Assembly: GCA_965214705.1 (NCBI GenBank)
Contig: CBDCCI010000002.1
Location: 1,184,001 to 1,248,000 of the forward strand
Source: Alphaproteobacteria bacterium
Lineage (GTDB): Bacteria > Pseudomonadota > Alphaproteobacteria > UBA828
Length of the DNA: 64,000 nt
Direction: 5' to 3'
Each line of letters opens with the position of its first letter. Position 1 is the stretch's first letter. Position numbers and translations under genes: made by a program. Below are positions 1 to 64,000 of this stretch, one piece after another. The notes beneath the pieces were generated by a model. That model had not been told where the DNA came from. It did not search any database and worked only from the letters and a program-made list of their open reading frames with translations.

Positions 1-957
1 AAGACCACGTGTCTCCGCATGATCGCGGGCCTGGAGACGGTGACCTCCGGCAGCATCTTCATTGGCGACACCGACGTTGCCCAGGTCCATGCCAAGGATC
101 GCAACGTGGCCATGGTGTTCCAGTCCTACGCGCTCTATCCCCACATGTCGGTGGCGGACAACATGGGCTTTGCCTTGAAGATCAGGAAGTTGCCGCGCGA
201 CGAAATCGAGAGACGCGTGCGCGAGGTGGCAGCCATCCTCGGGCTCACCCAGGAGCTCCCGCGCAGGCCGAAGACGCTCTCCGGCGGTCAGCAGCAGCGC
301 GTGGCGCTCGGCCGGGCCATCGTGCGGGACCCAGCGGTGTTCCTGTTCGACGAGCCGCTCTCCAATCTCGACGCCAAGCTCCGCGTCGCCATGCGGAGCG
401 AGCTCATAAAGCTGCATCATCGCCTCGACACGACGATGATCTACGTGACCCATGATCAGATCGAAGCGATGACCATGGGCGATCGTATCGTCGTGATGCA
501 CGAGGGAGGCATCCGGCAGGTTGGCACACCCCTGGAGGTCTACGACGACCCCGATGACGCGTTCGTCGCCGGCTTTATCGGGAGCCCGGCCATGAACCTC
601 ATCGACGGCATGGCGCAATCGGCGGACGGCGTCACCACCTTCCGGACCGACGGGCTGGACATCGGTCTCCCGGTGGAACATCCGGCCACGCGCGGCGGGT
701 CCGTCACGGTCGGCATCCGGCCCGAGTTCCTGGAGCTGCAGCCGACCAATGGCGCCGTCGCCATCGCGGGACGGGTCGAGGCGGTGGAACATCTCGGTGC
801 GGACACCATCGTCGAACTCGAGACGGCGGGCCCCACGCTGGTCGCCCGTTTGGCCCGCAACGACGGAATCTCCTACGGCAGCGACATTCACCTGTGGGTC
901 GATCCGGCCAACGTCATGGCCTTCGATCAGGACTCGGGAATACGCCTTCGCGCCTAA
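1..957 (+). CDS. Carbohydrate ABC transporter ATP-binding protein (MalK/UgpC family), 5'-truncated by window edge
   Basis: Frame open from base 1 (KTTCLRMIAGLE = end of Walker A). LSGGQQQRVALGRAIVR signature, FLFDEPLSNLDAKLR Walker B, YVTHDQ H-loop, C-terminal TOBE-like region. Confidence 0.95.
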   Translation, partial: KTTCLRMIAGLETVTSGSIFIGDTDVAQVHAKDRNVAMVFQSYALYPHMSVADNMGFALKIRKLPRDEIERRVREVAAILGLTQELPRRPKTLSGGQQQRVALGRAIVRDPAVFLFDEPLSNLDAKLRVAMRSELIKLHHRLDTTMIYVTHDQIEAMTMGDRIVVMHEGGIRQVGTPLEVYDDPDDAFVAGFIGSPAMNLIDGMAQSADGVTTFRTDGLDIGLPVEHPATRGGSVTVGIRPEFLELQPTNGAVAIAGRVEAVEHLGADTIVELETAGPTLVARLARNDGISYGSDIHLWVDPANVMAFDQDSGIRLRA

Positions 958-1784
958 CCCTTGACGGCGCCGAAGGTCAGGCCCTGAACCAGCTTCTTCT
1001 GGATGAAGAAGATGAAGACGAGCACGGGAATGCTCTGGATGATCGAGGCGGAGGCGACCTGGCCCCACTGCGTTCCTGTATGCAGGACCAGTGACGGGAT
1101 CATCACCGTCAGCGGGCGCGTGTCGCCGCCGGTGAGGATCAGGGCGAAGAGCAACTCGTTCCACGAGAAGATCAGGACGAAGATCGAGACGGCGGCGAGG
1201 CCGGGGTAGGTCATCGGCAGGGTGATCTGCAGGAACACCCGGAAATGCCCGCAGCCGTCGAGATAGGCTGCCTCCTCGATCTCGCGCGGCACGTCGTCGA
1301 AGAACGACCGCATCATCCAGACCACCAGAACGAGATTGAACGTGGTGTGCGCCAGGATGACGCCGGCGTAGGTGTTGACGAGGCCGAGATCCCTGAAGAT
1401 CAGGTACATCGGCAGCGCATAGGCCACCGGCGGGCCGAGGCGGGTCGCCAGGATGTAGAAGAAGAGGTGATTGCCCGCCGGTATCTTGAAGCGGGAAAAG
1501 CCGTAGGCCGCGAGTGTTCCGACGAAGACGCAAAGCGCCGTGCTCGAAAAGCCGATGATCACGGAGTTGAGCAGATAACCGTCGAAGCCCTTGTAGATGA
1601 TGTCCATGTAGTTGATCGAGGTGGGGTCGAAGACCCACTTCGGGTCGGGCGAAATCAGCTCGCCGCGCGTCTTGAAGCTGGCCAGCAGAATCCAGATGTA
1701 GGGGATCAGCGCCACCCCCAGCAGCACGAGCAGAGGGACCACGAACGTAACCAGCTTGCGCGTGAAGAGGCTGCGGCCGGTCAT
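954..1784 (-). CDS. Carbohydrate ABC transporter permease (MalG-like)
   Basis: Real start MTGRSLF at 1784 inside the listed 954..2651 ORF. EAA motif (EIEEAAYLDG), multiple TM helices, C-terminal LVQGLTFGAVKG. Start overlaps the upstream permease stop (ATGA). Confidence 0.92.
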   Translation of the reverse strand: MTGRSLFTRKLVTFVVPLLVLLGVALIPYIWILLASFKTRGELISPDPKWVFDPTSINYMDIIYKGFDGYLLNSVIIGFSSTALCVFVGTLAAYGFSRFKIPAGNHLFFYILATRLGPPVAYALPMYLIFRDLGLVNTYAGVILAHTTFNLVLVVWMMRSFFDDVPREIEEAAYLDGCGHFRVFLQITLPMTYPGLAAVSIFVLIFSWNELLFALILTGGDTRPLTVMIPSLVLHTGTQWGQVASASIIQSIPVLVFIFFIQKKLVQGLTFGAVKG

Positions 1785-2698
1785 GAGGTCTCTTCCACGG
1801 GCTTGGGCTTGCCGCTCACGGTCTTGAAGAAGAGCGCGGCCACCACCAGGGAGGCGAACGCGAGGACAAGGCAAACGGCGGCACCGTAGCCCAGGTCCCA
1901 ACGTATGAAGTTGGTTCGATAGGCGAAGGTCGAGATGACCTCGGTCGCGTTGCCTGGCCCGCCGCCCGTGAGCACGTAGATGGTGTCGAACACCTTGCTG
2001 GCATCGATGCCGCGGAGCATCACCGCGACGACGATGAGCGGAAAGAGCATGGGCAGCTGGATGTGCCGGAAGATCTGCCAGCGGGAGGCGCCATCGATCG
2101 TCGCCGCCTCGATGGGTGCCTGCGGCAGCGCGCTGAGCCCCGCCAGCATGATCAGCATGATGAAGGGCGTCCATTCCCAGATGTCGATGATGATCAGGGC
2201 GCCGAAGGCGGTAATCGGCCCCGAGAAGACGCTGGTTTCCTCGAACAACCCCAGGCGGTTCATATAGACCGTCAGCACCCCAAAACTCGGCATCAGGAAG
2301 AAGCGCCAGATCATGCCGACGACGACGGGCGCGATCATCGTCGGGATCATGAGGATGGTGAGAACGAGCCGGCGGCCCGTGAACTCCCGGTTGATCCAGA
2401 GCGCGATGAGAAGCCCGAGCGCCAGCTCGATCGGGACGGCGATCATCATGAAGATCGCCGTATGAGCCAGCGATCGGTAAAAGTTGCCGTCGGAGCCGAG
2501 CAGGTCGCGGTAGTTGTCGAGCGCCACGAACTGCCCGCGCTTGCTCGGCATGGCCAGCGACAGATCGCGGAAGCTGTCGATGAGGGCGAGCGTGACCGGG
2601 GCAACGGCGACGATAATCAGTAACAGGAGTACCGGGCCCATGCAGAACCACATGAAGGTTCGCGTGGATCCGGTATGGACCATCCCGTGCGTGCTCAA
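1781..2698 (-). CDS. Carbohydrate ABC transporter permease (MalF-like)
   Basis: DIWEWTPFIMLIMLAGL, EAATIDGAS EAA loop, LTGGGPGNATE motif. Confidence 0.93.
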   Translation of the reverse strand: MSTHGMVHTGSTRTFMWFCMGPVLLLLIIVAVAPVTLALIDSFRDLSLAMPSKRGQFVALDNYRDLLGSDGNFYRSLAHTAIFMMIAVPIELALGLLIALWINREFTGRRLVLTILMIPTMIAPVVVGMIWRFFLMPSFGVLTVYMNRLGLFEETSVFSGPITAFGALIIIDIWEWTPFIMLIMLAGLSALPQAPIEAATIDGASRWQIFRHIQLPMLFPLIVVAVMLRGIDASKVFDTIYVLTGGGPGNATEVISTFAYRTNFIRWDLGYGAAVCLVLAFASLVVAALFFKTVSGKPKPVEETS

Positions 2699-3132
2699 GA
2701 GACGATGCCCCCGGCCCTAGGCCAATAACGCCACTGTGCAGAGAGGTTGCGGCACGCCGCGATCGTACTGGGTCGCAATGACACTGGCTCCGTCTCGCCG
2801 TCCCCCAGTCGATCGCGAATCAAAGTTCAGTGGTGGCCAGCCGGTCGCGAGGGGCGTTCGGGTTCCCGTCATTCTAGTGCTGCCCCTCGCGCTGTCGCAA
2901 CGCGACGGCCGCGCCTGAGATGGAGCCAGCGGCAATCGCAACACGCGACAGTCGCGATGCCGAGGATGTCGCAGGCGTGAGCATCGGAGCCCGCACAAGA
3001 GTGTGCTCTACGTGTGAAATGAGCGAGGAGCGCGCGGAGTCTTGTCGCCTCGTCCGGCGCTGGCGTAAGTTGCTTGCGGCGATCGACGAGCCGGTCGATG
3101 GCTGAGCTCCAATCGAGCAAGCGAAGGCCCAG

Positions 3133-3543
3133 ATGAGCACGTCTCTTGCGTCCTATCGCACGGTCGTGAACGTCGAGACCGCGACCTTCGGAGCGGAACC
3201 GCCCCATCGCATGAAGCGCGTGGACCGTTCCGATCGTCCGGCGCGTGGCGGCGTCAGCTACTGCAACATCAGCTACGACGCGGAAGCGGGCGAAGGCTGC
3301 TACCTTATTCGATTTGCGCCAGGGGCCGGTTCGACGCCTCACGAGCACATCGGATACGAGGAGTTCCTGGTCCTCGACGGGACGCTGACCGATTGCGACG
3401 GCACGGTCTACCGCCGCAACGATTTCGTCTCACTTAAGCCGGGCTCGAAACATGTCTCGGTCTCGGAAGACGGTACGACGCTTGCGGTGTTCATCCGCGG
3501 TGGATTTCGCGCACTCGGCGAGACCGAAGACGTTCACCGCTAA
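3133..3543 (+). CDS. ChrR-like cupin domain protein
   Basis: Cupin motifs HEHxGxEEFLVLDG and PGSKH; 136 aa. Confidence 0.8.
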   Translation: MSTSLASYRTVVNVETATFGAEPPHRMKRVDRSDRPARGGVSYCNISYDAEAGEGCYLIRFAPGAGSTPHEHIGYEEFLVLDGTLTDCDGTVYRRNDFVSLKPGSKHVSVSEDGTTLAVFIRGGFRALGETEDVHR

Positions 3544-3586
3544 CGGTCGGCAGGGCGCCGATCGCGCGGAGCGATGCCGTTACGCG

Positions 3587-3892
3587 TCAGAAATAGAAAA
3601 GCTGTTCCTGCGTGACGCCTTCATCTCCAAAGCTGATCATGCCGGCCCCGACAGTGTCGCCGACCTGCCATTTGCACCATGCGGTGCCGCCCTCGACCAC
3701 GACATCGGTGATGTCCATCTTGTCGCCGATCTTTCTCAGTTCGGCGATGTAGCCCGGCAGATCGCTCTTGCCGTAGACGGCGCCGTCCTTGTCCAGAAGC
3801 TTGTAGTCGTCCGTCACGTTTGCAGCGATTTCATCAGCGTTCAAGCCGCTGAAACCGCTGGCATATCCACCCAACTTGTCCGCTGCAGACAT
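3587..3892 (-). CDS. Small NTF2/SnoaL-like protein
   Basis: About 101 aa from MSAADKL with a purine-rich RBS. Pattern of helix, 'VTDDY..D', 'DVVVEG..AW..W', 'G.I.F.DEGV' fits the NTF2-like fold. Confidence 0.6.
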   Translation of the reverse strand: MSAADKLGGYASGFSGLNADEIAANVTDDYKLLDKDGAVYGKSDLPGYIAELRKIGDKMDITDVVVEGGTAWCKWQVGDTVGAGMISFGDEGVTQEQLFYF

Positions 3893-4010
3893 GTCTCTCT
3901 TCTCCCGCGCACATCGTTTCCGTTGTCTCACATAGCGAGGTCAAACTGTCGTCGCGCATCAACCGGCGCCACACAAGCGAAGACGCTCCGGGCCCTTGGC
4001 CGGCGCAGGA

Positions 4011-4880
4011 TCAGGTGCCCGCGCCATTCAGGAACGTGTCGATATCCGGGGTTCGATAGCCGTCGCAGGTCCACAGAACCGGAAAGTAGTTCTCGTCGAT
4101 GGTGTTGTCGCCGAGCCGCTTGTAGCGGCTGTAGATGGAGCCGACGCCTTGCCCCAAGCACTCGGGGACGTAGCGTGTGTCGCTCCGCATGGCGTACAGC
4201 ACCAGAGAGCGACGGGGGATGGCTGCGGTGTTGTCGCCGGAGCCGTGCCAGGTCCAACCGTGATGGAAGGAGCCGCCGCCCTTGGGAACTTCCACGTGGA
4301 CGATTTCCGGCTCGACGCCCTCCTTGGCAGCCGCCTTCTCCATGTACTTGCGGTACTCCTTGGGGCCGTGGAACTCGCCTTCGGGGAGTGAGTGATGCCA
4401 GCGGTGCGATCCGCGCACGAACTCGAGCGTCCCTGCATCGGCCCTGGTGTCGTCGAGCGCCATCCAGCAGCTCAGCAACTCCGTCGGCTGGAACCAATGC
4501 AGATAGGCGTTGTCCTGGTGAAGAGCCAGCGGCCGTGTGCCGGGCGGCTTCCACAGCACGTTGTCCACCATCAAGCGCGCGCCCGGCCAGCCGCCGAGTG
4601 TGGCGATCGCCTTGCCCAGGTCGGCCCTCATGACCACCGATGCGATCGTCCGATCCGCCTTCCATGCGTTGCAGATTTGCCGGGTCAGGGAAGGATCGCT
4701 CTCGCCTTCTTGCCAGTTGACTTCGTCCGGCAGGACTCCGGTTTCGAATTCGCCGCGAAAGAGCTTTTCGTAGCGCTCGCTCACCGCCTCGACCGTCTCG
4801 TCATCGATCAGCTTGTCGACGACCAGAAAGCCGTCTTCGTTGAACCGGTCAATTTGTGCGGGCGTGAGCTCGAATGCCAT
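4011..4880 (-). CDS. Phytanoyl-CoA dioxygenase (PhyH) family Fe(II)/2-oxoglutarate oxygenase
   Basis: N-terminal LTPAQIDRFNEDGFLVV, HQD facial triad, WMALDD..GTLEFVRGSH, distal H in WHGSGDN..RR. RBS GGAG upstream. Confidence 0.92.
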   Translation of the reverse strand: MAFELTPAQIDRFNEDGFLVVDKLIDDETVEAVSERYEKLFRGEFETGVLPDEVNWQEGESDPSLTRQICNAWKADRTIASVVMRADLGKAIATLGGWPGARLMVDNVLWKPPGTRPLALHQDNAYLHWFQPTELLSCWMALDDTRADAGTLEFVRGSHRWHHSLPEGEFHGPKEYRKYMEKAAAKEGVEPEIVHVEVPKGGGSFHHGWTWHGSGDNTAAIPRRSLVLYAMRSDTRYVPECLGQGVGSIYSRYKRLGDNTIDENYFPVLWTCDGYRTPDIDTFLNGAGT

Positions 4881-4901
4881 CCGCGCTTCTCCTGCACCCC
4901 G

Positions 4902-5030
4902 CTAGGGCAAGCAGTCCAGATACATGTTCACATCCCAGTCGGAGACTTGCCAGATGAACTTGTTCCATTCGTCGCGCTTGTACCAATCGTAGACCCTGTA
5001 AAGGTCCCCGGAGAGCGCTGCGCAAACCAT
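4902..5030 (-). pseudogene. Relic of the C-terminus of a glutamine synthetase-family gene
   Basis: Translates to MVCAALSGDLYRVYDWYKRDEWNKFIWQVSDWDVNMYLDCLP*, resembling the C-terminal helix of GlnA-like proteins (..K.DEW..F...V..W....Y). The frame is closed a few codons upstream. Confidence 0.6.
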
Positions 5031-5086
5031 GACCTTGATGGGAAAGGCAGGTTAAGATCGGCGCCGAATGCGGGGGAGGGGTTACC

Positions 5087-5842
5087 ATGAAACTTGAAGG
5101 CAAGGCGGCGATCGTCACCGGCTCATCGCGCGGGATCGGCGCCTGTATCGCGCGCCGCTACGGGCGAGAAGGTGCCGCCGTCGCCGTGGTCGGAAACACC
5201 AGGCGCGAGCGCGCCGAGGCGGTGGTCGCCGAGATCGAGGCCGCCGGTGGCAAGGCCCAGGCGTTCATGGCTGATGTCGGCGTGGTCGCCGACTGCGAGC
5301 GGCTGGCGGGGGAGGTGATCGACGCCTTCGGCACGGTGGACATCCTGGTCAACAACGCTGGCATCTTCACGCCGATGCCGATCGAAGAGGTCACGGAGGA
5401 GAACTGGGACGCCCAGCAGGCGCTCAACCTCAAGGGCGCGTTCTTCATGACCAAGGCGGTCGTGCCCACCATGAAAGCCAAGGGTGCCGGCAAGATCATC
5501 AACATCTCCTCCATCGCCGGCTGCGGCGGCTTCCCGCAGTCCGCCGCCTATTGCGCGTCGAAGGGCGGCCTCACCAACATGACCAAGGCACTCTGCCTGG
5601 AGCTTGCGGCCGACGGCATCAACGTGAACGCGCTCTCGCCGGGCAACATCGTCACCGACATGAACGCCGCGCTCCGCGCGGACCCGGACTATGACGCGCG
5701 GCAAGCGGAGCTCACGCCTGCCGGCATCGGCCACATGGACCCGGAGCAGCTCACCGGCGCCGCCGTCTTTCTCGCGTCTGCCGATTCGGACTCGGTCCAT
5801 GGCGCGGACCTTCTGGTGGACAATGGCTGGGCCGCCTGGTAG
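5087..5842 (+). CDS. Short-chain dehydrogenase/reductase (SDR)
   Basis: TGSSRGIG Rossmann motif, NNAG, YCASK catalytic motif; strong RBS GGGGAGG. Confidence 0.95.
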   Translation: MKLEGKAAIVTGSSRGIGACIARRYGREGAAVAVVGNTRRERAEAVVAEIEAAGGKAQAFMADVGVVADCERLAGEVIDAFGTVDILVNNAGIFTPMPIEEVTEENWDAQQALNLKGAFFMTKAVVPTMKAKGAGKIINISSIAGCGGFPQSAAYCASKGGLTNMTKALCLELAADGINVNALSPGNIVTDMNAALRADPDYDARQAELTPAGIGHMDPEQLTGAAVFLASADSDSVHGADLLVDNGWAAW

Positions 5843-5868
5843 CGGCACAAGAACCGAAGAATCAACCC

Positions 5869-6666
5869 ATGACCAACGACATCCTCTACGAGGCGCACGG
5901 CCACGTGCGCCTGATCACCATCGACCGCGCCGCGACGATGAATTCCCTCGACTTCGCGGCCAACGACCGGCTGATCGAGCGCTGGCGCGCGTTCGCCGCG
6001 GACGACGAGGCGCGGGTCGCGGTCATCACCGGCACGGGCGACAAGGCCTTCTGCGCCGGTGCCGACCTCAAGACCTACACGATGAATTATGCATGCCGCC
6101 CGGCGCCCGAGTTTCGTACCCGATTTACCGACGGCCCCGGCTTCGGCGGCATCACGCGCGGGCTCGAGATCGACAAGCCGATCATCGCGGCGGTCAACGG
6201 CTACGCGATCTCAGGCGGGCTGGAGCTTGCCGAGGCCTGCGATATCCGCTTCTGCTCGCCCAACGCCGAGTTCGCCCACCAGGACGTGAACTGGGGCTTC
6301 CATCCCTGCGACGGCGGCTGCGTGCGGCTGCCGCAGATCGTGGGCCTCGGCAACGCCATGGAGATCATCCTCTCAGGGAGGCGCGTCGACGCCGAACACG
6401 CGCTCCGCATCGGCCTCGTCAACCGCATCGTGCCGGGCGCCGATCTCGTGGCGGAGACCATGGAGTTCGCTCAGCTCCTGGCGAGCCGCGCGCCGCTCGC
6501 CCAGCGCTTCGCCAAAGACGTGATGATGCGCGCCTACGACATGCCGCTCGCGGACGCACTCCGCCTCGAATCGCGCTCGTTCCACGACCTCGGCCAGACT
6601 CAAGACCTCAAGGAGGGCACCGACGCCTTCCGCGAGAAGCGTCTGGCCGACTTTAAGGGCAGATAA
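5869..6666 (+). CDS. Enoyl-CoA hydratase/isomerase (crotonase) family protein
   Basis: AFCAGADLK, KPIIAAVNGYAISGGLE..ACDIR, C-terminal EG..AFREKR..F.G. Confidence 0.93.
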   Translation: MTNDILYEAHGHVRLITIDRAATMNSLDFAANDRLIERWRAFAADDEARVAVITGTGDKAFCAGADLKTYTMNYACRPAPEFRTRFTDGPGFGGITRGLEIDKPIIAAVNGYAISGGLELAEACDIRFCSPNAEFAHQDVNWGFHPCDGGCVRLPQIVGLGNAMEIILSGRRVDAEHALRIGLVNRIVPGADLVAETMEFAQLLASRAPLAQRFAKDVMMRAYDMPLADALRLESRSFHDLGQTQDLKEGTDAFREKRLADFKGR

Positions 6667-6693
6667 ACCGCGACCCTGGTGAGAACCGCGGGC

Positions 6694-6805
6694 TAAAGCG
6701 CGTTCGTCTTTGGCGGACGCGCGACAGGCCGCGACTGCGGCCCGCCGCCAATGCGGCGCGCCCGCGCAGGCGCCGGCCGTAGGCCGGCTGCCGTGAGCGA
6801 CAAAT
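6694..6805. repeat. 112-bp multi-hairpin intergenic repeat, copy 1
   Basis: Near-identical to 30136..30247; four stem-loops; lies between convergent genes. Confidence 0.85.
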
Positions 6806-6807
6806 AG

Positions 6808-6842
6808 TTAGGGCGTTTCCGTGTAAAACGGAAACGCCCTAA
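6808..6842. terminator. Perfect 15-bp inverted repeat (terminator or miniature palindromic element)
   Basis: TTAGGGCGTTTCCGT-gtaaa-ACGGAAACGCCCTAA; overlaps the TAG stop of the 6839..8557 gene; lies between convergent genes. Confidence 0.6.
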
Positions 6843-8557
6843 TGGGCGGCCCCGCCGCGGATGAGCTGGCCGGGGTGCGCTCCCGTCGGGTCCCCGTCTC
6901 TCAGCGTGACGGCGCCGCTCACCACCGTGGCGGCGAAGCCATCGGCCTTCTGCACGAGCCTGCGGGCGCCACCGGGCAGGTCCCGTTGAACCGTGGGCAG
7001 GCGCGGCCTCACCGTCGCCTCGTCGAAGACCACGATATCGGCCGTGAAGCCGGGGCGCAGCAGGCCCCGGTCGTGCATGCCCCAGGCGGAGGCATTGTCG
7101 AACGTCAGCATCCGCACCGCTTCTTCCAGGGTGAACGCCTGCTTGGTCCGCACCCAGTAGCTCAGCAGGTGGGTCTGGAGCGATGAGCCCATCTCCTGGC
7201 AGACGTGCGCGCCGGAGTCGGAAAAAGTGGCGAGAGAGTGGGGGCTCTTCAGCATCCGGCGAACCTCGTCCGGCGTTTCGTTCACCAGCGGCTGGACGAA
7301 CACCAGGTCCTCGTTTTCCGTCATCAGGTCGAGCATGACCTCGACAGGGTGCCGCCCGGAGGATTGCGCCAGCTCCTCGATGCTGGGGTCATCCCAGTTC
7401 ACGTCGAACATCGGAAACAGGTTGGCGTAGTCCGGCTTCATCGGATTTGTCGTGGCGGCGCCGCCACCTTGGAATTCGGTACTCCGGGGTTGCATCCCCG
7501 CTTCGGCCGCGACGAGGCCGGCGCGGGTATCCGGGTCGCGGAAGCGGACCTGCTGCTCCTCTACCGAGAGGCCGCGGATATCGCTCCAGACCGGCAGGGC
7601 ATCGAACGGAAGGTAGGACTTCAGCGAGAACACGGCGTTGATCGATTTCGTGGTGGCCTGTCCCAAGACCCGCCCCCCTTGCGCTGCAACCTCGTCCATC
7701 CAGTCGAACTGGAACTCGAGAGGGTTGGGTTGATCGCCCTGGCGCGTAGAAAGGACTCCCAGCATCAGCGGCCGGCGGCTTGAGACCGCAATCTTGGTCA
7801 GCTCGTCCAGGCATGCGCGCTGCGCCTCGCCGCCGGAGACATCGGGCCCGACCTGGAAGATGCCGGCGTTCAGCTCGGCCATCGCCTGCACCAGGTGCGC
7901 GATCTCCGCCCAGTTTCCGATGCGGCTTGCCACCGGGCCGCCGTCCGGGCGGATGTGGGTGGTGGCCCTGGACGACGACAACCCCATGGCGCCGGCGCGG
8001 AGCGCCTCCTGCACCAGGTTCGCCATCAGCCTGAGGTCATCCTCGCCGGCCTCCTCGTCCAGCGCGCGATCGCCCATCGCGTACATCCTGAGAGCCGAGT
8101 GCCCGATGTAGGCGGCGTAGTTGATGGCCTTCGGGAACGATTCAACCGCCGCGAGATACTCCGGGAAGGTCTCCCAGCGCCAGTCGATCCCGCTCACCAT
8201 GGCTTCCTTGGGGATGTCCTCGACCGCCTCCAAGCACTCGGCGAACCACTCTCGTGCCCCCGGTTTGCAGGGCGCCAGCGCGAACCCGCAATTGCCCATG
8301 ACCACGCTGGTCACGCCGTGCCAGCAGGAGCAGGTGCCTGCCGGGTCCCACGCCACCTGTGCGTCCATGTGGGTGTGGCCGTCGATGAAGCCGGGTGCGA
8401 CGATCATGCCCTCCGCGTCGATCGTCTCGTCGGCGGGGCTGGAAATTCGGCCGATTTCCGCGATTCGGCCCTGCCTGACGCCGACGTCCGCCCGGTAACG
8501 GGGCATGCCCGAGCCGTCCACCAGGGTTCCGTTGCGGATCAGCAAATCGAACGTCAT
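6839..8557 (-). CDS. N-acyl-D-amino-acid deacylase family amidohydrolase
   Basis: PGFIDGHTHMD metal motif, HGVTSVVMGNCG, SDSGAH, DRGLLRPG..AD, DLPGGARRL. Confidence 0.92.
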   Translation of the reverse strand: MTFDLLIRNGTLVDGSGMPRYRADVGVRQGRIAEIGRISSPADETIDAEGMIVAPGFIDGHTHMDAQVAWDPAGTCSCWHGVTSVVMGNCGFALAPCKPGAREWFAECLEAVEDIPKEAMVSGIDWRWETFPEYLAAVESFPKAINYAAYIGHSALRMYAMGDRALDEEAGEDDLRLMANLVQEALRAGAMGLSSSRATTHIRPDGGPVASRIGNWAEIAHLVQAMAELNAGIFQVGPDVSGGEAQRACLDELTKIAVSSRRPLMLGVLSTRQGDQPNPLEFQFDWMDEVAAQGGRVLGQATTKSINAVFSLKSYLPFDALPVWSDIRGLSVEEQQVRFRDPDTRAGLVAAEAGMQPRSTEFQGGGAATTNPMKPDYANLFPMFDVNWDDPSIEELAQSSGRHPVEVMLDLMTENEDLVFVQPLVNETPDEVRRMLKSPHSLATFSDSGAHVCQEMGSSLQTHLLSYWVRTKQAFTLEEAVRMLTFDNASAWGMHDRGLLRPGFTADIVVFDEATVRPRLPTVQRDLPGGARRLVQKADGFAATVVSGAVTLRDGDPTGAHPGQLIRGGAAH

Positions 8558-8724
8558 CGGCCAAATCTCCGGACGGTGTTAGTGACAGGAGAACGCTATC
8601 AGCCGAGACGATCGGCGACAACGCGCCGGGGCATCCCCGGTTCCGGCCCCATCCCGCACCGCCTTGCCCCAGGCCTGGCACGCACCTATCGTGGCCGCCT
8701 GACAAGGCGAGGGGAGAAGCCGGC

Positions 8725-9054
8725 GTGAGCGGCGATCCGGGGCGCGGGGTGCACGACATGGGCGGTCTGCCCGCCGGTTCCATTGACCGGGCGGAGCACG
8801 CGCATGCGCTCTGGGAGAAGCGGGTCGACGCGCTCATGGTGCTGCTCGGGAGCCCCGAGCGGCGCGTGATTACCGTGGACCAGCTCCGGCGCGGTATCGA
8901 GCAGCTCGGCACCGAGGCCTACGAGGCGATGAGCTACTACGAGCGCTGGATGGCCTCCATCACCAACACGCTGCTCGCCGAGGGGGTCATCTCCTCCGAC
9001 GAGCTCGGCCGCCGCATGGCCGAGGTCGAGAAACGCGGAGAGGGCGCCCGCTGA
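8725..9054 (+). CDS. Nitrile hydratase beta-subunit N-terminal half (thiocyanate hydrolase ScnB-like)
   Basis: VHDMGG, WEKRV, LRRGIE, YYERW..S...L..EGVI...EL motifs; GTG start with RBS. Confidence 0.88.
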   Translation: MSGDPGRGVHDMGGLPAGSIDRAEHAHALWEKRVDALMVLLGSPERRVITVDQLRRGIEQLGTEAYEAMSYYERWMASITNTLLAEGVISSDELGRRMAEVEKRGEGAR

Positions 9055-9344
9055 TGGCGGCTCGCTTCGCCGTGGGCGACCGCGTGGCCGTGCGCCGCGC
9101 CTTCCCGCTCGGCCATATCCGCACGCCCTTCTATGCGCGGGGCGCGGTCGGCGACGTGGAGCGCATCTGCGGCGACTTCGGCAATCCCGAGGAGCTGGCG
9201 TTCGGGCGCAGGGACCGCCCCAAGCAGACCCTCTACCGCGTGCGTTTCGCCCAGACCGCGCTCTGGCCGGACTACAACGGCGCGGCCGGCGATACCATCG
9301 ACATCGAGCTCTACGAGCATTGGCTCGAACCCGCGACGGAGTGA
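9054..9344 (+). CDS. Nitrile hydratase beta-subunit C-terminal SH3-like half (ScnA-like)
   Basis: RFAVGDRV.V, GHIRTPFY.RG..G, LYRVRF...LW, IELYEHWLEPA; TGATG coupling to the upstream gene. Confidence 0.9.
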   Translation: MAARFAVGDRVAVRRAFPLGHIRTPFYARGAVGDVERICGDFGNPEELAFGRRDRPKQTLYRVRFAQTALWPDYNGAAGDTIDIELYEHWLEPATE

Positions 9345-9347
9345 GCG

Positions 9348-9977
9348 ATGGCAAGCCATGTCCACGACCACGCCCACGATCATCGTCCGCCGCCCGACGA
9401 GGACGGCCCGCTCAGCTACTACGAGACCATGGAGATCGCCGTCCGCGAGCTCCTGATCGAGAAGGGGGTCTTCGGCGCCGACGACGTGCGCGCGGCGATC
9501 GAGGCGATGGACGCCCGCAGCCCCGCGAAGGGAGCGCAAGTCGTGGCCCGCGCCTGGACCGACCCAGCCTTCAAGAACGCGCTGTTGGCGGATGGCTCTA
9601 AGGCTTGTGCCAGCATGGGCATCGAGCTCGGGCCGCTGCGCCTCATCGCCGTCGAGAACACCGCGAGCGTGCACAACGTCATCGTCTGCACGCTCTGCTC
9701 GTGCTATCCGCGCAACCTCCTGGGCCTCCCGCCGGATTGGTACAAGGCGAGAGCGTACCGCTCCCGCGTGGTGCGCGAGCCCCGCGCCGTGCTGCGCGAG
9801 TTCGGCACCGAGGTGCCCGACGACGTGACCGTGCGGGTGCACGATTCCACCGCCGATATGCGCTACATTGTCGTGCCCCGGCGGCCCGCCGGCACCGAGG
9901 GCTGGGAGCCCGAGCGCCTCGCCGCGCTCGTGACCCGCGACTGCATGATCGGCGTGACGGTTCCGAAGACCCCCTGA
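9348..9977 (+). CDS. Cobalt-type nitrile hydratase alpha / thiocyanate hydrolase gamma subunit
   Basis: Metal-binding VCTLCSCYP (Thr/Tyr = Co-type), LGLPPDWYK...YRSR.VREPR, His-rich N-terminus. Confidence 0.93.
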   Translation: MASHVHDHAHDHRPPPDEDGPLSYYETMEIAVRELLIEKGVFGADDVRAAIEAMDARSPAKGAQVVARAWTDPAFKNALLADGSKACASMGIELGPLRLIAVENTASVHNVIVCTLCSCYPRNLLGLPPDWYKARAYRSRVVREPRAVLREFGTEVPDDVTVRVHDSTADMRYIVVPRRPAGTEGWEPERLAALVTRDCMIGVTVPKTP

Positions 9978-10042
9978 CGCCGGCGCGGCGGCGCGCCTGC
10001 AGACGCCGGGCCGCTATACCGTGAGAAGGATCGAGTTGAGCC

Positions 10043-11719
10043 ATGCATGATCTCGTAATTCGCGGCGCGATGGTGGCGGATGGCGTCGGCAACCCACTGA
10101 TCCAGGCCGATGTCGCCGTCAGCGGCGAGCACATCGTCGAAGTCGGCGACGTGACCGAGAGCGCGCGGGAGACGGTCGACGCCGACGGCCTCGTGCTCGC
10201 ACCGGGCATCGTCGACGTGCACACCCATTACGACGCCCAGGTCACCTGGGAGAGCCAGGTGACGCCCTCGCCCTCGCTCGGCGTCACCACGGTGGTCATG
10301 GGCAACTGCGGCTTCAGCATCGCGCCCTGCCCGCCGGACCGGCGCGAGCAGATGGCGCGCAACCTGGCCGAGGTCGAGGGTATGTCCATCGCTGCGCTAG
10401 AAGCCGGGATCGACTGGGGCTTCGAGAGCTTCCCGGAGTATCTGGCGCAGCTGCGGCGCAAGGGCTGCTATCCCAACGCCGGCGTCTTCGTCGGCCACTC
10501 GGCGGTGCGCACCACGGTGCTCGGCGCCGAGGCTTCGGAGCGCGCAGCGACCGAGGACGAGATCGCCACCATGCGCGGCATTGTGAAGGAGGCGATGGAG
10601 GCCGGCGCCATCGGCTTCGCCACCTCGACCTCGATCAATCACAACGGCGATGGCGGGGTGCCGATGCCCTCCCGGCTGGCGGAAGACGACGAGTTGCGCG
10701 CGCTGGTGGGCGTGCTCGGCGAACTCGGCCGGGGAACCTTCCAACTCACCGTCGGCCCGAGCATGACGGTGGAGCGTCTGGAGAGCATGGCCGCCCAAAC
10801 CGGCCGGCCGATCTTCATGACGGCCGCCCTCCACAACGATACCTTCCCCGACCGCGCCATCGGGATGCTGGAGGGCGCCGCCGCCGCGCAGAGTCGCGGC
10901 AACGGGGTGTGGGCCCAGGTCTCGTGTCAGCCACTCTGCATGGATTTCTCCATGCGGACCGCCTTCCCGCTGCAAAGTCTCGATGCCTGGGAGCCGCTGC
11001 ACACGGCATCGGACGAGGATTTCCTGGCGATCGTCGGAAGTCAGGACTTCCGCAACAGGTTCCGGGAGGACCTGGAAAAGCCGAAGCAGGGCAAGATCTT
11101 CTACGGCGATTGGCGGCGGGTCGAGCTGGCGATGGCGGCGACGCCGGCGCATCGGACGCTGGAAGGCGAGACCATCGAGGCCATCGCCGGGCGCGAGGGC
11201 CGCGATCCGGTCGACGTCATGTTCGACATCGTCGTGGACGAGAAGCTGGGCACCACCTTCAACGCCGCCCTGCTCAACGCCGACGAGGCGGCGGTGGAAG
11301 AGCTGCTGCTTCACGACGCCGGCCTCATCAGCCTGTCGGACGCCGGCGCCCACCTTTGCTATCTCTGCGATGCCGGCTACGGCCTGCACCTGCTCGGTCA
11401 CTGGGTGCGCGACAAGGGCGTGTTCGATCTGGCGGACGGCATCCGCCGGGTCACCAGCATGCCGGCGCGGCTCTACGGCATCGCGGATCGCGGCGAGATC
11501 GCGCCCGGCAAGTTCGCGGATCTCATGCTGTTCGATCCGGCAACGGTCGGGCGCGGTGCGATCCGGCGGGTCGACGATCTGCCCGGCGGCGAGAGCCGGC
11601 TGGTGCGCGACGCGAGCGGGGTGCACAGGGTCTGGGTCAACGGCACCCGCGTCTACGACGAGGACGGCTACCGCGACGTGCCGCCCCCTGGCCACGTGCT
11701 CGACCGCTATCTGAGTTAG
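10043..11719 (+). CDS. N-acyl-D-amino-acid deacylase family amidohydrolase (second paralog)
   Basis: PGIVDVHTHYD, GVTTVVMGNCG, SDAGAH, DRG.IAPG..AD, DLPGGESRL. Confidence 0.92.
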   Translation: MHDLVIRGAMVADGVGNPLIQADVAVSGEHIVEVGDVTESARETVDADGLVLAPGIVDVHTHYDAQVTWESQVTPSPSLGVTTVVMGNCGFSIAPCPPDRREQMARNLAEVEGMSIAALEAGIDWGFESFPEYLAQLRRKGCYPNAGVFVGHSAVRTTVLGAEASERAATEDEIATMRGIVKEAMEAGAIGFATSTSINHNGDGGVPMPSRLAEDDELRALVGVLGELGRGTFQLTVGPSMTVERLESMAAQTGRPIFMTAALHNDTFPDRAIGMLEGAAAAQSRGNGVWAQVSCQPLCMDFSMRTAFPLQSLDAWEPLHTASDEDFLAIVGSQDFRNRFREDLEKPKQGKIFYGDWRRVELAMAATPAHRTLEGETIEAIAGREGRDPVDVMFDIVVDEKLGTTFNAALLNADEAAVEELLLHDAGLISLSDAGAHLCYLCDAGYGLHLLGHWVRDKGVFDLADGIRRVTSMPARLYGIADRGEIAPGKFADLMLFDPATVGRGAIRRVDDLPGGESRLVRDASGVHRVWVNGTRVYDEDGYRDVPPPGHVLDRYLS

Positions 11720-11743
11720 CCCGGCTCCGGAGCCGGAAGGCCG

Positions 11744-12709
11744 TCACTGGTCGGCGCCCGCTTGCGGGACTGCCGGGGTGGGCGTGGCGTCGCTGATGAA
11801 CGGCCGCTCCGCCCTGGGCGCGATGGCGGGTTCGGGCTCGCCACTCTCGGTGACCGTCACCCGCACCTCCAGGCTGGACTCCCCGCCGCCGAACACCGCG
11901 CCCCGCGTCGGCGCCGCGTCGGCATAGTCGCGGCCCACGGCGATGCAAACATGGCGATGATCGGCGATGGTGTCGTTGGTGGGGTCGATGCCGAGCCAGC
12001 CCAGATCGGGCAGCAGGAATTCCGCCCAGGCGTGGCTCGCGCCTTCGGGCGTCTGCTCGCCCGGCGCGCCTTCCCGATGCAGGTAGCCCGAGACGTAGCG
12101 GCTCGGAATCCCCCAAGCGCGCGCGATGGCGATCATCACGTGGGTGTAGTCCTGGCAGACCCCGCTGCCGGTCTCCAGGATGTGCTCGATCGGCGAATCC
12201 ACCGCCGTGCTGCCCGGCTCGTAGCGGAACGCCCCGTGCAGCGCGCGGCCCAGCTCCAGGAGGGAGGAGAGGGGATCGCCGCCCTTGCGCAACCCCTTGT
12301 TCTCGGTGAAGGCTGCGAGCGCCGGGCTCGCACGCGCGAAGCGGCTCGGCGCCAGGAACTCCCAATGCCCGAGCGGGGCCGCGGCCTCTGCCAGCGCGTC
12401 CCAGGCGTTCCCCTCCATGCGCTCCGGCAGGTCGGGCGCCGGCGCGGTCTCCACCTCCGCCCGCGAATGCACGGCGGTGTGCTCGTGCGTCCGATGGATG
12501 TTGAACAGGTGGCAGGCGTTGCCGAAGGAGTCCTCGAACGCGAGCGGCGCGGCGACGGGGTCGATGTCGAGGGCGAAGGAGGCGACCCGCTGCCCGCCGT
12601 CCGCCCGCGGTTGCAGGCGCAGCACCATCAGACTGCCCTGCGCCGGCGCCTCGTAGCGAAAGTCCGAGAGGTGCTCGACCAGGAATCGCCGCGGCGTGTC
12701 TCTGCTCAC
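11744..12709 (-). CDS. Transglutaminase-like family protein
   Basis: Likely GTG start at 12709 (MSRDTPRRFLVEH) overlapping the alpha-E TGA. Catalytic GVCQDYTH, SHAWAE, GIDPTN, GRDYAD. Confidence 0.9.
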   Translation of the reverse strand: MSRDTPRRFLVEHLSDFRYEAPAQGSLMVLRLQPRADGGQRVASFALDIDPVAAPLAFEDSFGNACHLFNIHRTHEHTAVHSRAEVETAPAPDLPERMEGNAWDALAEAAAPLGHWEFLAPSRFARASPALAAFTENKGLRKGGDPLSSLLELGRALHGAFRYEPGSTAVDSPIEHILETGSGVCQDYTHVMIAIARAWGIPSRYVSGYLHREGAPGEQTPEGASHAWAEFLLPDLGWLGIDPTNDTIADHRHVCIAVGRDYADAAPTRGAVFGGGESSLEVRVTVTESGEPEPAIAPRAERPFISDATPTPAVPQAGADQ

Positions 12710-13681
12710 GATGCGTCCTTGACCTCGTAGTCGAAGTAGGCGGCCGCGATGTCCTGGTGCAGCAGCCGGCATGACTCGCCGATCTCCCGCAGCGCCGCGC
12801 GCGTGGCGTCGTCGTCCCCCGCGGTCGCGGTCGGGCCAGTCATGGTCGATGCTGGCGACCATGCGGCCCGCGCGGCGCTCCGCTTCGATCTTGAGCGCCG
12901 GGCCCACAGCCACGGCGTCGAGCGCGTCGACGATGCGCCCGAGCGCATGGCGGATCGAGTGCGACAGCGAGGGGTCGGTGACCAGGAAGTCGACCATGCG
13001 GCTCGGGCTGCGTTCCAGGGAGTAGAGGCGGCGGTAGGCGAAGTGTGCCTCGCTGATCCAGAGCAGGGAGAGCCAGTCCGCTTCGCAGTCGGGCGCGTCG
13101 GTGGGGAACAGCGCGATGTGCGCGTCCATCAGCGCGGCGGTAGACTGTACCCGCTCGACGAAGCGCCCGAGCTGGAGGAAGTGCCAGCCGTCGTCCCGGT
13201 AGATCGTGCCCTCCGCGACGCCCGAGATGGTGCGGATGGCGCCCTCGGTGCGCTCGTAGAACGAGCCGGGCTGGTCGTTCCAAATGTTCTCGATCTCGAC
13301 ATCGCGCAGGTCGAAGTAGGCGAGGTTGAGGGCTGACCACATCTTGTCGGGAATGATGTTGCGCACCTGCCGGGCGCTCTCGCGCGCCGCCGCGAAGCAG
13401 TTGCGGATCGCATCGGGGTTGGTCGGCTCGAAGGTCAGGTCGTCGGCCAGCGTGTAGGCGTCGGCCAGCATGAAGTCTTCGTCGTCGGGCGGCGGCTCCA
13501 GGTGGCCGCCCAGCGGGGTGCGGCCGGCGGCGATGTAGAGGCGCCGCCAACTCTGGTCGATCTGCTCGACCGGCCGGTCCTCGATGATGATGAACTGCTC
13601 CGCCAGCAGGCGGCAGCCGTTCTGCGCCCGCTCCAGATAGCGGGCCATCCAGTAGAGGCCTTCGGCGGTGCGTGAGAGCAT
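12706..13681 (-). pseudogene. Alpha-E domain protein (DUF403), with a +1 frameshift at a G5 run
   Basis: MLSRTAEGLYWMARYLERA and LGRFVER (ER motifs). The native-looking C-terminus (GDDDATRAAL..LHQDIAAAYF) is in another frame after 12816-12820; as written, the frame reads into the transglutaminase. Confidence 0.75.
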
Positions 13682-13685
13682 CGGC

Positions 13686-15185
13686 CTACTCGGAGAGCAC
13701 CCAGAGGTCCTTGCCGCCGCCGCCCTGGCTCGAATTCACGACGAGCGAGCCCTCGACCAGGGCGACGCGGCAGAAGGCGCCGGGGACGAGGCGGGTCTCG
13801 TTCCCGCGCAGCACGAAGGGGCGGAGGTCGACGTGGCGCGGAGCGGCGCCCGTCTCCGTCAGGCAGGGCGAGACCGAGAGGTCGAGCACCGGCTGGGAGA
13901 TGTAGTTGGCCGGGTTTTTCCGCAGCTCTTCGGCGTAGGCCGCGCGCTGGTCGGGCGTGGCGTGGGGGCCGACCAGCATGCCGTATCCGCCTGATTCGCC
14001 GACCATCTTGACCACCAGCTTGTCCAGGTTGTCGAGCGTGTACTCCAGCCCCTCCGGCTCCCGGCAGATGCGGGTGTCCACGTTGGCGAGCAGCGGCTCC
14101 TCGCCCAGGTAATAGCGGATCATCTCCGGCACGTAGACGTAGACGCTCTTGTCGTCGGCGACACCCGTGCCCGGCGCATTCGCGATGGTCACGTTGCCGA
14201 GCCGATAGGCATAGAAGAGCCCCGGCGTGCCCAGCTGCGAATCCGGGCGGAACGCCAGCGGGTCGATGAAGTCGTCGTCGATGCGGCGGTAGATCACGTC
14301 CACCTTCTTCAGCCCGGCGGTGGTCCGCATGTAGACGAAGCCGTTGTGGACCAGCAGGTCGCTGCCCTGCACCAGCTCCACACCCATCTCCTGCGCCAGG
14401 AACATGTGCTCGTAGAAGGCGGAGTTGTAGACGCCGGGCGTCAGCAGGACGATGCAGGGATCGGAGACGCCGGGTGGCGCAAGCTCGGTGAGCGTCTGCC
14501 GCAGCAGCTGGCCGTAGTGCTCGATGCCGCGCACATGGTGGCGCCGGAACAGGTTGCGCAGGCTGGTCTTCAGCGCGCGCCGGTTGGCCAGCATGTAGGA
14601 GACGCCGGAGGGCACGCGCAGGTTGTCCTCCAGCACCACGAAGCCGTCGTTGGTGCGCACGATGTCGGTGCCGCAGAGCGCGACGTAGACGCCGTGGGGC
14701 ACCTCGAGGCCCCGCATCTCGACCCGGTACTGCGGGCAGCCCCGCACCAGGTCCACCGGCACCACCCCGTCCTCGAGGATCCGCCCCGGCCCGTAGACAT
14801 CGGCGAGGAAGCGGTTCAGCGCCTCCAGCCGCTGCCGCAGGCCCCGCTCCACCAGGTCCCAGTCGGCGGCATCGACGAGCCGCGGCAGAAAGTCGATGGG
14901 GATGATCCGCTCCTGCGCGCCGTCCTCGCCGTAGACCGCGAAGGTGATCCCCTGATGCAGGAAGGAGCGCTCGGCGTACTCCTGCATGGCGGCGATTTCG
15001 GCCGGGCGCATCCCGTCGAGCGCCTCGCAGAGCTCCCGGCAATGCGCGCGCGGCACGCCGGTGGCCTCGAACATCTCGTCGTAGAACGCCGGGCGGGTTT
15101 CGTATTCGGCGAAGAGCCGCCGTCCCGCGTCTGCCGGCCCCTCGCTACCGTCCCCCGATGGTCTGCCGCGCGAATCGCGCTGCAT
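13686..15185 (-). CDS. Circularly permuted type 2 ATP-grasp protein (DUF404/DUF407)
   Basis: YDEM, GITFAVY, LEDNLRVPSGVSY, VDVIYRRIDD, NAPGTGVADDK, PRHVDLRPF, VVNSSQGGGGKD. Start uncertain (about 15185). Confidence 0.93.
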   Translation of the reverse strand: MQRDSRGRPSGDGSEGPADAGRRLFAEYETRPAFYDEMFEATGVPRAHCRELCEALDGMRPAEIAAMQEYAERSFLHQGITFAVYGEDGAQERIIPIDFLPRLVDAADWDLVERGLRQRLEALNRFLADVYGPGRILEDGVVPVDLVRGCPQYRVEMRGLEVPHGVYVALCGTDIVRTNDGFVVLEDNLRVPSGVSYMLANRRALKTSLRNLFRRHHVRGIEHYGQLLRQTLTELAPPGVSDPCIVLLTPGVYNSAFYEHMFLAQEMGVELVQGSDLLVHNGFVYMRTTAGLKKVDVIYRRIDDDFIDPLAFRPDSQLGTPGLFYAYRLGNVTIANAPGTGVADDKSVYVYVPEMIRYYLGEEPLLANVDTRICREPEGLEYTLDNLDKLVVKMVGESGGYGMLVGPHATPDQRAAYAEELRKNPANYISQPVLDLSVSPCLTETGAAPRHVDLRPFVLRGNETRLVPGAFCRVALVEGSLVVNSSQGGGGKDLWVLSE

Positions 15186-15308
15186 GGATTGTGCTCGTAC
15201 TCTGCCGAATTCGACATGATTGTTGTTTGGAACCCAGGCGATTCGCAAGCGCGCCGGCCGCCGCGTCACGAAGAACCTGGCCGGCGTCCAGCACCGGCCT
15301 GACATAGA

Positions 15309-17468
15309 CCCAAGTTGGCACTTTTTCCGGTTGCTCAATGCCGGTCTGCCCATATTTTGCGGACCGAAGTACCACATATTGGGGTAGCTCCGAGATGATG
15401 CCACTATATGTGTAATTGAGGCGCTGGAAGCGCGTTGTAGTGCCAGGAGTTGTTAGGTATTGACGATTTTCCCTTGACCCCAGACCCCAAGCCGACAAAT
15501 CTTGGCCCCTCGCAACAATCTCGCGACGGGCGACATGTTCATCAGGGCAACCAAGACCCACACCACCGACGGCAAGCCCGTCCGAAGCCATCGCCTCGTG
15601 CTCTCCCAGCGCATCGGCGACAAGGTCAGGCAGCGCACGCTCCTCAACCTCGGCACCGACTATCCGGTGCCGAAGGAGAAATGGCGCGAAGTGGCCGAAC
15701 TCGCCGAGGCGCTGCTGCACGGCCGCCCGCCGCTGCTCCAAGCCGTCCCGGACGTGCAGGCCGCAGCCGAGGACATCGTCGCCAAGCTCAGGGCCAGGGG
15801 GTTCCGTGCCGAGGCGATGCAGGAAGAGGCGCGCAAGCCCGAGATCGCCACCGTCGACCTCGATACCCTGGAGCATGAGAACCCGCGCACCGTCGGCTGC
15901 GAGCGCCTGTGCCTCAAGGCCCTCGACGACCTTGGCTTCGCCGAAATCCTCCACGGCCTCGACATCAAGGGCCGCGACGGACGCATCGCCAGCGCGCTGA
16001 TCGTCGCCAGGATGGTCCATCCCGCCAGCGAGCGTGATACCAGCCGCTGGCTCCGCCACGACAGCGCGGCCGCCGAGCTCCTGGGCCTGGAGGGCGACCG
16101 CAAGGCGCTGCGGCGCAAGACGCTCTACCGCATCGGCGACCTGCTCTGGCGCCACCGGGCCGCCATCCAGAGGGAACTGTTCAACCGTGAGCGCGCGCTG
16201 CTCGACCTGCCCGAGACGATCGCCTTCTACGATCTCACCAACGTCCACTACCACGGCCACACCGACGGCGAGCTTCCCAGGTTCGGGCGCTCCAAGCAGA
16301 AGCGCGACGACTGTCCCCTCATCACGCTGGCGCTGGCGCTCGACGGTGCGGGCTTCCCGCGCAGTTGCGAGATCCTGCCCGGCAACGTGAGCGAGCCGGG
16401 CACGCTGCACGAGGCGCTGGCCCGGCTCGAGGCGGTATGCGGCGGCACGGCGGCGAAGCCCACGGTGGTCATGGACGCGGGCATCGCCACCGAGGAGAAC
16501 ATCGTCTGGCTGGGCGAGCAGGGCTACGACTGGATCGCGGTCAGCCGCGGTGCCAGGCCTGCGCCGCCCGAGGGCGGACCCGAGGCCCTGCTGATCACCA
16601 GCGCGCGCCACGAGGTGCGGGCCTGGCGGCTTGCCAGCGAGGACGGCGAGGCGCGGCTCTACGTCGTCAGCGAGGGCAAGAAGAAGGCCGAGAACGCGAT
16701 CATCGGCCTGAGGCGGAACCGCTTCGAGGCGGCGCTGCAAAGGCTCCACGGCGGCCTTGCGGTCAAGGGCCGCCTCAAGCGCTACGACAAGGTGCTGGAG
16801 AGCATAGGCCGCCTCAAGCAGCGCTTCTCCGCCGTCGCCAGGCACTACGAGATCACGGTCGAGAAGGCGGACACCGGCCCCAATGCCACCGCCGTGCGCT
16901 TCAAGCGCAGGCCGCGATACGACGAGGCCGATGAGGGCGCGGGCGCCTATGTGCTGCGCACCAGCCACGTCGACTGGGATATCGAGACGGTCCTGCGGAC
17001 GTACTGGCGGATCACGGATATCGAGGCGACATTCCGAAGCCTGAAATCCGAACTCGGCCTTCGCCCGATCTGGCACCAGCTCGACCGGCGCATCGCGGCC
17101 CACCTGCTGATCGCCGTGCTGGCCTACCACGCCGTGCATCTGATCCGTTCCCGGCTGGCCGCGCGGGACATCCACAAGTGCTGGGCATCGATCCGCGAGA
17201 GCATGCGGACCTGGGTGCGGATCACCACGCGCCTGCGCCAGACCGACGGCACCTTGATCGTCAATCGACAGGACACGCGCCCGGCCGCTGAGGTTGCCGC
17301 AATCTCCTCGGCGGCGGGCGTGGAACCCGCCATCCACCGCACGAGGACCCGCCTGCCGAACTGACAGAATCCAACAAAATGTAGTGCCATGTTGGAACCG
17401 GCCGAGAGAAATATCGCGTTACATCAACACGATAAAGGACATGGGTAGGACAAAAGTGCCAACTTGGG
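15309..17468 (+). mobile_element. IS1634-family insertion sequence, about 2160 bp
   Basis: Perfect 17-bp terminal IRs CCCAAGTTGGCACTTTT (15309-15325 / 17452-17468). Flanking direct repeat TAGA (15305-15308 / 17469-17472). Internal repeated TGTAGTGCCA (15436, 17380). Confidence 0.92.
15535..17364 (+). CDS. IS1634-family DDE transposase
   Basis: MFIR start, QRTLLNLG, YDLTN, FGRSKQKRDD, VMDAGI, Y..I..IEATFRSLKSELGLRPIWH. Confidence 0.92.
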   Translation: MFIRATKTHTTDGKPVRSHRLVLSQRIGDKVRQRTLLNLGTDYPVPKEKWREVAELAEALLHGRPPLLQAVPDVQAAAEDIVAKLRARGFRAEAMQEEARKPEIATVDLDTLEHENPRTVGCERLCLKALDDLGFAEILHGLDIKGRDGRIASALIVARMVHPASERDTSRWLRHDSAAAELLGLEGDRKALRRKTLYRIGDLLWRHRAAIQRELFNRERALLDLPETIAFYDLTNVHYHGHTDGELPRFGRSKQKRDDCPLITLALALDGAGFPRSCEILPGNVSEPGTLHEALARLEAVCGGTAAKPTVVMDAGIATEENIVWLGEQGYDWIAVSRGARPAPPEGGPEALLITSARHEVRAWRLASEDGEARLYVVSEGKKKAENAIIGLRRNRFEAALQRLHGGLAVKGRLKRYDKVLESIGRLKQRFSAVARHYEITVEKADTGPNATAVRFKRRPRYDEADEGAGAYVLRTSHVDWDIETVLRTYWRITDIEATFRSLKSELGLRPIWHQLDRRIAAHLLIAVLAYHAVHLIRSRLAARDIHKCWASIRESMRTWVRITTRLRQTDGTLIVNRQDTRPAAEVAAISSAAGVEPAIHRTRTRLPN

Positions 17469-18385
17469 TAGAGCCCGGCGAGGCCGTTCATCTCCCTGGC
17501 CGGGTCGAGGGACAGGCCGTAGCGGAGCGTCTCGCCCTTTTCCGCGAGATAGAGGGTGCCGCCGAGCCAGTCCCAGAGCGAGAGCACGGTGCCGAAGTTC
17601 TTGTCGTGGTGCCGTACTTCGACGGAGTGGTGGATCTGATGCTGGGCCGGTGACATCAGCACCCGCTCCAGCCGCCGCCCGTAGCTTATGCGCACGTGCG
17701 AATGGCGCAGGTTGGAGCCTGCGGCGTTGAACGCGAACAGGAAGACGCTCGCGCCGAGTACCGTGAAGAGGTCCACCGCGCTGCCGAAGAAGAAGATGAA
17801 CACGGCCACCACCACCGCCTGCACCGCGGTGCCGCGCAGGCTGAAGAGCACCGCCTCCAGCGGATGGGTCCGGTAGACTGTGAGCGGCGTCAGCGTCGTC
17901 GCCGAGTGGTGGACCTTGTGGAAGGCCCAGAGCACCGGCCAGCGGTGCAGGGCGCGGTGCACCAGGTACTTCGACACGTCATCGCAGAGGAAGTGGCAGA
18001 GCGTGAAGCTCGCGACGACCAGCCAGCCGGGGAGTGCGAGGGCGGCGTCGGGCCGGCCGCCGACCAGGGTGTGCAGGCCCGAGAAGAGCGCTGTGGCGAT
18101 CGCCATGCGGCCCACCAGGCGGGGCGCGATCGCCATCATCAGCGCCTGGTTGATCGCAAACATCTTGTAGTCCGCGCGGGCGGAGGCCGACCACCAGATT
18201 GCGCGGGAGAAGATCACGCGGCGGCCGGCCGCAGTGCCCGCGCGGAGGTTCCACCCCGCCGCGCCCAAGGTCACGACGCAGGCGATGGCCAGCGCCGCCG
18301 CCAGGTAGCCGGCGAAGACGCGCTTCTTGGGATCGACGAAGCCGTCGACCAGCCCGCCGAGATAGTCGAGGACGACCGACTCCAC
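17469..18385 (-). pseudogene. Sterol desaturase / fatty-acid hydroxylase family gene interrupted near its 3' end by the IS
   Basis: His boxes HRALH, FHKVHH, NLRHSH, HQIHH, NFG..LSLWD. Excising the IS restores ..GLAGLY|VRPVLDAG.., continuing at 15304 to a stop at 15145. Confidence 0.85.
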
Positions 18386-18458
18386 CGCGCCCGCGTTCGC
18401 CTCCTAAGTCACCGCGACGCCCACCACCGTAGCGGACGTCGCGGCAGAGAATAACGCC

Positions 18459-19883
18459 TCAGTCGTTCTCGGCGCTCGCGCCGTCGCCGAGCTTCTCCAG
18501 CAGCGACTCCATGTCGGAGAGCTGATCGTTCTGGCGAGCCTCGACGCCAAAAGCCGAGACCATGAGGTTCTGGAGCTTCAGCATGTCGTACTGGTAGGTC
18601 GCGAGCGGCTTGGACTCGTCCTTCACGTAGTTGCCCTGGCTGTCGATGTCGGTGACCTGGCTCAGGTTGAGCAGCACCGGGCCGAAGCCGATGATCCGGT
18701 TGAGCCTCACCGCCGTCTCGCCCAGGTTGTCGCGGCCGGTCTGCAGCGCCAGCGCGAAGCCCTTCAGCTCGCCCCAGTGTTTGGCGTAGGCGCGGAAGAC
18801 CTTGGCGGGGTCGCCGCCGGAGTCGAGGATGGTCTCGAGCTTGCCGAGGTCCTTGTAGACCGAGCCCGCGTACTTGAACACGGCCTCCGCAAGAACCTGT
18901 TCCCAGTTGGTGCGGATCGTCTCGGCGTAGTCCTGGAGCGCGCTGCGCTGGTCGTCGGTGAGCGCCGCACCGTTCGCCTCTGTGATCACCTTGCGCCCGT
19001 CGAGGAAGGCGCGGGTGATGGTGTGGAGGTAGTCGGTGCCGGACTTGTCGAAGGCGGCGGCGTAGTAGGCCAGCCCGAAGGTCATCTCGCTCTTGAGGTC
19101 GACCGCGCCGTCCAGGTCATGATCCGCATAGGCCAGCGCGTCCTCCGGTTTCTCGGACTTGCTGCCCTGCTTGGCGATCTCGTAGACCGCCTGCGGGGTC
19201 AGCGACAGCGTGTGCGCAGGCGTGCCGAAGTAGCCGAACGCCTCATCCCAGGAATGCTCCTTGCCGGTGTAGGCGGCGCCTTCCTTGTAGGGCTTGTCGT
19301 TGGGCTTGGTGTCCGCCCGCAGCTTCTCGTCCAGGTAGTTGTCGACCGCCTGGTTGTAGAACACCGCACCCAGGAGGAACTTGGAGATGAGCTGTGGATA
19401 GTCGTAGCCGTTCGCCGCATCGAAGCCCTTCTCCGCCGCCGACGCCTTGTCGATCCAGAACGTGAGGAGCTCCGGCCCGGTCATGTTGTTGGGCATGCCC
19501 GGCACCGCGCCCTTGTAGGTCTTGCCGGCGAGGTTGGTGCCCTTGCTGAGCTCGTCGACGCCGCTCTGCTTCACCACGAACGGCCCCTTGCTGGCCGGCG
19601 CGATGATCGCGCGGCCCTCGTCCTTGCCCTCGAAGTAGGAGAGCATCGTGGCTTTCAGCGCGTCGTCCGGCGCGCCGGTGCCCTTGCCGGCGAGCTTCTT
19701 CAGGGAATCGTGCAGGACCTGGCGGGCAATCTGGCCGCCGTAGGAGACCGACGTCGTCGCCGAGCCCTCATAGCCCTTCAGGGTGACCGGAAAACCCGCA
19801 TAGATGTCATCTTGCCCGTGCGCTGCCACGGGCAGCACGGCGAGGGCGAAGAGGGCGGTTCCCGCAGTAATCGTTCGCTTCAT
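18459..19883 (-). CDS. Secreted DUF4856-like protein (putatively iron-related)
   Basis: Start MKRTITAG with RBS and signal peptide (..AAHG). SVSYGGQIAR, QLISKFLLGAVFYNQAVDNYLDE, EHSWDEAFGYFG, KHWGELKGF. Confidence 0.8.
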   Translation of the reverse strand: MKRTITAGTALFALAVLPVAAHGQDDIYAGFPVTLKGYEGSATTSVSYGGQIARQVLHDSLKKLAGKGTGAPDDALKATMLSYFEGKDEGRAIIAPASKGPFVVKQSGVDELSKGTNLAGKTYKGAVPGMPNNMTGPELLTFWIDKASAAEKGFDAANGYDYPQLISKFLLGAVFYNQAVDNYLDEKLRADTKPNDKPYKEGAAYTGKEHSWDEAFGYFGTPAHTLSLTPQAVYEIAKQGSKSEKPEDALAYADHDLDGAVDLKSEMTFGLAYYAAAFDKSGTDYLHTITRAFLDGRKVITEANGAALTDDQRSALQDYAETIRTNWEQVLAEAVFKYAGSVYKDLGKLETILDSGGDPAKVFRAYAKHWGELKGFALALQTGRDNLGETAVRLNRIIGFGPVLLNLSQVTDIDSQGNYVKDESKPLATYQYDMLKLQNLMVSAFGVEARQNDQLSDMESLLEKLGDGASAEND

Positions 19884-19941
19884 GGTGTCGACTCCCTTGT
19901 CTCTGGCCTGAGATGACCCGCGCGCAGGACCCCGGCGCGAG

Positions 19942-20538
19942 CTAATGCAGCGTGCGCGGCGCGGCCGCTCCCGGCGTTTCTCCCGCAGGGCAACCCGCGT
20001 GCTCGGCGAGCATGAGCCGCTGCGGGAGCTGGAATCCGGCCTCGCGCAGCACCCTCGCGAACGCGGCGCCGTCGGCCGCGGCGATCCGCACGCCTGCCGG
20101 CGGCAGAAACCAGGAGAGGAGGGCGGCGGCGTGCCGGTGGTCGCCCTCCTGGCAGCTCGCGAGAAACGACAGGAAGAGCCGCTCGTCGTTGCTGACGAAG
20201 CGGCAGCACATGGGGTTGAGGCGCAGGCTGCGCCCGCCCGCCCGGCCGAAGATGTTGAGGGCGCGCTCCAGCGCCTCCGCCGCTTCTGTTCCGGCCGCAG
20301 GCCCCCCGGTCGGGCAGAGCGCAACGCTGAGCTCGCCGCTGACGCGCGTCAGGATGTCCTGCCGGTATGCCGAGGCCTCGGTCTCCGTCCCCGCAGCGTC
20401 ATGGCCGGCGTTGGCCAGCCGGCGCGCCGACCACAGTACCAACTGCTCGGCGAAGGTGAGGCGGGGAATCGTCATCCCCGGCCCGTTGCGGCGTCGCGGC
20501 GCCGGTGCCTGCGCCTCCCGTTGCGTCGCGCCCTTCAT
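19942..20538 (-). CDS. Hypothetical protein (LTFAEQLVLWSAR...CCRFVSNDERLFL)
   Basis: Plausible codon usage, co-oriented with the DUF4856 gene, Cys-containing 'CC..VS.DE' motif. Start uncertain. Confidence 0.6.
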   Translation of the reverse strand: MKGATQREAQAPAPRRRNGPGMTIPRLTFAEQLVLWSARRLANAGHDAAGTETEASAYRQDILTRVSGELSVALCPTGGPAAGTEAAEALERALNIFGRAGGRSLRLNPMCCRFVSNDERLFLSFLASCQEGDHRHAAALLSWFLPPAGVRIAAADGAAFARVLREAGFQLPQRLMLAEHAGCPAGETPGAAAPRTLH

Positions 20539-20575
20539 CCCTGTCCTCGCCGGTCCGCGGTGCGTCGTCTCGATC

Positions 20576-20641
20576 TGCGAATAACTCTCATTTCGGGCAG
20601 TGTAGCCGCCGACTCAGCAAATGCAACTCATTATTATTATC
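20576..20641 (-). promoter_or_regulatory. AT-rich Fur-like boxes upstream of the hypothetical-DUF4856-desaturase unit
   Basis: Minus strand GATAATAATAATGAGTTGCATT (20620-20641) and AAATGAGAGTTATTCGCA (20576-20593) resemble Fur-family hexamer arrays and stand out from the GC-rich background. Confidence 0.6.
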
Positions 20642-20790
20642 GTCGTATGCGGCCGACGGGGTGTCGATTCGTCCGCCTCAGTCGCACCCCGACTCCGCGG
20701 GTATACCAGAAGCTTGATGAATAATTCGCGCGGGTCCGCTATCCATCCCGGAGCGGCACATGTCGCAACCCATTCGGGAGGCCCTGCAGA

Positions 20791-21828
20791 ATGAAGTTCC
20801 AGCTCGCCATCAACATGGAGCGGCTCGCGCCCGACCTCGACATGACCGATGTCGAGCGCCACACGCTGGAGATGGTGCAGATGGCCGACGACGGCGGCTT
20901 CGCCATCGCCTGGGCCGCAGAGCACCACGCGTTGGAGATGACCATCGCGCCCAACCCCTTCCAGATCCTCACCTGGTGGGCCGCCCATACGAGCCGCATC
21001 CGGCTCGGCTCGGCGGTGGTGGTGGCGGCCTACTGGCACCCGATCAAGGCGGCGGGCGAGGCCGCGCTGCTGGACCTCTACAGTGGCGGGCGGCTCGAGT
21101 TCGGCATCGGCTCCGGCGCTTACCAGCGCGAGTTCGACCGCATGCATCCTGGGCTGCAGCGCAACGACGCGTTCCAATACATGTTCGAGATGCTGCCCGT
21201 GGTGAAAGCGCTCTGGCAGGGCGATCACGCGCACGAGGGCGAGTTCTGGTCATTCCCGGCCGCGACCTCGGTGCCGAAGCCGCTGCAAAAGCCGCATCCG
21301 CCGATCTGGATCGCGGCGCGCTCGCCGGACACCTACGACTTCGCCGTGAAACACGAATGCAATATTCTCTCCTGGCCGCTCACCCGCCCGATGTCGGAGG
21401 TCGAGGCCTACAGGGGGCGCATGGAGTCAGCCCTCGCCGACAACCCCGGCAAGCGACGGCCGATCTTCGCCACCATGCGTCACACTGTGGTGTACGACAC
21501 TGCGGCGGAGTGGGAGGTGCCGGTGAAGGCCGCGATTCGCCAGTTCGGCCAGTTCGAGAACCTGTTCAAGAACTTGGGCGACGTCGCTAACGGCTTCCCG
21601 CGCACCATCCCCCTCTCGGAGCTGGAGAACCGGGGCGAGTACGACCCGCGCATGCTCCACGACAACCTGATGTTCGGCACGCCCGACGAGGTGATCGAGA
21701 AGCTCAGGGCCTACGAGGCGCTCGGCGTCGACCAGTTCACCTACTACGCGAGCCTCGGCCTCGGCATGAAGGAGCAGAAGCGCTCCATGCGGCTCTTCAT
21801 CGACGAGGTGATGCCGGCCTTCACATGA
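20791..21828 (+). CDS. LLM-class (luciferase-like) flavin-dependent monooxygenase
   Basis: WAAEHH, TSRIRLGSAV, GRLEFGIGSG, PKPLQKPHPPIW, FGTPDEVIEKL. Confidence 0.93.
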   Translation: MKFQLAINMERLAPDLDMTDVERHTLEMVQMADDGGFAIAWAAEHHALEMTIAPNPFQILTWWAAHTSRIRLGSAVVVAAYWHPIKAAGEAALLDLYSGGRLEFGIGSGAYQREFDRMHPGLQRNDAFQYMFEMLPVVKALWQGDHAHEGEFWSFPAATSVPKPLQKPHPPIWIAARSPDTYDFAVKHECNILSWPLTRPMSEVEAYRGRMESALADNPGKRRPIFATMRHTVVYDTAAEWEVPVKAAIRQFGQFENLFKNLGDVANGFPRTIPLSELENRGEYDPRMLHDNLMFGTPDEVIEKLRAYEALGVDQFTYYASLGLGMKEQKRSMRLFIDEVMPAFT

Positions 21829-21865
21829 CGGCGCTTGTCGGGCCAGTGATGAACGGCGGCGGCCG

Positions 21866-22714
21866 ATGAGCGCAGGTCACGCGGGCGAGACGGCCTGGGA
21901 GCGGCACGGCAGCGGTCCGCCGATCGTTCTAATCCACGGTTTCGGGCTCAACCGCGCGATGTGGCAGTGGCAGCTCCCGGCGCTCACGCCACATTTCAGC
22001 GTGCTGACCTACGATCTACTGGGGCACGGTGAGAGTGCGTCGCCGCACGGCACGCCCAGCCTCGCCATGTTCTCCCGGCAGCTTCTCGGGCTCATGGACC
22101 GCTGCGGCATCGAGCGCGCGGCTCTCGTTGGTTTCTCGCTTGGCGGCATGATCGCGCGCCGCGTCGCGCTGGATCATGCGGACCGGCTCTCGGCGCTCGC
22201 GATCCTGAACTCGCCCCACGACCGCAGCCCCGCCGAACGCGAGGCGGTCCGCCTGCGCGTCCGCCAGACCGAGGCGCAGGGGCCGTCCGCCAACGTGGAG
22301 CCCGCCCTCGAACGTTGGTTCACGCCGGCCTTCCGCGCCGAAGCGCCGGAGACCATCGCGCTCGTCCGTGCGTGGATCACGGGCAACGATCCCGCCGTCT
22401 ACCCGCGGATCTACCGGGTGCTGGCCGAGGGCGACGCCGAGTTGGTCCAGGGGCTGGAGCAGATCGCGTGTCCCACCCTGGTGATGACCGGCGAGGACGA
22501 CCCCGGCAACACGCCCGCCATGGCGCAGGCTATGGCTGGGTCGATCCCCGGCGCCCGGCTCGTGATCCTGCCCGGCCTCAGGCACATGGCGCTCGCCGAA
22601 GCGCCGCATGCGGTCAACGCGCCGCTTTGCAGCTTCCTACGCGACGCAACAACTAGGCTCCAAGAATCTGTACACGGATCGGGGACGGTCGGCCCCCTGC
22701 GGCCGGGTTGTTGA
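21866..22714 (+). CDS. Alpha/beta fold hydrolase (enol-lactonase-like)
   Basis: LIHGFG, YDLLGHG, GFSLGG nucleophile, GEDD, H in GLRHM. Confidence 0.9.
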   Translation: MSAGHAGETAWERHGSGPPIVLIHGFGLNRAMWQWQLPALTPHFSVLTYDLLGHGESASPHGTPSLAMFSRQLLGLMDRCGIERAALVGFSLGGMIARRVALDHADRLSALAILNSPHDRSPAEREAVRLRVRQTEAQGPSANVEPALERWFTPAFRAEAPETIALVRAWITGNDPAVYPRIYRVLAEGDAELVQGLEQIACPTLVMTGEDDPGNTPAMAQAMAGSIPGARLVILPGLRHMALAEAPHAVNAPLCSFLRDATTRLQESVHGSGTVGPLRPGC

Positions 22715-23279
22715 CTTGAGGGCAGTTGGAGACGATCGCGAGGACGTCGCGCTCGGCCCGCAGATCGACGTGATCGCCGGGCTTGGACGGGCCGTCGACG
22801 AAGGTCCGCTCTGCCAGACGGCCCTCTTCATGGATCGGCACAGCGCAGAAGAAGTTCACGTTGGGCACGATGTCCGTCCACCCCAGGCCGTGTTCCGCCA
22901 GGGCGGTCAGGAAGTTCTCGCGGCATCCCGGTGCGTCTTCCACGCCGTAGAGCATGGCGTTGCTGGGGGCGCTGCAGCAGCCGGCAATGGTATCGTGATG
23001 GCCGCAGGTGTCGGCGACGATCGTGAAGAGCGGTCGTCCCCGGTCCGAGTAGAGCGCGTGGCCCGTGGTCAGGCGAAGAGTGCCGCTCTTCTTGATCGTG
23101 TTCGGCGCATAGTAGCGTTCGCTCGGGTCACCCGCGTCGTAGCACAGGAAATCGACGCCCTGTTCGCCCTCCAGGTCGACGATGCGCAACACCTGGTCCC
23201 GCTGCAGGCGGGCCGACCACGGAGCGCCCGGTGCCACGATCTCGTCCTGGATAACAGGTAGCGCATCCTCTTCGTTCAT
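22653..23279 (-). CDS. Urea carboxylase-associated DUF1989 family protein
   Basis: LRIVDLEGEQGVD, HDTIAGCCS, CRENF, NVNFF, SNCPQVNNP; RBS GGAGG before MNEEDAL. Confidence 0.88.
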   Translation of the reverse strand: MNEEDALPVIQDEIVAPGAPWSARLQRDQVLRIVDLEGEQGVDFLCYDAGDPSERYYAPNTIKKSGTLRLTTGHALYSDRGRPLFTIVADTCGHHDTIAGCCSAPSNAMLYGVEDAPGCRENFLTALAEHGLGWTDIVPNVNFFCAVPIHEEGRLAERTFVDGPSKPGDHVDLRAERDVLAIVSNCPQVNNPAAGGRPSPIRVQILGA

Positions 23280-23425
23280 CGCCGCGTCCTCCAGTCTGAC
23301 CCGTCGCATACCCTAACCCATCCGGGACGCATCGAATTCCGGTGAGGCATCCTGGAACGGGAGAGCGCGCCCGCCAGGGAACGACGGATGGTCCTCTGAC
23401 GTGAAACCTGGCGCCGGATAGCGCT

Positions 23426-24295
23426 CTACCCAAACGCGGCGAGGACCCCGACGCCGCCCACCACCATCGCGACGCCACCCCATTGCAGCGGCGAGACCGG
23501 CTCGCGCAGGAAGATGCGCGCCAGCACTACCGTGACCACCGTGTAGCCCACGCTCGCCACGATCGCGTATTCGCCGTTGGGGAGGCCGAGGCCGGTGTAG
23601 AGCAGCAGGTGGCCCATGGTATCGAGGACCCCGAAGGCCAACAGAATCGGCCAGGCCCGTGCCGGGAAGCGGACACGCTCGCGGCGGGCGAGCACGATCG
23701 TCGCGAGCGCCACGAAGCCGATGAGGCGAACCACCAGCACGGTCTGCCAGGGGCCGTAGATGTCGATAGCCCGGTCGGCGGCGGTGAGCGAGGCGGCAAA
23801 GGTCGCCGCCGCACCCAGCGAGCAGAGGATGGTCCGTCTGACCACGGCGGGCGCGTATTCCGGTGCGGAGCCTTCGGCAGGCATCGCCCGCGCCACTAGC
23901 CAGACCCCCGCCATGGTGGCGACCATGGCGCCCCAATGGAGCGGGTCGGGACGGGCACCGAGGGCGACTGAAATGGGCACCGCGATCGCCGGGTAGCAGG
24001 CCACCACCGGCGAGGCGAGCGACACCGGACCGTGAGTGATGGCGTGATAGAACAGAAGCGAGCCGATCACGGTGCCGGCGCCGATGCCGAAGAGCCAGTG
24101 GATGCCGTCGAGGCGCCAGTCGAAGGGCACGCCCGACGCCGCCATGATGGCCGCAATCAGCGCGGCACCGATCGTCATCATCGTGCAGGTCGCGACGAGG
24201 ACGCCCACCGAGCGGCCAGCGAAACGCGCGATGACGTCCGAGAGGCCCCAGGCGAGCGCGCAGCCCGCGCCCCAGGCGGCCGCGCTCTCTAACAT
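23426..24295 (-). CDS. DMT/EamA family transporter
   Basis: About ten hydrophobic helices, GPVSLASPV and FLREPV..LQW.G motifs. Confidence 0.85.
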   Translation of the reverse strand: MLESAAAWGAGCALAWGLSDVIARFAGRSVGVLVATCTMMTIGAALIAAIMAASGVPFDWRLDGIHWLFGIGAGTVIGSLLFYHAITHGPVSLASPVVACYPAIAVPISVALGARPDPLHWGAMVATMAGVWLVARAMPAEGSAPEYAPAVVRRTILCSLGAAATFAASLTAADRAIDIYGPWQTVLVVRLIGFVALATIVLARRERVRFPARAWPILLAFGVLDTMGHLLLYTGLGLPNGEYAIVASVGYTVVTVVLARIFLREPVSPLQWGGVAMVVGGVGVLAAFG

Positions 24296-24556
24296 CGACC
24301 CGCTGTCACGATGTCATGCGATCATGCGGGGCAGCCGTCCGCGCGCGTGCTGGCGGCCGGGTGAGTGGGACGGTACGAGGGCGGGGCCATGGCGGCGCGG
24401 ATTATGGGCGAGGGTGCCTGCGATGGCGACCCGGCCGCTTCCGCCTCGGCATCAGAAACTTGTTGCTCCATCCGCCGGGCGATGTCGTAATTGGAATAGT
24501 ACGCAGTGCGTGCATGACCAGATCGGCCAGGGAGGCGCCTGACCGGCGTCGTTGCC

Positions 24557-25573
24557 ATGAGGACCACCGACCCTGGGAACCAGTTCGGCTTCCTGATGGT
24601 CCCGAAATTCTCGCTCGGCGCGCTGTCCAGCGCGATCGAGTCGCTTCGGCTCGCGAACTACGTCAGCGGCCAGACCCTCTACGAATGGCACACCGTCTCC
24701 GCGGACGGCGAGGCCGTGGCGTCATCCGCAGGGCTCAGCGTCGCCGCGGACCTGTCGATCGGAGACGCCGCCGAACGGCTTTCAACTGTCTTCGTCTGTG
24801 GCGGTATCGATACCCACCTGTTCAAGGACGCGCGACTCGCCGTCTGGCTGCGCCAGATCGAGCGGCGCGGCACCAACATCGGCGCGCTCTGCACAGGCAG
24901 CCACGTGCTCGCGCGCCTCGGGCTGCTCGACGGCTATCGCTGCACCATCCATTGGGAAAACCTGCCGGGCTTCATCGAAGATTTTCCCAGCGTCGAGGTC
25001 AGCGAGGACATCTTCGTCATCGACCGCAACCGCTACACCTGCGCGGGCGGCATGGCGGCCTCCGACATGATGCTGAGCTTCATCAACCGCGATCACGGCT
25101 ACGAGTTGGCCGCAGCGGTCTCGGAGGGGCTGGTGTGCGAGCGCATCAGGGGCGAGGACGACCACCAGCGGATGGCGTTGCGCCTTCGCCTCGCGGTGAG
25201 CCAGCCCAAGCTGCTCGCCACCATCAACGTAATGTCCGAGAACATCGAGGCGCCGCTCAGCCAGACCGAGCTCGCGCGGGAAATCGGCCTCTCGACCCGC
25301 CAGCTGGAGCGGCTGTTCCTGAAGTACCTGAACTGCACGCCCAGCCGCTATTACCTCGACATGCGGCTCAACCGCGCGCGCGCCCTGCTGCAGCAGACCT
25401 GCATGTCGGTGACCAACGTGGCGCTGGCCACCGGCTTCGTCTCGGCATCGCATTTCTCGAAGTCGTACCGCCTGCACTTCGGGCACGCACCGCGCGACAC
25501 CAAGCGGCTGACCAGCGGCTCGCCTCCCTTCCGCGCGGTCGACGCCGAATTGCCGGAGCCGGCGTCACTGTAA
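24557..25573 (+). CDS. GlxA/GbdR-type AraC transcriptional regulator with GATase1-like domain
   Basis: E.LRLAN, ALCTG, LLDGYRCTIHWE, YTCAGG; C-terminal HTH LSTRQLERLF...GFVSASHFSKSY. Confidence 0.93.
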   Translation: MRTTDPGNQFGFLMVPKFSLGALSSAIESLRLANYVSGQTLYEWHTVSADGEAVASSAGLSVAADLSIGDAAERLSTVFVCGGIDTHLFKDARLAVWLRQIERRGTNIGALCTGSHVLARLGLLDGYRCTIHWENLPGFIEDFPSVEVSEDIFVIDRNRYTCAGGMAASDMMLSFINRDHGYELAAAVSEGLVCERIRGEDDHQRMALRLRLAVSQPKLLATINVMSENIEAPLSQTELAREIGLSTRQLERLFLKYLNCTPSRYYLDMRLNRARALLQQTCMSVTNVALATGFVSASHFSKSYRLHFGHAPRDTKRLTSGSPPFRAVDAELPEPASL

Positions 25574-25616
25574 CCGGCGCCGCGCCAGGGCGACGCGGTC
25601 AGGCGAATTAGGACTT

Positions 25617-25643
25617 TGTCGCGGGCCGGCAAGCCGGTGTCGC
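25617..25643 (+). promoter_or_regulatory. AraC (ArgR/GbdR-type) direct-repeat binding site TGTCGC-N8-AA-N5-TGTCGC
   Basis: Sequence TGTCGCgggccggcAAgccggTGTCGC, 21-bp period, between the regulator and the corrinoid operon. Confidence 0.65.
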
Positions 25644-25788
25644 GTGTAGGACAGACTGTCCGCCCCCATGTGATTGAAGAGAAACCGGGCTAAGGTGCCG
25701 CGCCGCGTGCCCGCAACGCGGGTCTGTAACGCAAGCGTGCGGTGCCGATAAGCAACAGCCCGGCGCCGTCAACGCCCGAATCAGGACA

Positions 25789-26505
<717 letters not shown>

Positions 26506-26517
26506 CGCTCGCGCGCA

Positions 26518-27201
26518 ATGGTAGAAGCCGCGACGCCTGAGCACACTGACCTCTCGGTCGATGAGGAGGCCGCCTTCGCGTCCGCCGGGCCGGCCCGTGC
26601 GCTCATCATTGCCTGCGGCGCGCTCGCCCGCGAGATCGTGGATTTCCGCGCGGCCAACGGCTTCGATCACCTCGACATCACCTGCCTGCCCGCCAAGCTG
26701 CACAACCGCCCGCACCTCATCCCCGAGGCGGTGCGCACGAAGATCAAGGCCAACAAGGCCGACTACCGCGCCATCTTCGTCGCCTACGGCGATTGCGGCA
26801 CCGGCGGCCTGCTCGACACGGTGATCGCGGAGGAAGGCGTCGAGCGTATCGACGGGCCGCATTGTTACGCCTTCTACACCGGCCAGGAGGCGTTCGCCGC
26901 CATCACCGACGATGATCCCACCCAGTTCTTCCTGACCGACTACATGGTGCGCCACTTCGACCGGCTGATCATCGAGGGCCTGGGGCTGGACCGCTGGCCC
27001 GAGCTGCGCGACGACTACTTCGGCAACTACACCAACTGCGTCTACATCTCCCAGGTCCGCGACGCGGCGCTGGAGGCCAAGGCCCGCGTGGCGGCCGAGC
27101 GGCTGGGGCTCGGCTATGTCCACCGGCATGTGGGCTACGGCGAGCTCGCGGGCTTCATGGAAGCGGCCGCCGCCGCCGGCGAGCAAGCAGGAGCGCCATG
27201 A
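26518..27201 (+). CDS. DUF1638 domain protein
   Basis: IACGALARE, LHNRP, YGDCGTGG.LD, GPHCY, FFLTDY, YFGNY. Confidence 0.85.
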   Translation: MVEAATPEHTDLSVDEEAAFASAGPARALIIACGALAREIVDFRAANGFDHLDITCLPAKLHNRPHLIPEAVRTKIKANKADYRAIFVAYGDCGTGGLLDTVIAEEGVERIDGPHCYAFYTGQEAFAAITDDDPTQFFLTDYMVRHFDRLIIEGLGLDRWPELRDDYFGNYTNCVYISQVRDAALEAKARVAAERLGLGYVHRHVGYGELAGFMEAAAAAGEQAGAP

Positions 27202-28124
27202 CACGCACCGTCGTCAGTTCCGCCACCAAAGAGGTGGTGATTGGGTTCGGCGAGCCCTTCTGCATCATCGGCGAGCGGATCAACCCCACCGGACGCAAGC
27301 TGCTGATGGCGGAGATGGCGGCGGGCGACTATTCGCGTGTGGAGAAGGACGCGCTGGCCCAGGTCGCCGCCGGTGCGCACATGCTGGACGTGAACGCGGG
27401 CGTGCCGCTCGCCGACGAGCCCAAGATCCTCGCCGAGTGCATCCAGCTGGTCCAATCGCTGGTGGACGTGCCGCTCTCCATCGACAGCTCCATCGTGGCC
27501 GCGCTGGAGGCGGGTCTGGAGGTCTATCAGGGCAAGCCGCTGCTCAACTCGGTGACCGGCGAGGAGGAGCGACTGGAATCGGTGCTACCGCTGGTGAAGA
27601 AGTACTGCTGCGCCGTCGTCGCCATCTCCAACGACGAGAGCGGCATCTCCGAGGACCCCGACGAGCGCTTCGCCATCGCGAAGATGATCGTCGAGCGCGC
27701 CATGGACCACGGCATCCCCAAGGAGGACGTGGTGGTGGACCCGCTGGTCATGCCCATCGGCGCCATCAACAAGGCGGGCGTGCAGGCCTTCGCCATCATG
27801 CGCCGGCTCAAGGAGGAGCTCGGCGTCAACTCCACCTGCGGCGCGTCCAACATCGGCTTCGGCCTGCCCAACCGGCCCAGCGTGAATGCGGCGTTTCTCA
27901 GCATGGCCGCGCGCTCGGGCCTCACCTCCGCGATCATGAACCCGCTGCACGAGGCCGAGATCGCCGCGGTCATGGCCGCCGACATGATGAACGGCAACGA
28001 TCCCGATTGCGCGCGCTGGCTCGGACGCTTCCGCGAGCCGGCAGGCGCGAATGGCGGCGAGGGCCGGCGCGGCCGGCGCGAGGGGCGCCGGCGCCGGCGG
28101 GAGGGCGCCGCCGTCAGCGCGTGA
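27198..28124 (+). CDS. Methyltetrahydrofolate:corrinoid methyltransferase (pterin-binding domain)
   Basis: IIGERINPTGRK, LDVNAG, SIDS, NSVTGE, DPLVMP, GASNIGFGLPNR. Confidence 0.93.
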   Translation: MTRTVVSSATKEVVIGFGEPFCIIGERINPTGRKLLMAEMAAGDYSRVEKDALAQVAAGAHMLDVNAGVPLADEPKILAECIQLVQSLVDVPLSIDSSIVAALEAGLEVYQGKPLLNSVTGEEERLESVLPLVKKYCCAVVAISNDESGISEDPDERFAIAKMIVERAMDHGIPKEDVVVDPLVMPIGAINKAGVQAFAIMRRLKEELGVNSTCGASNIGFGLPNRPSVNAAFLSMAARSGLTSAIMNPLHEAEIAAVMAADMMNGNDPDCARWLGRFREPAGANGGEGRRGRREGRRRRREGAAVSA

Positions 28125-28128
28125 GCGC

Positions 28129-30138
28129 ATGAGCGAGCCCGCGCACGCGTTCGTCGTCTTCACGCCTTCCGGCAAGCGCGGGCGCTTCGCCCACGGCACG
28201 TCGGTCCTCGACGCCGCGCGGTCCATCGGCGTCGATCTCGATTCCGTGTGCGGGGGCCGGGGCCTCTGCGGTCGCTGCCAGGTGGAGGCCGGCTCCGGCC
28301 AATTCGCCAAGTTCGGGATCGAGAGCGCGCCCGATCACCTCAGCCCGCCGGGCGAGAAGGAGGCCCGCTACGCCGCCCGGCGCGGCCTCGCGGACGGCCG
28401 CCGGCTGGGCTGCTCGGCACACATCCAGGGCGATGTCGTCATCGACGTGCCGCCTGAGAGCCAGGTCCATAAGCAGGTCGTGCGCAAGCGCGCTGAGGCG
28501 CGGGACTACACCATCGATCCGGCGATCCGGCTGCACTACGTCGAGGTCGCCGAGCCCGACATGCACAATCCGCGCAGCGACTTCGAACGCCTCACCGACG
28601 CGCTCGGCACGCAGTGGGGCCTAAACGACCTCACCGCCGACCTGCACGTCCTGCAAGACCTGCAGCGCGCGCTCCGCGACGGCGAATGGTCGGCGACGGT
28701 CGCGGTCCACTGGGCCGCGCGCATCGTCGCCGTCTGGCCCGGCTTCCACGAACGCGCCTATGGCGCAGCCTTCGACATCGGCTCCACCACCATCGCCTGC
28801 CATCTGGCCGACATATCGAGCGGCGCGGTCGCGGCGTCGGCCGGGCGCATGAACCCGCAGATCCGCTTCGGCGAGGATCTGATGAGCCGGGTCTCCTACG
28901 TCATGATGAACCCCGGCGGCGAGGCCGAGCTGACCGAGGCCGTGCGCGGCGCGGTGAACGCGCTGGTCGACGAAGTCGCGGAGCAAGCGGGCGTCGAGCG
29001 CGGAGACATCCTGAACGCGGCCTTCGTCGGCAACCCGATCATGCACCACCTGCTGCTCGGCATCGACCCGACCGAGCTCGGCGGCGCGCCCTTCGCGCTC
29101 GCGGCCTCCGGCGGGCTGACCCTGCCGGCGTCCGATATCGACCTCGACATGAATCCGGGCGCGCGCGTCTACGTCCTGCCCTGCATCGCGGGCCACGTCG
29201 GTGCCGATGCGGCGGGCGTGGTGCTCTCCGAAGCGCCGCACCGGGCCGACGAGACCGTGCTGATCGTCGATGTCGGCACCAATGCGGAGATCATTCTCGG
29301 CAACAGAGAGCGGCTGCTGGCCGCGTCCTCGCCCACGGGGCCTGCGTTCGAGGGCGCGCAGATCGTTGCCGGCCAGCGCGCGGCCCCCGGCGCGATCGAG
29401 CGCGTGCGCATCGACCGCGAGACTCTGGAGGCCCGCGTCAAGGTCATCGGCTGCGACCTCTGGTCCGACGATGAAGGCTTCGCGGAGGCCACGGCCGGCA
29501 CCGGCGTCACCGGCATCTGCGGCTCCGGCATCATCGAGGCGCTGGCCGAGATGTACCTCGCCGGCATCCTGCTCGCCGACGGCACCATCGCCGGCGCCGC
29601 GCGTGCCACGACCGACCGCATCGTCGAGGACGCACGCACCTTCCGCTACCTGCTCCACCCCGGCGAGCCGGCGATCGCCATCCATCAGAACGACGTGCGC
29701 GCCATTCAGCTAGCCAAGGCGGCGCTCATGGCCGGTGCGCGGCTGCTCATGGACCGCTTCGAGATCGCGCGCGTGGACCGCATCGTGCTGACCGGCGCCT
29801 TCGGCAGCCACATCGACCCGCTCTACGCCATGGTGCTCGGCATGATCCCCGACTGCCCGCTCGACAGGGTGAGCGCCGCCGGCAACGCCGCCGGCACCGG
29901 CGCCCTGATCGCGCTGCTCGATTGCGCCGCGCGCGCGGAAATCGAGGCCGTGGTGCGTGGGATCGAGAAGGTGGAGACCGCCGTCGAGCCCGCGTTTCAG
30001 CGCCACTTCGTGGACGCCATGGCGATCCCCCACGGCACGGCGGACTACGTCCACCTGCCGCAAGCCGTCACCCTGCCCGCTGCGAAGCGCGCGCCGGCAC
30101 CCGCCGGCCGCCGCCGCAACCGCCGCCGCAAGCGTTAG
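28129..30138 (+). CDS. ASKHA-domain corrinoid reductive activator (RACo/DUF4445) with N-terminal 2Fe-2S ferredoxin
   Basis: CGGRGLCGRC..C, DIGSTT, FGEDLMSR, DVGTNAE, GPAFEG, GICGSG, GAFGS. Start MSEPAH at 28129. Confidence 0.93.
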   Translation: MSEPAHAFVVFTPSGKRGRFAHGTSVLDAARSIGVDLDSVCGGRGLCGRCQVEAGSGQFAKFGIESAPDHLSPPGEKEARYAARRGLADGRRLGCSAHIQGDVVIDVPPESQVHKQVVRKRAEARDYTIDPAIRLHYVEVAEPDMHNPRSDFERLTDALGTQWGLNDLTADLHVLQDLQRALRDGEWSATVAVHWAARIVAVWPGFHERAYGAAFDIGSTTIACHLADISSGAVAASAGRMNPQIRFGEDLMSRVSYVMMNPGGEAELTEAVRGAVNALVDEVAEQAGVERGDILNAAFVGNPIMHHLLLGIDPTELGGAPFALAASGGLTLPASDIDLDMNPGARVYVLPCIAGHVGADAAGVVLSEAPHRADETVLIVDVGTNAEIILGNRERLLAASSPTGPAFEGAQIVAGQRAAPGAIERVRIDRETLEARVKVIGCDLWSDDEGFAEATAGTGVTGICGSGIIEALAEMYLAGILLADGTIAGAARATTDRIVEDARTFRYLLHPGEPAIAIHQNDVRAIQLAKAALMAGARLLMDRFEIARVDRIVLTGAFGSHIDPLYAMVLGMIPDCPLDRVSAAGNAAGTGALIALLDCAARAEIEAVVRGIEKVETAVEPAFQRHFVDAMAIPHGTADYVHLPQAVTLPAAKRAPAPAGRRRNRRRKR

Positions 30139-30247
30139 AGCGTGTCCGTTCTTAACGGACGCGCGACAGGCCGCGACCGCGGCCCGCCGCGCATGCGGCG
30201 CCCTCGCGGAGGCGCCGGCCGTAGGCCGGCTGCCGTGAGCGACAAAT
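30136..30247. repeat. 112-bp multi-hairpin intergenic repeat, copy 2
   Basis: Matches 6694..6805; begins at the TAG stop of the RACo gene; lies between convergent genes. Confidence 0.85.
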
Positions 30248-30256
30248 TGCCGGGGC

Positions 30257-31792
30257 CTAGGCGAAGGCGTCGGGCATAGAGGCCTTTTTCTTCGCGATGA
30301 ACTCCTTGAGCGCCTCGTCCACGCCGGGGTCGATGGGCGGCGCCTCGTAGGCGGCCAGCATCGACTTGAACAGGTCGTGCGCTCGTTGCGTCGTGTCCTT
30401 GGAGCCGTCCGACTGCCATTGCTCGAAGCTCGAGTTGTCGGCGACGGGGGAGCGGTAGAAGGCGGTCTCGAAGTTCGCCTGGGTGTGGGCGCAGCCGAGG
30501 AAGTGGCTGCCAGGCCCCACTTCCCTGATCGCATCCAGCGCCTGTCCGTTGGCAGACAGGTCGTAGCCGTTCGCCAGCACCTGCATCATGCCGAGCTGGT
30601 CCGCGTCCATGACGAACTTCTCGTAGCCGCTCGCGAGCCCGCCTTCGAGCCAGCCCGCGCCGTGGAGCACGAAGTTGGTGCCGGCGAGCACGGTCGGCAG
30701 CAGCGTGTTTGCGCTCTCGTAAGCGGCCTGCGCGTCGGGCAGCTTCGACGCGGTGAGCGCGCCGCCGCTGCGGAAGGGGACGCCCAGCCGCCGCGCCAGC
30801 GCGGCGAGGCCGAAGATCGCGAGCGTTGCCTCCGGCGTGCCGAAGGTCGGCGCGCCGCTCTGCATCGACATGGAGCTGAGGAAGCTGCCGAAGATCACCG
30901 GCGCCCCCGGCCGGCAGAGCTGGGCGAGCGCGATGCCGGCCATGGCCTCCGCCAGCGTCTGCGCCATGGTGCCCGCGACCGAGACCGGCGCCATCGCGCC
31001 CGCCAGGATGAACGGGGTGATCAGCAGGCCCTGGTTGGCGCGGGCATAGACCTTGAGCGCGCCCAGCATGGTCGCGTCGAAGGTCATCGGCGAGTTGGCG
31101 TTGATCAGGCTGACCATGACGGGGTTGGCGTCGATGACGTCGGCGCCAAAGAGGATCTTCGCCATCTCTACCGAGTCCGCCGCGCGCTCGGGGTGCGTGA
31201 CCGAGCCCATGAACGGCTTGTCGGAATAGCGCATGTGCGCGTAGACCATGTCGAGGTGGCGCTTGTTGACGGGCACGTCCACCGGCTCGCACACCGTGCC
31301 GCCGGAGTGGTGCATCGCCGGCGTCATGTAGGCGAGCTTGACGATGTTCTGGAAATCTTCGAGCTGGGCGTAGCGCCGCCCCTTCTCGATGTCGAAGATG
31401 AAGGGCGGGCCGTAGACCGGCGCGAAGACCGTGTTGCGGCCGCCCATCTCGACCGACCGCTCGGGGTTGCGGGCGAGCTGCGTGAAGCTCTGTGGTGCGG
31501 TCGAGACCAGATGGCGCGCGAGCCCGCGCGGAAAGCGCACCCGTTCGCCGTCGATGTCGGCGCCGGCATCCTTGAACAGTTCAAGCGCTTCCGCGTCGTC
31601 GCGAAAGTCGATCCCGATCTCCTCGAGGATCGTGTCCGCGTTCTCCTCGATCAGGGCCAGCCCCTCGTCGGTCAGCAGCCCGACCGAGGGGATGTCGCGC
31701 GTGATGTAGCGCAGCTGCTCGATGCCGCCGCCGGTCCGCTCCGCGCGCCGCGCCGCGCGTCCGCCGCCGCGGCGGCCGCCTCGTTTCGTCAT
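30257..31792 (-). CDS. Trimethylamine methyltransferase (MttB) superfamily, non-pyrrolysine (glycine-betaine MtgB-like)
   Basis: LEEIGIDF, APVYGPPF, CEPVD, SDKPFMG, NANSP, TPFILAGAMAP, MQSGAPTFG, AGWLEGGL; no in-frame TAG. Confidence 0.92.
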   Translation of the reverse strand: MTKRGGRRGGGRAARRAERTGGGIEQLRYITRDIPSVGLLTDEGLALIEENADTILEEIGIDFRDDAEALELFKDAGADIDGERVRFPRGLARHLVSTAPQSFTQLARNPERSVEMGGRNTVFAPVYGPPFIFDIEKGRRYAQLEDFQNIVKLAYMTPAMHHSGGTVCEPVDVPVNKRHLDMVYAHMRYSDKPFMGSVTHPERAADSVEMAKILFGADVIDANPVMVSLINANSPMTFDATMLGALKVYARANQGLLITPFILAGAMAPVSVAGTMAQTLAEAMAGIALAQLCRPGAPVIFGSFLSSMSMQSGAPTFGTPEATLAIFGLAALARRLGVPFRSGGALTASKLPDAQAAYESANTLLPTVLAGTNFVLHGAGWLEGGLASGYEKFVMDADQLGMMQVLANGYDLSANGQALDAIREVGPGSHFLGCAHTQANFETAFYRSPVADNSSFEQWQSDGSKDTTQRAHDLFKSMLAAYEAPPIDPGVDEALKEFIAKKKASMPDAFA

Positions 31793-31974
31793 GGTTTGCC
31801 GCCGTCTGAAGCCGGTTTCATCGGAGAGAATCTATCGTTGTTTCCGCGTGACTGCACCGACTGGGTTGGCGTCCCTTGAGGCGGTGCAAGTTCCCGCCAA
31901 AATAAGGCGTTCACGGACGAGCAAGTGGAGCAGATCAATTTCGGATTCGAATGGGCCGCCATCGGGGCGGACGG

Positions 31975-33242
31975 ATGCACAGGTTTCCGAGCGGTGCCGC
32001 GCCCGTCCCGCAGACCGCGCGGCGTGTGAGAGGCTGGACCGGGCGTGCCCGCTCGCCCACTGCCGTGAGCGGTTTTCGCTGCCGGAGGGGATGCTCTACT
32101 TCAACGGCAACTCCCTCGGCGCGCTGCCGAAGACCGCAGCTACGGATATCGACCGCGTTGTGCAGGAAGAGTGGGGCCGCGGCCTCGTCGAGAGTTGGCT
32201 CGATGCCGACTGGTTCTTCCTCGCACGCAAGGCCGGCGACGCTATCGCGCCGCTGATCGGTGCCTCCGCCGGCGAGGTCGTCTGCGCGGACTCCACCTCC
32301 GTCAACCTGTTCAAGCTCGCGGCCTCGCTGCTGCGCCAGAGCAAGGACCGGCGTACCGTCGTCACTGAGCGCGGTAACTTCCCGACCGATGTCTACATCC
32401 TGGAGGGGCTTGTCCAACTGTTCGGCGAGAGGTTCGATCTGGTCCTGGCGGAGCCCGAAACCATTGTCGGCGCGATCGACGGTGACACCGCGCTGGTCCT
32501 GCTCACCCACGTCAATTTTCGAACGGGTGCGGCCCATGACATGGCGGCGATCACCGCGCACTGCAGCGCACGCGGCGTTCCCGTGATCTGGGACCTCAGC
32601 CATTCCGCCGGCGCGGTGCCGCTGGCGCTCAACGACTGGGGCGTCGAGTACGCCGTCGGCTGCACCTACAAGTTCCTGAACGGCGGGCCGGGGGCGCCAG
32701 CCTACATCTACATGGCGCAGGACGTCATCGCGACGCACGAGCCCGTGGTGACCGGCTGGTTCAGCCACGCCAACCAGTTCGGCTTCGAGGACCGCTATCG
32801 CCCCACGGACGGCATCGAGAAGTGCCTCGTCGGCACCCCGCCGATCCTCTCACTCCGCGCCGTCATGCACAGCATCGCGTGCTTCGACGCCCTGGAGATG
32901 AGCGATGTCGCTCAGAAGTCGCGGGCGCTGTCCGAACTGCTGATCGACCTGGCGGACGATCGGCTCGCGCATCATGGGTTCAGGGTGGCGAGCCCGCGGG
33001 AACCGGAGAAGCGCGGCAGCCAGGTGTCCTTCAGGCATCCGGAGGCCTATGCCGTGTCGAAGGCGCTGCGCGCCGCAGGCGTCGTCGCTGACTTCCGCAG
33101 CCCCGACATCCTCCGCTTCGGCATCACGCCCCTCTACATGCGCTACGTCGATGTATGGGATGCGGTGGACGCGCTTGCAGGGATCATGGCCGGCGAGAGC
33201 TGGATGGCGCACAGGACGGAGACGCCCGACGCGGTCACGTGA
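31975..33242 (+). CDS. kynU: Kynureninase (apparent 1-nt frameshift near 32015)
   Basis: YFNGNSLG, DSTSVNLFK, NFPTD.Y, WDLSHSAG, GCTYKFLNGGPG, RGSQVS, DFR.PD.LRFG..PLY. No suitable in-frame start near the homologous N-terminus; the ATG at 31975 is out of frame by one. Confidence 0.85.
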
Positions 33243-33272
33243 GCGGGCGGCGACTGTGGCGGGAATTGCAGG

Positions 33273-34394
33273 CTAGGCCGGGGTGGCGTCTTCCCTGACG
33301 AAGCCTTCGCCGGCGCGGCCCACCAGCCCGGCCTGCTCGATCCAGACGCGCTCCTTTGCGTCCTCCACCACCCGACCGATCCGCTGGCAGGCCTTGCCGT
33401 CTCCGCCGAGGATCTCGATGGCGCGGGCCTCGTGCGCGGGCGGCACGATGGCACAGAAGCCGATGCCCATGTTGAAGACCCGGTACATCTCCGCGTCCTC
33501 GATCCCGCCTAGACGCTGGAGCACGCTGAAGACCGGCGGTGGCGCGGGCAGCGCGTCGAGCCGCATGCCGACCTTCGCCTCGATGCGGGTCAGGTTGAGG
33601 AAGCCGTCGCCCGTGATGTGCGCCAGCGCATGCACCGGCACCTCGCTCGCCAGCAGCTCCAGCGCCTCGCGGACGTAGATGTAGGTCGGGCGGAGCAGCG
33701 CCTCGCCCACGGTCTCGCCCAAGTCCTCGACGCGGTCGTCGACCGTGAGACCCGCGCTCTCGAAGAAGACGCGCCGGGCGAGCGTCAGCCCGTTGCTGTG
33801 GATGCCGTTGCTGGCGATGCCGACGATGCTGTCCCCCGGCTGCACTGCGGCGCCTGTGTTGACCGCGTCGAGCGCGACCCGGCCCACGGCCGTCGCCGCC
33901 AGATCGAAACCGGCCCCCGGCACCGCGCCCTTGATCACGTCGCGCATCGCGGCGATCTCTCCGCCCGCGATGGAGACGCCGGCCCGCCGCGCGCCTTCGG
34001 CGAGGCCCGCGCCCAGGGCTTCGAGCATCGCGGGCTCCGCTCGCTCGACGGCAATGTAGTCCACCAGCGTGACCGGCTGCGCGCCGACGCAGACGAGGTC
34101 GTTGACGTTCATCGCCACGCAGTCGATGCCGACCGTATCGTAGCGGCCCGTCATCTGCGCGATCAGCGCCTTGGTGCCGATGCCGTCGGCGCAGATCGCG
34201 ACACCGATGCCGCCGAAATCCAGCACACTCGCGAAATAACCAAGCCCGACCTTGATCGCGCCGAGGCCACTCTCGCCAGTCGGCCAGGTGCCGCGCACGC
34301 GGCGCACGAGCTCTGCGAGCCCGGCCTCGACGGCATCGGTATCGACTCCGGCGCTGCCGTAGTCCGTGCGCGGGCGTTCCGGCGGCGATGCCAT
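33273..34394 (-). CDS. purM: Phosphoribosylformylglycinamidine cyclo-ligase (AIR synthetase)
   Basis: Y.SAGVD, DGIGTK, GIDCVAMNVND, GGEIA, SNGIHSNGLTL, HITGDG, MYRVFNMGIG. Confidence 0.9.
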   Translation of the reverse strand: MASPPERPRTDYGSAGVDTDAVEAGLAELVRRVRGTWPTGESGLGAIKVGLGYFASVLDFGGIGVAICADGIGTKALIAQMTGRYDTVGIDCVAMNVNDLVCVGAQPVTLVDYIAVERAEPAMLEALGAGLAEGARRAGVSIAGGEIAAMRDVIKGAVPGAGFDLAATAVGRVALDAVNTGAAVQPGDSIVGIASNGIHSNGLTLARRVFFESAGLTVDDRVEDLGETVGEALLRPTYIYVREALELLASEVPVHALAHITGDGFLNLTRIEAKVGMRLDALPAPPPVFSVLQRLGGIEDAEMYRVFNMGIGFCAIVPPAHEARAIEILGGDGKACQRIGRVVEDAKERVWIEQAGLVGRAGEGFVREDATPA

Positions 34395-34562
34395 GCCCGT
34401 TGATCTCCTTGCATTGGCCCGCAGGCGGGCGCGAGCCTCGCCTATCGGCCAGCAGTCGGCAAGCGCCCGGCGCCTTTCGGTTGCTCTGGTCGCTCGCTAT
34501 CATCGCCGCCCATTCGCGGTCGGGCGTCCGCCCGCCGGCAACATGCGACAGCGGGAGAAACC

Positions 34563-35048
34563 ATGAGCTCGAAGACCACGGCAACCCCTGAGAATGCGCT
34601 TTCCAAGCAGGAGATCGACGAGCGATTGGCGGCAGGCACGCTGGCGCGGCTCGCAAGCTACCGCGAGGACGGGATGATTCATCTGACGCCGATCTGGTTC
34701 GACTGGAATGGCGAGGTCTTCCGACTCACCCTCGGCGCGGGCCGCATCCACCTCAAGAACCTCGCGAAAGACCCGCGCGTCTCGATCCTGATCGACCGCG
34801 ACCCCCGCGTGGACGAGGGCGCCCAAGGCCTGGCGGCCGGCGCGTGGGCGATCATGTGCCGCGGCAACGCCACGCTCTCCCAGGACGACGCGCTGATTCG
34901 CGAGGTGACCGTCGCGGTCCTCAAGAAGGCGCTGGGCCCGGAGGACGCGGAGAAGTATGCGGACCCGGTGATGGCCGAGGGCCGCACCATCGTCACCATC
35001 ACACCGCAGGACTGGCTCACCTGGGACTACAACAAGGCCGACGACTAG
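34563..35048 (+). CDS. Pyridoxamine 5'-phosphate oxidase-like (PPOX, split-barrel) protein
   Basis: LASYREDG.IHLTPIWF, KNLAKDPRVSILID, GNA, TWDY.K. Confidence 0.85.
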   Translation: MSSKTTATPENALSKQEIDERLAAGTLARLASYREDGMIHLTPIWFDWNGEVFRLTLGAGRIHLKNLAKDPRVSILIDRDPRVDEGAQGLAAGAWAIMCRGNATLSQDDALIREVTVAVLKKALGPEDAEKYADPVMAEGRTIVTITPQDWLTWDYNKADD

Positions 35049-35156
35049 GGCGCCCGGAGCCGCGAGAACCCACCTCCCGAGCTTAATCATTTCCCTCAGG
35101 CGCCGGGCGCTCGCTCCGCTCGCTTGGCTACGCGCTTCGCGCGCGGCGCGGTCGCG

Positions 35157-35185
35157 CCAACCGGGCCGCGTTGCGGCCCGGTTGG
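35157..35185. repeat. Perfect 13-bp inverted repeat hairpin
   Basis: CCAACCGGGCCGC-gtt-GCGGCCCGGTTGG, within a GC palindrome-rich intergenic stretch (35049-35190). Confidence 0.55.
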
Positions 35186-35324
35186 GCGGAGGGGACCCAC
35201 GTCGAGGATCGGGGCCGGAGACGACGCACCGACCTGCCGGACAACGGTTGGGACCATTCCTTGTTGCGGGCTGTCGCCCTAGGGGCATAATCCGGGCGCT
35301 CCCGGCTCCGCACGAGGGATTCGC

Positions 35325-35801
35325 GTGCGTCACGCGCTCAGTCTGTTCGTCGGCCTTTACGGGCTCTGGCTCGCACTGTCCGGTCACTACACGCCCTTTC
35401 TGCTCGCCATCGGCGCCGCCTGCACGGCGTTTGCGGTGGCGGTGGCGTTGCGCATGGACGTGGTGGACCACGAGGGACATCCCATCCACCTCGGCTATCG
35501 CATCCCTCTCTACTGGTGCTGGCTGACGATCCAGATTCTGCTTTCGGCGCTGACGGTCACCCGCATCGTGCTGTCGCCCCGCCTGCGCATCGACCCGGTG
35601 CTGGAGACCGTGCCGTCGAGCCAGAAGTCGGACCTCGGCAAGGTGATCTACGCCAACTCAATCACGCTGACGCCTGGTACCCTCACCACGTCGGTGACGG
35701 CTGACGGCCTCGAGGTCCACGCGCTCACCCGGCGCGGCATGGACGAGCTGAAGCAGGGCGGCATGGACCGGCGCGTCACGGCGGTGGAGGGCGAGTCATG
35801 A
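35325..35801 (+). CDS. mrpE: Mrp/Mnh Na+/H+ antiporter subunit E
   Basis: YANSITLTPGT, LEVHAL. Confidence 0.92.
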   Translation: MRHALSLFVGLYGLWLALSGHYTPFLLAIGAACTAFAVAVALRMDVVDHEGHPIHLGYRIPLYWCWLTIQILLSALTVTRIVLSPRLRIDPVLETVPSSQKSDLGKVIYANSITLTPGTLTTSVTADGLEVHALTRRGMDELKQGGMDRRVTAVEGES

Positions 35802-36100
35802 TGTCCCTCGCCGCCGTCGCCGCGCTCGTGGTGACCGTCCTCCTGGCGCTAATCCGCGCGTACCTGGGGCCCACGGTATACGATCGGGTGGTCGCCGTGA
35901 ACGCGATCGGCACCATGACCGTGCTGCTGATCGCGGCCGTGGGCTTCCTCATGGGCCGGCCGGAGTTTCTGGACATCGCGCTGGTCTACGCGCTGATCAA
36001 CTTCATCGGCACCATCGCGGTGCTCCGCTACATCAAGCGTAGGCGCGCGCGTGACGCAGAGGACGCGGAGAGCGCAGAGGGCACGGAGGGCGCGCCGTGA
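35798..36100 (+). CDS. mrpF: Mrp antiporter subunit F
   Basis: GPTVYDRVVA, LDIALVYALINFIGT. Confidence 0.92.
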   Translation: MMSLAAVAALVVTVLLALIRAYLGPTVYDRVVAVNAIGTMTVLLIAAVGFLMGRPEFLDIALVYALINFIGTIAVLRYIKRRRARDAEDAESAEGTEGAP

Positions 36101-36414
36101 TCGTCGACATCCTGAGCTGGATCAGCATCGGCATCGGCGCGGCCTTCATCCTGGTCGGCGGGCTCGGACTGGTTCGCATGCCGGACGTCTTCACGCGGCT
36201 CCATGCGTCGAGCGTCGCCGACACCGCCGGCGCGGGCTTCATCCTGCTCGGGTTCATGTTTCAAGCCGGCCTCTCGCTCAACGCGCTCAAGCTCGTGCTG
36301 ATCTTCGTATTCCTGGTGTTCACCGCGCCGACCGCCTCGCACGCGCTGGCCCACGCGGCGCTGCTCGACGGGATCCGGCCCTGGACCCGGAAGCCCAAGG
36401 ACCCCGCGCCATAG
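36097..36414 (+). CDS. mrpG: Mrp antiporter subunit G
   Basis: RMPDVFTRLHA, APTASHALA. Confidence 0.92.
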   Translation: MIVDILSWISIGIGAAFILVGGLGLVRMPDVFTRLHASSVADTAGAGFILLGFMFQAGLSLNALKLVLIFVFLVFTAPTASHALAHAALLDGIRPWTRKPKDPAP

Positions 36415-36983
36415 ATATCTACGTCGATATTCTGCTTCTGGTCCTGCTGGTTGCAGCCGCGCTCGTCGTGGTCTCGCTGCGCAATCTGCTGGCGGCCGCG
36501 CTCGTGCTCGGCATCTACAGCCTGGTCATGGCCGCCCTCTGGGTGGTGCTCGACGCCGTCGACGTGGCTTTCACCGAGGCCGCCGTCGGCGCCGGCGTGA
36601 CCACCGTCTTCATGCTGCTCGCCATCGCCGCCACCGGTCGGCACGAGAGGATCGCGCATCGCCGGCCGTGGCTCCCGATCCTGGCCTCACTCGCCGTCGG
36701 CGGGCTGCTGATCTACGGCACACTCGATCTGCCGGCTTTCGGCGACCCCGAGGCGCCGGCGCAGCAGCATGTCGGGCCCCACTACATCGAGCAGGGCGAG
36801 GCGGAGACCGGCGTTCCCAACATCGTCACCGCGGTGCTGGCCTCCTATCGGGGCTTCGACACGCTGGGCGAGGTCACGGTGATTTTCACCGCAGGCATCG
36901 GTGTTCTGCTGATGCTGGGCATCACGCGCCGCCGCCGCCGTGCCGAAGACAGCGATGATGCCGACACGGGGGACCGCGAATGA
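36411..36983 (+). CDS. Mrp DUF4040 / MrpA C-terminal-like subunit, apparent ATA start
   Basis: AVDVAFTEAAVGAG, NIVTAVLASYRGFDTLGE. The hydrophobic N-terminus begins at ATA 36411, overlapping the mrpG TAG, with AAGGA about 9 nt upstream. Confidence 0.85.
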   Translation: MDIYVDILLLVLLVAAALVVVSLRNLLAAALVLGIYSLVMAALWVVLDAVDVAFTEAAVGAGVTTVFMLLAIAATGRHERIAHRRPWLPILASLAVGGLLIYGTLDLPAFGDPEAPAQQHVGPHYIEQGEAETGVPNIVTAVLASYRGFDTLGEVTVIFTAGIGVLLMLGITRRRRRAEDSDDADTGDRE

Positions 36984-37393
36984 CCGAGCATCTCGTCCTG
37001 CGCGTGATCTCGAAGCTGCTGATTCCCCCGATCCTGCTGTTCGCGCTCTACGTCCAGATGCACGGCGACTACGGGCCGGGCGGCGGCTTTCAGGCTGGCG
37101 TGATCTTCGGGGCCGGGCTCGTTCTCTACGGCCTCGTCTTCGGGACCGAGGCGGTGCGCGCCGTCGCACCCCCGCGCCTCCTCGTGGTGCTCGCCTGCCT
37201 CGGGGTGCTGCTCTACGCGGGCGTCGGCGTCGCCAGCATGATTGGCGGCGGGGGCTTCTTGGAATACGGCGCGCTCTCCGCCGACGCCACGCATGGCAAT
37301 CACGTCGGCATCATCATCATAGAGATCGGCGTCGGCATCGCGGTCGCTTCCGTGATGACCATCATCTTCTCCGTCCTGGCCGAGTGGCGCTGA
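36980..37393 (+). CDS. mrpB: Mrp antiporter subunit B
   Basis: HGDYGPGGGFQAG, EIGVG. Confidence 0.92.
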   Translation: MTEHLVLRVISKLLIPPILLFALYVQMHGDYGPGGGFQAGVIFGAGLVLYGLVFGTEAVRAVAPPRLLVVLACLGVLLYAGVGVASMIGGGGFLEYGALSADATHGNHVGIIIIEIGVGIAVASVMTIIFSVLAEWR

Positions 37394-37394
37394 G

Positions 37395-37745
37395 GTGGAG
37401 GCCCTCTCACACGTCAACTACTGGGCCGCGATCGTGCTGGCGATGATCGGCCTTTACGCCATCATTGCGCCCTCCAACCTCATCAAGAAGCTGATCGGCC
37501 TCGGAATCTTCCAGTCCGCGATCTTCCTGATCTACATCACGGCGGGGAAGGTCGAGGGCGGCACAGCGCCGATCATCGACGCCGGGTACACGGTCTATTC
37601 CAACCCGCTTCCCCACGTGCTGATTCTGACCGCGATCGTCGTGGCCGTCTCGACTCTCGCGGTGGGGCTCGCGCTCACCGTGGCGATCAAGCGTGACTAC
37701 GGGACCGTCGAAGAGGACGAGATCGACGAGCAGGATCGGCGATGA
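37395..37745 (+). CDS. mrpC: Mrp antiporter subunit C
   Basis: NLIKKLIGL, NPLPHVLILTAIVV, YGT.E.DEI. Confidence 0.93.
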   Translation: MEALSHVNYWAAIVLAMIGLYAIIAPSNLIKKLIGLGIFQSAIFLIYITAGKVEGGTAPIIDAGYTVYSNPLPHVLILTAIVVAVSTLAVGLALTVAIKRDYGTVEEDEIDEQDRR

Positions 37746-39223
37746 TCGCGACTCATCTGCCGGTGCTCCAGGTGGCTGTGCCGCTGATCGCGGCGCCGGT
37801 CTGCGTGCTGCTGCGGCGCGGGAACTACGCCTGGGCCCTCACCACCGTCATCTGCTGGGGGCTGCTCGCCATCGCGGCGCTGCTGCTCGACCAGGTGATG
37901 AGCGGCGGCACGATCTCCTACCGCCTCGGCGGTTGGGCGCCGCCCATCGGCATCGAGTACCGGCTGGATGGCGTCAACGCCTTCGTCCTGCTGATCCTCG
38001 CGGGCACCGCCGCGCTGATGATGCCCTACGCCCGCCAGAGCGTGGAGCAGGAGGTGCGGCCCGAGCGCCGGCACCTCTTTTACGCGATCTTTCTGCTGGT
38101 GCTCACCGGCCTGCTCGGCATCACCGCGACCGGCGACGTCTTCAACATCTACGTCTTTCTCGAAATATCGTCGCTCGCGAGCTACGTCCTCATCGCGCAA
38201 GGCAGGCGCCGGCGGGCGCTCACGGCCTCCTACCAGTACCTCATCATCGGCACCATCGGCGCCTCGCTGATCCTGATCGGGATCGGCTTCCTCTACGCCA
38301 AGACCGGCACCCTCAACATCGCGGACCTGGCCGTTCGGGTGCCCGCCCTCGGCGAGACCCCAGCAGTACTAGCGGCCTTCGCCTTCATCACCGTGGGCGT
38401 GCTGATCAAGCTCGCGCTCTTCCCGTTCCACGTCTGGCTGCCCAACGCCTATGCCTACGCGCCCTCGATGGTGAGCGCGTTCCTGGCTGCGACCGCCACC
38501 AAGGTCGGCGCCTACATGCTGCTGCGCTTCGTCTTCACGGTGTTCGGCGTCCACTTCGCCTTCGAGACCCTGCCGCTCACCGAGATTCTGCTCGCGCTCT
38601 CGCTCATCGCGGTGCTCGCGGGCTCGCTCGTCGCCGTCTTCCAGAGCGACCTGAAGCGCCTGCTGGCGTTCTCCAGCGTGGGCCAGATCGGCTATCTCGG
38701 CGTCGGCATCGGGCTTGCCTCGGTGACCGGCGTCACCGGCGCGCTGGTCCACGTCTTCAACCACTCCTTGATGAAGGGCGGGCTCTTCCTGGCCGCCGGC
38801 ACCATCGCCTATCGCCTGGGCGCGACCGATCTGAGCGCGCTGCAGGGCCTCGGCCGGCGCATGCCGTTCACCATGGCGGCGGTCGTGATCGGCGGCCTCG
38901 GTCTGGTCGGCGTCCCCATCACCTCCGGCTTCGTCAGCAAGTGGTACCTGGTGCAGGCGGCGTTCGAGGAAGGCCTCTGGCCGGTCGCGCTCTTCGTCCT
39001 CGCCGGCTCGCTGATCGCGCTCGCCTACGTGGGCCGCGTGGTCGAGGCCGCCTACTTCCGCCCCGCCCCGCCCGATGCCGAGCCGGTGCGCGAGGCGCCC
39101 TGGGCCATGCAGCTCTCGACCTGGGCGCTGATCGGGGGCTCGGTCTATTTCGGGCTCCACACGGACCTCACCGTCGTCATCGCCGAGCGTGCGGCGACAG
39201 TGCTGCTGGCGGGCGCGCCATGA
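37742..39223 (+). CDS. mrpD: Mrp antiporter subunit D family protein
   Basis: GGWAPPIGIE, GDVFNIYVFLEI, FPFHVWLPNAY, DLKRLLAFSS, SGFVSKW. Confidence 0.93.
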   Translation: MIATHLPVLQVAVPLIAAPVCVLLRRGNYAWALTTVICWGLLAIAALLLDQVMSGGTISYRLGGWAPPIGIEYRLDGVNAFVLLILAGTAALMMPYARQSVEQEVRPERRHLFYAIFLLVLTGLLGITATGDVFNIYVFLEISSLASYVLIAQGRRRRALTASYQYLIIGTIGASLILIGIGFLYAKTGTLNIADLAVRVPALGETPAVLAAFAFITVGVLIKLALFPFHVWLPNAYAYAPSMVSAFLAATATKVGAYMLLRFVFTVFGVHFAFETLPLTEILLALSLIAVLAGSLVAVFQSDLKRLLAFSSVGQIGYLGVGIGLASVTGVTGALVHVFNHSLMKGGLFLAAGTIAYRLGATDLSALQGLGRRMPFTMAAVVIGGLGLVGVPITSGFVSKWYLVQAAFEEGLWPVALFVLAGSLIALAYVGRVVEAAYFRPAPPDAEPVREAPWAMQLSTWALIGGSVYFGLHTDLTVVIAERAATVLLAGAP

Positions 39224-40683
39224 GCCACGCCGCGCAAATCCTCGCCGCCCTCGCGGTGCCCGTCGCCGGCGCATTCCTGATCTGGGCGACCGCACGAAGG
39301 CCCCTGCTGCAGGAGGCAGTCTCCGTCGTCACCGCCGTCGCGCTCTTCGGCCTCGTGCTCTCGCTCGCGCCGGCGGTGGCGGAGGGCGAGGCGCCCCGCG
39401 TCGCACTCTTCGACATCGTGCGCGGGCTCCCCATCGCCTTCGCGCTCGAGCCGCTCGGCATGCTGTTCGCGCTGATCGCGTCCTTCCTCTGGATCGCAAC
39501 GACGGTCTATTCGATCGGTTATGTCCGCGCCAACGACGAGGGCCACCGCACCCGCTACTACGTCTGCTTCGCGGCCGCACTCGCCAGCGCCATCGGCGTC
39601 GCCTTTGCCGGCAACATGTTCACGCTCTTCCTCTTCTACGAGGCGTTGACGCTCTCGACCTATCCGCTGGTGACCCACAGCGGCACGGAGGAAGCGCGCC
39701 GCGCCGGCCGCACCTACCTCGGCATCCTGCTCTCGACCTCGATCATCCTGCAGCTCTTCGCCATCCTCTGGACCTGGGTGGAAGCCGGGACGCTCGATTT
39801 CCAGATGGGCGGCATCCTCGCCGGTGCGGTCAGCGAGCGCACCGCCGCCGTGCTGCTGGTGCTCTACATGTTCGGCATCGGCAAGGCCGCGCTCATGCCG
39901 CTCCACGCCTGGCTGCCGGCGGCGATGGTGGCGCCGACGCCGGTGAGCGCGCTCCTGCACGCGGTCGCCGTGGTCAAGGCCGGCGTGTTCACGGTGCTCA
40001 AGGTCATCGTCTACATCTTCGGCATCGACTTCCTGCGCGGCATGGCGGGGAGCGAATGGCTCATCGCGGTCGCCGCCGCGACCATCGTGATCGCCTCGCT
40101 GATCGCGCTGCGCCAGGACGACCTGAAGCGCCGCCTCGCCTATTCGACCGTGAGCCAGCTCTCCTACGTGGTGCTAGGGGGTGCGCTCGCGACCAGCGCG
40201 GGCGTCGTCGGCGGTGCCATGCACATCGCCACCCACGCATTCGGCAAGATCACGCTGTTCTTCTGCGCGGGCGCGATCTACACCGCCGCCCACAAGCGGC
40301 TGGTGAGCGAGCTGGACGGCATCGGCTATCGCATGCCCGTCACCATGGGCGCGTTCGCCGTGGGCGCGCTCGGCCTGATCGGCCTGCCGCCCTTCGCCGC
40401 GCTCTGGAGCAAGTGGTACCTCGTGGCCGGCGCGGACGACGGCAGCCACATCGCGGTGATCGCCGTGCTGCTCGCAAGCTCCTTGCTCAACGCGCTCTAC
40501 TTCGTGCCCATCCTCGTGCGCGCCTTCTTCCCGGCCACGCCGATGCCGGTGGCGGCCGGCCGGGCCGAGGCGCCCTGGCCGATCCTCGCGGCGACGCTCG
40601 TGGCGGCGCTCGGCACGGCCGCGCTCTTCTTCTACCCGCAAGCCCTGCTCACCCTCGTGGAGCCGCTTGGGGCCATCCGGTAA
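39220..40683 (+). CDS. Second MrpD/NuoL-like proton-conducting membrane subunit
   Basis: Start MSHAAQ (ATGA overlap). FYEALTLSTYPLV, GKAALMPLHAWLP, VSALLHAVAVVKAG, LKRRLAYSTVSQ. Confidence 0.92.
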   Translation: MSHAAQILAALAVPVAGAFLIWATARRPLLQEAVSVVTAVALFGLVLSLAPAVAEGEAPRVALFDIVRGLPIAFALEPLGMLFALIASFLWIATTVYSIGYVRANDEGHRTRYYVCFAAALASAIGVAFAGNMFTLFLFYEALTLSTYPLVTHSGTEEARRAGRTYLGILLSTSIILQLFAILWTWVEAGTLDFQMGGILAGAVSERTAAVLLVLYMFGIGKAALMPLHAWLPAAMVAPTPVSALLHAVAVVKAGVFTVLKVIVYIFGIDFLRGMAGSEWLIAVAAATIVIASLIALRQDDLKRRLAYSTVSQLSYVVLGGALATSAGVVGGAMHIATHAFGKITLFFCAGAIYTAAHKRLVSELDGIGYRMPVTMGAFAVGALGLIGLPPFAALWSKWYLVAGADDGSHIAVIAVLLASSLLNALYFVPILVRAFFPATPMPVAAGRAEAPWPILAATLVAALGTAALFFYPQALLTLVEPLGAIR

Positions 40684-40692
40684 GGCAACGCC

Positions 40693-40935
40693 ATGAAGAA
40701 GAAATACTGGCTCGACGAACGCCGCAACGTGATGCGGCTCATCTGGTTCTTCGCGGCCCTCTGCGTCGGCGTGCTGGCGATCGACGCGGGCTTCCACCGC
40801 CACGAGGAGTTCTTCTGGGAGGGCTGGTTCGGCTTCTACGGGTTCTTCGGCTTCATCGCCTGCGTCGTGCTCGTGCTCGCCGCGAAGGAGCTGCGCCGGC
40901 TGGTGATGCGGCGCGAGGACTACTATGACGAGTAG
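40693..40935 (+). CDS. Small two-TM membrane protein associated with Mrp operons
   Basis: 80 aa, GFYGFFGFIACVVLVL.AK..R..VMR.EDYYD; overlaps the next gene. Confidence 0.8.
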   Translation: MKKKYWLDERRNVMRLIWFFAALCVGVLAIDAGFHRHEEFFWEGWFGFYGFFGFIACVVLVLAAKELRRLVMRREDYYDE

Positions 40936-42619
40936 CATCCCTCCTGCCTTCGTCTTTCTGGTCGCGGCGGCGCTCGTCCTGCTGTTGCCGGGGGGCTTGC
41001 GCCGGCTGCTCGTGCCGGCGGTGCCGCTGCTCGGCGGCATCAATCTCTGGTTCGTGTGGCAGGGCGGCGGCGCGCTCGAGGTCCCGTTGCTCGACACGCG
41101 GCTCACGCTGCTCCGCGCCGATTCCCTCAGCCTGCTCTTCGGCCTCCTCTTCCATATCGCGGCGTTCCTCGGCGCCGTCTTCGCCTTCCACGTCCGCGAC
41201 CGCCTGCAGCAGGCGGGCATGCTGCTCTACGCGGGCTCCGCGCTCGGCGCGGTATTCGCGGGCGACCTCATCACCCTCGTCATCTTCTGGGAGGGGGCGA
41301 CGCTCGGCTCCGTCCTGCTGATTCTCGCCCGGCGCGAGCCACGCGCGGTCCGCGCGGCCATGCGCTACCTGGTGTTCCAGCTGGTCTCCGGTCTGCTGCT
41401 GCTGGGCGGTGCGATCGTCGTGATCGGCGACACGGGCTCCAGCGCCTTCGGCCACATCGGGACCGACAGCCTCGGCGGCGTGCTGATCTTCGTCGCCTTC
41501 GGCATCAAGTGCGGCTTCCCGCTGGTGCACACCTGGCTCACCGACGCCTACCCGGAATCGACGCCGACCGGGATGGTGTTCCTGAGCGCGTTCACCACCA
41601 AGCTCGCGGTCTACGCGCTGGCGCGCGGCTATGCCGGCACCGAGGTGCTGATCTTCATCGGCACGGCGATGACCGCGTTCCCCATCTTCTTCGCGGTGAT
41701 CGAGAACGACCTCCGCCGCGTCCTCGCCTACAGCATGATCAACCAGATCGGCTTCATGGTGGTGGGCATCGGCATCGGCACCTCGCTCGCGCTCAACGGC
41801 GCCGTCTCCCACGCTTTCAACGACGTGATCTTCAAGGGCCTGCTGCTCATGTCGATGGGCGCGGTGCTGCACCAGACCGGCAAGATCAACGGCTCGGAGC
41901 TCGGCGGCCTCTACAAGTCGATGCCGCAGACCACCGGGCTCTGCATTGTGGGCGCCGCCTCCATCTCGGCCTTCCCGCTCTTCTCCGGCTTCGTCAGCAA
42001 GTCGATGGTGATGAGCGCGGCGGCGGCCGAGGGCTACTGGATCGTCTGGATCCTGCTGCTCTTCGCGTCCGCCGGCGTCTTCCACCATGCCGGCATCAAG
42101 ATTCCCTACTTTGCCTTCTTCGCGCACGACAGCGGCATCCGCACCCGCGAGCCGCCGCTCAACATGCGCATCGCGATGGCGATGGCGGCGATCCTCTGCA
42201 TCGTCATCGGCTGCTATCCGGCATGGCTCTATTCGCTGCTGCCCTGGGAGGTGGGCTACGTGCCCTACACCGGCAGCCACGTGCTGGTGCAGGTCCAGCT
42301 TCTGTTCTTCTCGGCGCTGGCCTTCGCCTTCCTCAACCTGGTGGGGCTCTACCCGCCCGAATTGCGGTCTGCGAACATCGACAGCGACTGGCTCTACCGG
42401 CGCCTTGTGCCGGGCGCGGCCCGCCGCATCGAGGGCGCGGTGGCCGCCCTCAGCGGGTTCGTCCGCGAGCAGTCCACGCGCGGCCTCGATCGCCTGTTCT
42501 ATGCGATCGCGCAACAGCACAGGCCGGGCGGGGTGATGGCGCGCACATGGCCGACCGGCGCTGCCGCGCTCTGGATCCTGGTCCTGCTTGGCGCCTGCCT
42601 GGTCATCTACTACGTTTAG
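40925..42619 (+). CDS. Third MrpD-like Na+/H+ antiporter subunit
   Basis: AGDLITL..FWE, HTWLTDAYPE, LSAFTTK, END.RR.LAYS, SAFPLFSGFVSKS. Confidence 0.92.
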   Translation: MTSSIPPAFVFLVAAALVLLLPGGLRRLLVPAVPLLGGINLWFVWQGGGALEVPLLDTRLTLLRADSLSLLFGLLFHIAAFLGAVFAFHVRDRLQQAGMLLYAGSALGAVFAGDLITLVIFWEGATLGSVLLILARREPRAVRAAMRYLVFQLVSGLLLLGGAIVVIGDTGSSAFGHIGTDSLGGVLIFVAFGIKCGFPLVHTWLTDAYPESTPTGMVFLSAFTTKLAVYALARGYAGTEVLIFIGTAMTAFPIFFAVIENDLRRVLAYSMINQIGFMVVGIGIGTSLALNGAVSHAFNDVIFKGLLLMSMGAVLHQTGKINGSELGGLYKSMPQTTGLCIVGAASISAFPLFSGFVSKSMVMSAAAAEGYWIVWILLLFASAGVFHHAGIKIPYFAFFAHDSGIRTREPPLNMRIAMAMAAILCIVIGCYPAWLYSLLPWEVGYVPYTGSHVLVQVQLLFFSALAFAFLNLVGLYPPELRSANIDSDWLYRRLVPGAARRIEGAVAALSGFVREQSTRGLDRLFYAIAQQHRPGGVMARTWPTGAAALWILVLLGACLVIYYV

Positions 42620-42657
42620 CGGCGCTTGACGCCGGCGCGGCAGGGGGCAACGCGGCC

Positions 42658-43374
42658 ATGAAGATGAACGGCGAGTTCCGGGTCCCGACCGACCGGGAAA
42701 CGGTGTGGCGCGCGCTCAACGACCCCGAGGTCCTGAAGGAGTGCCTGCCCGGCTGCCAGGAGATCGAGAAGACCTCCGAGACCGAGATGAGCGCGACGCT
42801 CGTCATCAAGGTCGGCCCGGTCAAGGCGACCTTCAAGGGCGGGGTCACCCTCTCCGACATCGACCCGCCCAACGGCTACACGCTCTCCGGCCAGGGGCAA
42901 GGGGGCACCGCTGGCTTCGCCTCCGGCGAGGCCAAGGTCCGGCTGGTGGAGGAGAACGGCGCGACGCTCCTGCAATACGAGTGCGACGCCAAAGTGGGCG
43001 GCAAGCTCGCGCAGATCGGCTCGCGCCTGATCGATTCCACCGCGAAGAAGCTCGCCAAGCAGTTCTTCGACAGCCTGGCCGAGAAGCTCGGCGGCGGCGA
43101 GGAGGCGGAGGCTGCGGCCGCTGAGCCTGCCCAGGAGACTGCGGCCGCCGCACCTGCCGAGCCCGCCCCATCGCCCGATCCGGCCCCGGCATCGCCCGAG
43201 CCCGAGCCTGCCGCGGCGCCTGCCGATGCGCCGGCAGAGAGCGCTCCGGCGCCCGATGCTGGGCCAGCGCTCCCGCCGGCAACGCAGCGCAAGGGGCTCC
43301 CCACCGCGGCCTGGGCCGCGGCCGTGGTGGTCGTCGCCGTGGTGCTGATCCTCGTGTTCACCGGCGTGATCTGA
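42658..43374 (+). CDS. coxG: CoxG-like SRPBCC protein with Pro/Ala linker and C-terminal membrane anchor
   Basis: VW..LNDPEVL..CLPGC, KVGPVKATF, VGGKLAQIGSRLID; PA-rich tether followed by a TM helix. Confidence 0.88.
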   Translation: MKMNGEFRVPTDRETVWRALNDPEVLKECLPGCQEIEKTSETEMSATLVIKVGPVKATFKGGVTLSDIDPPNGYTLSGQGQGGTAGFASGEAKVRLVEENGATLLQYECDAKVGGKLAQIGSRLIDSTAKKLAKQFFDSLAEKLGGGEEAEAAAAEPAQETAAAAPAEPAPSPDPAPASPEPEPAAAPADAPAESAPAPDAGPALPPATQRKGLPTAAWAAAVVVVAVVLILVFTGVI

Positions 43375-43381
43375 GCCGCGC

Positions 43382-43858
43382 GTGGTGGTGGTGGCGCTTG
43401 CCGGGCCTGCGGAGGAGCGGGACGCGATGGCGACGCAGCTGATCGAGACGCTGAGCGCCCGCGGCCGCCGCGTCGCGGTCATTGCCGCGAGTCCCGGCCC
43501 CCTCGCCATCGACGAGCCGGGCAAGGACAGCTACGAGCACGCCGCCGCCGGCGCCCGCGATGTCGTCGTGGTCTCGGGCCGGCGCTGGGCGCGCGTGCAT
43601 CGCAACGACCCGCCCGCGCCGCCGCGTGCCGCGGCCCTCGCTGCGCTCGCAGACGATGCGGAGGTCGTGCTGGCGCTCGGTTTCGAGGATCACGCCGCGC
43701 CCCGGCTCACGGTCGAATCCGGCCCCGAAGGCGAGGCCGACGCAGGGCTGCGGGTGCTGGCCGAGGACGGCCGCCGGCCGGCCTTTCGCCTTGACAAGCC
43801 GGAGGCGATCGCCGATCTGATCGAGCGTCTTTCCGAGGAAAGTTCCCAGAATGAGTGA
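43382..43858 (+). CDS. MobB-like molybdopterin-guanine dinucleotide biosynthesis protein, degenerate P-loop
   Basis: IDEPGKDSY.H..AGA motif. The N-terminal Walker A (normally GxxxxGKT) appears degenerate. Confidence 0.65.
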   Translation: MVVVALAGPAEERDAMATQLIETLSARGRRVAVIAASPGPLAIDEPGKDSYEHAAAGARDVVVVSGRRWARVHRNDPPAPPRAAALAALADDAEVVLALGFEDHAAPRLTVESGPEGEADAGLRVLAEDGRRPAFRLDKPEAIADLIERLSEESSQNE

Positions 43859-44777
43859 CGGCGTGGCGATCCCCGACTCCGTCGACAAGACGCTCGCGCT
43901 GCTCTCCGGCGGCGACTACGTGGCGGATCGCAACCTGGCGACCAGCCTGTTCATCGCCTTCCGCCTCAACCGCCCGCTGTTCCTGGAGGGCGAGGCCGGC
44001 GTCGGCAAGACCGCGCTCGCCGCCGTGCTCGCCGAGCGGCTCGGACGCTCCCTGCTGCGCCTCCAGTGCTACGAGGGGCTCGACGTCTCGTCCGCCGTCT
44101 ACGAGTGGAACTACGCGCGGCAGATGATCGAGATTCGCCTGTCCGAAGCGATGGGCGACCGCGACCGCCAGACCCTCGCCGGCGACATCTTCTCGGAGCG
44201 CTTCCTCATCGGCCGGCCTCTGCTGGAGGCGCTCCGCCCCCACGACGAAGGCCCGCCGGTGCTGCTGATCGACGAACTCGACCGCGCCGACGAGCCCTTC
44301 GAGGCCTTCCTGCTGGAGGTGCTCGCCGACTACCAGATCACGATCCCGGAGATCGGCACCATCCGTGCGGCAGAGCCCCCCATCGTGCTCATCACCTCCA
44401 ACCGCACCCGCGAGATTCACGACGCCCTCAAGCGCCGCTGCCTCTATCACTGGATCGACTACCCGGATGTCCAGCGCGAACGCGAGATCCTGCGCGTGCG
44501 CGTGCCGGATGCCGACCCGCGCCTGACCCACGAGGTGGTGGCCTTCGTGCAGCAGCTGCGCGAGGTCGATTTCTTCAAGTCGCCAGGCGTCGCCGAGAGC
44601 ATCGACTGGCTGCGCGCGCTCTCCACGCTCGCGCAGGAGAGTCTCGATCCCGCGATCGTCGATCAGACCCTGGGCGTGCTCCTGAAGTACCAGGACGATA
44701 TCGACAAGGCGCGCGGCGGCGAGACGCAGCGTATCCTGGCGGATGTCGGCACCGGGATGACCGCCGTCGCGGAGTGA
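43851..44777 (+). CDS. MoxR-family AAA+ ATPase (CoxD-like)
   Basis: LEGEAGVGKT, RLQCYEGLD, LLIDELDRAD, TSNRTREIHDALKRRC, PGVAES.DW. Confidence 0.93.
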   Translation: MSDGVAIPDSVDKTLALLSGGDYVADRNLATSLFIAFRLNRPLFLEGEAGVGKTALAAVLAERLGRSLLRLQCYEGLDVSSAVYEWNYARQMIEIRLSEAMGDRDRQTLAGDIFSERFLIGRPLLEALRPHDEGPPVLLIDELDRADEPFEAFLLEVLADYQITIPEIGTIRAAEPPIVLITSNRTREIHDALKRRCLYHWIDYPDVQREREILRVRVPDADPRLTHEVVAFVQQLREVDFFKSPGVAESIDWLRALSTLAQESLDPAIVDQTLGVLLKYQDDIDKARGGETQRILADVGTGMTAVAE

Positions 44778-44825
44778 GGCGCAGGCGCCCGCCGCCCGCA
44801 ATCGGCGCAGCACGGGAGAACAGCG

Positions 44826-45158
44826 ATGAGTTCGCAGCAGGCCGCACAGGAAGACATTCTGGGCACCGCCGCCCGCTGGCGCGACGAGGGAAAAGACGTG
44901 GCGCTCGCCACCGTCATCGCCACCTGGGGCTCGTCGCCCCGCCCGGTCGGCAGCCAGCTCGTCGCCGATGGCGAGGGCCATTTCGAGGGCTCCGTCTCCG
45001 GCGGCTGCATCGAGGGCGCGGTGATCGAGGAAGCCCGCACGGTCATGGGCTCGGGCGCGCCCAGCGTGCTGGAGTTCGGCGTCTCCAACGAGCAAGCGTG
45101 GGAGGTCGGGCTCGCCTGCGGCGGCACCGTTCGCGTGCTGGTCGAGAAGGTCGAGTGA
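44826..45158 (+). CDS. XdhC/CoxI family protein (N-terminal type)
   Basis: TWGSSPRPVG, GSVSGGCIE, VGLACGG. Confidence 0.92.
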   Translation: MSSQQAAQEDILGTAARWRDEGKDVALATVIATWGSSPRPVGSQLVADGEGHFEGSVSGGCIEGAVIEEARTVMGSGAPSVLEFGVSNEQAWEVGLACGGTVRVLVEKVE

Positions 45159-45168
45159 GCGGGCAGCG

Positions 45169-45879
45169 ATGCAGCGCACCATCCTCGACCGGCTGAACGG
45201 CGACCGCGCGTCCGACCGCGCCGTCGCCCTCGTCACGGCGCTCACCAATGGCGCGCAGGCGCTGGTCTACGCCGGCGGAGACGCGGCGGGCGAAGCGCTG
45301 CCCGATGCGGTGGCAGACGAAGCCCGCGCCGCGCTCCGTGCCGACAAGAGCCAGCAGGTGGAGGTCGGCGGCGAGACCTGGTTCGTCCACGTTCACAACC
45401 CGCCGGCCCGCATGGTCATCGTCGGCGCGGTCCACATCACGCAGGCGCTGGCAGGCATGGCCGAGGCCGCCGGCTACTCCGTGATCGTCTGCGACCCGCG
45501 CCGTGCCTTCGCCGATGCCGCGCGCTTCCCCGCCATCGAGGTCTCGACCGAGTGGCCCGACGACGCGCTGAACCGGCTCGTGCCCGATCACCGCACCGCC
45601 GTGGTGACGCTCACCCACGACCCGAAGATCGACGACCCGGCGCTCGAGGTCGCGGTGCGCGCGCCGGTCTTCTACATCGGCGCGCTGGGCAGCCGGCGGA
45701 CCCACGGCAAGCGGCTGGAGCGCCTGCGCGAGAAGGGTTTTTCCGACGACGAGCTGGGGCGCATCCACGCCCCCATCGGGCTTGCCATTGGCGCGCGCTC
45801 GCCGGCCGAGATCGCGGTCTCGATCATGGCCGAGGTCACGCAGGTGCGCCGCCAGCCGCCCGGAGGCAACGCCAAGTGA
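45169..45879 (+). CDS. XdhC/CoxF family protein (C-terminal Rossmann type)
   Basis: GAVHI, LTHDPKIDD, YIGALGSRRT, HAPIGL.IGA.SPAEIA. Confidence 0.92.
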   Translation: MQRTILDRLNGDRASDRAVALVTALTNGAQALVYAGGDAAGEALPDAVADEARAALRADKSQQVEVGGETWFVHVHNPPARMVIVGAVHITQALAGMAEAAGYSVIVCDPRRAFADAARFPAIEVSTEWPDDALNRLVPDHRTAVVTLTHDPKIDDPALEVAVRAPVFYIGALGSRRTHGKRLERLREKGFSDDELGRIHAPIGLAIGARSPAEIAVSIMAEVTQVRRQPPGGNAK

Positions 45880-45889
45880 TCTTCGCCCC

Positions 45890-47557
45890 ATGATCTTCGG
45901 CGACGTGCCGGTCGCAGAGGCCGAAGGGCTGATCCTCGCCCACAGCGTGCGCCTGTCCGGCGGCGCCTTCAAGAAGGGGCGCGTGCTCTCCGCCGAGGAC
46001 ATCGAGGTATTACTGAAGGCAAAGATCGAGACCGTCTCCGGCGCCCGGCTGGAGCCCGACGACGTGGGCGAGGACGAGGCGGCGCAGGCCGTCGCGCGCG
46101 CGGTCGCCGGGCCGGGGCTCACGCTGGGCGACGCCTTCACCGGCCGCTGCAACATCTTCGCCGAAGGCCACGGCCTCGCCGTCATCGACGATGCGCGGGT
46201 GGACCGGCTCAATCTCCTCGACGAGGCCATGACCCTCGGCACCGTGGCGCCCCACGCCCTGGTCGAGGCGGGCCAGATGGTGGCGACCGTCAAGGTCATC
46301 CCCTTCGCCGCCTCCCGTGCAGTCGTGGATCTCTGCGTCGAGATCGCGGCGGACGGCGGGCCGATGCTGGGTCTCGCGCCGCTCAAGGCGCGCACGGTCG
46401 GGCTGATCCAGACCCGCCTGCCGGGCACGCGGGAGAGCGTGCTCGATTCCACCACGGGCGCGGTCGCGACGCGCCTCGCCCAGCTCGACGGCGCGCTCGC
46501 CGCCGAGGTCCGCTGCGCCCACGACCGCACCGAGGTGGCGGAGGCGGTGGGTCAGCTTCACGGGCGCGGCTGCGACATCATCCTCATCGCCGGCGCGTCC
46601 GCCATCGTCGACCGGCGCGACGTGGTGCCGGCGGCGGTCGTGGAGGCCGGCGGCGCCATCGACCATTTCGGCATGCCCGTCGATCCCGGCAACCTGCTCC
46701 TCCTCGCCCGCCTCGGCGAGACGCGGGTGCTCGGGCTGCCCGGCTGCGCCCGCTCGCTCAAGCTCAACGGCTTCGACTGGGTGCTGCAGCGCATCTTCGC
46801 GGGCGTCGAGGTCACCGCCTCCGACATCATGCGCATGGGCGCCGGCGGCCTGCTCATGGAAATCCCGAGCCGGCCCTTGCCCCGCAACCGCGCCTCGCCG
46901 CGGAGCGCCGCGCGCGAACGAGAGGCGGTGGCCCCTGCGGCACCGCCCCGGATCGCGGCGGTGGTGCTCGCGGCCGGGCAGTCCCGGCGCATGGGCGCGC
47001 TCAACAAGCTCCTGATCGAGGTGGACGGCGAGCCGATGGTGCGCCGCGTCGCTTCCGCCGCGCTCGCCTCCGGGGCCGCGCCCGTCGTTGTGGTGACCGG
47101 CCACGAGGCCGAGCGCGTGCAGGCGGCGCTCGCCGGGCTCGATGTGACCTACGCGCACAATCCAGACTACGCCGAGGGCATGAGCAGCTCGCTCCAGTGC
47201 GGCGTCGACGCGCTCGACCCCGCGCGAGCCCCGGAGATCGACGGCGCCGTGGTCTGCCTCGGCGACATGCCGCGCACCTCCGCGGACCTGATCGACCGGC
47301 TCATCGCGGGCTTCAACCCGCTGGAAGGCCGCGCCATCGGCGTCCCCACCTATCGCGGCAAGCGCGGCAACCCTGTGCTCTGGGCGGCGCGCTTCTTCGC
47401 CGAGATCCGCAACCTCTCCGGCGACGTCGGCGCGCGCCACCTGATCGGCGACCACGCGGACGCGGTCTACGAGGTCGAGAGCCCCGATCACTCCGTGACC
47501 ATCGACGTGGACACGCCCGAGGCCCTGGATGCCTTACGTCCCGCCGCCGCCCGCTGA
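45890..47557 (+). CDS. Molybdopterin-binding domain / MocA-type nucleotidyltransferase fusion
   Basis: GMPVDPGNL, GLPGCARS; C-terminal LAAGQSRRMG..NKL, LGDMP, GNPVLW, GDVGAR, DVDTPE. Confidence 0.9.
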   Translation: MIFGDVPVAEAEGLILAHSVRLSGGAFKKGRVLSAEDIEVLLKAKIETVSGARLEPDDVGEDEAAQAVARAVAGPGLTLGDAFTGRCNIFAEGHGLAVIDDARVDRLNLLDEAMTLGTVAPHALVEAGQMVATVKVIPFAASRAVVDLCVEIAADGGPMLGLAPLKARTVGLIQTRLPGTRESVLDSTTGAVATRLAQLDGALAAEVRCAHDRTEVAEAVGQLHGRGCDIILIAGASAIVDRRDVVPAAVVEAGGAIDHFGMPVDPGNLLLLARLGETRVLGLPGCARSLKLNGFDWVLQRIFAGVEVTASDIMRMGAGGLLMEIPSRPLPRNRASPRSAAREREAVAPAAPPRIAAVVLAAGQSRRMGALNKLLIEVDGEPMVRRVASAALASGAAPVVVVTGHEAERVQAALAGLDVTYAHNPDYAEGMSSSLQCGVDALDPARAPEIDGAVVCLGDMPRTSADLIDRLIAGFNPLEGRAIGVPTYRGKRGNPVLWAARFFAEIRNLSGDVGARHLIGDHADAVYEVESPDHSVTIDVDTPEALDALRPAAAR

Positions 47558-48698
47558 CGGCGGAGCCGGCGGAGGCGCCGAGTCCGTCCTCCTCACCCCC
47601 GGCCCGCTCACCACCCGGCCCGAGACCCGCGCGGCCATGGACCGCGACTGGGGCTCGCGCGATCCCGCGTTCATCGAACTGACCGCGCGCGTGCGCCGGC
47701 GCCTGCTCGCTCTCGCCAACGCGGGCGAGGCCTTCACCTGCGTGCCGATGCAGGGCAGCGGCACCTTCGCGGTGGAGGCCCAACTCGGCACCCTGGTCCC
47801 CCGCGACGGCCATCTGCTGATCCTCGTCAACGGCGCCTACGGCCGGCGCATGGCCGAGATTTGCCGCCGCGCGGGCCGCGCCCACAGCGTGCTGGAGACC
47901 GGCGAGACCGAGCCGCCCCGGAGGGCGGCGGCGCTCGCAGATCGCCTTGAGGCCGAGCCCGATATCACCGATGTCGCCCTGGTCCACTGCGAGACCACCA
48001 CCGGCATCCTCAACCCGCTCGCCGAGCTTGCGACTGCCGTGAGCGAGGCCGGCCGCCGGCTGCACGTGGACGCCATGAGCTCTTTCGGCGGCATCCCCAT
48101 CGACCTCGCGCGGCTCCCGGTCGCGAGCCTCGCCGCCTCCGCCAACAAGTGCCTCGAAGGCGCACCCGGCGTCGGCTTCGTCATCGCGCGCACGGACCAC
48201 CTCGCAAGTTGCGCCGACAACGCCCATGCCGTCAGCCTCGACCTGCACGGGCAATGGAAGGGGCTGGAGGCCAACGGCCAATGGCGTTTCACGCCGCCTA
48301 CCCACGTGCTCGCCGCGCTGGACCGGGCGCTGGATGCGCTCGACGACGAGGGTGGCGTCGCCGGCCGCTTCGCCCGCTACTGGGAGAACTGCCGCACCCT
48401 GGTGGACGGGATGCGCGGCCTCGGCTTCGAGACGCTGCTGGAGGACGCCGTGCAGGCGCCCATCATCGTGACCTTCCGCGCACCGGACGATCCCGCGTGG
48501 AATTTCCAGGCGTTCTACGACCGCCTCGCGGCACGGGGCTTCGTGATCTACCCCGGCAAGCTCGCGCAGGTGGAGAGCTTCCGCGTGGGCTGCATAGGCG
48601 CCTTCCGGGCCGACACCATGGCCCGCTTCGTCGAGGCCACCGGGGCCGTGCTGGGCGAGCTGGGTGTCGATATCGAGGCAGCGTCCGGCAAACGCTAG
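47529..48698 (+). CDS. phnW: 2-aminoethylphosphonate--pyruvate transaminase
   Basis: LLTPGPLTT, DWGSRD, QGSGTFAVE, NGAYG.R, HCETTTG.LN, DAMSSFG, SANKCLEG.PG, QWRFTPPTH, IYPGKL. Confidence 0.92.
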   Translation: MPYVPPPPADGGAGGGAESVLLTPGPLTTRPETRAAMDRDWGSRDPAFIELTARVRRRLLALANAGEAFTCVPMQGSGTFAVEAQLGTLVPRDGHLLILVNGAYGRRMAEICRRAGRAHSVLETGETEPPRRAAALADRLEAEPDITDVALVHCETTTGILNPLAELATAVSEAGRRLHVDAMSSFGGIPIDLARLPVASLAASANKCLEGAPGVGFVIARTDHLASCADNAHAVSLDLHGQWKGLEANGQWRFTPPTHVLAALDRALDALDDEGGVAGRFARYWENCRTLVDGMRGLGFETLLEDAVQAPIIVTFRAPDDPAWNFQAFYDRLAARGFVIYPGKLAQVESFRVGCIGAFRADTMARFVEATGAVLGELGVDIEAASGKR

Positions 48699-48781
48699 GT
48701 GCAGTCCGTCGCACCGGCTTCCACCTGAAAACACATCCGTGTAGAACGCCCGCACCCGGCGGTCGGGAAACGGGCAAACCG

Positions 48782-51700
48782 ATGAGCGGCTTCGAACGAG
48801 TACTGGTGGCGAACCGGGGCGAGATCGCCATTCGCGTCCTGCGCGCCGCCTACGAGATGGGCAAGGCCACGGTCGCGGTCTACGCGGAGGAAGACCACCT
48901 CTCGCTCCACCGCTTCAAGGCCGACCGGTCCTATCGCATCGGCGAGAATCGCGGGCCCGTCACCGCCTACCTGGCGGTGGACGACATCATCCGCGTCGCG
49001 GTCGAGACTCGCAGCGATGCCATCCACCCCGGCTACGGCTTCCTCTCGGAATCGCCCGAGTTCGCGGAGGCCTGCGCCGAGGCGGAGATCGCCTTCATCG
49101 GGCCGAAGCCGGAGACGCTGCGCCTGCTCGGCGACAAGGTCTCCGCGCGCGCCATCGCTGCGCGCGCTGGGGTGCCCACGGTGCCCGCGACCGACGCGCT
49201 GCCTGTGGAGCCTGCGGCGGCGCTCGCGCTGGCAAGAGACGTGGGATTCCCCGGGATACTCAAGGCCAGCTGGGGCGGCGGCGGGCGCGGCATGCGCACG
49301 GTCGAGGCCGAGGACGAGTTCGAGGCCGCCCTGCTCGCGGCAAGGCGCGAGGCGGACGCCGCCTTCGGCAAGGACGACGTCTACTTCGAGCGCTTCATCC
49401 GCCGGGCCCGGCACCTGGAGGTCCAGATCCTGGCCGATGGTCACGGCCGGATCGTCCACCTCTTCGAGCGCGACTGTTCCGTGCAGCGGCGCAACCAGAA
49501 GATCGTGGAGTGTGCGCCGGCCCCCGGCCTTACGGCCGCGCAGCGGGACGAGCTCACCGGCCATGCGCTCGCCATCGCCCGCACCGCCGACTACCTCAAC
49601 GCGGGCACGGTGGAGTTCCTGCACGACCTCGACACCGACCGTTTTCACTTCATCGAGGTCAATCCGCGCATCCAGGTCGAGCACACCGTCACCGAGCAGG
49701 TGACCGGCGTCGACCTGGCACGGGCCCAGATCCGCGTCGCCGAAGGCGGCGCCATCGGCAGCGCGCCGGAGGACGCCTGCCCGCCGCAGGACGAGATCGC
49801 GCTGCGCGGCCACGCCGTGCAGTGCCGGATCACCACCGAAGACCCGCTCGACCGTTTCATTCCCGACTACGGGCGCATCACCGCCTACCGCGCCGCCACC
49901 GGCTTCGGCATCCGCCTCGATGGCGGCACCGCGTACACCGGCGCGGTCATCACCCGCCACTACGATTCGCTCCTGGAGAAGGTCACCGCGTGGGCGTCTT
50001 CGCGCGAGGGCGCGATCGACCGCATGCGCCGCGCGCTGCAGGAGTTCCGCATCCGCGGCGTCGCCACCAACATCGACTTTCTGGAACGCCTGGTCGGCGA
50101 CGAGGCCTTTCGGCAAGGCCAGGTGACCACCCGCTTCATCGACGACAACCCCGAGCTGCTCACCTTCGCCCGCCCGCGCGACCGCGCAAGCCGCCTGCTG
50201 CGCTACATCGCCGAGACCACGGTCAACGGCCACCCGGAGGTGAAGAACCGGCCTGCGCCGCCGGCCCACGCCCGCAACCCGAGCCCGCCGCCGCTCCATG
50301 CGAAGGAGCCCGCAGCCGGCGCGAAGGCGCTGCTCGATGCCGAGGGTCCGGACGCGGTCGCGGCCTGGATGCTCGCGCAGGAGCGCACGCTAGTCACCGA
50401 CACCACCATGCGGGACGCGCATCAGTCGCTGCTCGCGACCCGGATGCGCACCTACGATCTCTGTCAGATCGCCGACGCCTACGCCTACAACCTGCCGCAG
50501 CTCTTCTCGCTCGAGTGCTGGGGCGGCGCCACCTTCGACGTGGCGCTGCGCTTCCTCAACGAGTGCCCGTGGGAGCGCCTGGAGCGCCTGAGGTCGCGTG
50601 TTCCGAACATCCTGCTGCAGATGCTGCTGCGCGCGTCCAACGGCGTGGGCTACACCAACTACCCGGACAACGTGGTGCGGGGCTTCGTCGCCCGCGCCGC
50701 GGCTTCGGGCATCGACGTTTTCCGCATCTTCGATCCGCTGAACTCGGTCGAGAACATGCGCGTCGCGGTGGATGCGGTGCTGGAGACCGGCCGGCTCTGC
50801 GAGGCGGCGATCTGCTACACCGGCGACCTCCACGACGAGAGCCGCAGCCGCTACGACATCGCGTACTACCGCTGCATGGCCCGCGAGCTGCGCGATGCCG
50901 GCACCCACATCCTCGGCATCAAGGACATGGCGGGGCTGGTCAAGCCCGCCGCCGCGCGCGAGCTGGTCCATGCGTTGAAGGAGGAGACCGGGCTTCCCGT
51001 CCACTTCCACACCCACGACACCTCCGGCATCGCCGCCGCCAGCGTGTTGACCGCGGTGGAGGCGGGCGTCGATGCGGTGGATCTCGCCATGGACAGCCTC
51101 TCCGGCTTCACTTCCCAGCCCTGCCTCGGCTCGGTGGTGGAGGCGCTGCGCGGCCAGCCGCGCGAGACCGGCCTCGACCCCGCTCACGTGCGCGAGATAT
51201 CCGACTACTGGGAGGTGGTGCGCGCGCAGTACGCCGCGTTCGAGACCGACATGCGGGCGCCGGCGTCGGAGGTCTACCTGCACGAGATGCCGGGCGGGCA
51301 GTTCACCAACCTGCGCGAGCAGGCGCGCGCCCTCGGCCTCGCCGAGCGCTGGCACGAGGTGGCCGAGGCCTACGCCGAGGTCAACCGGATGTTCGGCGAC
51401 ATCGTGAAGGTGACGCCCACCTCCAAGGTGGTGGGCGACATGGCGCTGGTGATGGTCTCGGGCGGCCTCACGCGGGCCGATGTCGAGGACCTGGACCGCG
51501 AGATCGCCTTCCCGGAATCGGTGGTCGGGCTCTTCCGGGGCGAGCTCGGCCGCATGCCGGGCGGCTTCCCCGAGCCGCTTTCGAGCAAGATCCTGAAGGG
51601 CGAGGCGCCCATCGAAGGGAGGCCCGGCGCCGTGCTCCCGCCCGCCGACCTGGAGGCCGAGCGCGCGCGGGCGGAGGAAGAGACCGGCTGGTCGCTCTTG

Positions 51701-52234
51701 GACGAGGACCTCTATTCCTGGCTCTTCTATCCCAAGGTGTTCACGGACTACGCGGCGCGCAACGAGCTTTACGGGCCGGTCTCCGCGCTGCCGACCGACG
51801 TCTACTTCTACGGCCTTGCGCCCAGGCGCGAGGTCTCGGTCGAGATCGAGCGCGGCCACACCCTGGTCATCCGCTGCCTCGCCGTCGGCGAGACCGACGA
51901 GGAAGGCGCGGTGCGCGTCTTCTTCGAGCTGAACGGCCAGCCGCGCACGGTCAAGGTGGAGAACCGCGAGGCCTCGGCGAGCGTGGTGCGCCGGCCCAAG
52001 GCCGATCCCGCCAACCCGCGCCACGTCTCGGCCCCGATGCCGGGCGTGGTGGCCTCGGTGGCGGTGGCGAGCGGGCGCCACGTCGTGGCTGGCGATCTGC
52101 TGATGACCGTCGAGGCCATGAAGATGGAGACCGCTCTCCATGCCGAGCGCGACGGCACCGTCGCCGCCCTACACGTGGCAGCCGGCCAGTCGGTCGAGGC
52201 CAAGGACCTCCTCCTCGAATACGCCGAGGCTTGA
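48782..52234 (+). CDS. pyc: Pyruvate carboxylase
   Basis: VANRGEIAIR, HPGYGFLSE, ERDCSVQRR, DTTMRDAHQSLLATR, IKDMAG, HFHTHDTSG, biotinylation EAMKME. Start MSGFE at 48782. Confidence 0.97.
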   Translation: MSGFERVLVANRGEIAIRVLRAAYEMGKATVAVYAEEDHLSLHRFKADRSYRIGENRGPVTAYLAVDDIIRVAVETRSDAIHPGYGFLSESPEFAEACAEAEIAFIGPKPETLRLLGDKVSARAIAARAGVPTVPATDALPVEPAAALALARDVGFPGILKASWGGGGRGMRTVEAEDEFEAALLAARREADAAFGKDDVYFERFIRRARHLEVQILADGHGRIVHLFERDCSVQRRNQKIVECAPAPGLTAAQRDELTGHALAIARTADYLNAGTVEFLHDLDTDRFHFIEVNPRIQVEHTVTEQVTGVDLARAQIRVAEGGAIGSAPEDACPPQDEIALRGHAVQCRITTEDPLDRFIPDYGRITAYRAATGFGIRLDGGTAYTGAVITRHYDSLLEKVTAWASSREGAIDRMRRALQEFRIRGVATNIDFLERLVGDEAFRQGQVTTRFIDDNPELLTFARPRDRASRLLRYIAETTVNGHPEVKNRPAPPAHARNPSPPPLHAKEPAAGAKALLDAEGPDAVAAWMLAQERTLVTDTTMRDAHQSLLATRMRTYDLCQIADAYAYNLPQLFSLECWGGATFDVALRFLNECPWERLERLRSRVPNILLQMLLRASNGVGYTNYPDNVVRGFVARAAASGIDVFRIFDPLNSVENMRVAVDAVLETGRLCEAAICYTGDLHDESRSRYDIAYYRCMARELRDAGTHILGIKDMAGLVKPAAARELVHALKEETGLPVHFHTHDTSGIAAASVLTAVEAGVDAVDLAMDSLSGFTSQPCLGSVVEALRGQPRETGLDPAHVREISDYWEVVRAQYAAFETDMRAPASEVYLHEMPGGQFTNLREQARALGLAERWHEVAEAYAEVNRMFGDIVKVTPTSKVVGDMALVMVSGGLTRADVEDLDREIAFPESVVGLFRGELGRMPGGFPEPLSSKILKGEAPIEGRPGAVLPPADLEAERARAEEETGWSLLDEDLYSWLFYPKVFTDYAARNELYGPVSALPTDVYFYGLAPRREVSVEIERGHTLVIRCLAVGETDEEGAVRVFFELNGQPRTVKVENREASASVVRRPKADPANPRHVSAPMPGVVASVAVASGRHVVAGDLLMTVEAMKMETALHAERDGTVAALHVAAGQSVEAKDLLLEYAEA

Positions 52235-52236
52235 GC
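52154..52236 (+). repeat. pyc 3' end, copy A of an 83-bp imperfect direct repeat
   Basis: Aligns without gaps to 52879..52961 (11 mismatches by manual count). Confidence 0.85.
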
Positions 52237-52256
52237 TTGGGCCTCCGTCGTTCCGC

Positions 52257-52286
52257 TTGACGTATCTCAATTGAGATGCATATTGT
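52257..52286 (+). promoter_or_regulatory. Toxin-antitoxin promoter with palindromic operator
   Basis: TTGACG (-35, 52257) and TATTGT (-10, 52281) bracket the perfect palindrome ATCTCAATTGAGAT (52264-52277). Confidence 0.75.
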
Positions 52287-52308
52287 TGGTAACGACGTAG
52301 GATGTCCC

Positions 52309-52608
52309 ATGCCAGCTCAGACTTCGATGCTCCATGTCCGTGTGGACGATCAGCTCAAGGCGAAAGCGGCCGACACGCTGGCCGGCGTTGGCCTGACACT
52401 CTCCGATGCCGTGCGCATCCTGTTGACCCGTGTTGCTGCGGAGGGCGGTTTGCCGGTGGGCCTGACCGCCGATCCTGAAGCCTATGATGCGTGGTTCCGC
52501 GCCAAGGTACGGGAAGCCCTGGACGATCCGCGTCCCGCGGTTCCGCATGAACAAGTTATGACCGGCACGCAGGCGCTCATTGACGGGAAGCGCCGTGCGC
52601 GAACTTGA
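52309..52608 (+). CDS. RelB/DinJ family antitoxin
   Basis: RVD..LK..A...L...GLTLSDAVRILL...A.EG.LP, YDAWFRAKV..AL.D.RP..PHE.V. Confidence 0.9.
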   Translation: MPAQTSMLHVRVDDQLKAKAADTLAGVGLTLSDAVRILLTRVAAEGGLPVGLTADPEAYDAWFRAKVREALDDPRPAVPHEQVMTGTQALIDGKRRART

Positions 52609-52876
52609 ATGGAAGGCGATGGCGGTCGCCGATCTGATGGCGATCGTTGACTACATCTCGGACGATAATCCAGACGCTGCTCAGGCCTTGAAGGAAGACA
52701 TCGAGGCCAAGACATCCCGCTTGCGGGAGAACCCACGGCTCTACAGGACCGGTCGCGTGGCGGGCACTCGCGAGATGGTTGTGCGCTCGAACTACCTCGT
52801 GGTCTATGCGGAGGACGCCCACACTGTCACGATCCTCCGCGTACTGCACGCAGCCCAACAATGGCCTCAGGCATGA
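52595..52876 (+). CDS. RelE/ParE family toxin
   Basis: LEW...A..DL..I.DYI..DNP.AA, GRVAGTRE.V, Y.VVY, ILRVLH..QQWP; overlaps the antitoxin stop. Confidence 0.9.
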   Translation: MRELEWKAMAVADLMAIVDYISDDNPDAAQALKEDIEAKTSRLRENPRLYRTGRVAGTREMVVRSNYLVVYAEDAHTVTILRVLHAAQQWPQA

Positions 52877-52878
52877 AG

Positions 52879-52961
52879 GGGACCATCGCGGCCCTGCACG
52901 TGGCGGCCAGCCAATCGGTCGAGGCCAAGGACCTCTTCCTCGAACACGCCGAGTCCTGAGC
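52879..52961 (+). repeat. Diverged duplicate of the pyc 3' end (att-like scar), copy B
   Basis: Encodes GTIAALHVAASQSVEAKDLFLEHAES* versus pyc GTVAALHVAAGQSVEAKDLLLEYAEA*. Confidence 0.85.
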
Positions 52962-52979
52962 GCCCCTGACGCTATCTAC

Positions 52980-54218
52980 TCACATCGTCCTCGTTGCCGG
53001 GGGTGCCCCCTCCCATTCCCCGCCATAGGTACGTTCGATGTGGGATCGGGTGGGACGCAGGCCGCTGGTGCTGGCGATGACCGCCTCGCGGCGGGCACGG
53101 GCGTCGAGGTCTTCCGGCGGTGACGCGTCGCGCCGGATGCGGGGCGTCGCCGCGCCCGGAAAGTTCCAAGCGGTGAGCCAGCGGGCGATGGACCCGTTCA
53201 ACGCGTCGTCGAGCAGGCGGCAGTCGGCGGCGACGGTCTCGTCGCGCACGTCGCGCTGCACTTCGGCGGTGCCGCGCCAGGGCCCCATGTCGGTGGTGGC
53301 GGACTGTCCCAGGATCGTGGTCGCGATGGCACGGTCGAGGTAGGCGACGAAGGCCTGGAAATCGCCGCCGGCACGACGCGCGCTCTCGACGATCTCGATC
53401 TCCTGGCCCTCGGGCAGGATGACGCCGAGGCTGGTGGCGAAGGATTGGACCAAGTCCAGGAGGTCGGCCTTTTGCTCGGCGCTCGCGTTCCTCGGATAGG
53501 TGCCCTTGACGCCGGGCGCGCCGAACTTTTCGAGCGCGACGGACCAGAACTTGAGCCCGTGGCGCTTGAGCCAGACCGGCCAGAAGCACCAGCGCGCGAG
53601 GCCCGGCCCGTGGGGCAGGTCGCCGTGCTCGCCGGGGCGGCGCAGGATCGCGAATTTTGCGTCCGGCAGCGGCTCGCCCAGCGGATGCGCGTCGGTGCGG
53701 AGCAAAGGCGCGCCCTCCGCCGACCAGCGGAAGCGGTCGGGCGCGCGCACCATGAGGTGGTCGAGCACCACCCGATCGCCAGCGCGGGCCCAGAGCGCCT
53801 CGGCGATGGCGTAGCCGTACCAGACCCCGTGCAGGAGCTGGCGGCTGACGGCATCGAAGCCGACGCCTTCGAGCTGACGGGCGAGGTCGTCGGTCGCGGC
53901 GCGATCGTTTGGCCCGTCGCCGCCGGGCTCGACCGTCCAGGGCCGCGCGATGGCGGCATCGAGGCGCTGGTCGAGAGCCGCCTGGCAGCGCTCGTCCCGC
54001 AGGATGTCGCGATAGATGCGGAGCGCATGCCCCTCGTCGCGGTAGCGCTCGGCGTAGCGCGAGGGCTGACGCGGGTTGAGCGGCAACTCACCGATATAGG
54101 GCTGGAGGCGGCCGGCGATGCTGGCGGCGGCGACCTCGCCGTAGGGTGGCCCCGCCGGCACGCTGGCGCGGGAGGGAGGGAGAAGCCGGCGGAGCCGGGC
54201 CGCGAGGGCCGCCGCCAT
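52980..54218 (-). CDS. Mu-like portal protein (gp29 / DUF935 family)
   Basis: Y.D.L.D......L.QR, L.G..YGY...E..W, P.G.GL....FWP...K.....FW...LEKFG.P, G..LPEG.EIE, ILGQ..TT, AEVQ..VR, L...NFP. Confidence 0.85.
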   Translation of the reverse strand: MAAALAARLRRLLPPSRASVPAGPPYGEVAAASIAGRLQPYIGELPLNPRQPSRYAERYRDEGHALRIYRDILRDERCQAALDQRLDAAIARPWTVEPGGDGPNDRAATDDLARQLEGVGFDAVSRQLLHGVWYGYAIAEALWARAGDRVVLDHLMVRAPDRFRWSAEGAPLLRTDAHPLGEPLPDAKFAILRRPGEHGDLPHGPGLARWCFWPVWLKRHGLKFWSVALEKFGAPGVKGTYPRNASAEQKADLLDLVQSFATSLGVILPEGQEIEIVESARRAGGDFQAFVAYLDRAIATTILGQSATTDMGPWRGTAEVQRDVRDETVAADCRLLDDALNGSIARWLTAWNFPGAATPRIRRDASPPEDLDARARREAVIASTSGLRPTRSHIERTYGGEWEGAPPATRTM

Positions 54219-54268
54219 CAGACGAGGCTCCGGTTGGCTGGGAGAGACGCGGAGGATTGGGCGTTCGT

Positions 54269-54325
54269 CATGCCCCGATCATTGCGACCTCGGCGCACCC
54301 TGTGCACCGCACCATGGTGCGGGGC
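54269..54325 (-). promoter_or_regulatory. Putative activator-dependent leaderless promoter upstream of the portal gene
   Basis: Minus strand: GCCCCGCACCATGGTGCG..N..AATGAT-cggggc-ATG. Same layout and 57-nt length as 55731..55787. Confidence 0.6.
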
Positions 54326-54356
54326 CTCTTCGCGCGCCTCGGTCGCCTTCCGCCGA

Positions 54357-55733
54357 TCAGTAGAACCCCGCAAGCGAAGCAGCGCGCGGGCCGGCGCTGG
54401 CGCCTCCGGCGGACGCACTGCCGTCGCGGGCGGCGGTGCAGGCCAGGGCCAGCGCCCAGAATCGGTCGGCGTGGCCGTCGGTGCCCGAGCGTTCGGCAAG
54501 CAGCCGCGGCGCCCCGGTCGGCCCGGCCTCGGCGCGGACGGCATGGAGGTCGCGCCTAAGCTCCGCGTCGGGCGGGATGCGGAGGCGGCGATCCTCTACC
54601 GCCTCGCGCAGCGCCGTTGCCACATCGAGCCTGCGCGGACCGGACATCAGCACGCCCTCGACCACGGTCCGGCCCAGGTCTTCCTGCAGCTGCTCCACCA
54701 CGGCCTCGCCCATGCCGGTCTGGTCCACGGCGATGCGCACCGGCCGATAGCGCGCCGCAAGGTCGCCCACGATCGCCCGCTGCTGGCTGAAGGGGATGCC
54801 CTGGCGGACCGCCAGCTCGCGCAGCCAGAGCACGTCGCCCACCTGCTCGAGCACCGCTGCGACCCAGAGGTCACGCCGCCTCGCCACGTCCACGCCGACG
54901 GTGGCGGCTCCGCCGGCGAAGGCGGCGGGGTCGCCTGCGGTAGGGTCTTCGCAGGCGCGGATCGCCTCCCACGCGAGCCAGGCCCCGCCACCGGCGGCGG
55001 GGATGCAGTCGAGTTCTTCGCCCGAATGGCTGCCGTATTCGGCCCTGAGCGCGCCCTCCCATTCGGCCTCGGCGGCGGCCGACCAGGGGCGGCCCTGCCC
55101 CTCGACGATACGGCGAAAGAGACCCTGCGCCAGCGCCTCCTTGAGCGTGGTGCGGTGCAGCGAGCCCGGCCGCGCGCCCTCGTCGATCTCGCGGCAGAGC
55201 GTCGCGAAGGGGTTGGCCTCGCCGTTGTGGGTGCTGATGACGTGCGCCCGCCCACCCCAGACGCGGAAGGCGAGCGCCGCCTTCAGCACCTCACCGAGGT
55301 CGTCGACGAAGGCCGCCTCGTCGACGATGGCAAGATCGCCGGGCCGGCCCTTGGAGCGGAAGGCGCGCGGCGCCGAGGTCATGGCGAGGATTTCGTGGCC
55401 TGAGCCGAAGGCGATGCGGAAGGCCCGCACGGCACGCCCATCCTCGACCATCAAGGTCTCGCCGAGCGCGCCGGCCTTGTTCTGCAACCTCTCTGCCCAG
55501 CCGGCGCAGTCCTCGATGAAGCCCCGGGTCATCTCCAGGTTGTAAGCCTGGTAATAGACGTTGCCGCCCCCTTTCGAGCCCGCGTGTATTACCGCGTCGT
55601 AGGCCTCGGCCCAGGAGATGCCGATGCGTCGCGCCTTTTCGATCACCTTGAAACCTGCAGGGTCCGACACCCAGCGGGCCTGATAGGGGAGGAGGGAGAG
55701 GTGGAGCGATTCACCAGAAGCAGGGCCAACCAT
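54357..55733 (-). CDS. Mu-like terminase large subunit (gp28-like)
   Basis: LLPYQ..W, EKARRIGISW (Walker A variant), IVDEAAF (Walker B), ISTHNG..N.F; nuclease domain GVDVARRRDL, DQTGMG, GHAD.FWALALA. Confidence 0.9.
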   Translation of the reverse strand: MVGPASGESLHLSLLPYQARWVSDPAGFKVIEKARRIGISWAEAYDAVIHAGSKGGGNVYYQAYNLEMTRGFIEDCAGWAERLQNKAGALGETLMVEDGRAVRAFRIAFGSGHEILAMTSAPRAFRSKGRPGDLAIVDEAAFVDDLGEVLKAALAFRVWGGRAHVISTHNGEANPFATLCREIDEGARPGSLHRTTLKEALAQGLFRRIVEGQGRPWSAAAEAEWEGALRAEYGSHSGEELDCIPAAGGGAWLAWEAIRACEDPTAGDPAAFAGGAATVGVDVARRRDLWVAAVLEQVGDVLWLRELAVRQGIPFSQQRAIVGDLAARYRPVRIAVDQTGMGEAVVEQLQEDLGRTVVEGVLMSGPRRLDVATALREAVEDRRLRIPPDAELRRDLHAVRAEAGPTGAPRLLAERSGTDGHADRFWALALACTAARDGSASAGGASAGPRAASLAGFY

Positions 55734-55787
55734 GCCCGTACCATGACGGCACCCGGCGCCAACGGCCATCGCACCAAGGTGCGGGGC
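55731..55787 (-). promoter_or_regulatory. Putative activator-dependent leaderless promoter upstream of the terminase gene
   Basis: Minus strand: GCCCCGCACCTTGGTGCG..N..CATGGT-acgggc-ATG. 17/18 identity with the portal-upstream motif at identical distance from the ATG. Confidence 0.6.
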
Positions 55788-55890
55788 GCGCGATCGGGCG
55801 CGAGCTCCATCGCGCTGACTATGCGTTGAACGCAGCGCCGCTCCTATGGGACGATGGCAGCAACCACCAACGAATACCGGGAGATGACCG

Positions 55891-57060
55891 ATGACCTACG
55901 ATCCCCGTACTGCCACCGGAATTCCGACTGAGCCCGTGGGCTCGCTGCCCCGCCCGTCCAAGCTTCAGGCCGCCTACGCCGCCTACGATGCGGGCGACAT
56001 TTCGAAAGCCGATCTCGAGGCCGAGCAGGAGGAGGCGGTGCGCGATTCGATTTCGCGCATGGAGGCCGCCGGCTCACCCATCGTCTCCGACGGCGAGCAA
56101 CGCTGGTCCAGCTTCGCCACCTATCCGATCACCGACACGCTCGCGGGAACGGGCCTCGCCGACCATCTTGCGGGCGGCGGCCAGTACTTCGCCATCTTCG
56201 CCGATGGCCACCATCGCCAGCTGCCGCGGCTCACCGGCGGCCCGTTCCGCTACAAGAGCTTCGCGGCCGATTCTCTCAAGCTCTCGATCAAGTCCGCGAC
56301 CAAGCCGATGAAGCAGGCGGTCATCGCGCCCTCGATGCTGGCGCTGCTCTACCCCCTCGACGAGGAGATCGAAGGCTACTCGCGCGAGGCGTTCGAGGCC
56401 GACCTGATCGACGAGTGCGAGAAGGACGTGCGCGAGGCCTTTGCCGTCGGCGCGGTGCGCGTCTCCATCGACTTCACCGAAGGCCGGCTCTCCTGCCGCA
56501 ACGATTCGCGCAATCCCTGGACCGGCCGCCAGATGCTCCCGCACTTCATCGAGCTCATCAACGGCGTGCTCGACCGCTTCACGGCTGAGGAGCGGGTGAA
56601 CATCGGCATCCACACCTGCCCCGGCGGTGACTGCGATTCCGTGCACAGCGCCGACGTGCCCTACAACGACCTGCTGCCCAGCATGTTCCAGCTCAACGCC
56701 GGTTACTTCATGATCCAGTTCAAGAGCGAGCGGAACCAGGAGCAGGTCTACAAGGACATCGCGGCGAGCATCCGCACCGACGCCAACGGCGTCACGCAGA
56801 TGGCCTACATCGGCGTCATCAACCCGCAGAACCCGCGGGTCGAATCGCCCGAGGAGGTGTGCGAGCAGCTGATCGCGGCGGCCAATCACCTGCCGAAGGA
56901 GCAGATCGCGTCCACCGACGATTGCGGCTTCTCGCCCTTCAGCATCGACGTGAAGCCCAACCACGGCTCGCCCGATTACGCCCGCGACGTGGCGTTCCAG
57001 AAGATCGAGTCCCGCATCAAGGGAACGCAGATGGCGGCCGAGAAGCTCCGCATTCACTAA
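55891..57060 (+). CDS. Cobalamin-independent methionine synthase II family protein (single catalytic domain)
   Basis: VGSLPRP, SDGEQ, IHTCPGG and DDCGF zinc ligands, GVINP...VESPE; 389 aa, no N-terminal folate domain. Confidence 0.88.
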   Translation: MTYDPRTATGIPTEPVGSLPRPSKLQAAYAAYDAGDISKADLEAEQEEAVRDSISRMEAAGSPIVSDGEQRWSSFATYPITDTLAGTGLADHLAGGGQYFAIFADGHHRQLPRLTGGPFRYKSFAADSLKLSIKSATKPMKQAVIAPSMLALLYPLDEEIEGYSREAFEADLIDECEKDVREAFAVGAVRVSIDFTEGRLSCRNDSRNPWTGRQMLPHFIELINGVLDRFTAEERVNIGIHTCPGGDCDSVHSADVPYNDLLPSMFQLNAGYFMIQFKSERNQEQVYKDIAASIRTDANGVTQMAYIGVINPQNPRVESPEEVCEQLIAAANHLPKEQIASTDDCGFSPFSIDVKPNHGSPDYARDVAFQKIESRIKGTQMAAEKLRIH

Positions 57061-57133
57061 GCGACGACGTGCGGCCGGTCCGAGACGGGCCGGCCGCGCG
57101 TTTCTCCTACGGCCATGCCGCGGTGACGGCCTC

Positions 57134-57310
57134 GTGACGCGCTATCAGTGCCGCTGGTGCGGCTACGTCTACGATCCCGCCAGGGGCGAGGCGCAGCGCG
57201 AGACGCCGCCGGGCACGCCGTTCGCGGACCTGCCGGATGACTGGTGCTGCCCCGACTGCCGCGCGCCCAAGGCCGATTTCGATCCGGTGGAGGAGGGCGA
57301 AGCCGCCTGA
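57134..57310 (+). CDS. Rubredoxin
   Basis: GTG start; MTRYQCRWCGYVYDPARGEAQRETPPGTPFADLPDDWCCPDCRAPKADF, two CxxC motifs. At 58 aa it is absent from the ORF track. Confidence 0.92.
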   Translation: MTRYQCRWCGYVYDPARGEAQRETPPGTPFADLPDDWCCPDCRAPKADFDPVEEGEAA

Positions 57311-57349
57311 CGACGGGCCCGCGAGGTGCCTCTCGGTCGTCTGACCGCT

Positions 57350-58444
57350 TCACTCCGCAAGCGAGATGTCGACGGCGCCCTCGACCAGGTAGTCCATCCC
57401 CCACAGCTCTCGGTCGGAGGGAACCTTGCCTTCCGGCACCGCGAGCGTGCCGTTGTTGCGGTAGAGCGGCCCCTCGAAGGGATCGAGCTCGCCCGCGATC
57501 ATCTTGGCGCGCGCCCGCTCGACGTCCGCCACCGCCGCGCGCGGCACCCACGCGGCGATGGGCTCCAACTCGAAGACACCGGTCTCGATGCCCCTCCACC
57601 AATTCGGCCTCTCGGGAGTCCAGGTGCCTTTGACGATCGCTCGAATCGTGGGAATCAGGTACGCCTCCCACGTGTAGATCATCGAGGCCGCGACGCCCTT
57701 CGGCGCCTCCTCGGACATGTCGATCTGAAAGCCGATCGACCACTTGCCGCGATCCTCGAAAGCGCGGTGCGGCCCCGGTGCGCTCAGGTTCGAACCCAGC
57801 ACGTCGACTCCCTGCGCCATCAGGCTCTCGGCCGCCTGCGTTTCCTTGCTCGGGTCGAACCAGGTGTTGACGTAGATGCCGATCATCTCGACGGCGGGAT
57901 TGACCGACTGGGCCCCGCGCAAGAAGGCGTTGAGGTCCCAGGTCACGGGGCCCAGCCGATAGCCGCCGAGGGCGCCGATCTTCTCGGTTCGGGTCAGGTG
58001 GCCGGCGATGATCCCCGCCAGGTACCAGCCCTGATACGTGCGGGCATAGAAGCTCTCCAGATTGGGCGCCGTGGTCGCACCGGCGCAGTTCAGGAAGGCC
58101 ACGTCGGGGTATCTGCGCGCGGCCTCGCGCAAGGCGTCGCTGTGGCCCCAGGAGGTGCCGATGATGATGTTGTAGCCCTCGCGCACGTAGCGGTCGACGA
58201 GCTGCAGGATGACCGCCCACTCCTCGGGCACCCGCTGGCTGACGGCGATCTTGAGCCCGAGCGCCTCCTCGGTCTTGACCCGCGCGCGGTCGAGCGCCTC
58301 CGACCAGCCGCCGTCGTCGACGGTGCCGAGATGGAGCATCGCGGCCTTGGGCCTGCCTTCCAGCTTGAATGCCGCCTGCGTCGCGGAAAGGGGGAGCAAG
58401 CTGGCTGCGAGCAGCGCGATGACACCGAAGATCAGTCCACGCAT
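57350..58444 (-). CDS. BMP family ABC substrate-binding protein
   Basis: Signal peptide, D.GW, IIGTS.G, YLAGIIAG, NAF.RG, WFDP.KE..AA..L..QG.D. Confidence 0.9.
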   Translation of the reverse strand: MRGLIFGVIALLAASLLPLSATQAAFKLEGRPKAAMLHLGTVDDGGWSEALDRARVKTEEALGLKIAVSQRVPEEWAVILQLVDRYVREGYNIIIGTSWGHSDALREAARRYPDVAFLNCAGATTAPNLESFYARTYQGWYLAGIIAGHLTRTEKIGALGGYRLGPVTWDLNAFLRGAQSVNPAVEMIGIYVNTWFDPSKETQAAESLMAQGVDVLGSNLSAPGPHRAFEDRGKWSIGFQIDMSEEAPKGVAASMIYTWEAYLIPTIRAIVKGTWTPERPNWWRGIETGVFELEPIAAWVPRAAVADVERARAKMIAGELDPFEGPLYRNNGTLAVPEGKVPSDRELWGMDYLVEGAVDISLAE

Positions 58445-58564
58445 GACCGGATCATGCCGCTCGATTGCCTCAGCGGGTCAAGTATGGCGCCTCCAAACGC
58501 CTCCTGCACCTGGGAAGGGTCGTCTTGTCGGCGAATCACACGCGATTGTTACGCCATCCACCCG

Positions 58565-59374
58565 TCACTCCGCCTCGACGACGAGGCGCTGGGCGAAGGC
58601 ATCGCCATCGTCGAAGCCGCCGAAGCGCGCGATCTCCTCCTCCGGCGGTGCCTCGCAGGACCACATGCGGCTCGGCACCCAGCCGCACTGGCGCTTGAGG
58701 TTCGCGGCGTACTCGGCGCGCTTCATCGCCGCGATGGAGGGATCGATGACGGGGACACCGACCGCCCTTTCCACCTCGCGGTAGAAGCCGATCTCCAGCG
58801 TACAGCCGAGGATCAGAGCCTCGGCGTAGTCCTCCTCCACCGCCTTGCGCCCCGCCGCGACCAGCCGGCGCTCGGTCTCCGCGTGATCGGTCTGGAAGTC
58901 GTTGACCCCGAGCTCGACGTGGTAGAAGCCCGAGAGACGTTCGCCGTAGCCGTGCTCGCGCGCGACCGCGTTCATCTGGTTCACCCACTTGCGGCGGCCC
59001 ACGATGATGCCGAAACGGTTGGCGAGGCTCGCCGCGATCTCGCAAGAGGCGAGGCACGGCGCGGTCACGATCATCTCGCCCGAAATCTCGCGGGCATCGT
59101 GCAGCCCAGTGTCGTAGAAGCAGCCGATGGCGAGCGCGTCGAAGTCCTCGCGCGCCGCCTGCCGCGTCGCCTGGATGATGCCGCGCGAGACGATGGTCTC
59201 GTAGGAGCGGTACTCGATATGGGTGAAGCTGCCGCCCGGATCCGCAAGGCAGGTGATGTGCACCTCCGTGCCGGGCTGCTTGTAGGTGCGTGCCATGTCG
59301 GCGAACACTTCATCGTAGGCGTCGGTGCCGACCGGGTTCAGGTACATCAGCTTGAGGGGGGCGTTGGCTTTCAT
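58565..59374 (-). CDS. Asp/Glu/hydantoin racemase family protein
   Basis: Start MKANAPLK with RBS GGGAGG; LNP, IGCFYDTGL, ILGCT, PVIDP two-cysteine racemase motifs. Confidence 0.9.
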   Translation of the reverse strand: MKANAPLKLMYLNPVGTDAYDEVFADMARTYKQPGTEVHITCLADPGGSFTHIEYRSYETIVSRGIIQATRQAAREDFDALAIGCFYDTGLHDAREISGEMIVTAPCLASCEIAASLANRFGIIVGRRKWVNQMNAVAREHGYGERLSGFYHVELGVNDFQTDHAETERRLVAAGRKAVEEDYAEALILGCTLEIGFYREVERAVGVPVIDPSIAAMKRAEYAANLKRQCGWVPSRMWSCEAPPEEEIARFGGFDDGDAFAQRLVVEAE

Positions 59375-59409
59375 GCGGTCCTCCCGTTGTCTGAAACGAT
59401 TGTCTCGAA

Positions 59410-61077
59410 TTACTCGATGGTTACGCCGTAGACCTCCCGCGCGCGCTCGGCGCTGATGAGGCCGTTCCGCACGTCGCGGCGCACGCGCGCGGGGTCGCGC
59501 TGCTTCGGATCGCCGAAGCCGCCGCCGTTGCCGGTCACCACGCGGATCACGTCGTCCCGCTGCGTCTTGAGGCCGGAGACGAAGGCGAAGCGCTGGCGCT
59601 CGCCCTCGCTCGGAATGAACTCGACGTAGTTGGGCGAGCCCTCGTTGCCGCCGTCGAGCGCCCAGGCGGGGAACTTGGAGCGCGTGTAGCCCACGGTCAG
59701 GAACCCGTCGTTGGCGCGCACCCGGTAATCCATGACGATGCCGCGCCCGCCGGTGTACTGGCCCTCGCCGCCGGGCTCCAGGTTGAGCGCCATCTGGTCC
59801 ACGTAGAGCCCGTTGCGGGCTTCGTTGACCTCCGCCGGGCAGTTGAAGGTCTCGCCGTGGAAGCCGCAGAACATCGCGTTGTTGCCGTCGCGCCCCTCGC
59901 GGCCGCCCCAGCCGCCTAGCTGCGGCTCGATGATGGTGTACTGGCGGCCGGTATCGGGGTGGATGCCGCCGATGAAGGTGCCGCACACCGAGGCGAAGTG
60001 CCCCGCCGCCAGGCGCTCCGGCATGTGCTGGGCGAGGCAGCGCCACATCAGGTCGTAGGCGCGCAGGTCGATCTCGTAATAAAAGCCGATGGGCGCGGGC
60101 TCCTCCGCGTGAAACACCGAGCCCTCCCGCGTCAGCAGGCGGATCGGGCGGAACGAGCCGGCGTTGCACGGCGAATAGGGGTCGGTCAGCGACTTGAAGA
60201 TCATCTGCGCGGCCACCATCACCCCGTCCCGGCTGGTGTTGACGGGGTTGGTCGCCTGGTCGGGGTTGTCCCTCAGATCGACCACGAACTCCTCGTCCCG
60301 GATGGCGATCTCGACGTTGTAAACCTGGCCGTCGTCCTGCTCCTCTGCGAGCGAGAAGGTGCCCTTGGGCAGCGTCGCGAGCGCCGCGCGGGAGACCCGC
60401 TCGCCGTATTCCATGAAGGCCGTCATCGCCTGCTCGAAGGTGGCGGCGCCGAATTTCTCGGCGATCTCCGAGAGCCGCGCGGTGCCGATGCGGACCGACG
60501 CGATCGCCGCCCAGACGTCGCCTTCGAGCACGTCCGGCATGCGCGAGTTGACCTTGATGATCTCGAACACCGGCCGGATCGGCTCGCCCCCGGAGATCAT
60601 CTTGATGGCCGGCAGCCTCAGCCCTTCCTGAAAGATCTCCGTCGCCTCGCCGGTGAGTGAGCCCGGCGCCATGCCGCCCACGTCCGAGTTGTGCGCGATG
60701 TTCGAGGTCCAGGCGATGATCCGGCCGTCGGCGAAGACCGGCATCGCCACTACGATGTCGTTCAGGTGCGTCACCCCGCCGTAGTAGGGGTCGTTGGTGA
60801 CGAAGACGTCGCCGGGCTCGATGGCGCCGGGCTCGCTGAACTTCTCCACGATCACCGCCACCGCCTTGTCGAGCACGCCGACGAAGGCCGGGATGCCAGC
60901 GCCGGAGCAGGCGATCTCGCCCCTGGCGTCGGTAATCCCGGTGCCCATGTCGAGCACCTCGTAGATGATCGAGCTCATCGCCGTCTTCCTCATGGCGGCG
61001 AACATCTCGTCGGCCGCGCTCTGCAGCGAGTTCTGGATGATCTCGAGGGTGATCGGATCGTTTGTCATCGTGTTCAT
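59410..61077 (-). CDS. Hydantoinase B / 5-oxoprolinase family subunit
   Basis: DPITLEII, NDPYYGG.THLND, H.SDVGG..PGS, IFQEG, GGWGG, GGGGFGDP. Confidence 0.93.
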   Translation of the reverse strand: MNTMTNDPITLEIIQNSLQSAADEMFAAMRKTAMSSIIYEVLDMGTGITDARGEIACSGAGIPAFVGVLDKAVAVIVEKFSEPGAIEPGDVFVTNDPYYGGVTHLNDIVVAMPVFADGRIIAWTSNIAHNSDVGGMAPGSLTGEATEIFQEGLRLPAIKMISGGEPIRPVFEIIKVNSRMPDVLEGDVWAAIASVRIGTARLSEIAEKFGAATFEQAMTAFMEYGERVSRAALATLPKGTFSLAEEQDDGQVYNVEIAIRDEEFVVDLRDNPDQATNPVNTSRDGVMVAAQMIFKSLTDPYSPCNAGSFRPIRLLTREGSVFHAEEPAPIGFYYEIDLRAYDLMWRCLAQHMPERLAAGHFASVCGTFIGGIHPDTGRQYTIIEPQLGGWGGREGRDGNNAMFCGFHGETFNCPAEVNEARNGLYVDQMALNLEPGGEGQYTGGRGIVMDYRVRANDGFLTVGYTRSKFPAWALDGGNEGSPNYVEFIPSEGERQRFAFVSGLKTQRDDVIRVVTGNGGGFGDPKQRDPARVRRDVRNGLISAERAREVYGVTIE

Positions 61078-61096
61078 CGTGCTGCCGCCGTCTCGC

Positions 61097-63169
61097 TCAG
61101 TTGCGGATATGAATGCGAATGTTGCCAAAGTCATCGACCTCGGCGTGGTTGCCGGGATGGACCACCACGGTCGTCCCCGGATCCTCGACGATGGCCGGTC
61201 CGTCGAAGGCCATGCCGGGCTCCAGCCTCTCGCCGTCGTAGATGGCCGCCTCGCGCACCCCTTCCAGCGCGTAATCGACGGGGCGGCTTCCCTTCCGCGC
61301 CTCGTCGAGCGCCCGTCCCGTCACCTCGCGCCGCGTCATGGTGAGCTTGCCGATCTCCACCCTGGCGACGACGTGGAAGCCCACCATCTCCACCGGTGCA
61401 TCCAGCCGGTAAGTGTATTCGCGCTCGTAGGTCTCGTGGAAGTCGGCCTCGATGGCGGCGACGCGCGCGGCCGTCACCGGGTCCGTGCCCAACGGCACCT
61501 CGGTGGTGTGCTCCTGGTTCTGGTAGCGGAACCGGCCGAAGCGCGAGAGCCGCACCGCGCCGGCATCGACGCCTTCGGCCGCGAAGCGGTTGCGGGCGCG
61601 CGCCTCGGTCTCGGCGAACGCGGCCTCGATGGCGTCCGCGTGGTCGGCGTCGAGATCGACCAGCAACGTGACCACGTCGTCGCGGCGCAGGTCGGACATC
61701 ATCATGCCCCAGGCGGAGAACACCGAGGCATCGGCCGGCACCACCACCTTGGTCACGCCGAGCTCCTGCGCCAACGCCACCGCGTGCATCGCGCCGCCGC
61801 CGCCGAAGGCGATCAGGGTGAAGTCGCGCGGATCGAAGCCCCGGTTGACCGAGACCAGCTTGAGCGCGTTGACCATGTTGTTGTTGGCGATGCGCACGAT
61901 GCCGCGGGCGGCCTCGTCGGCGTCCACGCCGAGCTTAGCGCCCACCGCTTCGATGGCCTTCTGCACCGCGTCCATGTCGGCCTCCACCGACCCGCCGCAG
62001 AAGTAGTCGCGGTTGATGCGGCCGAGCCAGAGGTTGGCGTCGGTCGTGGTCGCTTCCGTTCCGCCGCGCCCATAGGCCGCCGGGCCCGGCATGGCGCCTG
62101 CGGAGCGCGGGCCTACGCGCAGCTTGCCGAAGTCGTCGACCCAGGCGATGGAGCCGCCGCCGTTGCCGATCTCCACCAGATCGACCACTGGCACCATGAT
62201 CGGATAGCCGGCCGTGGCGCGGCTCCGTCCGATCCAGTAGTCGGTCTTGATGCGCACGCGCGCGTCCTCGATCAGCGAGCACTTGGCGGTGGTGCCGCCG
62301 ATGTCGAGCGCGAGCACGTTGGGCTCGCCGATCAACCGGCCCAGCTCGGCCGCGCCCCAGACGCCCGACGCCGGCCCCGATTCCACCATGGTGATCGGGA
62401 TGCGCGAGACCGTGTCCACGGAATCGACGCCGCAGTTGGACTGCATGATGTAGAGCCCACCGGCGAAATCGCGCTCCGCAAGGCCGGCGTCGAGGCGCTG
62501 CAGATAGCGCTCGGCCACCGGCTGCACGTAGGCCGAGAGCACGGCGGTGCTGGTGCGCTCGTATTCGCGCCACTCACGCGTGATCTGGTGGGAGGAGATG
62601 GCGGAGACCTCCGGCCAGAGCCGCTCGATCTCCGCAAGCGCCGCCTGCTCGTGCGCAGGATTGGCGTAGGCGTGGATGAAGCAGACCGCGACCGCCTCCA
62701 CGCCCTCCGCCCGGAAGTCGGCAACGATCTCCGGCAGGGGGCTGAGGTCGAGGGGCTGCATCTCCCGCCCGTGGTAATCCATCCGGCCCGGCAGCTCGCG
62801 GCGCAGGCTGCGCGGCACGAAGGGCTCGGGCTTCTGATAGTGCAGGTTGAAGAAGTCGGGCCGGTTGCCGCGCGCAATCTCCAGCGTGTCGCGGAACCCC
62901 TGCGTGGTGATGAGCCCGACCTTGACGCCGGTGCGCTCGGTCAGCGCGTTGATGACCACCGTCGTCCCGTGGGCGAGAAAGTCGACTGCGTCCGCAGCGA
63001 CGCCCCCCTTGGCCATCACGTCGAACACGCCCTCCTCGTAGCCGCTAGGGGTGGTGTCGGTCTTGGCGCTGCGGACAGTCGACGTGCCATTGGCGTCGTC
63101 GGATTCGAGAACCAGAAGATCGGTGAACGTGCCGCCGACATCGGTGGCGACGCGGATGGTCTTGGTCAT
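61097..63169 (-). CDS. Hydantoinase A / 5-oxoprolinase family subunit
   Basis: DVGGTFTD, HGTT..INAL, REYERTST, ESGPASG, DIGGTT, GNGGGS, FGGGG..HA. Confidence 0.94.
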   Translation of the reverse strand: MTKTIRVATDVGGTFTDLLVLESDDANGTSTVRSAKTDTTPSGYEEGVFDVMAKGGVAADAVDFLAHGTTVVINALTERTGVKVGLITTQGFRDTLEIARGNRPDFFNLHYQKPEPFVPRSLRRELPGRMDYHGREMQPLDLSPLPEIVADFRAEGVEAVAVCFIHAYANPAHEQAALAEIERLWPEVSAISSHQITREWREYERTSTAVLSAYVQPVAERYLQRLDAGLAERDFAGGLYIMQSNCGVDSVDTVSRIPITMVESGPASGVWGAAELGRLIGEPNVLALDIGGTTAKCSLIEDARVRIKTDYWIGRSRATAGYPIMVPVVDLVEIGNGGGSIAWVDDFGKLRVGPRSAGAMPGPAAYGRGGTEATTTDANLWLGRINRDYFCGGSVEADMDAVQKAIEAVGAKLGVDADEAARGIVRIANNNMVNALKLVSVNRGFDPRDFTLIAFGGGGAMHAVALAQELGVTKVVVPADASVFSAWGMMMSDLRRDDVVTLLVDLDADHADAIEAAFAETEARARNRFAAEGVDAGAVRLSRFGRFRYQNQEHTTEVPLGTDPVTAARVAAIEADFHETYEREYTYRLDAPVEMVGFHVVARVEIGKLTMTRREVTGRALDEARKGSRPVDYALEGVREAAIYDGERLEPGMAFDGPAIVEDPGTTVVVHPGNHAEVDDFGNIRIHIRN

Positions 63170-63227
63170 TAGCGAACTTCCTCGGTGGATGGGACAGCAA
63201 GAGACGGTCGGCGGGAGTTCGGCGGGT

Positions 63228-64000
63228 TCATGCGCCGAGCCCTCCTTCTGCGAGGCGGTCGCGGACCATCTCCTCCTCGCGGGAGACCACCGGCACGGCG
63301 CTGATGAGGCGCCGCGTGTAGGGGTGCTCGGGTTCTGCGAACAGCGCCTCCGTCACGCCGATCTCCAGCAGGCGGCCCTTCTCGAACACCGCGACGCGAT
63401 CGGCGAAGTTGCGCACCACCGAGAGGTCGTGGGTGATGAAGAGGTAGGTGAGCCCGCGCCGCGGCTTCAGCTCCTCCAGCAGCCGCAGCACGCGCGCCTG
63501 CACTAGCACGTCGAGCGAGGAGGTGGGCTCGTCGAGCACCACCAGCTCCGAGCGGCAGGCCAGCGCGCGGGCGACCGCGACCCGCTGCCGCTGCCCGCCG
63601 GAAAGCGCTGCGGGATAGCGCCGGGCGAAGTCGCTGGGCAGGCCCACCTCCTCCAGCAGCGTCGCCACGATCTCCGGCCGCTCGCGCCGCTCGCCGATGC
63701 GGTGCACGTCCAGCGCAAGGCGTAGCGAGGCGCCCACGGTGCGCTTCGGGTTGAGGGTGGAAAGCGGGTTCTGCTGCACCAGCTGGATGGCGCGCCGGTG
63801 CTCCCGGCGGCGCCGGGAGGGCAAGGGCTCTCCGTGCATCAGGATGGCGCCGGCGGTCGGCGGATAGACGCCGAGAATGAGGTTGGCGACCGTAGTCTTG
63901 CCGGCACCGGATTCGCCCACGATGGCGAGACACTCGCCCTCCCGGACATCGAACGAGACATCGAGCAGGGCAGGGACCTCGCGGTCCTCCAGCCGGAACA
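63228..64000 (-). CDS. Oligopeptide/dipeptide ABC transporter ATP-binding protein, 5'-truncated by window edge
   Basis: IVGESGAGKTT, LSGGQRQR, LDEPTSSLD, FITHDL, HPYT..L; frame open to the window end. Confidence 0.92.
   Translation of the reverse strand, partial: FRLEDREVPALLDVSFDVREGECLAIVGESGAGKTTVANLILGVYPPTAGAILMHGEPLPSRRRREHRRAIQLVQQNPLSTLNPKRTVGASLRLALDVHRIGERRERPEIVATLLEEVGLPSDFARRYPAALSGGQRQRVAVARALACRSELVVLDEPTSSLDVLVQARVLRLLEELKPRRGLTYLFITHDLSVVRNFADRVAVFEKGRLLEIGVTEALFAEPEHPYTRRLISAVPVVSREEEMVRDRLAEGGLGA

Follow-up and report, generated by a model that had tools for sequence, protein, structure and literature searches.

Mu-type terminase and portal genes within a dispersed, module-linked set of phage genes: a candidate GTA-like system in a genus of uncultured Alphaproteobacteria

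In a 64,000-nt stretch of alphaproteobacterial DNA (the window; GenBank assembly GCA_965214705.1, contig CBDCCI010000002.1, positions 1,184,001 to 1,248,000), a Mu-type portal gene and a Mu gp28-like large terminase gene (terL) stand together between host genes, each behind a copy of the same short upstream segment. The question raised by this locus is whether such a pair is debris of a prophage in random decay or belongs to a set of phage genes that is maintained by the host and has its other parts elsewhere in the chromosome. The sequence-only reading had preferred a host-maintained, dispersed regulon to random prophage decay, and this preference is largely supported by the relatives, by dN/dS and by a genome scan for the shared motif. 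To our knowledge, few gene transfer agents (GTAs) are known and these come from a handful of phage lineages; a non-exhaustive search of the literature found no description of one derived from Mu. The set amounts to a compact regulon that can be tested: a single Mor-type activator, a single dyad, some 47 candidate promoters and starts predicted to be leaderless. Its hosts are apparently uncultured Rhodospirillales, represented by metagenome bins only. If active, the system would be a way for members of such communities to exchange genes.

The portal and terminase locus and its upstream module

Matches to Pfam and PHROG profiles establish that the portal and large terminase frames are present as they had been described (Table 1). 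The terminase matches the Terminase_6C nuclease domain (E 4.6e-20) and the PHROG large terminase family phrog_2 (E 3.8e-28), and it is the sole Terminase_6C match in this genome (G000), as the portal is the sole match to Portal_Mu. A sequence comparison of the terminase with solved structures gave no match; the stretches that we take to be its ATPase and nuclease motifs (Walker A, Walker B and the nuclease aspartates) are either unchanged or altered only conservatively in all 12 orthologs compared. The portal covers positions 2-335 of the 336 in Portal_Mu (PF06074), a complete Pfam domain, and its residues 68-370 align to residues 63-370 of the 526-aa solved chain 8rka_A. Compared with the solved Mu-family portals 8rka and 9khx (chain 9khx_X, 512 aa), it is without about 100 C-terminal residues beyond this domain. 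On one side the locus is bordered by a RelB/ParE pair that follows the pyruvate carboxylase gene (pyc), and on the other by a 389-aa metE-like ORF with a weak Meth_synt_2 match (E 4.2e-7). Further phage genes in the window were sought by module scan, which returned the portal and terminase copies only; annotation covered the window beyond position 45,000.

Table 1. Phage-derived features of genome G000 and their context (plain numbers are window positions; C3 is the contig that carries the window)
Feature	Position	Strand	Remarks
Mu-type portal gene	52980-54218	-	412 aa; Pfam Portal_Mu E 7.4e-88; PHROG portal phrog_113 E 1.3e-81
17-codon upstream ORF of portal	54218-54271	-	begins at module ATG; TGA overlaps portal ATG (TGATG)
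Promoter-like module, portal copy	54266-54333	-	dyad 54308-54321, GTGCAC; -10-like AATGAT 54278-54283; ATG 54269-54271; profile E 1e-13
Large terminase gene (terL)	54357-55733	-	458 aa from module ATG; Terminase_6C and phrog_2; listed ORF 470 aa, 54357-55769
Promoter-like module, terminase copy	55728-55795	-	dyad 55770-55783 with TT centre; -10-like CATGGT 55740-55745; ATG 55731-55733; profile E 1e-10
RelB/PaaA2-type antitoxin and ParE toxin pair	52276-52876	+	Pfam; between pyc and portal; context, outside the phage set
Protease-scaffold-capsid-tail-fibre operon	C3:2,804,349-2,819,260		headed by the module copy at C3:2,819,260
Regulatory and probable lysis locus	C3:2,896,419-2,901,045		S24 repressor, Gam, Mor-type activator, DUF5675 gene, further PHROG-family gene
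Solitary Mu gp27 small-terminase paralogs	nine, dispersed		most module-headed
Module copies on contig C3	1,238,333; 1,239,795; 2,819,260; 2,897,545		window (first two), head-tail operon, DUF5675 operon

The segment before both genes, which had been proposed from the letters as a shared promoter module, is real: both copies read GCCCCGCACC[A/T]TGGTGCG, 24 nt, AATGAT or CATGGT, 6 nt and ATG with identical spacing, and the 20-mer CCCCGCACCWTGGTGCGRTG, allowing up to two mismatches, has two sites in the window against 0.01 expected (100 shuffles). A profile built from seven genome copies finds 47 in the whole of G000 (counted at E<=0.01). The palindrome reported earlier survives as a dyad but in its perfect form is the minority, the left half being CGGACC in most genome copies. 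Of the 47, 41 have A as the second base of the -10-like hexamer and 40 have T as the sixth, and the ATG lies at a fixed distance in 38 copies and one base off in six more. Placing the hexamer at -12 to -7 puts the centre of the dyad at -43.5, a fit read from sequence alone that holds only if CAnGAT is the -10 element. This is the position at which, in the available text of PMC4390567, the Mor site of the Mu promoter Pm is centred, and likewise, in that of PMC2582627, the position of C at the late promoters of Mu, which have -10 and no -35 hexamers. The module would thus have the geometry of a Mor/C-dependent promoter of Mu, with a dyad of 14-16 bp at -43.5 (on the same assumption for the hexamer), no -35 consensus and a Mor-family gene in the genome, and with the ATG at +1 it would specify a candidate leaderless transcript. 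It differs from the Mu promoters in an unrelated dyad sequence, in a weak -10 element of which only A(-11) and T(-7) are conserved, and in a predicted start at the A of the ATG itself. It also differs in number, with 47 copies per genome against the five promoters of Mu (Pm plus four late) given in the same available text (PMC4390567, PMC2582627).

How the ATG of the module is used varies from gene to gene. For terL, the DUF5675 gene and gp27 genes it serves as the start codon in frame. For the terminase, the reading frame had been listed from a point further upstream; the module ATG is Met13 of this 470-aa ORF and, judged from the frame and its orthologs, probably the true start. The open frame from there has a GC3 of 0.87, most relatives align from residues 14-26 on and four from residues 1-3, and G004 has a TGA upstream of Met13. 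The ATG behind the portal module is also present as described, but it opens a 17-codon upstream ORF instead of the portal, and a GGAG sits 9 nt before the portal ATG. An upstream ORF of 14-20 codons ending in TGATG is kept in 10 of the 11 genomes examined, the exception being G002, where the module ATG is in frame with the portal. The head-tail operon has the same coupling in all four genomes that keep the operon.

Two other readings of the module were set aside. An RNA motif or riboswitch was rejected on the lack of any Rfam match at E<=1 in five loci and on the hairpin loop of the palindrome, which would be only 2-4 nt. A 15-codon ORF from an ATG in the palindrome centre, noticed by eye in three or four copies, was dropped because the module is conserved at the DNA level with fixed promoter-like spacing.

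The other pieces of the set and their nearest relatives

The sequence-only reading had predicted that the same motif would precede virion genes elsewhere in the genome, and the scan finds the module ahead of the protease-scaffold-capsid-tail operon, of the operon with the lysin-like DUF5675 gene and of most of the nine gp27 genes, with the Mor-type activator gene elsewhere in the genome. Five other exact-palindrome sites adjoin ordinary metabolic genes, which by itself seemed to speak against a virion regulon; the profile scan overturned this. The head-tail operon lies 1.58 Mb from the window genes on the same contig, and phage-derived pieces are up to 1.66 Mb apart on it. The capsid, reached through the module, belongs to PHROG family phrog_1005 and has a weak Phage_cap_E match; G000 has no match to the capsid or head families PF10124 (Mu gpT), PF05065 (HK97 capsid) or PF04233 (Mu F), and the suspicion that it contained no capsid at all was disposed of by the phrog_1005 protein. 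Some 30 of the 47 module copies stand before short non-coding repeat elements instead of virion genes.

The ancestry of these pieces is Mu-like. The gp27, gp28-type terminase and Mu portal families occur together, accompanied by Gam and a Mor/C-family activator (PF11985 for gp27, PF07352 for Gam, and PF08765 for Mor with 28 bits against a cut-off of 24.9). The nearest Mu-like siphophage seen is a prophage at about 189-213 kb of contig C1 in G002, which shares the Gam, Mor, DUF5675, gp27, large terminase, Mu portal, protease, scaffold and capsid families, at identities of 51% for Mor, 64-75% for the DUF5675 operon, 69-70% for terL and portal and 78-79% for the capsid. Unlike the present set it has MuA (rve plus Mu-transpos_C), a MuB-like AAA protein, MuF and a full-length portal of about 500 aa, and it contains no copy of the module; the present set is split, has a shortened portal and is without detectable MuA, MuB or MuF. 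In tblastn searches of G000 with these three prophage proteins, MuA gave only 26%-identical integrase-core matches, and MuB and MuF gave none; tblastn was used because the Pfam DDE_2 profile for MuA matched no control genome and was uninformative. By tblastn G000 has no MuA and MuB pair, and its split set is not the contiguous genome of a functional transposable Mu-like phage.

Among the closest known systems are RcGTA of Rhodobacter capsulatus and the RcGTA-like clusters of Alphaproteobacteria. As in these, head, tail, portal and terminase genes are phage-derived, chromosomal and vertically inherited; the genes for production are spread over several loci, of which RcGTA has at least five in the available text of PMC7947584, and the set is unable to carry itself. 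A short tape-measure gene is a further resemblance (269, 285 and 256 aa in the three genomes examined). The present set differs in ancestry, with its Mu-type portal, gp27/gp28-type terminase and non-HK97 capsid, in the separation of terminase and portal from the head-tail operon, and in the multiplication of its small terminase; a PF05065 capsid with RcGTA-type portal and terminase in a single cluster is not what G000 contains. RcGTA is regulated by host proteins (PMC7947584, in the same available text), whereas the present set appears to be regulated by a retained Mor-type activator and S24 repressor.

The multiplication of the small terminase is unusual: gp27 paralogs number 1-15 per carrier genome, and such multiplication was absent from 14 of 14 control genomes. 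Phased 10-nt ATCCCGN repeat arrays accompany the module, with 15 of the 19 in the genome lying 130-753 nt downstream of a copy on the same strand; the reversed pattern, used as a control, yielded no arrays. One short module element occurs in G000, G017, G014, G013 and G004 and is absent, with a gap of 0-69 nt, from G008, G011, G015 and G016, and a 720-nt gp27 unit of G017 is absent from the matching site in G000. In these two comparisons of filled and empty sites no transposase, integrase or target-site duplication was tied to the units, whose exact boundaries could not be resolved because the flanking intergenic DNA is too diverged.

Conservation and selection across the genus

The comparison was made with 20 other genomes of the same genus, all of them metagenome assemblies, as is G000, which has an estimated contamination of 8.7%. 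That the pair should be present in relatives, as the sequence-only reading expected, is borne out by full-length orthologs of the portal in 15 of the 20 (84-95% identity) and of the terminase in 13 (78-97%), with the capsid (major head protein), likewise full-length, found in 15 and full-length Mor in 13. The expected synteny (metE-like gene, terL, portal, pyc) is kept at 7 of the 10 loci examined. The neighbouring toxin-antitoxin genes are both found in three of seven syntenic relatives (G005, G008 and G014), with relB alone in G017. The module is listed upstream of the portal in ten relatives, among them G003 and G002 in which the portal stands alone, and upstream of terL in G004, G013, G017 and G018; in G014 it is altered. 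Independent assemblies have the phage set split in differing forms: capsid and terL are 108 kb apart in G017, 1.2 Mb in G013 and 1.67 Mb in G004, and on different contigs in G005, G008 and G009, and the portal is on another contig than terL in G003 and G002 and 80 kb from it in G018.

Purifying selection, which had been anticipated, is evident in portal dN/dS (Nei-Gojobori) of 0.09-0.23 and terminase values of 0.17-0.32, the latter range leaving out one G000-G004 comparison because a stop codon upstream of the true start spoiled it. The values are 0.05-0.26 for Mor, 0.18-0.20 for the capsid, 0.14-0.17 for the scaffold, 0.15-0.16 for the tail terminator and 0.25-0.27 for the major tail protein, with higher ones in the tape measure (reaching 0.5-0.6) and the gp27 genes (0.30-0.63); the neighbouring host genes have 0.03-0.07 (metE-like), 0.06-0.14 (hydB) and 0.12-0.16 (pyc). 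In pairwise comparisons (28 pairs) dS of the portal correlates with that of the adjoining metE-like gene (r 0.76), with means of 0.31 and 0.29; divergence is moderate (dS 0.1-0.6). Orthologs in 13-15 of the 20 genomes, syntenic flanks and dN/dS of 0.09-0.58 together indicate vertical inheritance with purifying selection.

Module and gp27 genes occur in 18 of the genus genomes, and in five of these an essential part is disrupted or missing. In G008 terL is split by a 5.2-kb insertion; in G020 only portal residues 1-23 and 184-392 are left, with a stop at the end; in G004 the protease runs into capsid residue 55 through a deletion that takes out the scaffold gene; G018 has no capsid ortholog; and G012 has no ortholog of terL or Mor and only a portal fragment. 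Together with the module copies that lie away from virion genes, these losses weaken a strong claim of domestication. Three genus genomes without these orthologs are also without module and gp27 genes; this shared absence may reflect a single event and is no proof of functional linkage, because the three are the most divergent at the one locus compared.

A candidate GTA-like system and the alternatives

With moderate confidence we read the set as a Mu-derived, GTA-like split system in which terL and portal are the packaging part of an ancient Mu-like siphophage and the pieces have been inherited vertically under purifying selection; a GTA-like function is a candidate one. The chromosome carries capsid, portal, terminase and tail genes, and the distances between them and the tblastn searches for MuA and MuB indicate a set that can neither be packaged as a unit nor propagate itself. 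It looks like a domesticated phage of the GTA type, unlike decaying junk. On this reading a Mu-like siphophage entered an ancestor shared by most of this genus of uncultured Rhodospirillales, and its genome came apart into several chromosomal pieces, its transposase and Mu F-type head protein being no longer detectable. The module heads the late units (terL, portal and head-tail operon), the DUF5675 operon and most gp27 genes. A signal that removes the S24 repressor would allow the early operon to make a Mor-type dimer, and this would bind the dyad centred at -43.5 in promoters without a -35 element, with transcription starting at the A of the ATG, 44 nt from the dyad centre. Of the resulting leaderless mRNAs, those of terL, the gp27 genes and DUF5675 would be translated directly, and the portal and head-tail operon via the short upstream ORF coupled by stop-start overlap. 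With genes up to 1.66 Mb apart, any particle built cannot carry its own genes, and the most likely product would be a GTA-like particle loaded with host DNA. Here a Mu-like origin would be instructive: packaging in Mu normally proceeds from many integrated copies and takes adjoining host DNA along, and a transposase-less descendant would therefore be pre-adapted to move host genes.

That the set is instead a cryptic, slowly eroding defective prophage without host function, conserved through the closeness of the species or through past or partial selection, is unlikely without being negligible. The parts broken or lost in five of the 18 carriers, the shortened portal and missing MuF, the low dS and the retention of a phage-type repressor and Mor are what such a prophage would show. 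Against it, dN/dS is well below 1 in all nine phage-derived genes of the portal, terL and Mor comparison and all 12 head-tail genes stay below 1 whichever genomes are compared, including those in which the genes are unlinked; none of 16 portal sequences has a stop, the terminase motifs persist, and module and upstream-ORF coupling are conserved, each separated piece keeping its own promoter. Assembly error could make a functional, inducible Mu-like prophage appear split, and the metagenomic origin of every genome and the contamination of G000 point that way; yet the pieces lie inside long contigs with host flanks syntenic across several independent assemblies, one contig carries pieces 1.58 Mb apart and tblastn of G000 with the transposase of the related prophage found no homologue, which leaves this explanation barely credible. 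The retained repressor and activator, for their part, also fit a merely defective prophage.

Two further explanations give the pieces other employment. In one, the Mor or C protein of an invading Mu-like phage would activate the resident truncated portal, terminase and many diversified small terminases, which would poison or misdirect packaging of the invader. The C-terminal truncation of the portal, the number of small-terminase paralogs and their faster evolution than other parts, and the coexistence of true Mu-like prophages in G002 and G012 suit such interference, which would have no need of an operon complete from capsid to tail fibre and kept by purifying selection; no module copy occurs in the examined regions of true Mu prophages and the Mor of the G002 prophage is only 51% identical, so that cross-activation is not evident, and we regard the explanation as distinctly unlikely. 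Still less probable is that module and gp27 units, with their short derivatives, are selfish hitchhikers that use the heads of a resident or helper phage to have themselves and neighbouring DNA packaged, with a late promoter, a small terminase and a packaging-type array, and that terL and portal persist mainly in that parasitic network. The insertion polymorphism of the two units and the same-strand arrays downstream of the module speak for it; no transposase, integrase or target-site duplication is tied to the units, however, and conservation of the structural operon is left unexplained. The hitchhiker reading is compatible with the main explanation and does not exclude it. In available accounts, phage-inducible chromosomal islands (PICIs) with their own small terminase and lateral transduction suggest that a small terminase beside a possible packaging site could direct chromosomal packaging that begins at fixed entry points; unlike PICIs, the present units show no integrase, replication or excision functions, are about 0.3-0.9 kb long and occupy many genome sites.

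Within the favoured reading of a Mu-derived, GTA-like system, a bolder and unlikely extension is that the roughly 47 modules serve as fixed packaging entry points. The chromosome would then imitate a cell full of replicated Mu copies, with heads filled from some 50 activator-switched starts, a panel of gp27 proteins of differing specificity, and units that spread and mediate rearrangements. About 15 modules are followed by a 10-nt ATCCCGN array within 0.13-0.75 kb, and G000 has nine gp27 paralogs.

Terminase, portal and the shared promoter-like module

The portal and large terminase (terL) genes of the window are flanked by a RelB/ParE pair behind pyruvate carboxylase (pyc) on one side and a weakly MetE-like ORF on the other, with hydantoinase genes beyond, and in family searches of the whole source genome (7.92 Mb in 3 contigs, 67% G+C) Portal_Mu and Terminase_6C each have a single match. 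The portal is about 100 C-terminal residues shorter, in all orthologs, than the solved Mu-family portals 9khx (512 aa) and 8rka (526 aa) and the portal of a related prophage, the part lost presumably being the crown. Six stretches of the terminase, which we take to be Walker A, Walker B, coupling and three nuclease motifs, are unchanged or conservatively replaced in 12 of 12 orthologs. Both genes of the RelB/ParE pair are found in three of seven syntenic relatives, and one more has relB without its partner.

Features of the source genome (window, contigs C1-C3) and of extracted loci (L) in other genomes
Feature	Location	Strand	Details
RelB/PaaA2-type antitoxin and ParE toxin	window 52276-52876	+	29-nt overlap; between pyc and portal
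Portal	window 52980-54218	-	412 aa; entire Pfam Portal_Mu domain covered, E 7.4e-88; PHROG portal family 113
Large terminase ORF	window 54357-55769	-	Terminase_6C E 4.6e-20; phrog_2 E 3.8e-28
Head-tail operon	C3:2,819,260 down to ~2,804,349		co-directional genes; module-headed
DUF5675 gene, then phrog_6637 gene	C3:2,896,419-2,897,545		module-headed
Regulatory locus	C3:2,896,419-2,901,045		repressor with Peptidase_S24 domain; divergent small PHROG-family gene, Gam, one more ORF, Mor-family activator
Stretch adjoining Mor locus	C3:2,901,782-2,913,849 (L092)		56-64% G+C
Second-subtype short elements (examples)	C1:986403, C3:1029667, C1:520251, C1:1162323, C3:2851339	-, +, +, -, -	
Separated flanks of single gp27 copies of G017 (L125, L127)	C2:151899-152927 / C3:635063-635905; C1:2965060-2966397 / C1:3164097-3165279		positions in source genome
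Segment between terL and portal	L019:6200-8010, L024:6160-8010, L020:6080-8010		G004, G013, G005
Insertion in terL	L021:9761-14982		G008, 5.2 kb
Head-tail promoter before tail-fibre gene	L110:724-1695		G018
Insert at dehydrogenase-flanked site	L123, C4:~1231876-1232667		G005, 790 nt
Multi-copy Mu-type portals, other bins	L045, L046, L081; L053-L060; L049-L051		

Upstream of terL and portal alike, as the sequence-only reading had reported, the layout and spacing are identical, GCCCCGCACC[A/T]TGGTGCG being followed by 24 nt, AATGAT or CATGGT, 6 nt and ATG, and the 20-mer core of this segment has 2 matches in the window where 0.01 would be expected. That reading also took the ATG behind each module to be the start of the gene, which probably holds for terL but not for portal. 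The module's ATG is Met13 of the listed terminase ORF and is most likely the true start, because in the related genome G004 a TGA lies upstream of this codon and most alignments to relatives begin only at residues 14-26 (four begin at residues 1-3). Behind the portal module, the ATG begins an upstream ORF of 17 codons. The TGA of this ORF overlaps the start codon of portal, and GGAG lies 9 nt ahead of that start codon. Ten of the 11 genomes examined share the arrangement; G002, the one exception, has the ATG in frame with portal.

Eleven sites in the genome have the exact palindrome, and a first impression that five sites outside the window had no phage link was superseded by a profile scan. 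This search for further motif sites, proposed from the sequence-only reading and run with a profile of seven module copies at E<=0.01, recovered 47 copies, several of which head virion genes. In the consensus a near-palindromic 14-16-mer precedes GTGCAC, after which come 18 nt, CAnGAT, 6 nt and ATG; the CGCACC form of the palindrome first noticed is present in the window but is a minority form among the 47 copies, whose left half is mostly CGGACC. Position 2 of the -10-like hexamer is A in 41 copies and position 6 is T in 40, and the ATG lies at the fixed distance in 38, is displaced by one base in 6 and is absent in 3. Module copies head terL, portal, the DUF5675 operon, the head-tail operon and solitary genes of the Mu gp27 small-terminase family.

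The dispersed gene set and its proposed regulation

The head-tail operon encodes a head maturation protease, a scaffold or cement protein and the major head protein, followed by a Mu G-type (Phage_tail_S) protein, tail terminator, major tail protein, chaperone and a 269-aa tape measure, the remainder comprising further virion proteins, a DUF1833 minor tail protein, a 1225-aa J-type central fibre and a collar fibre. An upstream ORF of 28-46 codons overlaps the protease start in 4 of 4 genomes with the operon retained. The activator of the regulatory locus matches the Mor family PF08765 at 28 bits against a cut-off of 24.9, and the ferritin/Dps-like gene that follows it may be a host gene. A DUF5675 protein is placed structurally with C82 peptidases among the candidate lysins considered in a 2026 preprint, a grouping with which a role in lysis would fit.

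Mor is described as contacting two 5-bp inverted repeats in a 16-bp element of Pm whose centre is at -43.5 (PMC4390567), and C as binding an imperfect dyad of 16 bp, likewise centred at -43.5, at Mu late promoters with -10 but no -35 hexamers (PMC2582627). The geometry of the module would agree with that of these Mor/C-dependent promoters if CAnGAT is the -10 element, which would put the dyad centre at -43.5. On that assignment the conserved ATG would begin at +1, and leaderless mRNAs would serve for translation of terL, the DUF5675 gene and the gp27 genes; for portal and the head-tail operon, translation would proceed by stop-start coupling behind a short leaderless upstream ORF. By analogy, the S24 domain of the repressor suggests induction via self-cleavage in a LexA-type manner.

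A contiguous, transposing Mu-like phage is excluded. True Mu-like prophages do exist in the genus, in G002 and G012, and contain no module copy; that of G002 encodes both MuA and MuB and shares 51-79% protein identity with the set. A tblastn search of the source genome with proteins of a related true prophage gave no match for MuB, MuF or the small terminase, and for MuA only integrase-core matches at 26% identity. Related Mu-type portals are multi-copy in other metagenome bins, with eight loci in a Rhodobacteraceae bin (all 45% identical to the query), three on a Binatia chromosome (58-60%) and three in another alphaproteobacterial bin (57%), and these are probably transposable phages.

Conservation, selection and erosion across the genus

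The genus comprises uncultured Rhodospirillales/Alphaproteobacteria metagenome bins, most of which hold full-length orthologs of the genes compared; searches with portal or terminase found none in 20 genomes of other genera. Both the 15-mer core of the module and a PF11985 (gp27) gene are present in 18 genomes of the genus, and G011, G015 and G016, all rated 100% complete, have neither, nor any of the orthologs. The reversed-pattern control for the core gave 0 matches in every genome, and PF11985 was matched in 0 of 14 control genomes. At the single locus compared, these three genomes also diverge most (80-83% identity), so the joint absence may be one event and is no independent evidence of linkage.

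Full-length orthologs in 20 other genomes of the genus, and dN/dS (Nei-Gojobori; some pairs, with terL of G004 and pyc in three genomes, gave nonsense values and were left out for an upstream non-coding stop codon inside the aligned stretch)
Gene	Orthologs	Identity	dN/dS
Portal	15/20	84-95%	0.09-0.23
terL	13/20	78-97%	0.17-0.32
Mor	13/20	78-100%	0.05-0.26
Major head protein	15/20	88-99%	
Capsid			0.18-0.20
Scaffold			0.14-0.17
Protease			0.32-0.41
Tail terminator			0.15-0.16
Major tail			0.25-0.27
Tape measure			0.50-0.58
Gam			0.19-0.46
Repressor			0.14-0.31
DUF5675			0.24-0.48
gp27 orthologs			0.30-0.52
Host metE-like			0.03-0.07
Host hydB			0.06-0.14
Host pyc			0.12-0.16

The order metE-like/terL/portal/pyc is retained in seven of ten loci examined, three of which have an additional 1.7-kb gene between terL and portal; this segment of 1.7-1.9 kb encodes one acidic-rich frame of 456-470 residues with the C-terminus '...ENFDIE.LDETDF.FY..P'. 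In G003, G018 and G002 a solitary portal stands next to an OsmC-like gene and other host genes, with its module retained in G003 and G002, and terL is on another contig or 80 kb away. In G003 and G002 the head-tail operon comes immediately after the repressor region; in the clade of the source genome it lies 0.1-1.7 Mb away or on a different contig. Thus the set has been cut in different ways from lineage to lineage, each piece keeping its promoter. In relatives the Mor locus is 3-20 kb from terL, and its separation by 1.66 Mb in the source genome is therefore a later rearrangement. The mobile-element-rich stretch beside this locus, which is of lower G+C and holds several IS-type transposases and a tyrosine-integrase-like gene, may be its breakpoint.

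Erosion is evident in individual genomes. An insertion that looks transposon-like, with several long ORFs of which two have P-loop motifs, interrupts terL in G008; portal has an internal deletion and a stop in G020; a deletion fusing protease to capsid has removed the scaffold gene in G004; and G012 has neither terL nor Mor orthologs and only a fragment of portal. In G018 the capsid is absent, and a collagen-repeat/collar-domain tail-fibre gene comes straight after the head-tail promoter and its upstream ORF, the entire protease-to-minor-tail region appearing from this junction to have been deleted. Random decay of a prophage is unlikely, and the preference of the sequence-only reading against it stands. 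Portal dS tracks that of the flanking metE-like gene (r 0.76 over 28 pairs, means 0.31 and 0.29), which fits vertical descent of portal with the chromosome. The closest functional analogue of the set would be a gene transfer agent, and this is its candidate function. RcGTA, whose genes are described as lying at at least five loci and as being all together too much for its own particle (PMC7947584), is likewise multi-locus; its ancestry is HK97/RcGTA-like, whereas that of the present set is Mu-like, and phage-type regulators and a multiplied small terminase further set the latter apart.

gp27 genes and repeat units

Solitary gp27 genes (PF11985, phrog_426) stand behind modules, each between ordinary host genes. 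PF11985 has nine matches in the source genome; six of its gp27 genes are 77-92% identical to one another, and three others compared are 29-41% identical to those six. About 30 module copies precede low-GC3 non-coding sequence whose beginning resembles the gp27 gene start, and a phased array of 10-nt ATCCCGN repeats closes many of these short elements and also stands at the 3' ends of gp27 genes. The genome has 19 of these arrays, 15 of them 130-753 nt downstream of a same-strand module (reversed-pattern control, 0 arrays). The short units resemble promoter-gp27-array units that have undergone internal deletion, and they may be mobile or may serve as packaging sites. Another subtype of short module-headed element terminates in a different repeat, whose translation reads '...HLGPLWAGVGRN...' and points to tandem TTGGGCC-like units.

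Module units at orthologous sites are present in some species and absent from others. Between the source genome and its near relative G017 the flanks of gp27 copies have recombined, those of single copies in G017 mapping to different places in the source genome; dispersed gp27/module repeats have therefore apparently recombined, rearranging the chromosome, which suggests that the repeated units act as breakpoints. A probable insertion hotspot is the intergenic site between genes for a 2-hydroxyacid dehydrogenase and an acyl-CoA dehydrogenase: it holds a short module element in the source genome, the 3' repeat part alone in G012 and, in G005, an insert with what by eye is an AbrB/MazE-like and PIN-like pair.
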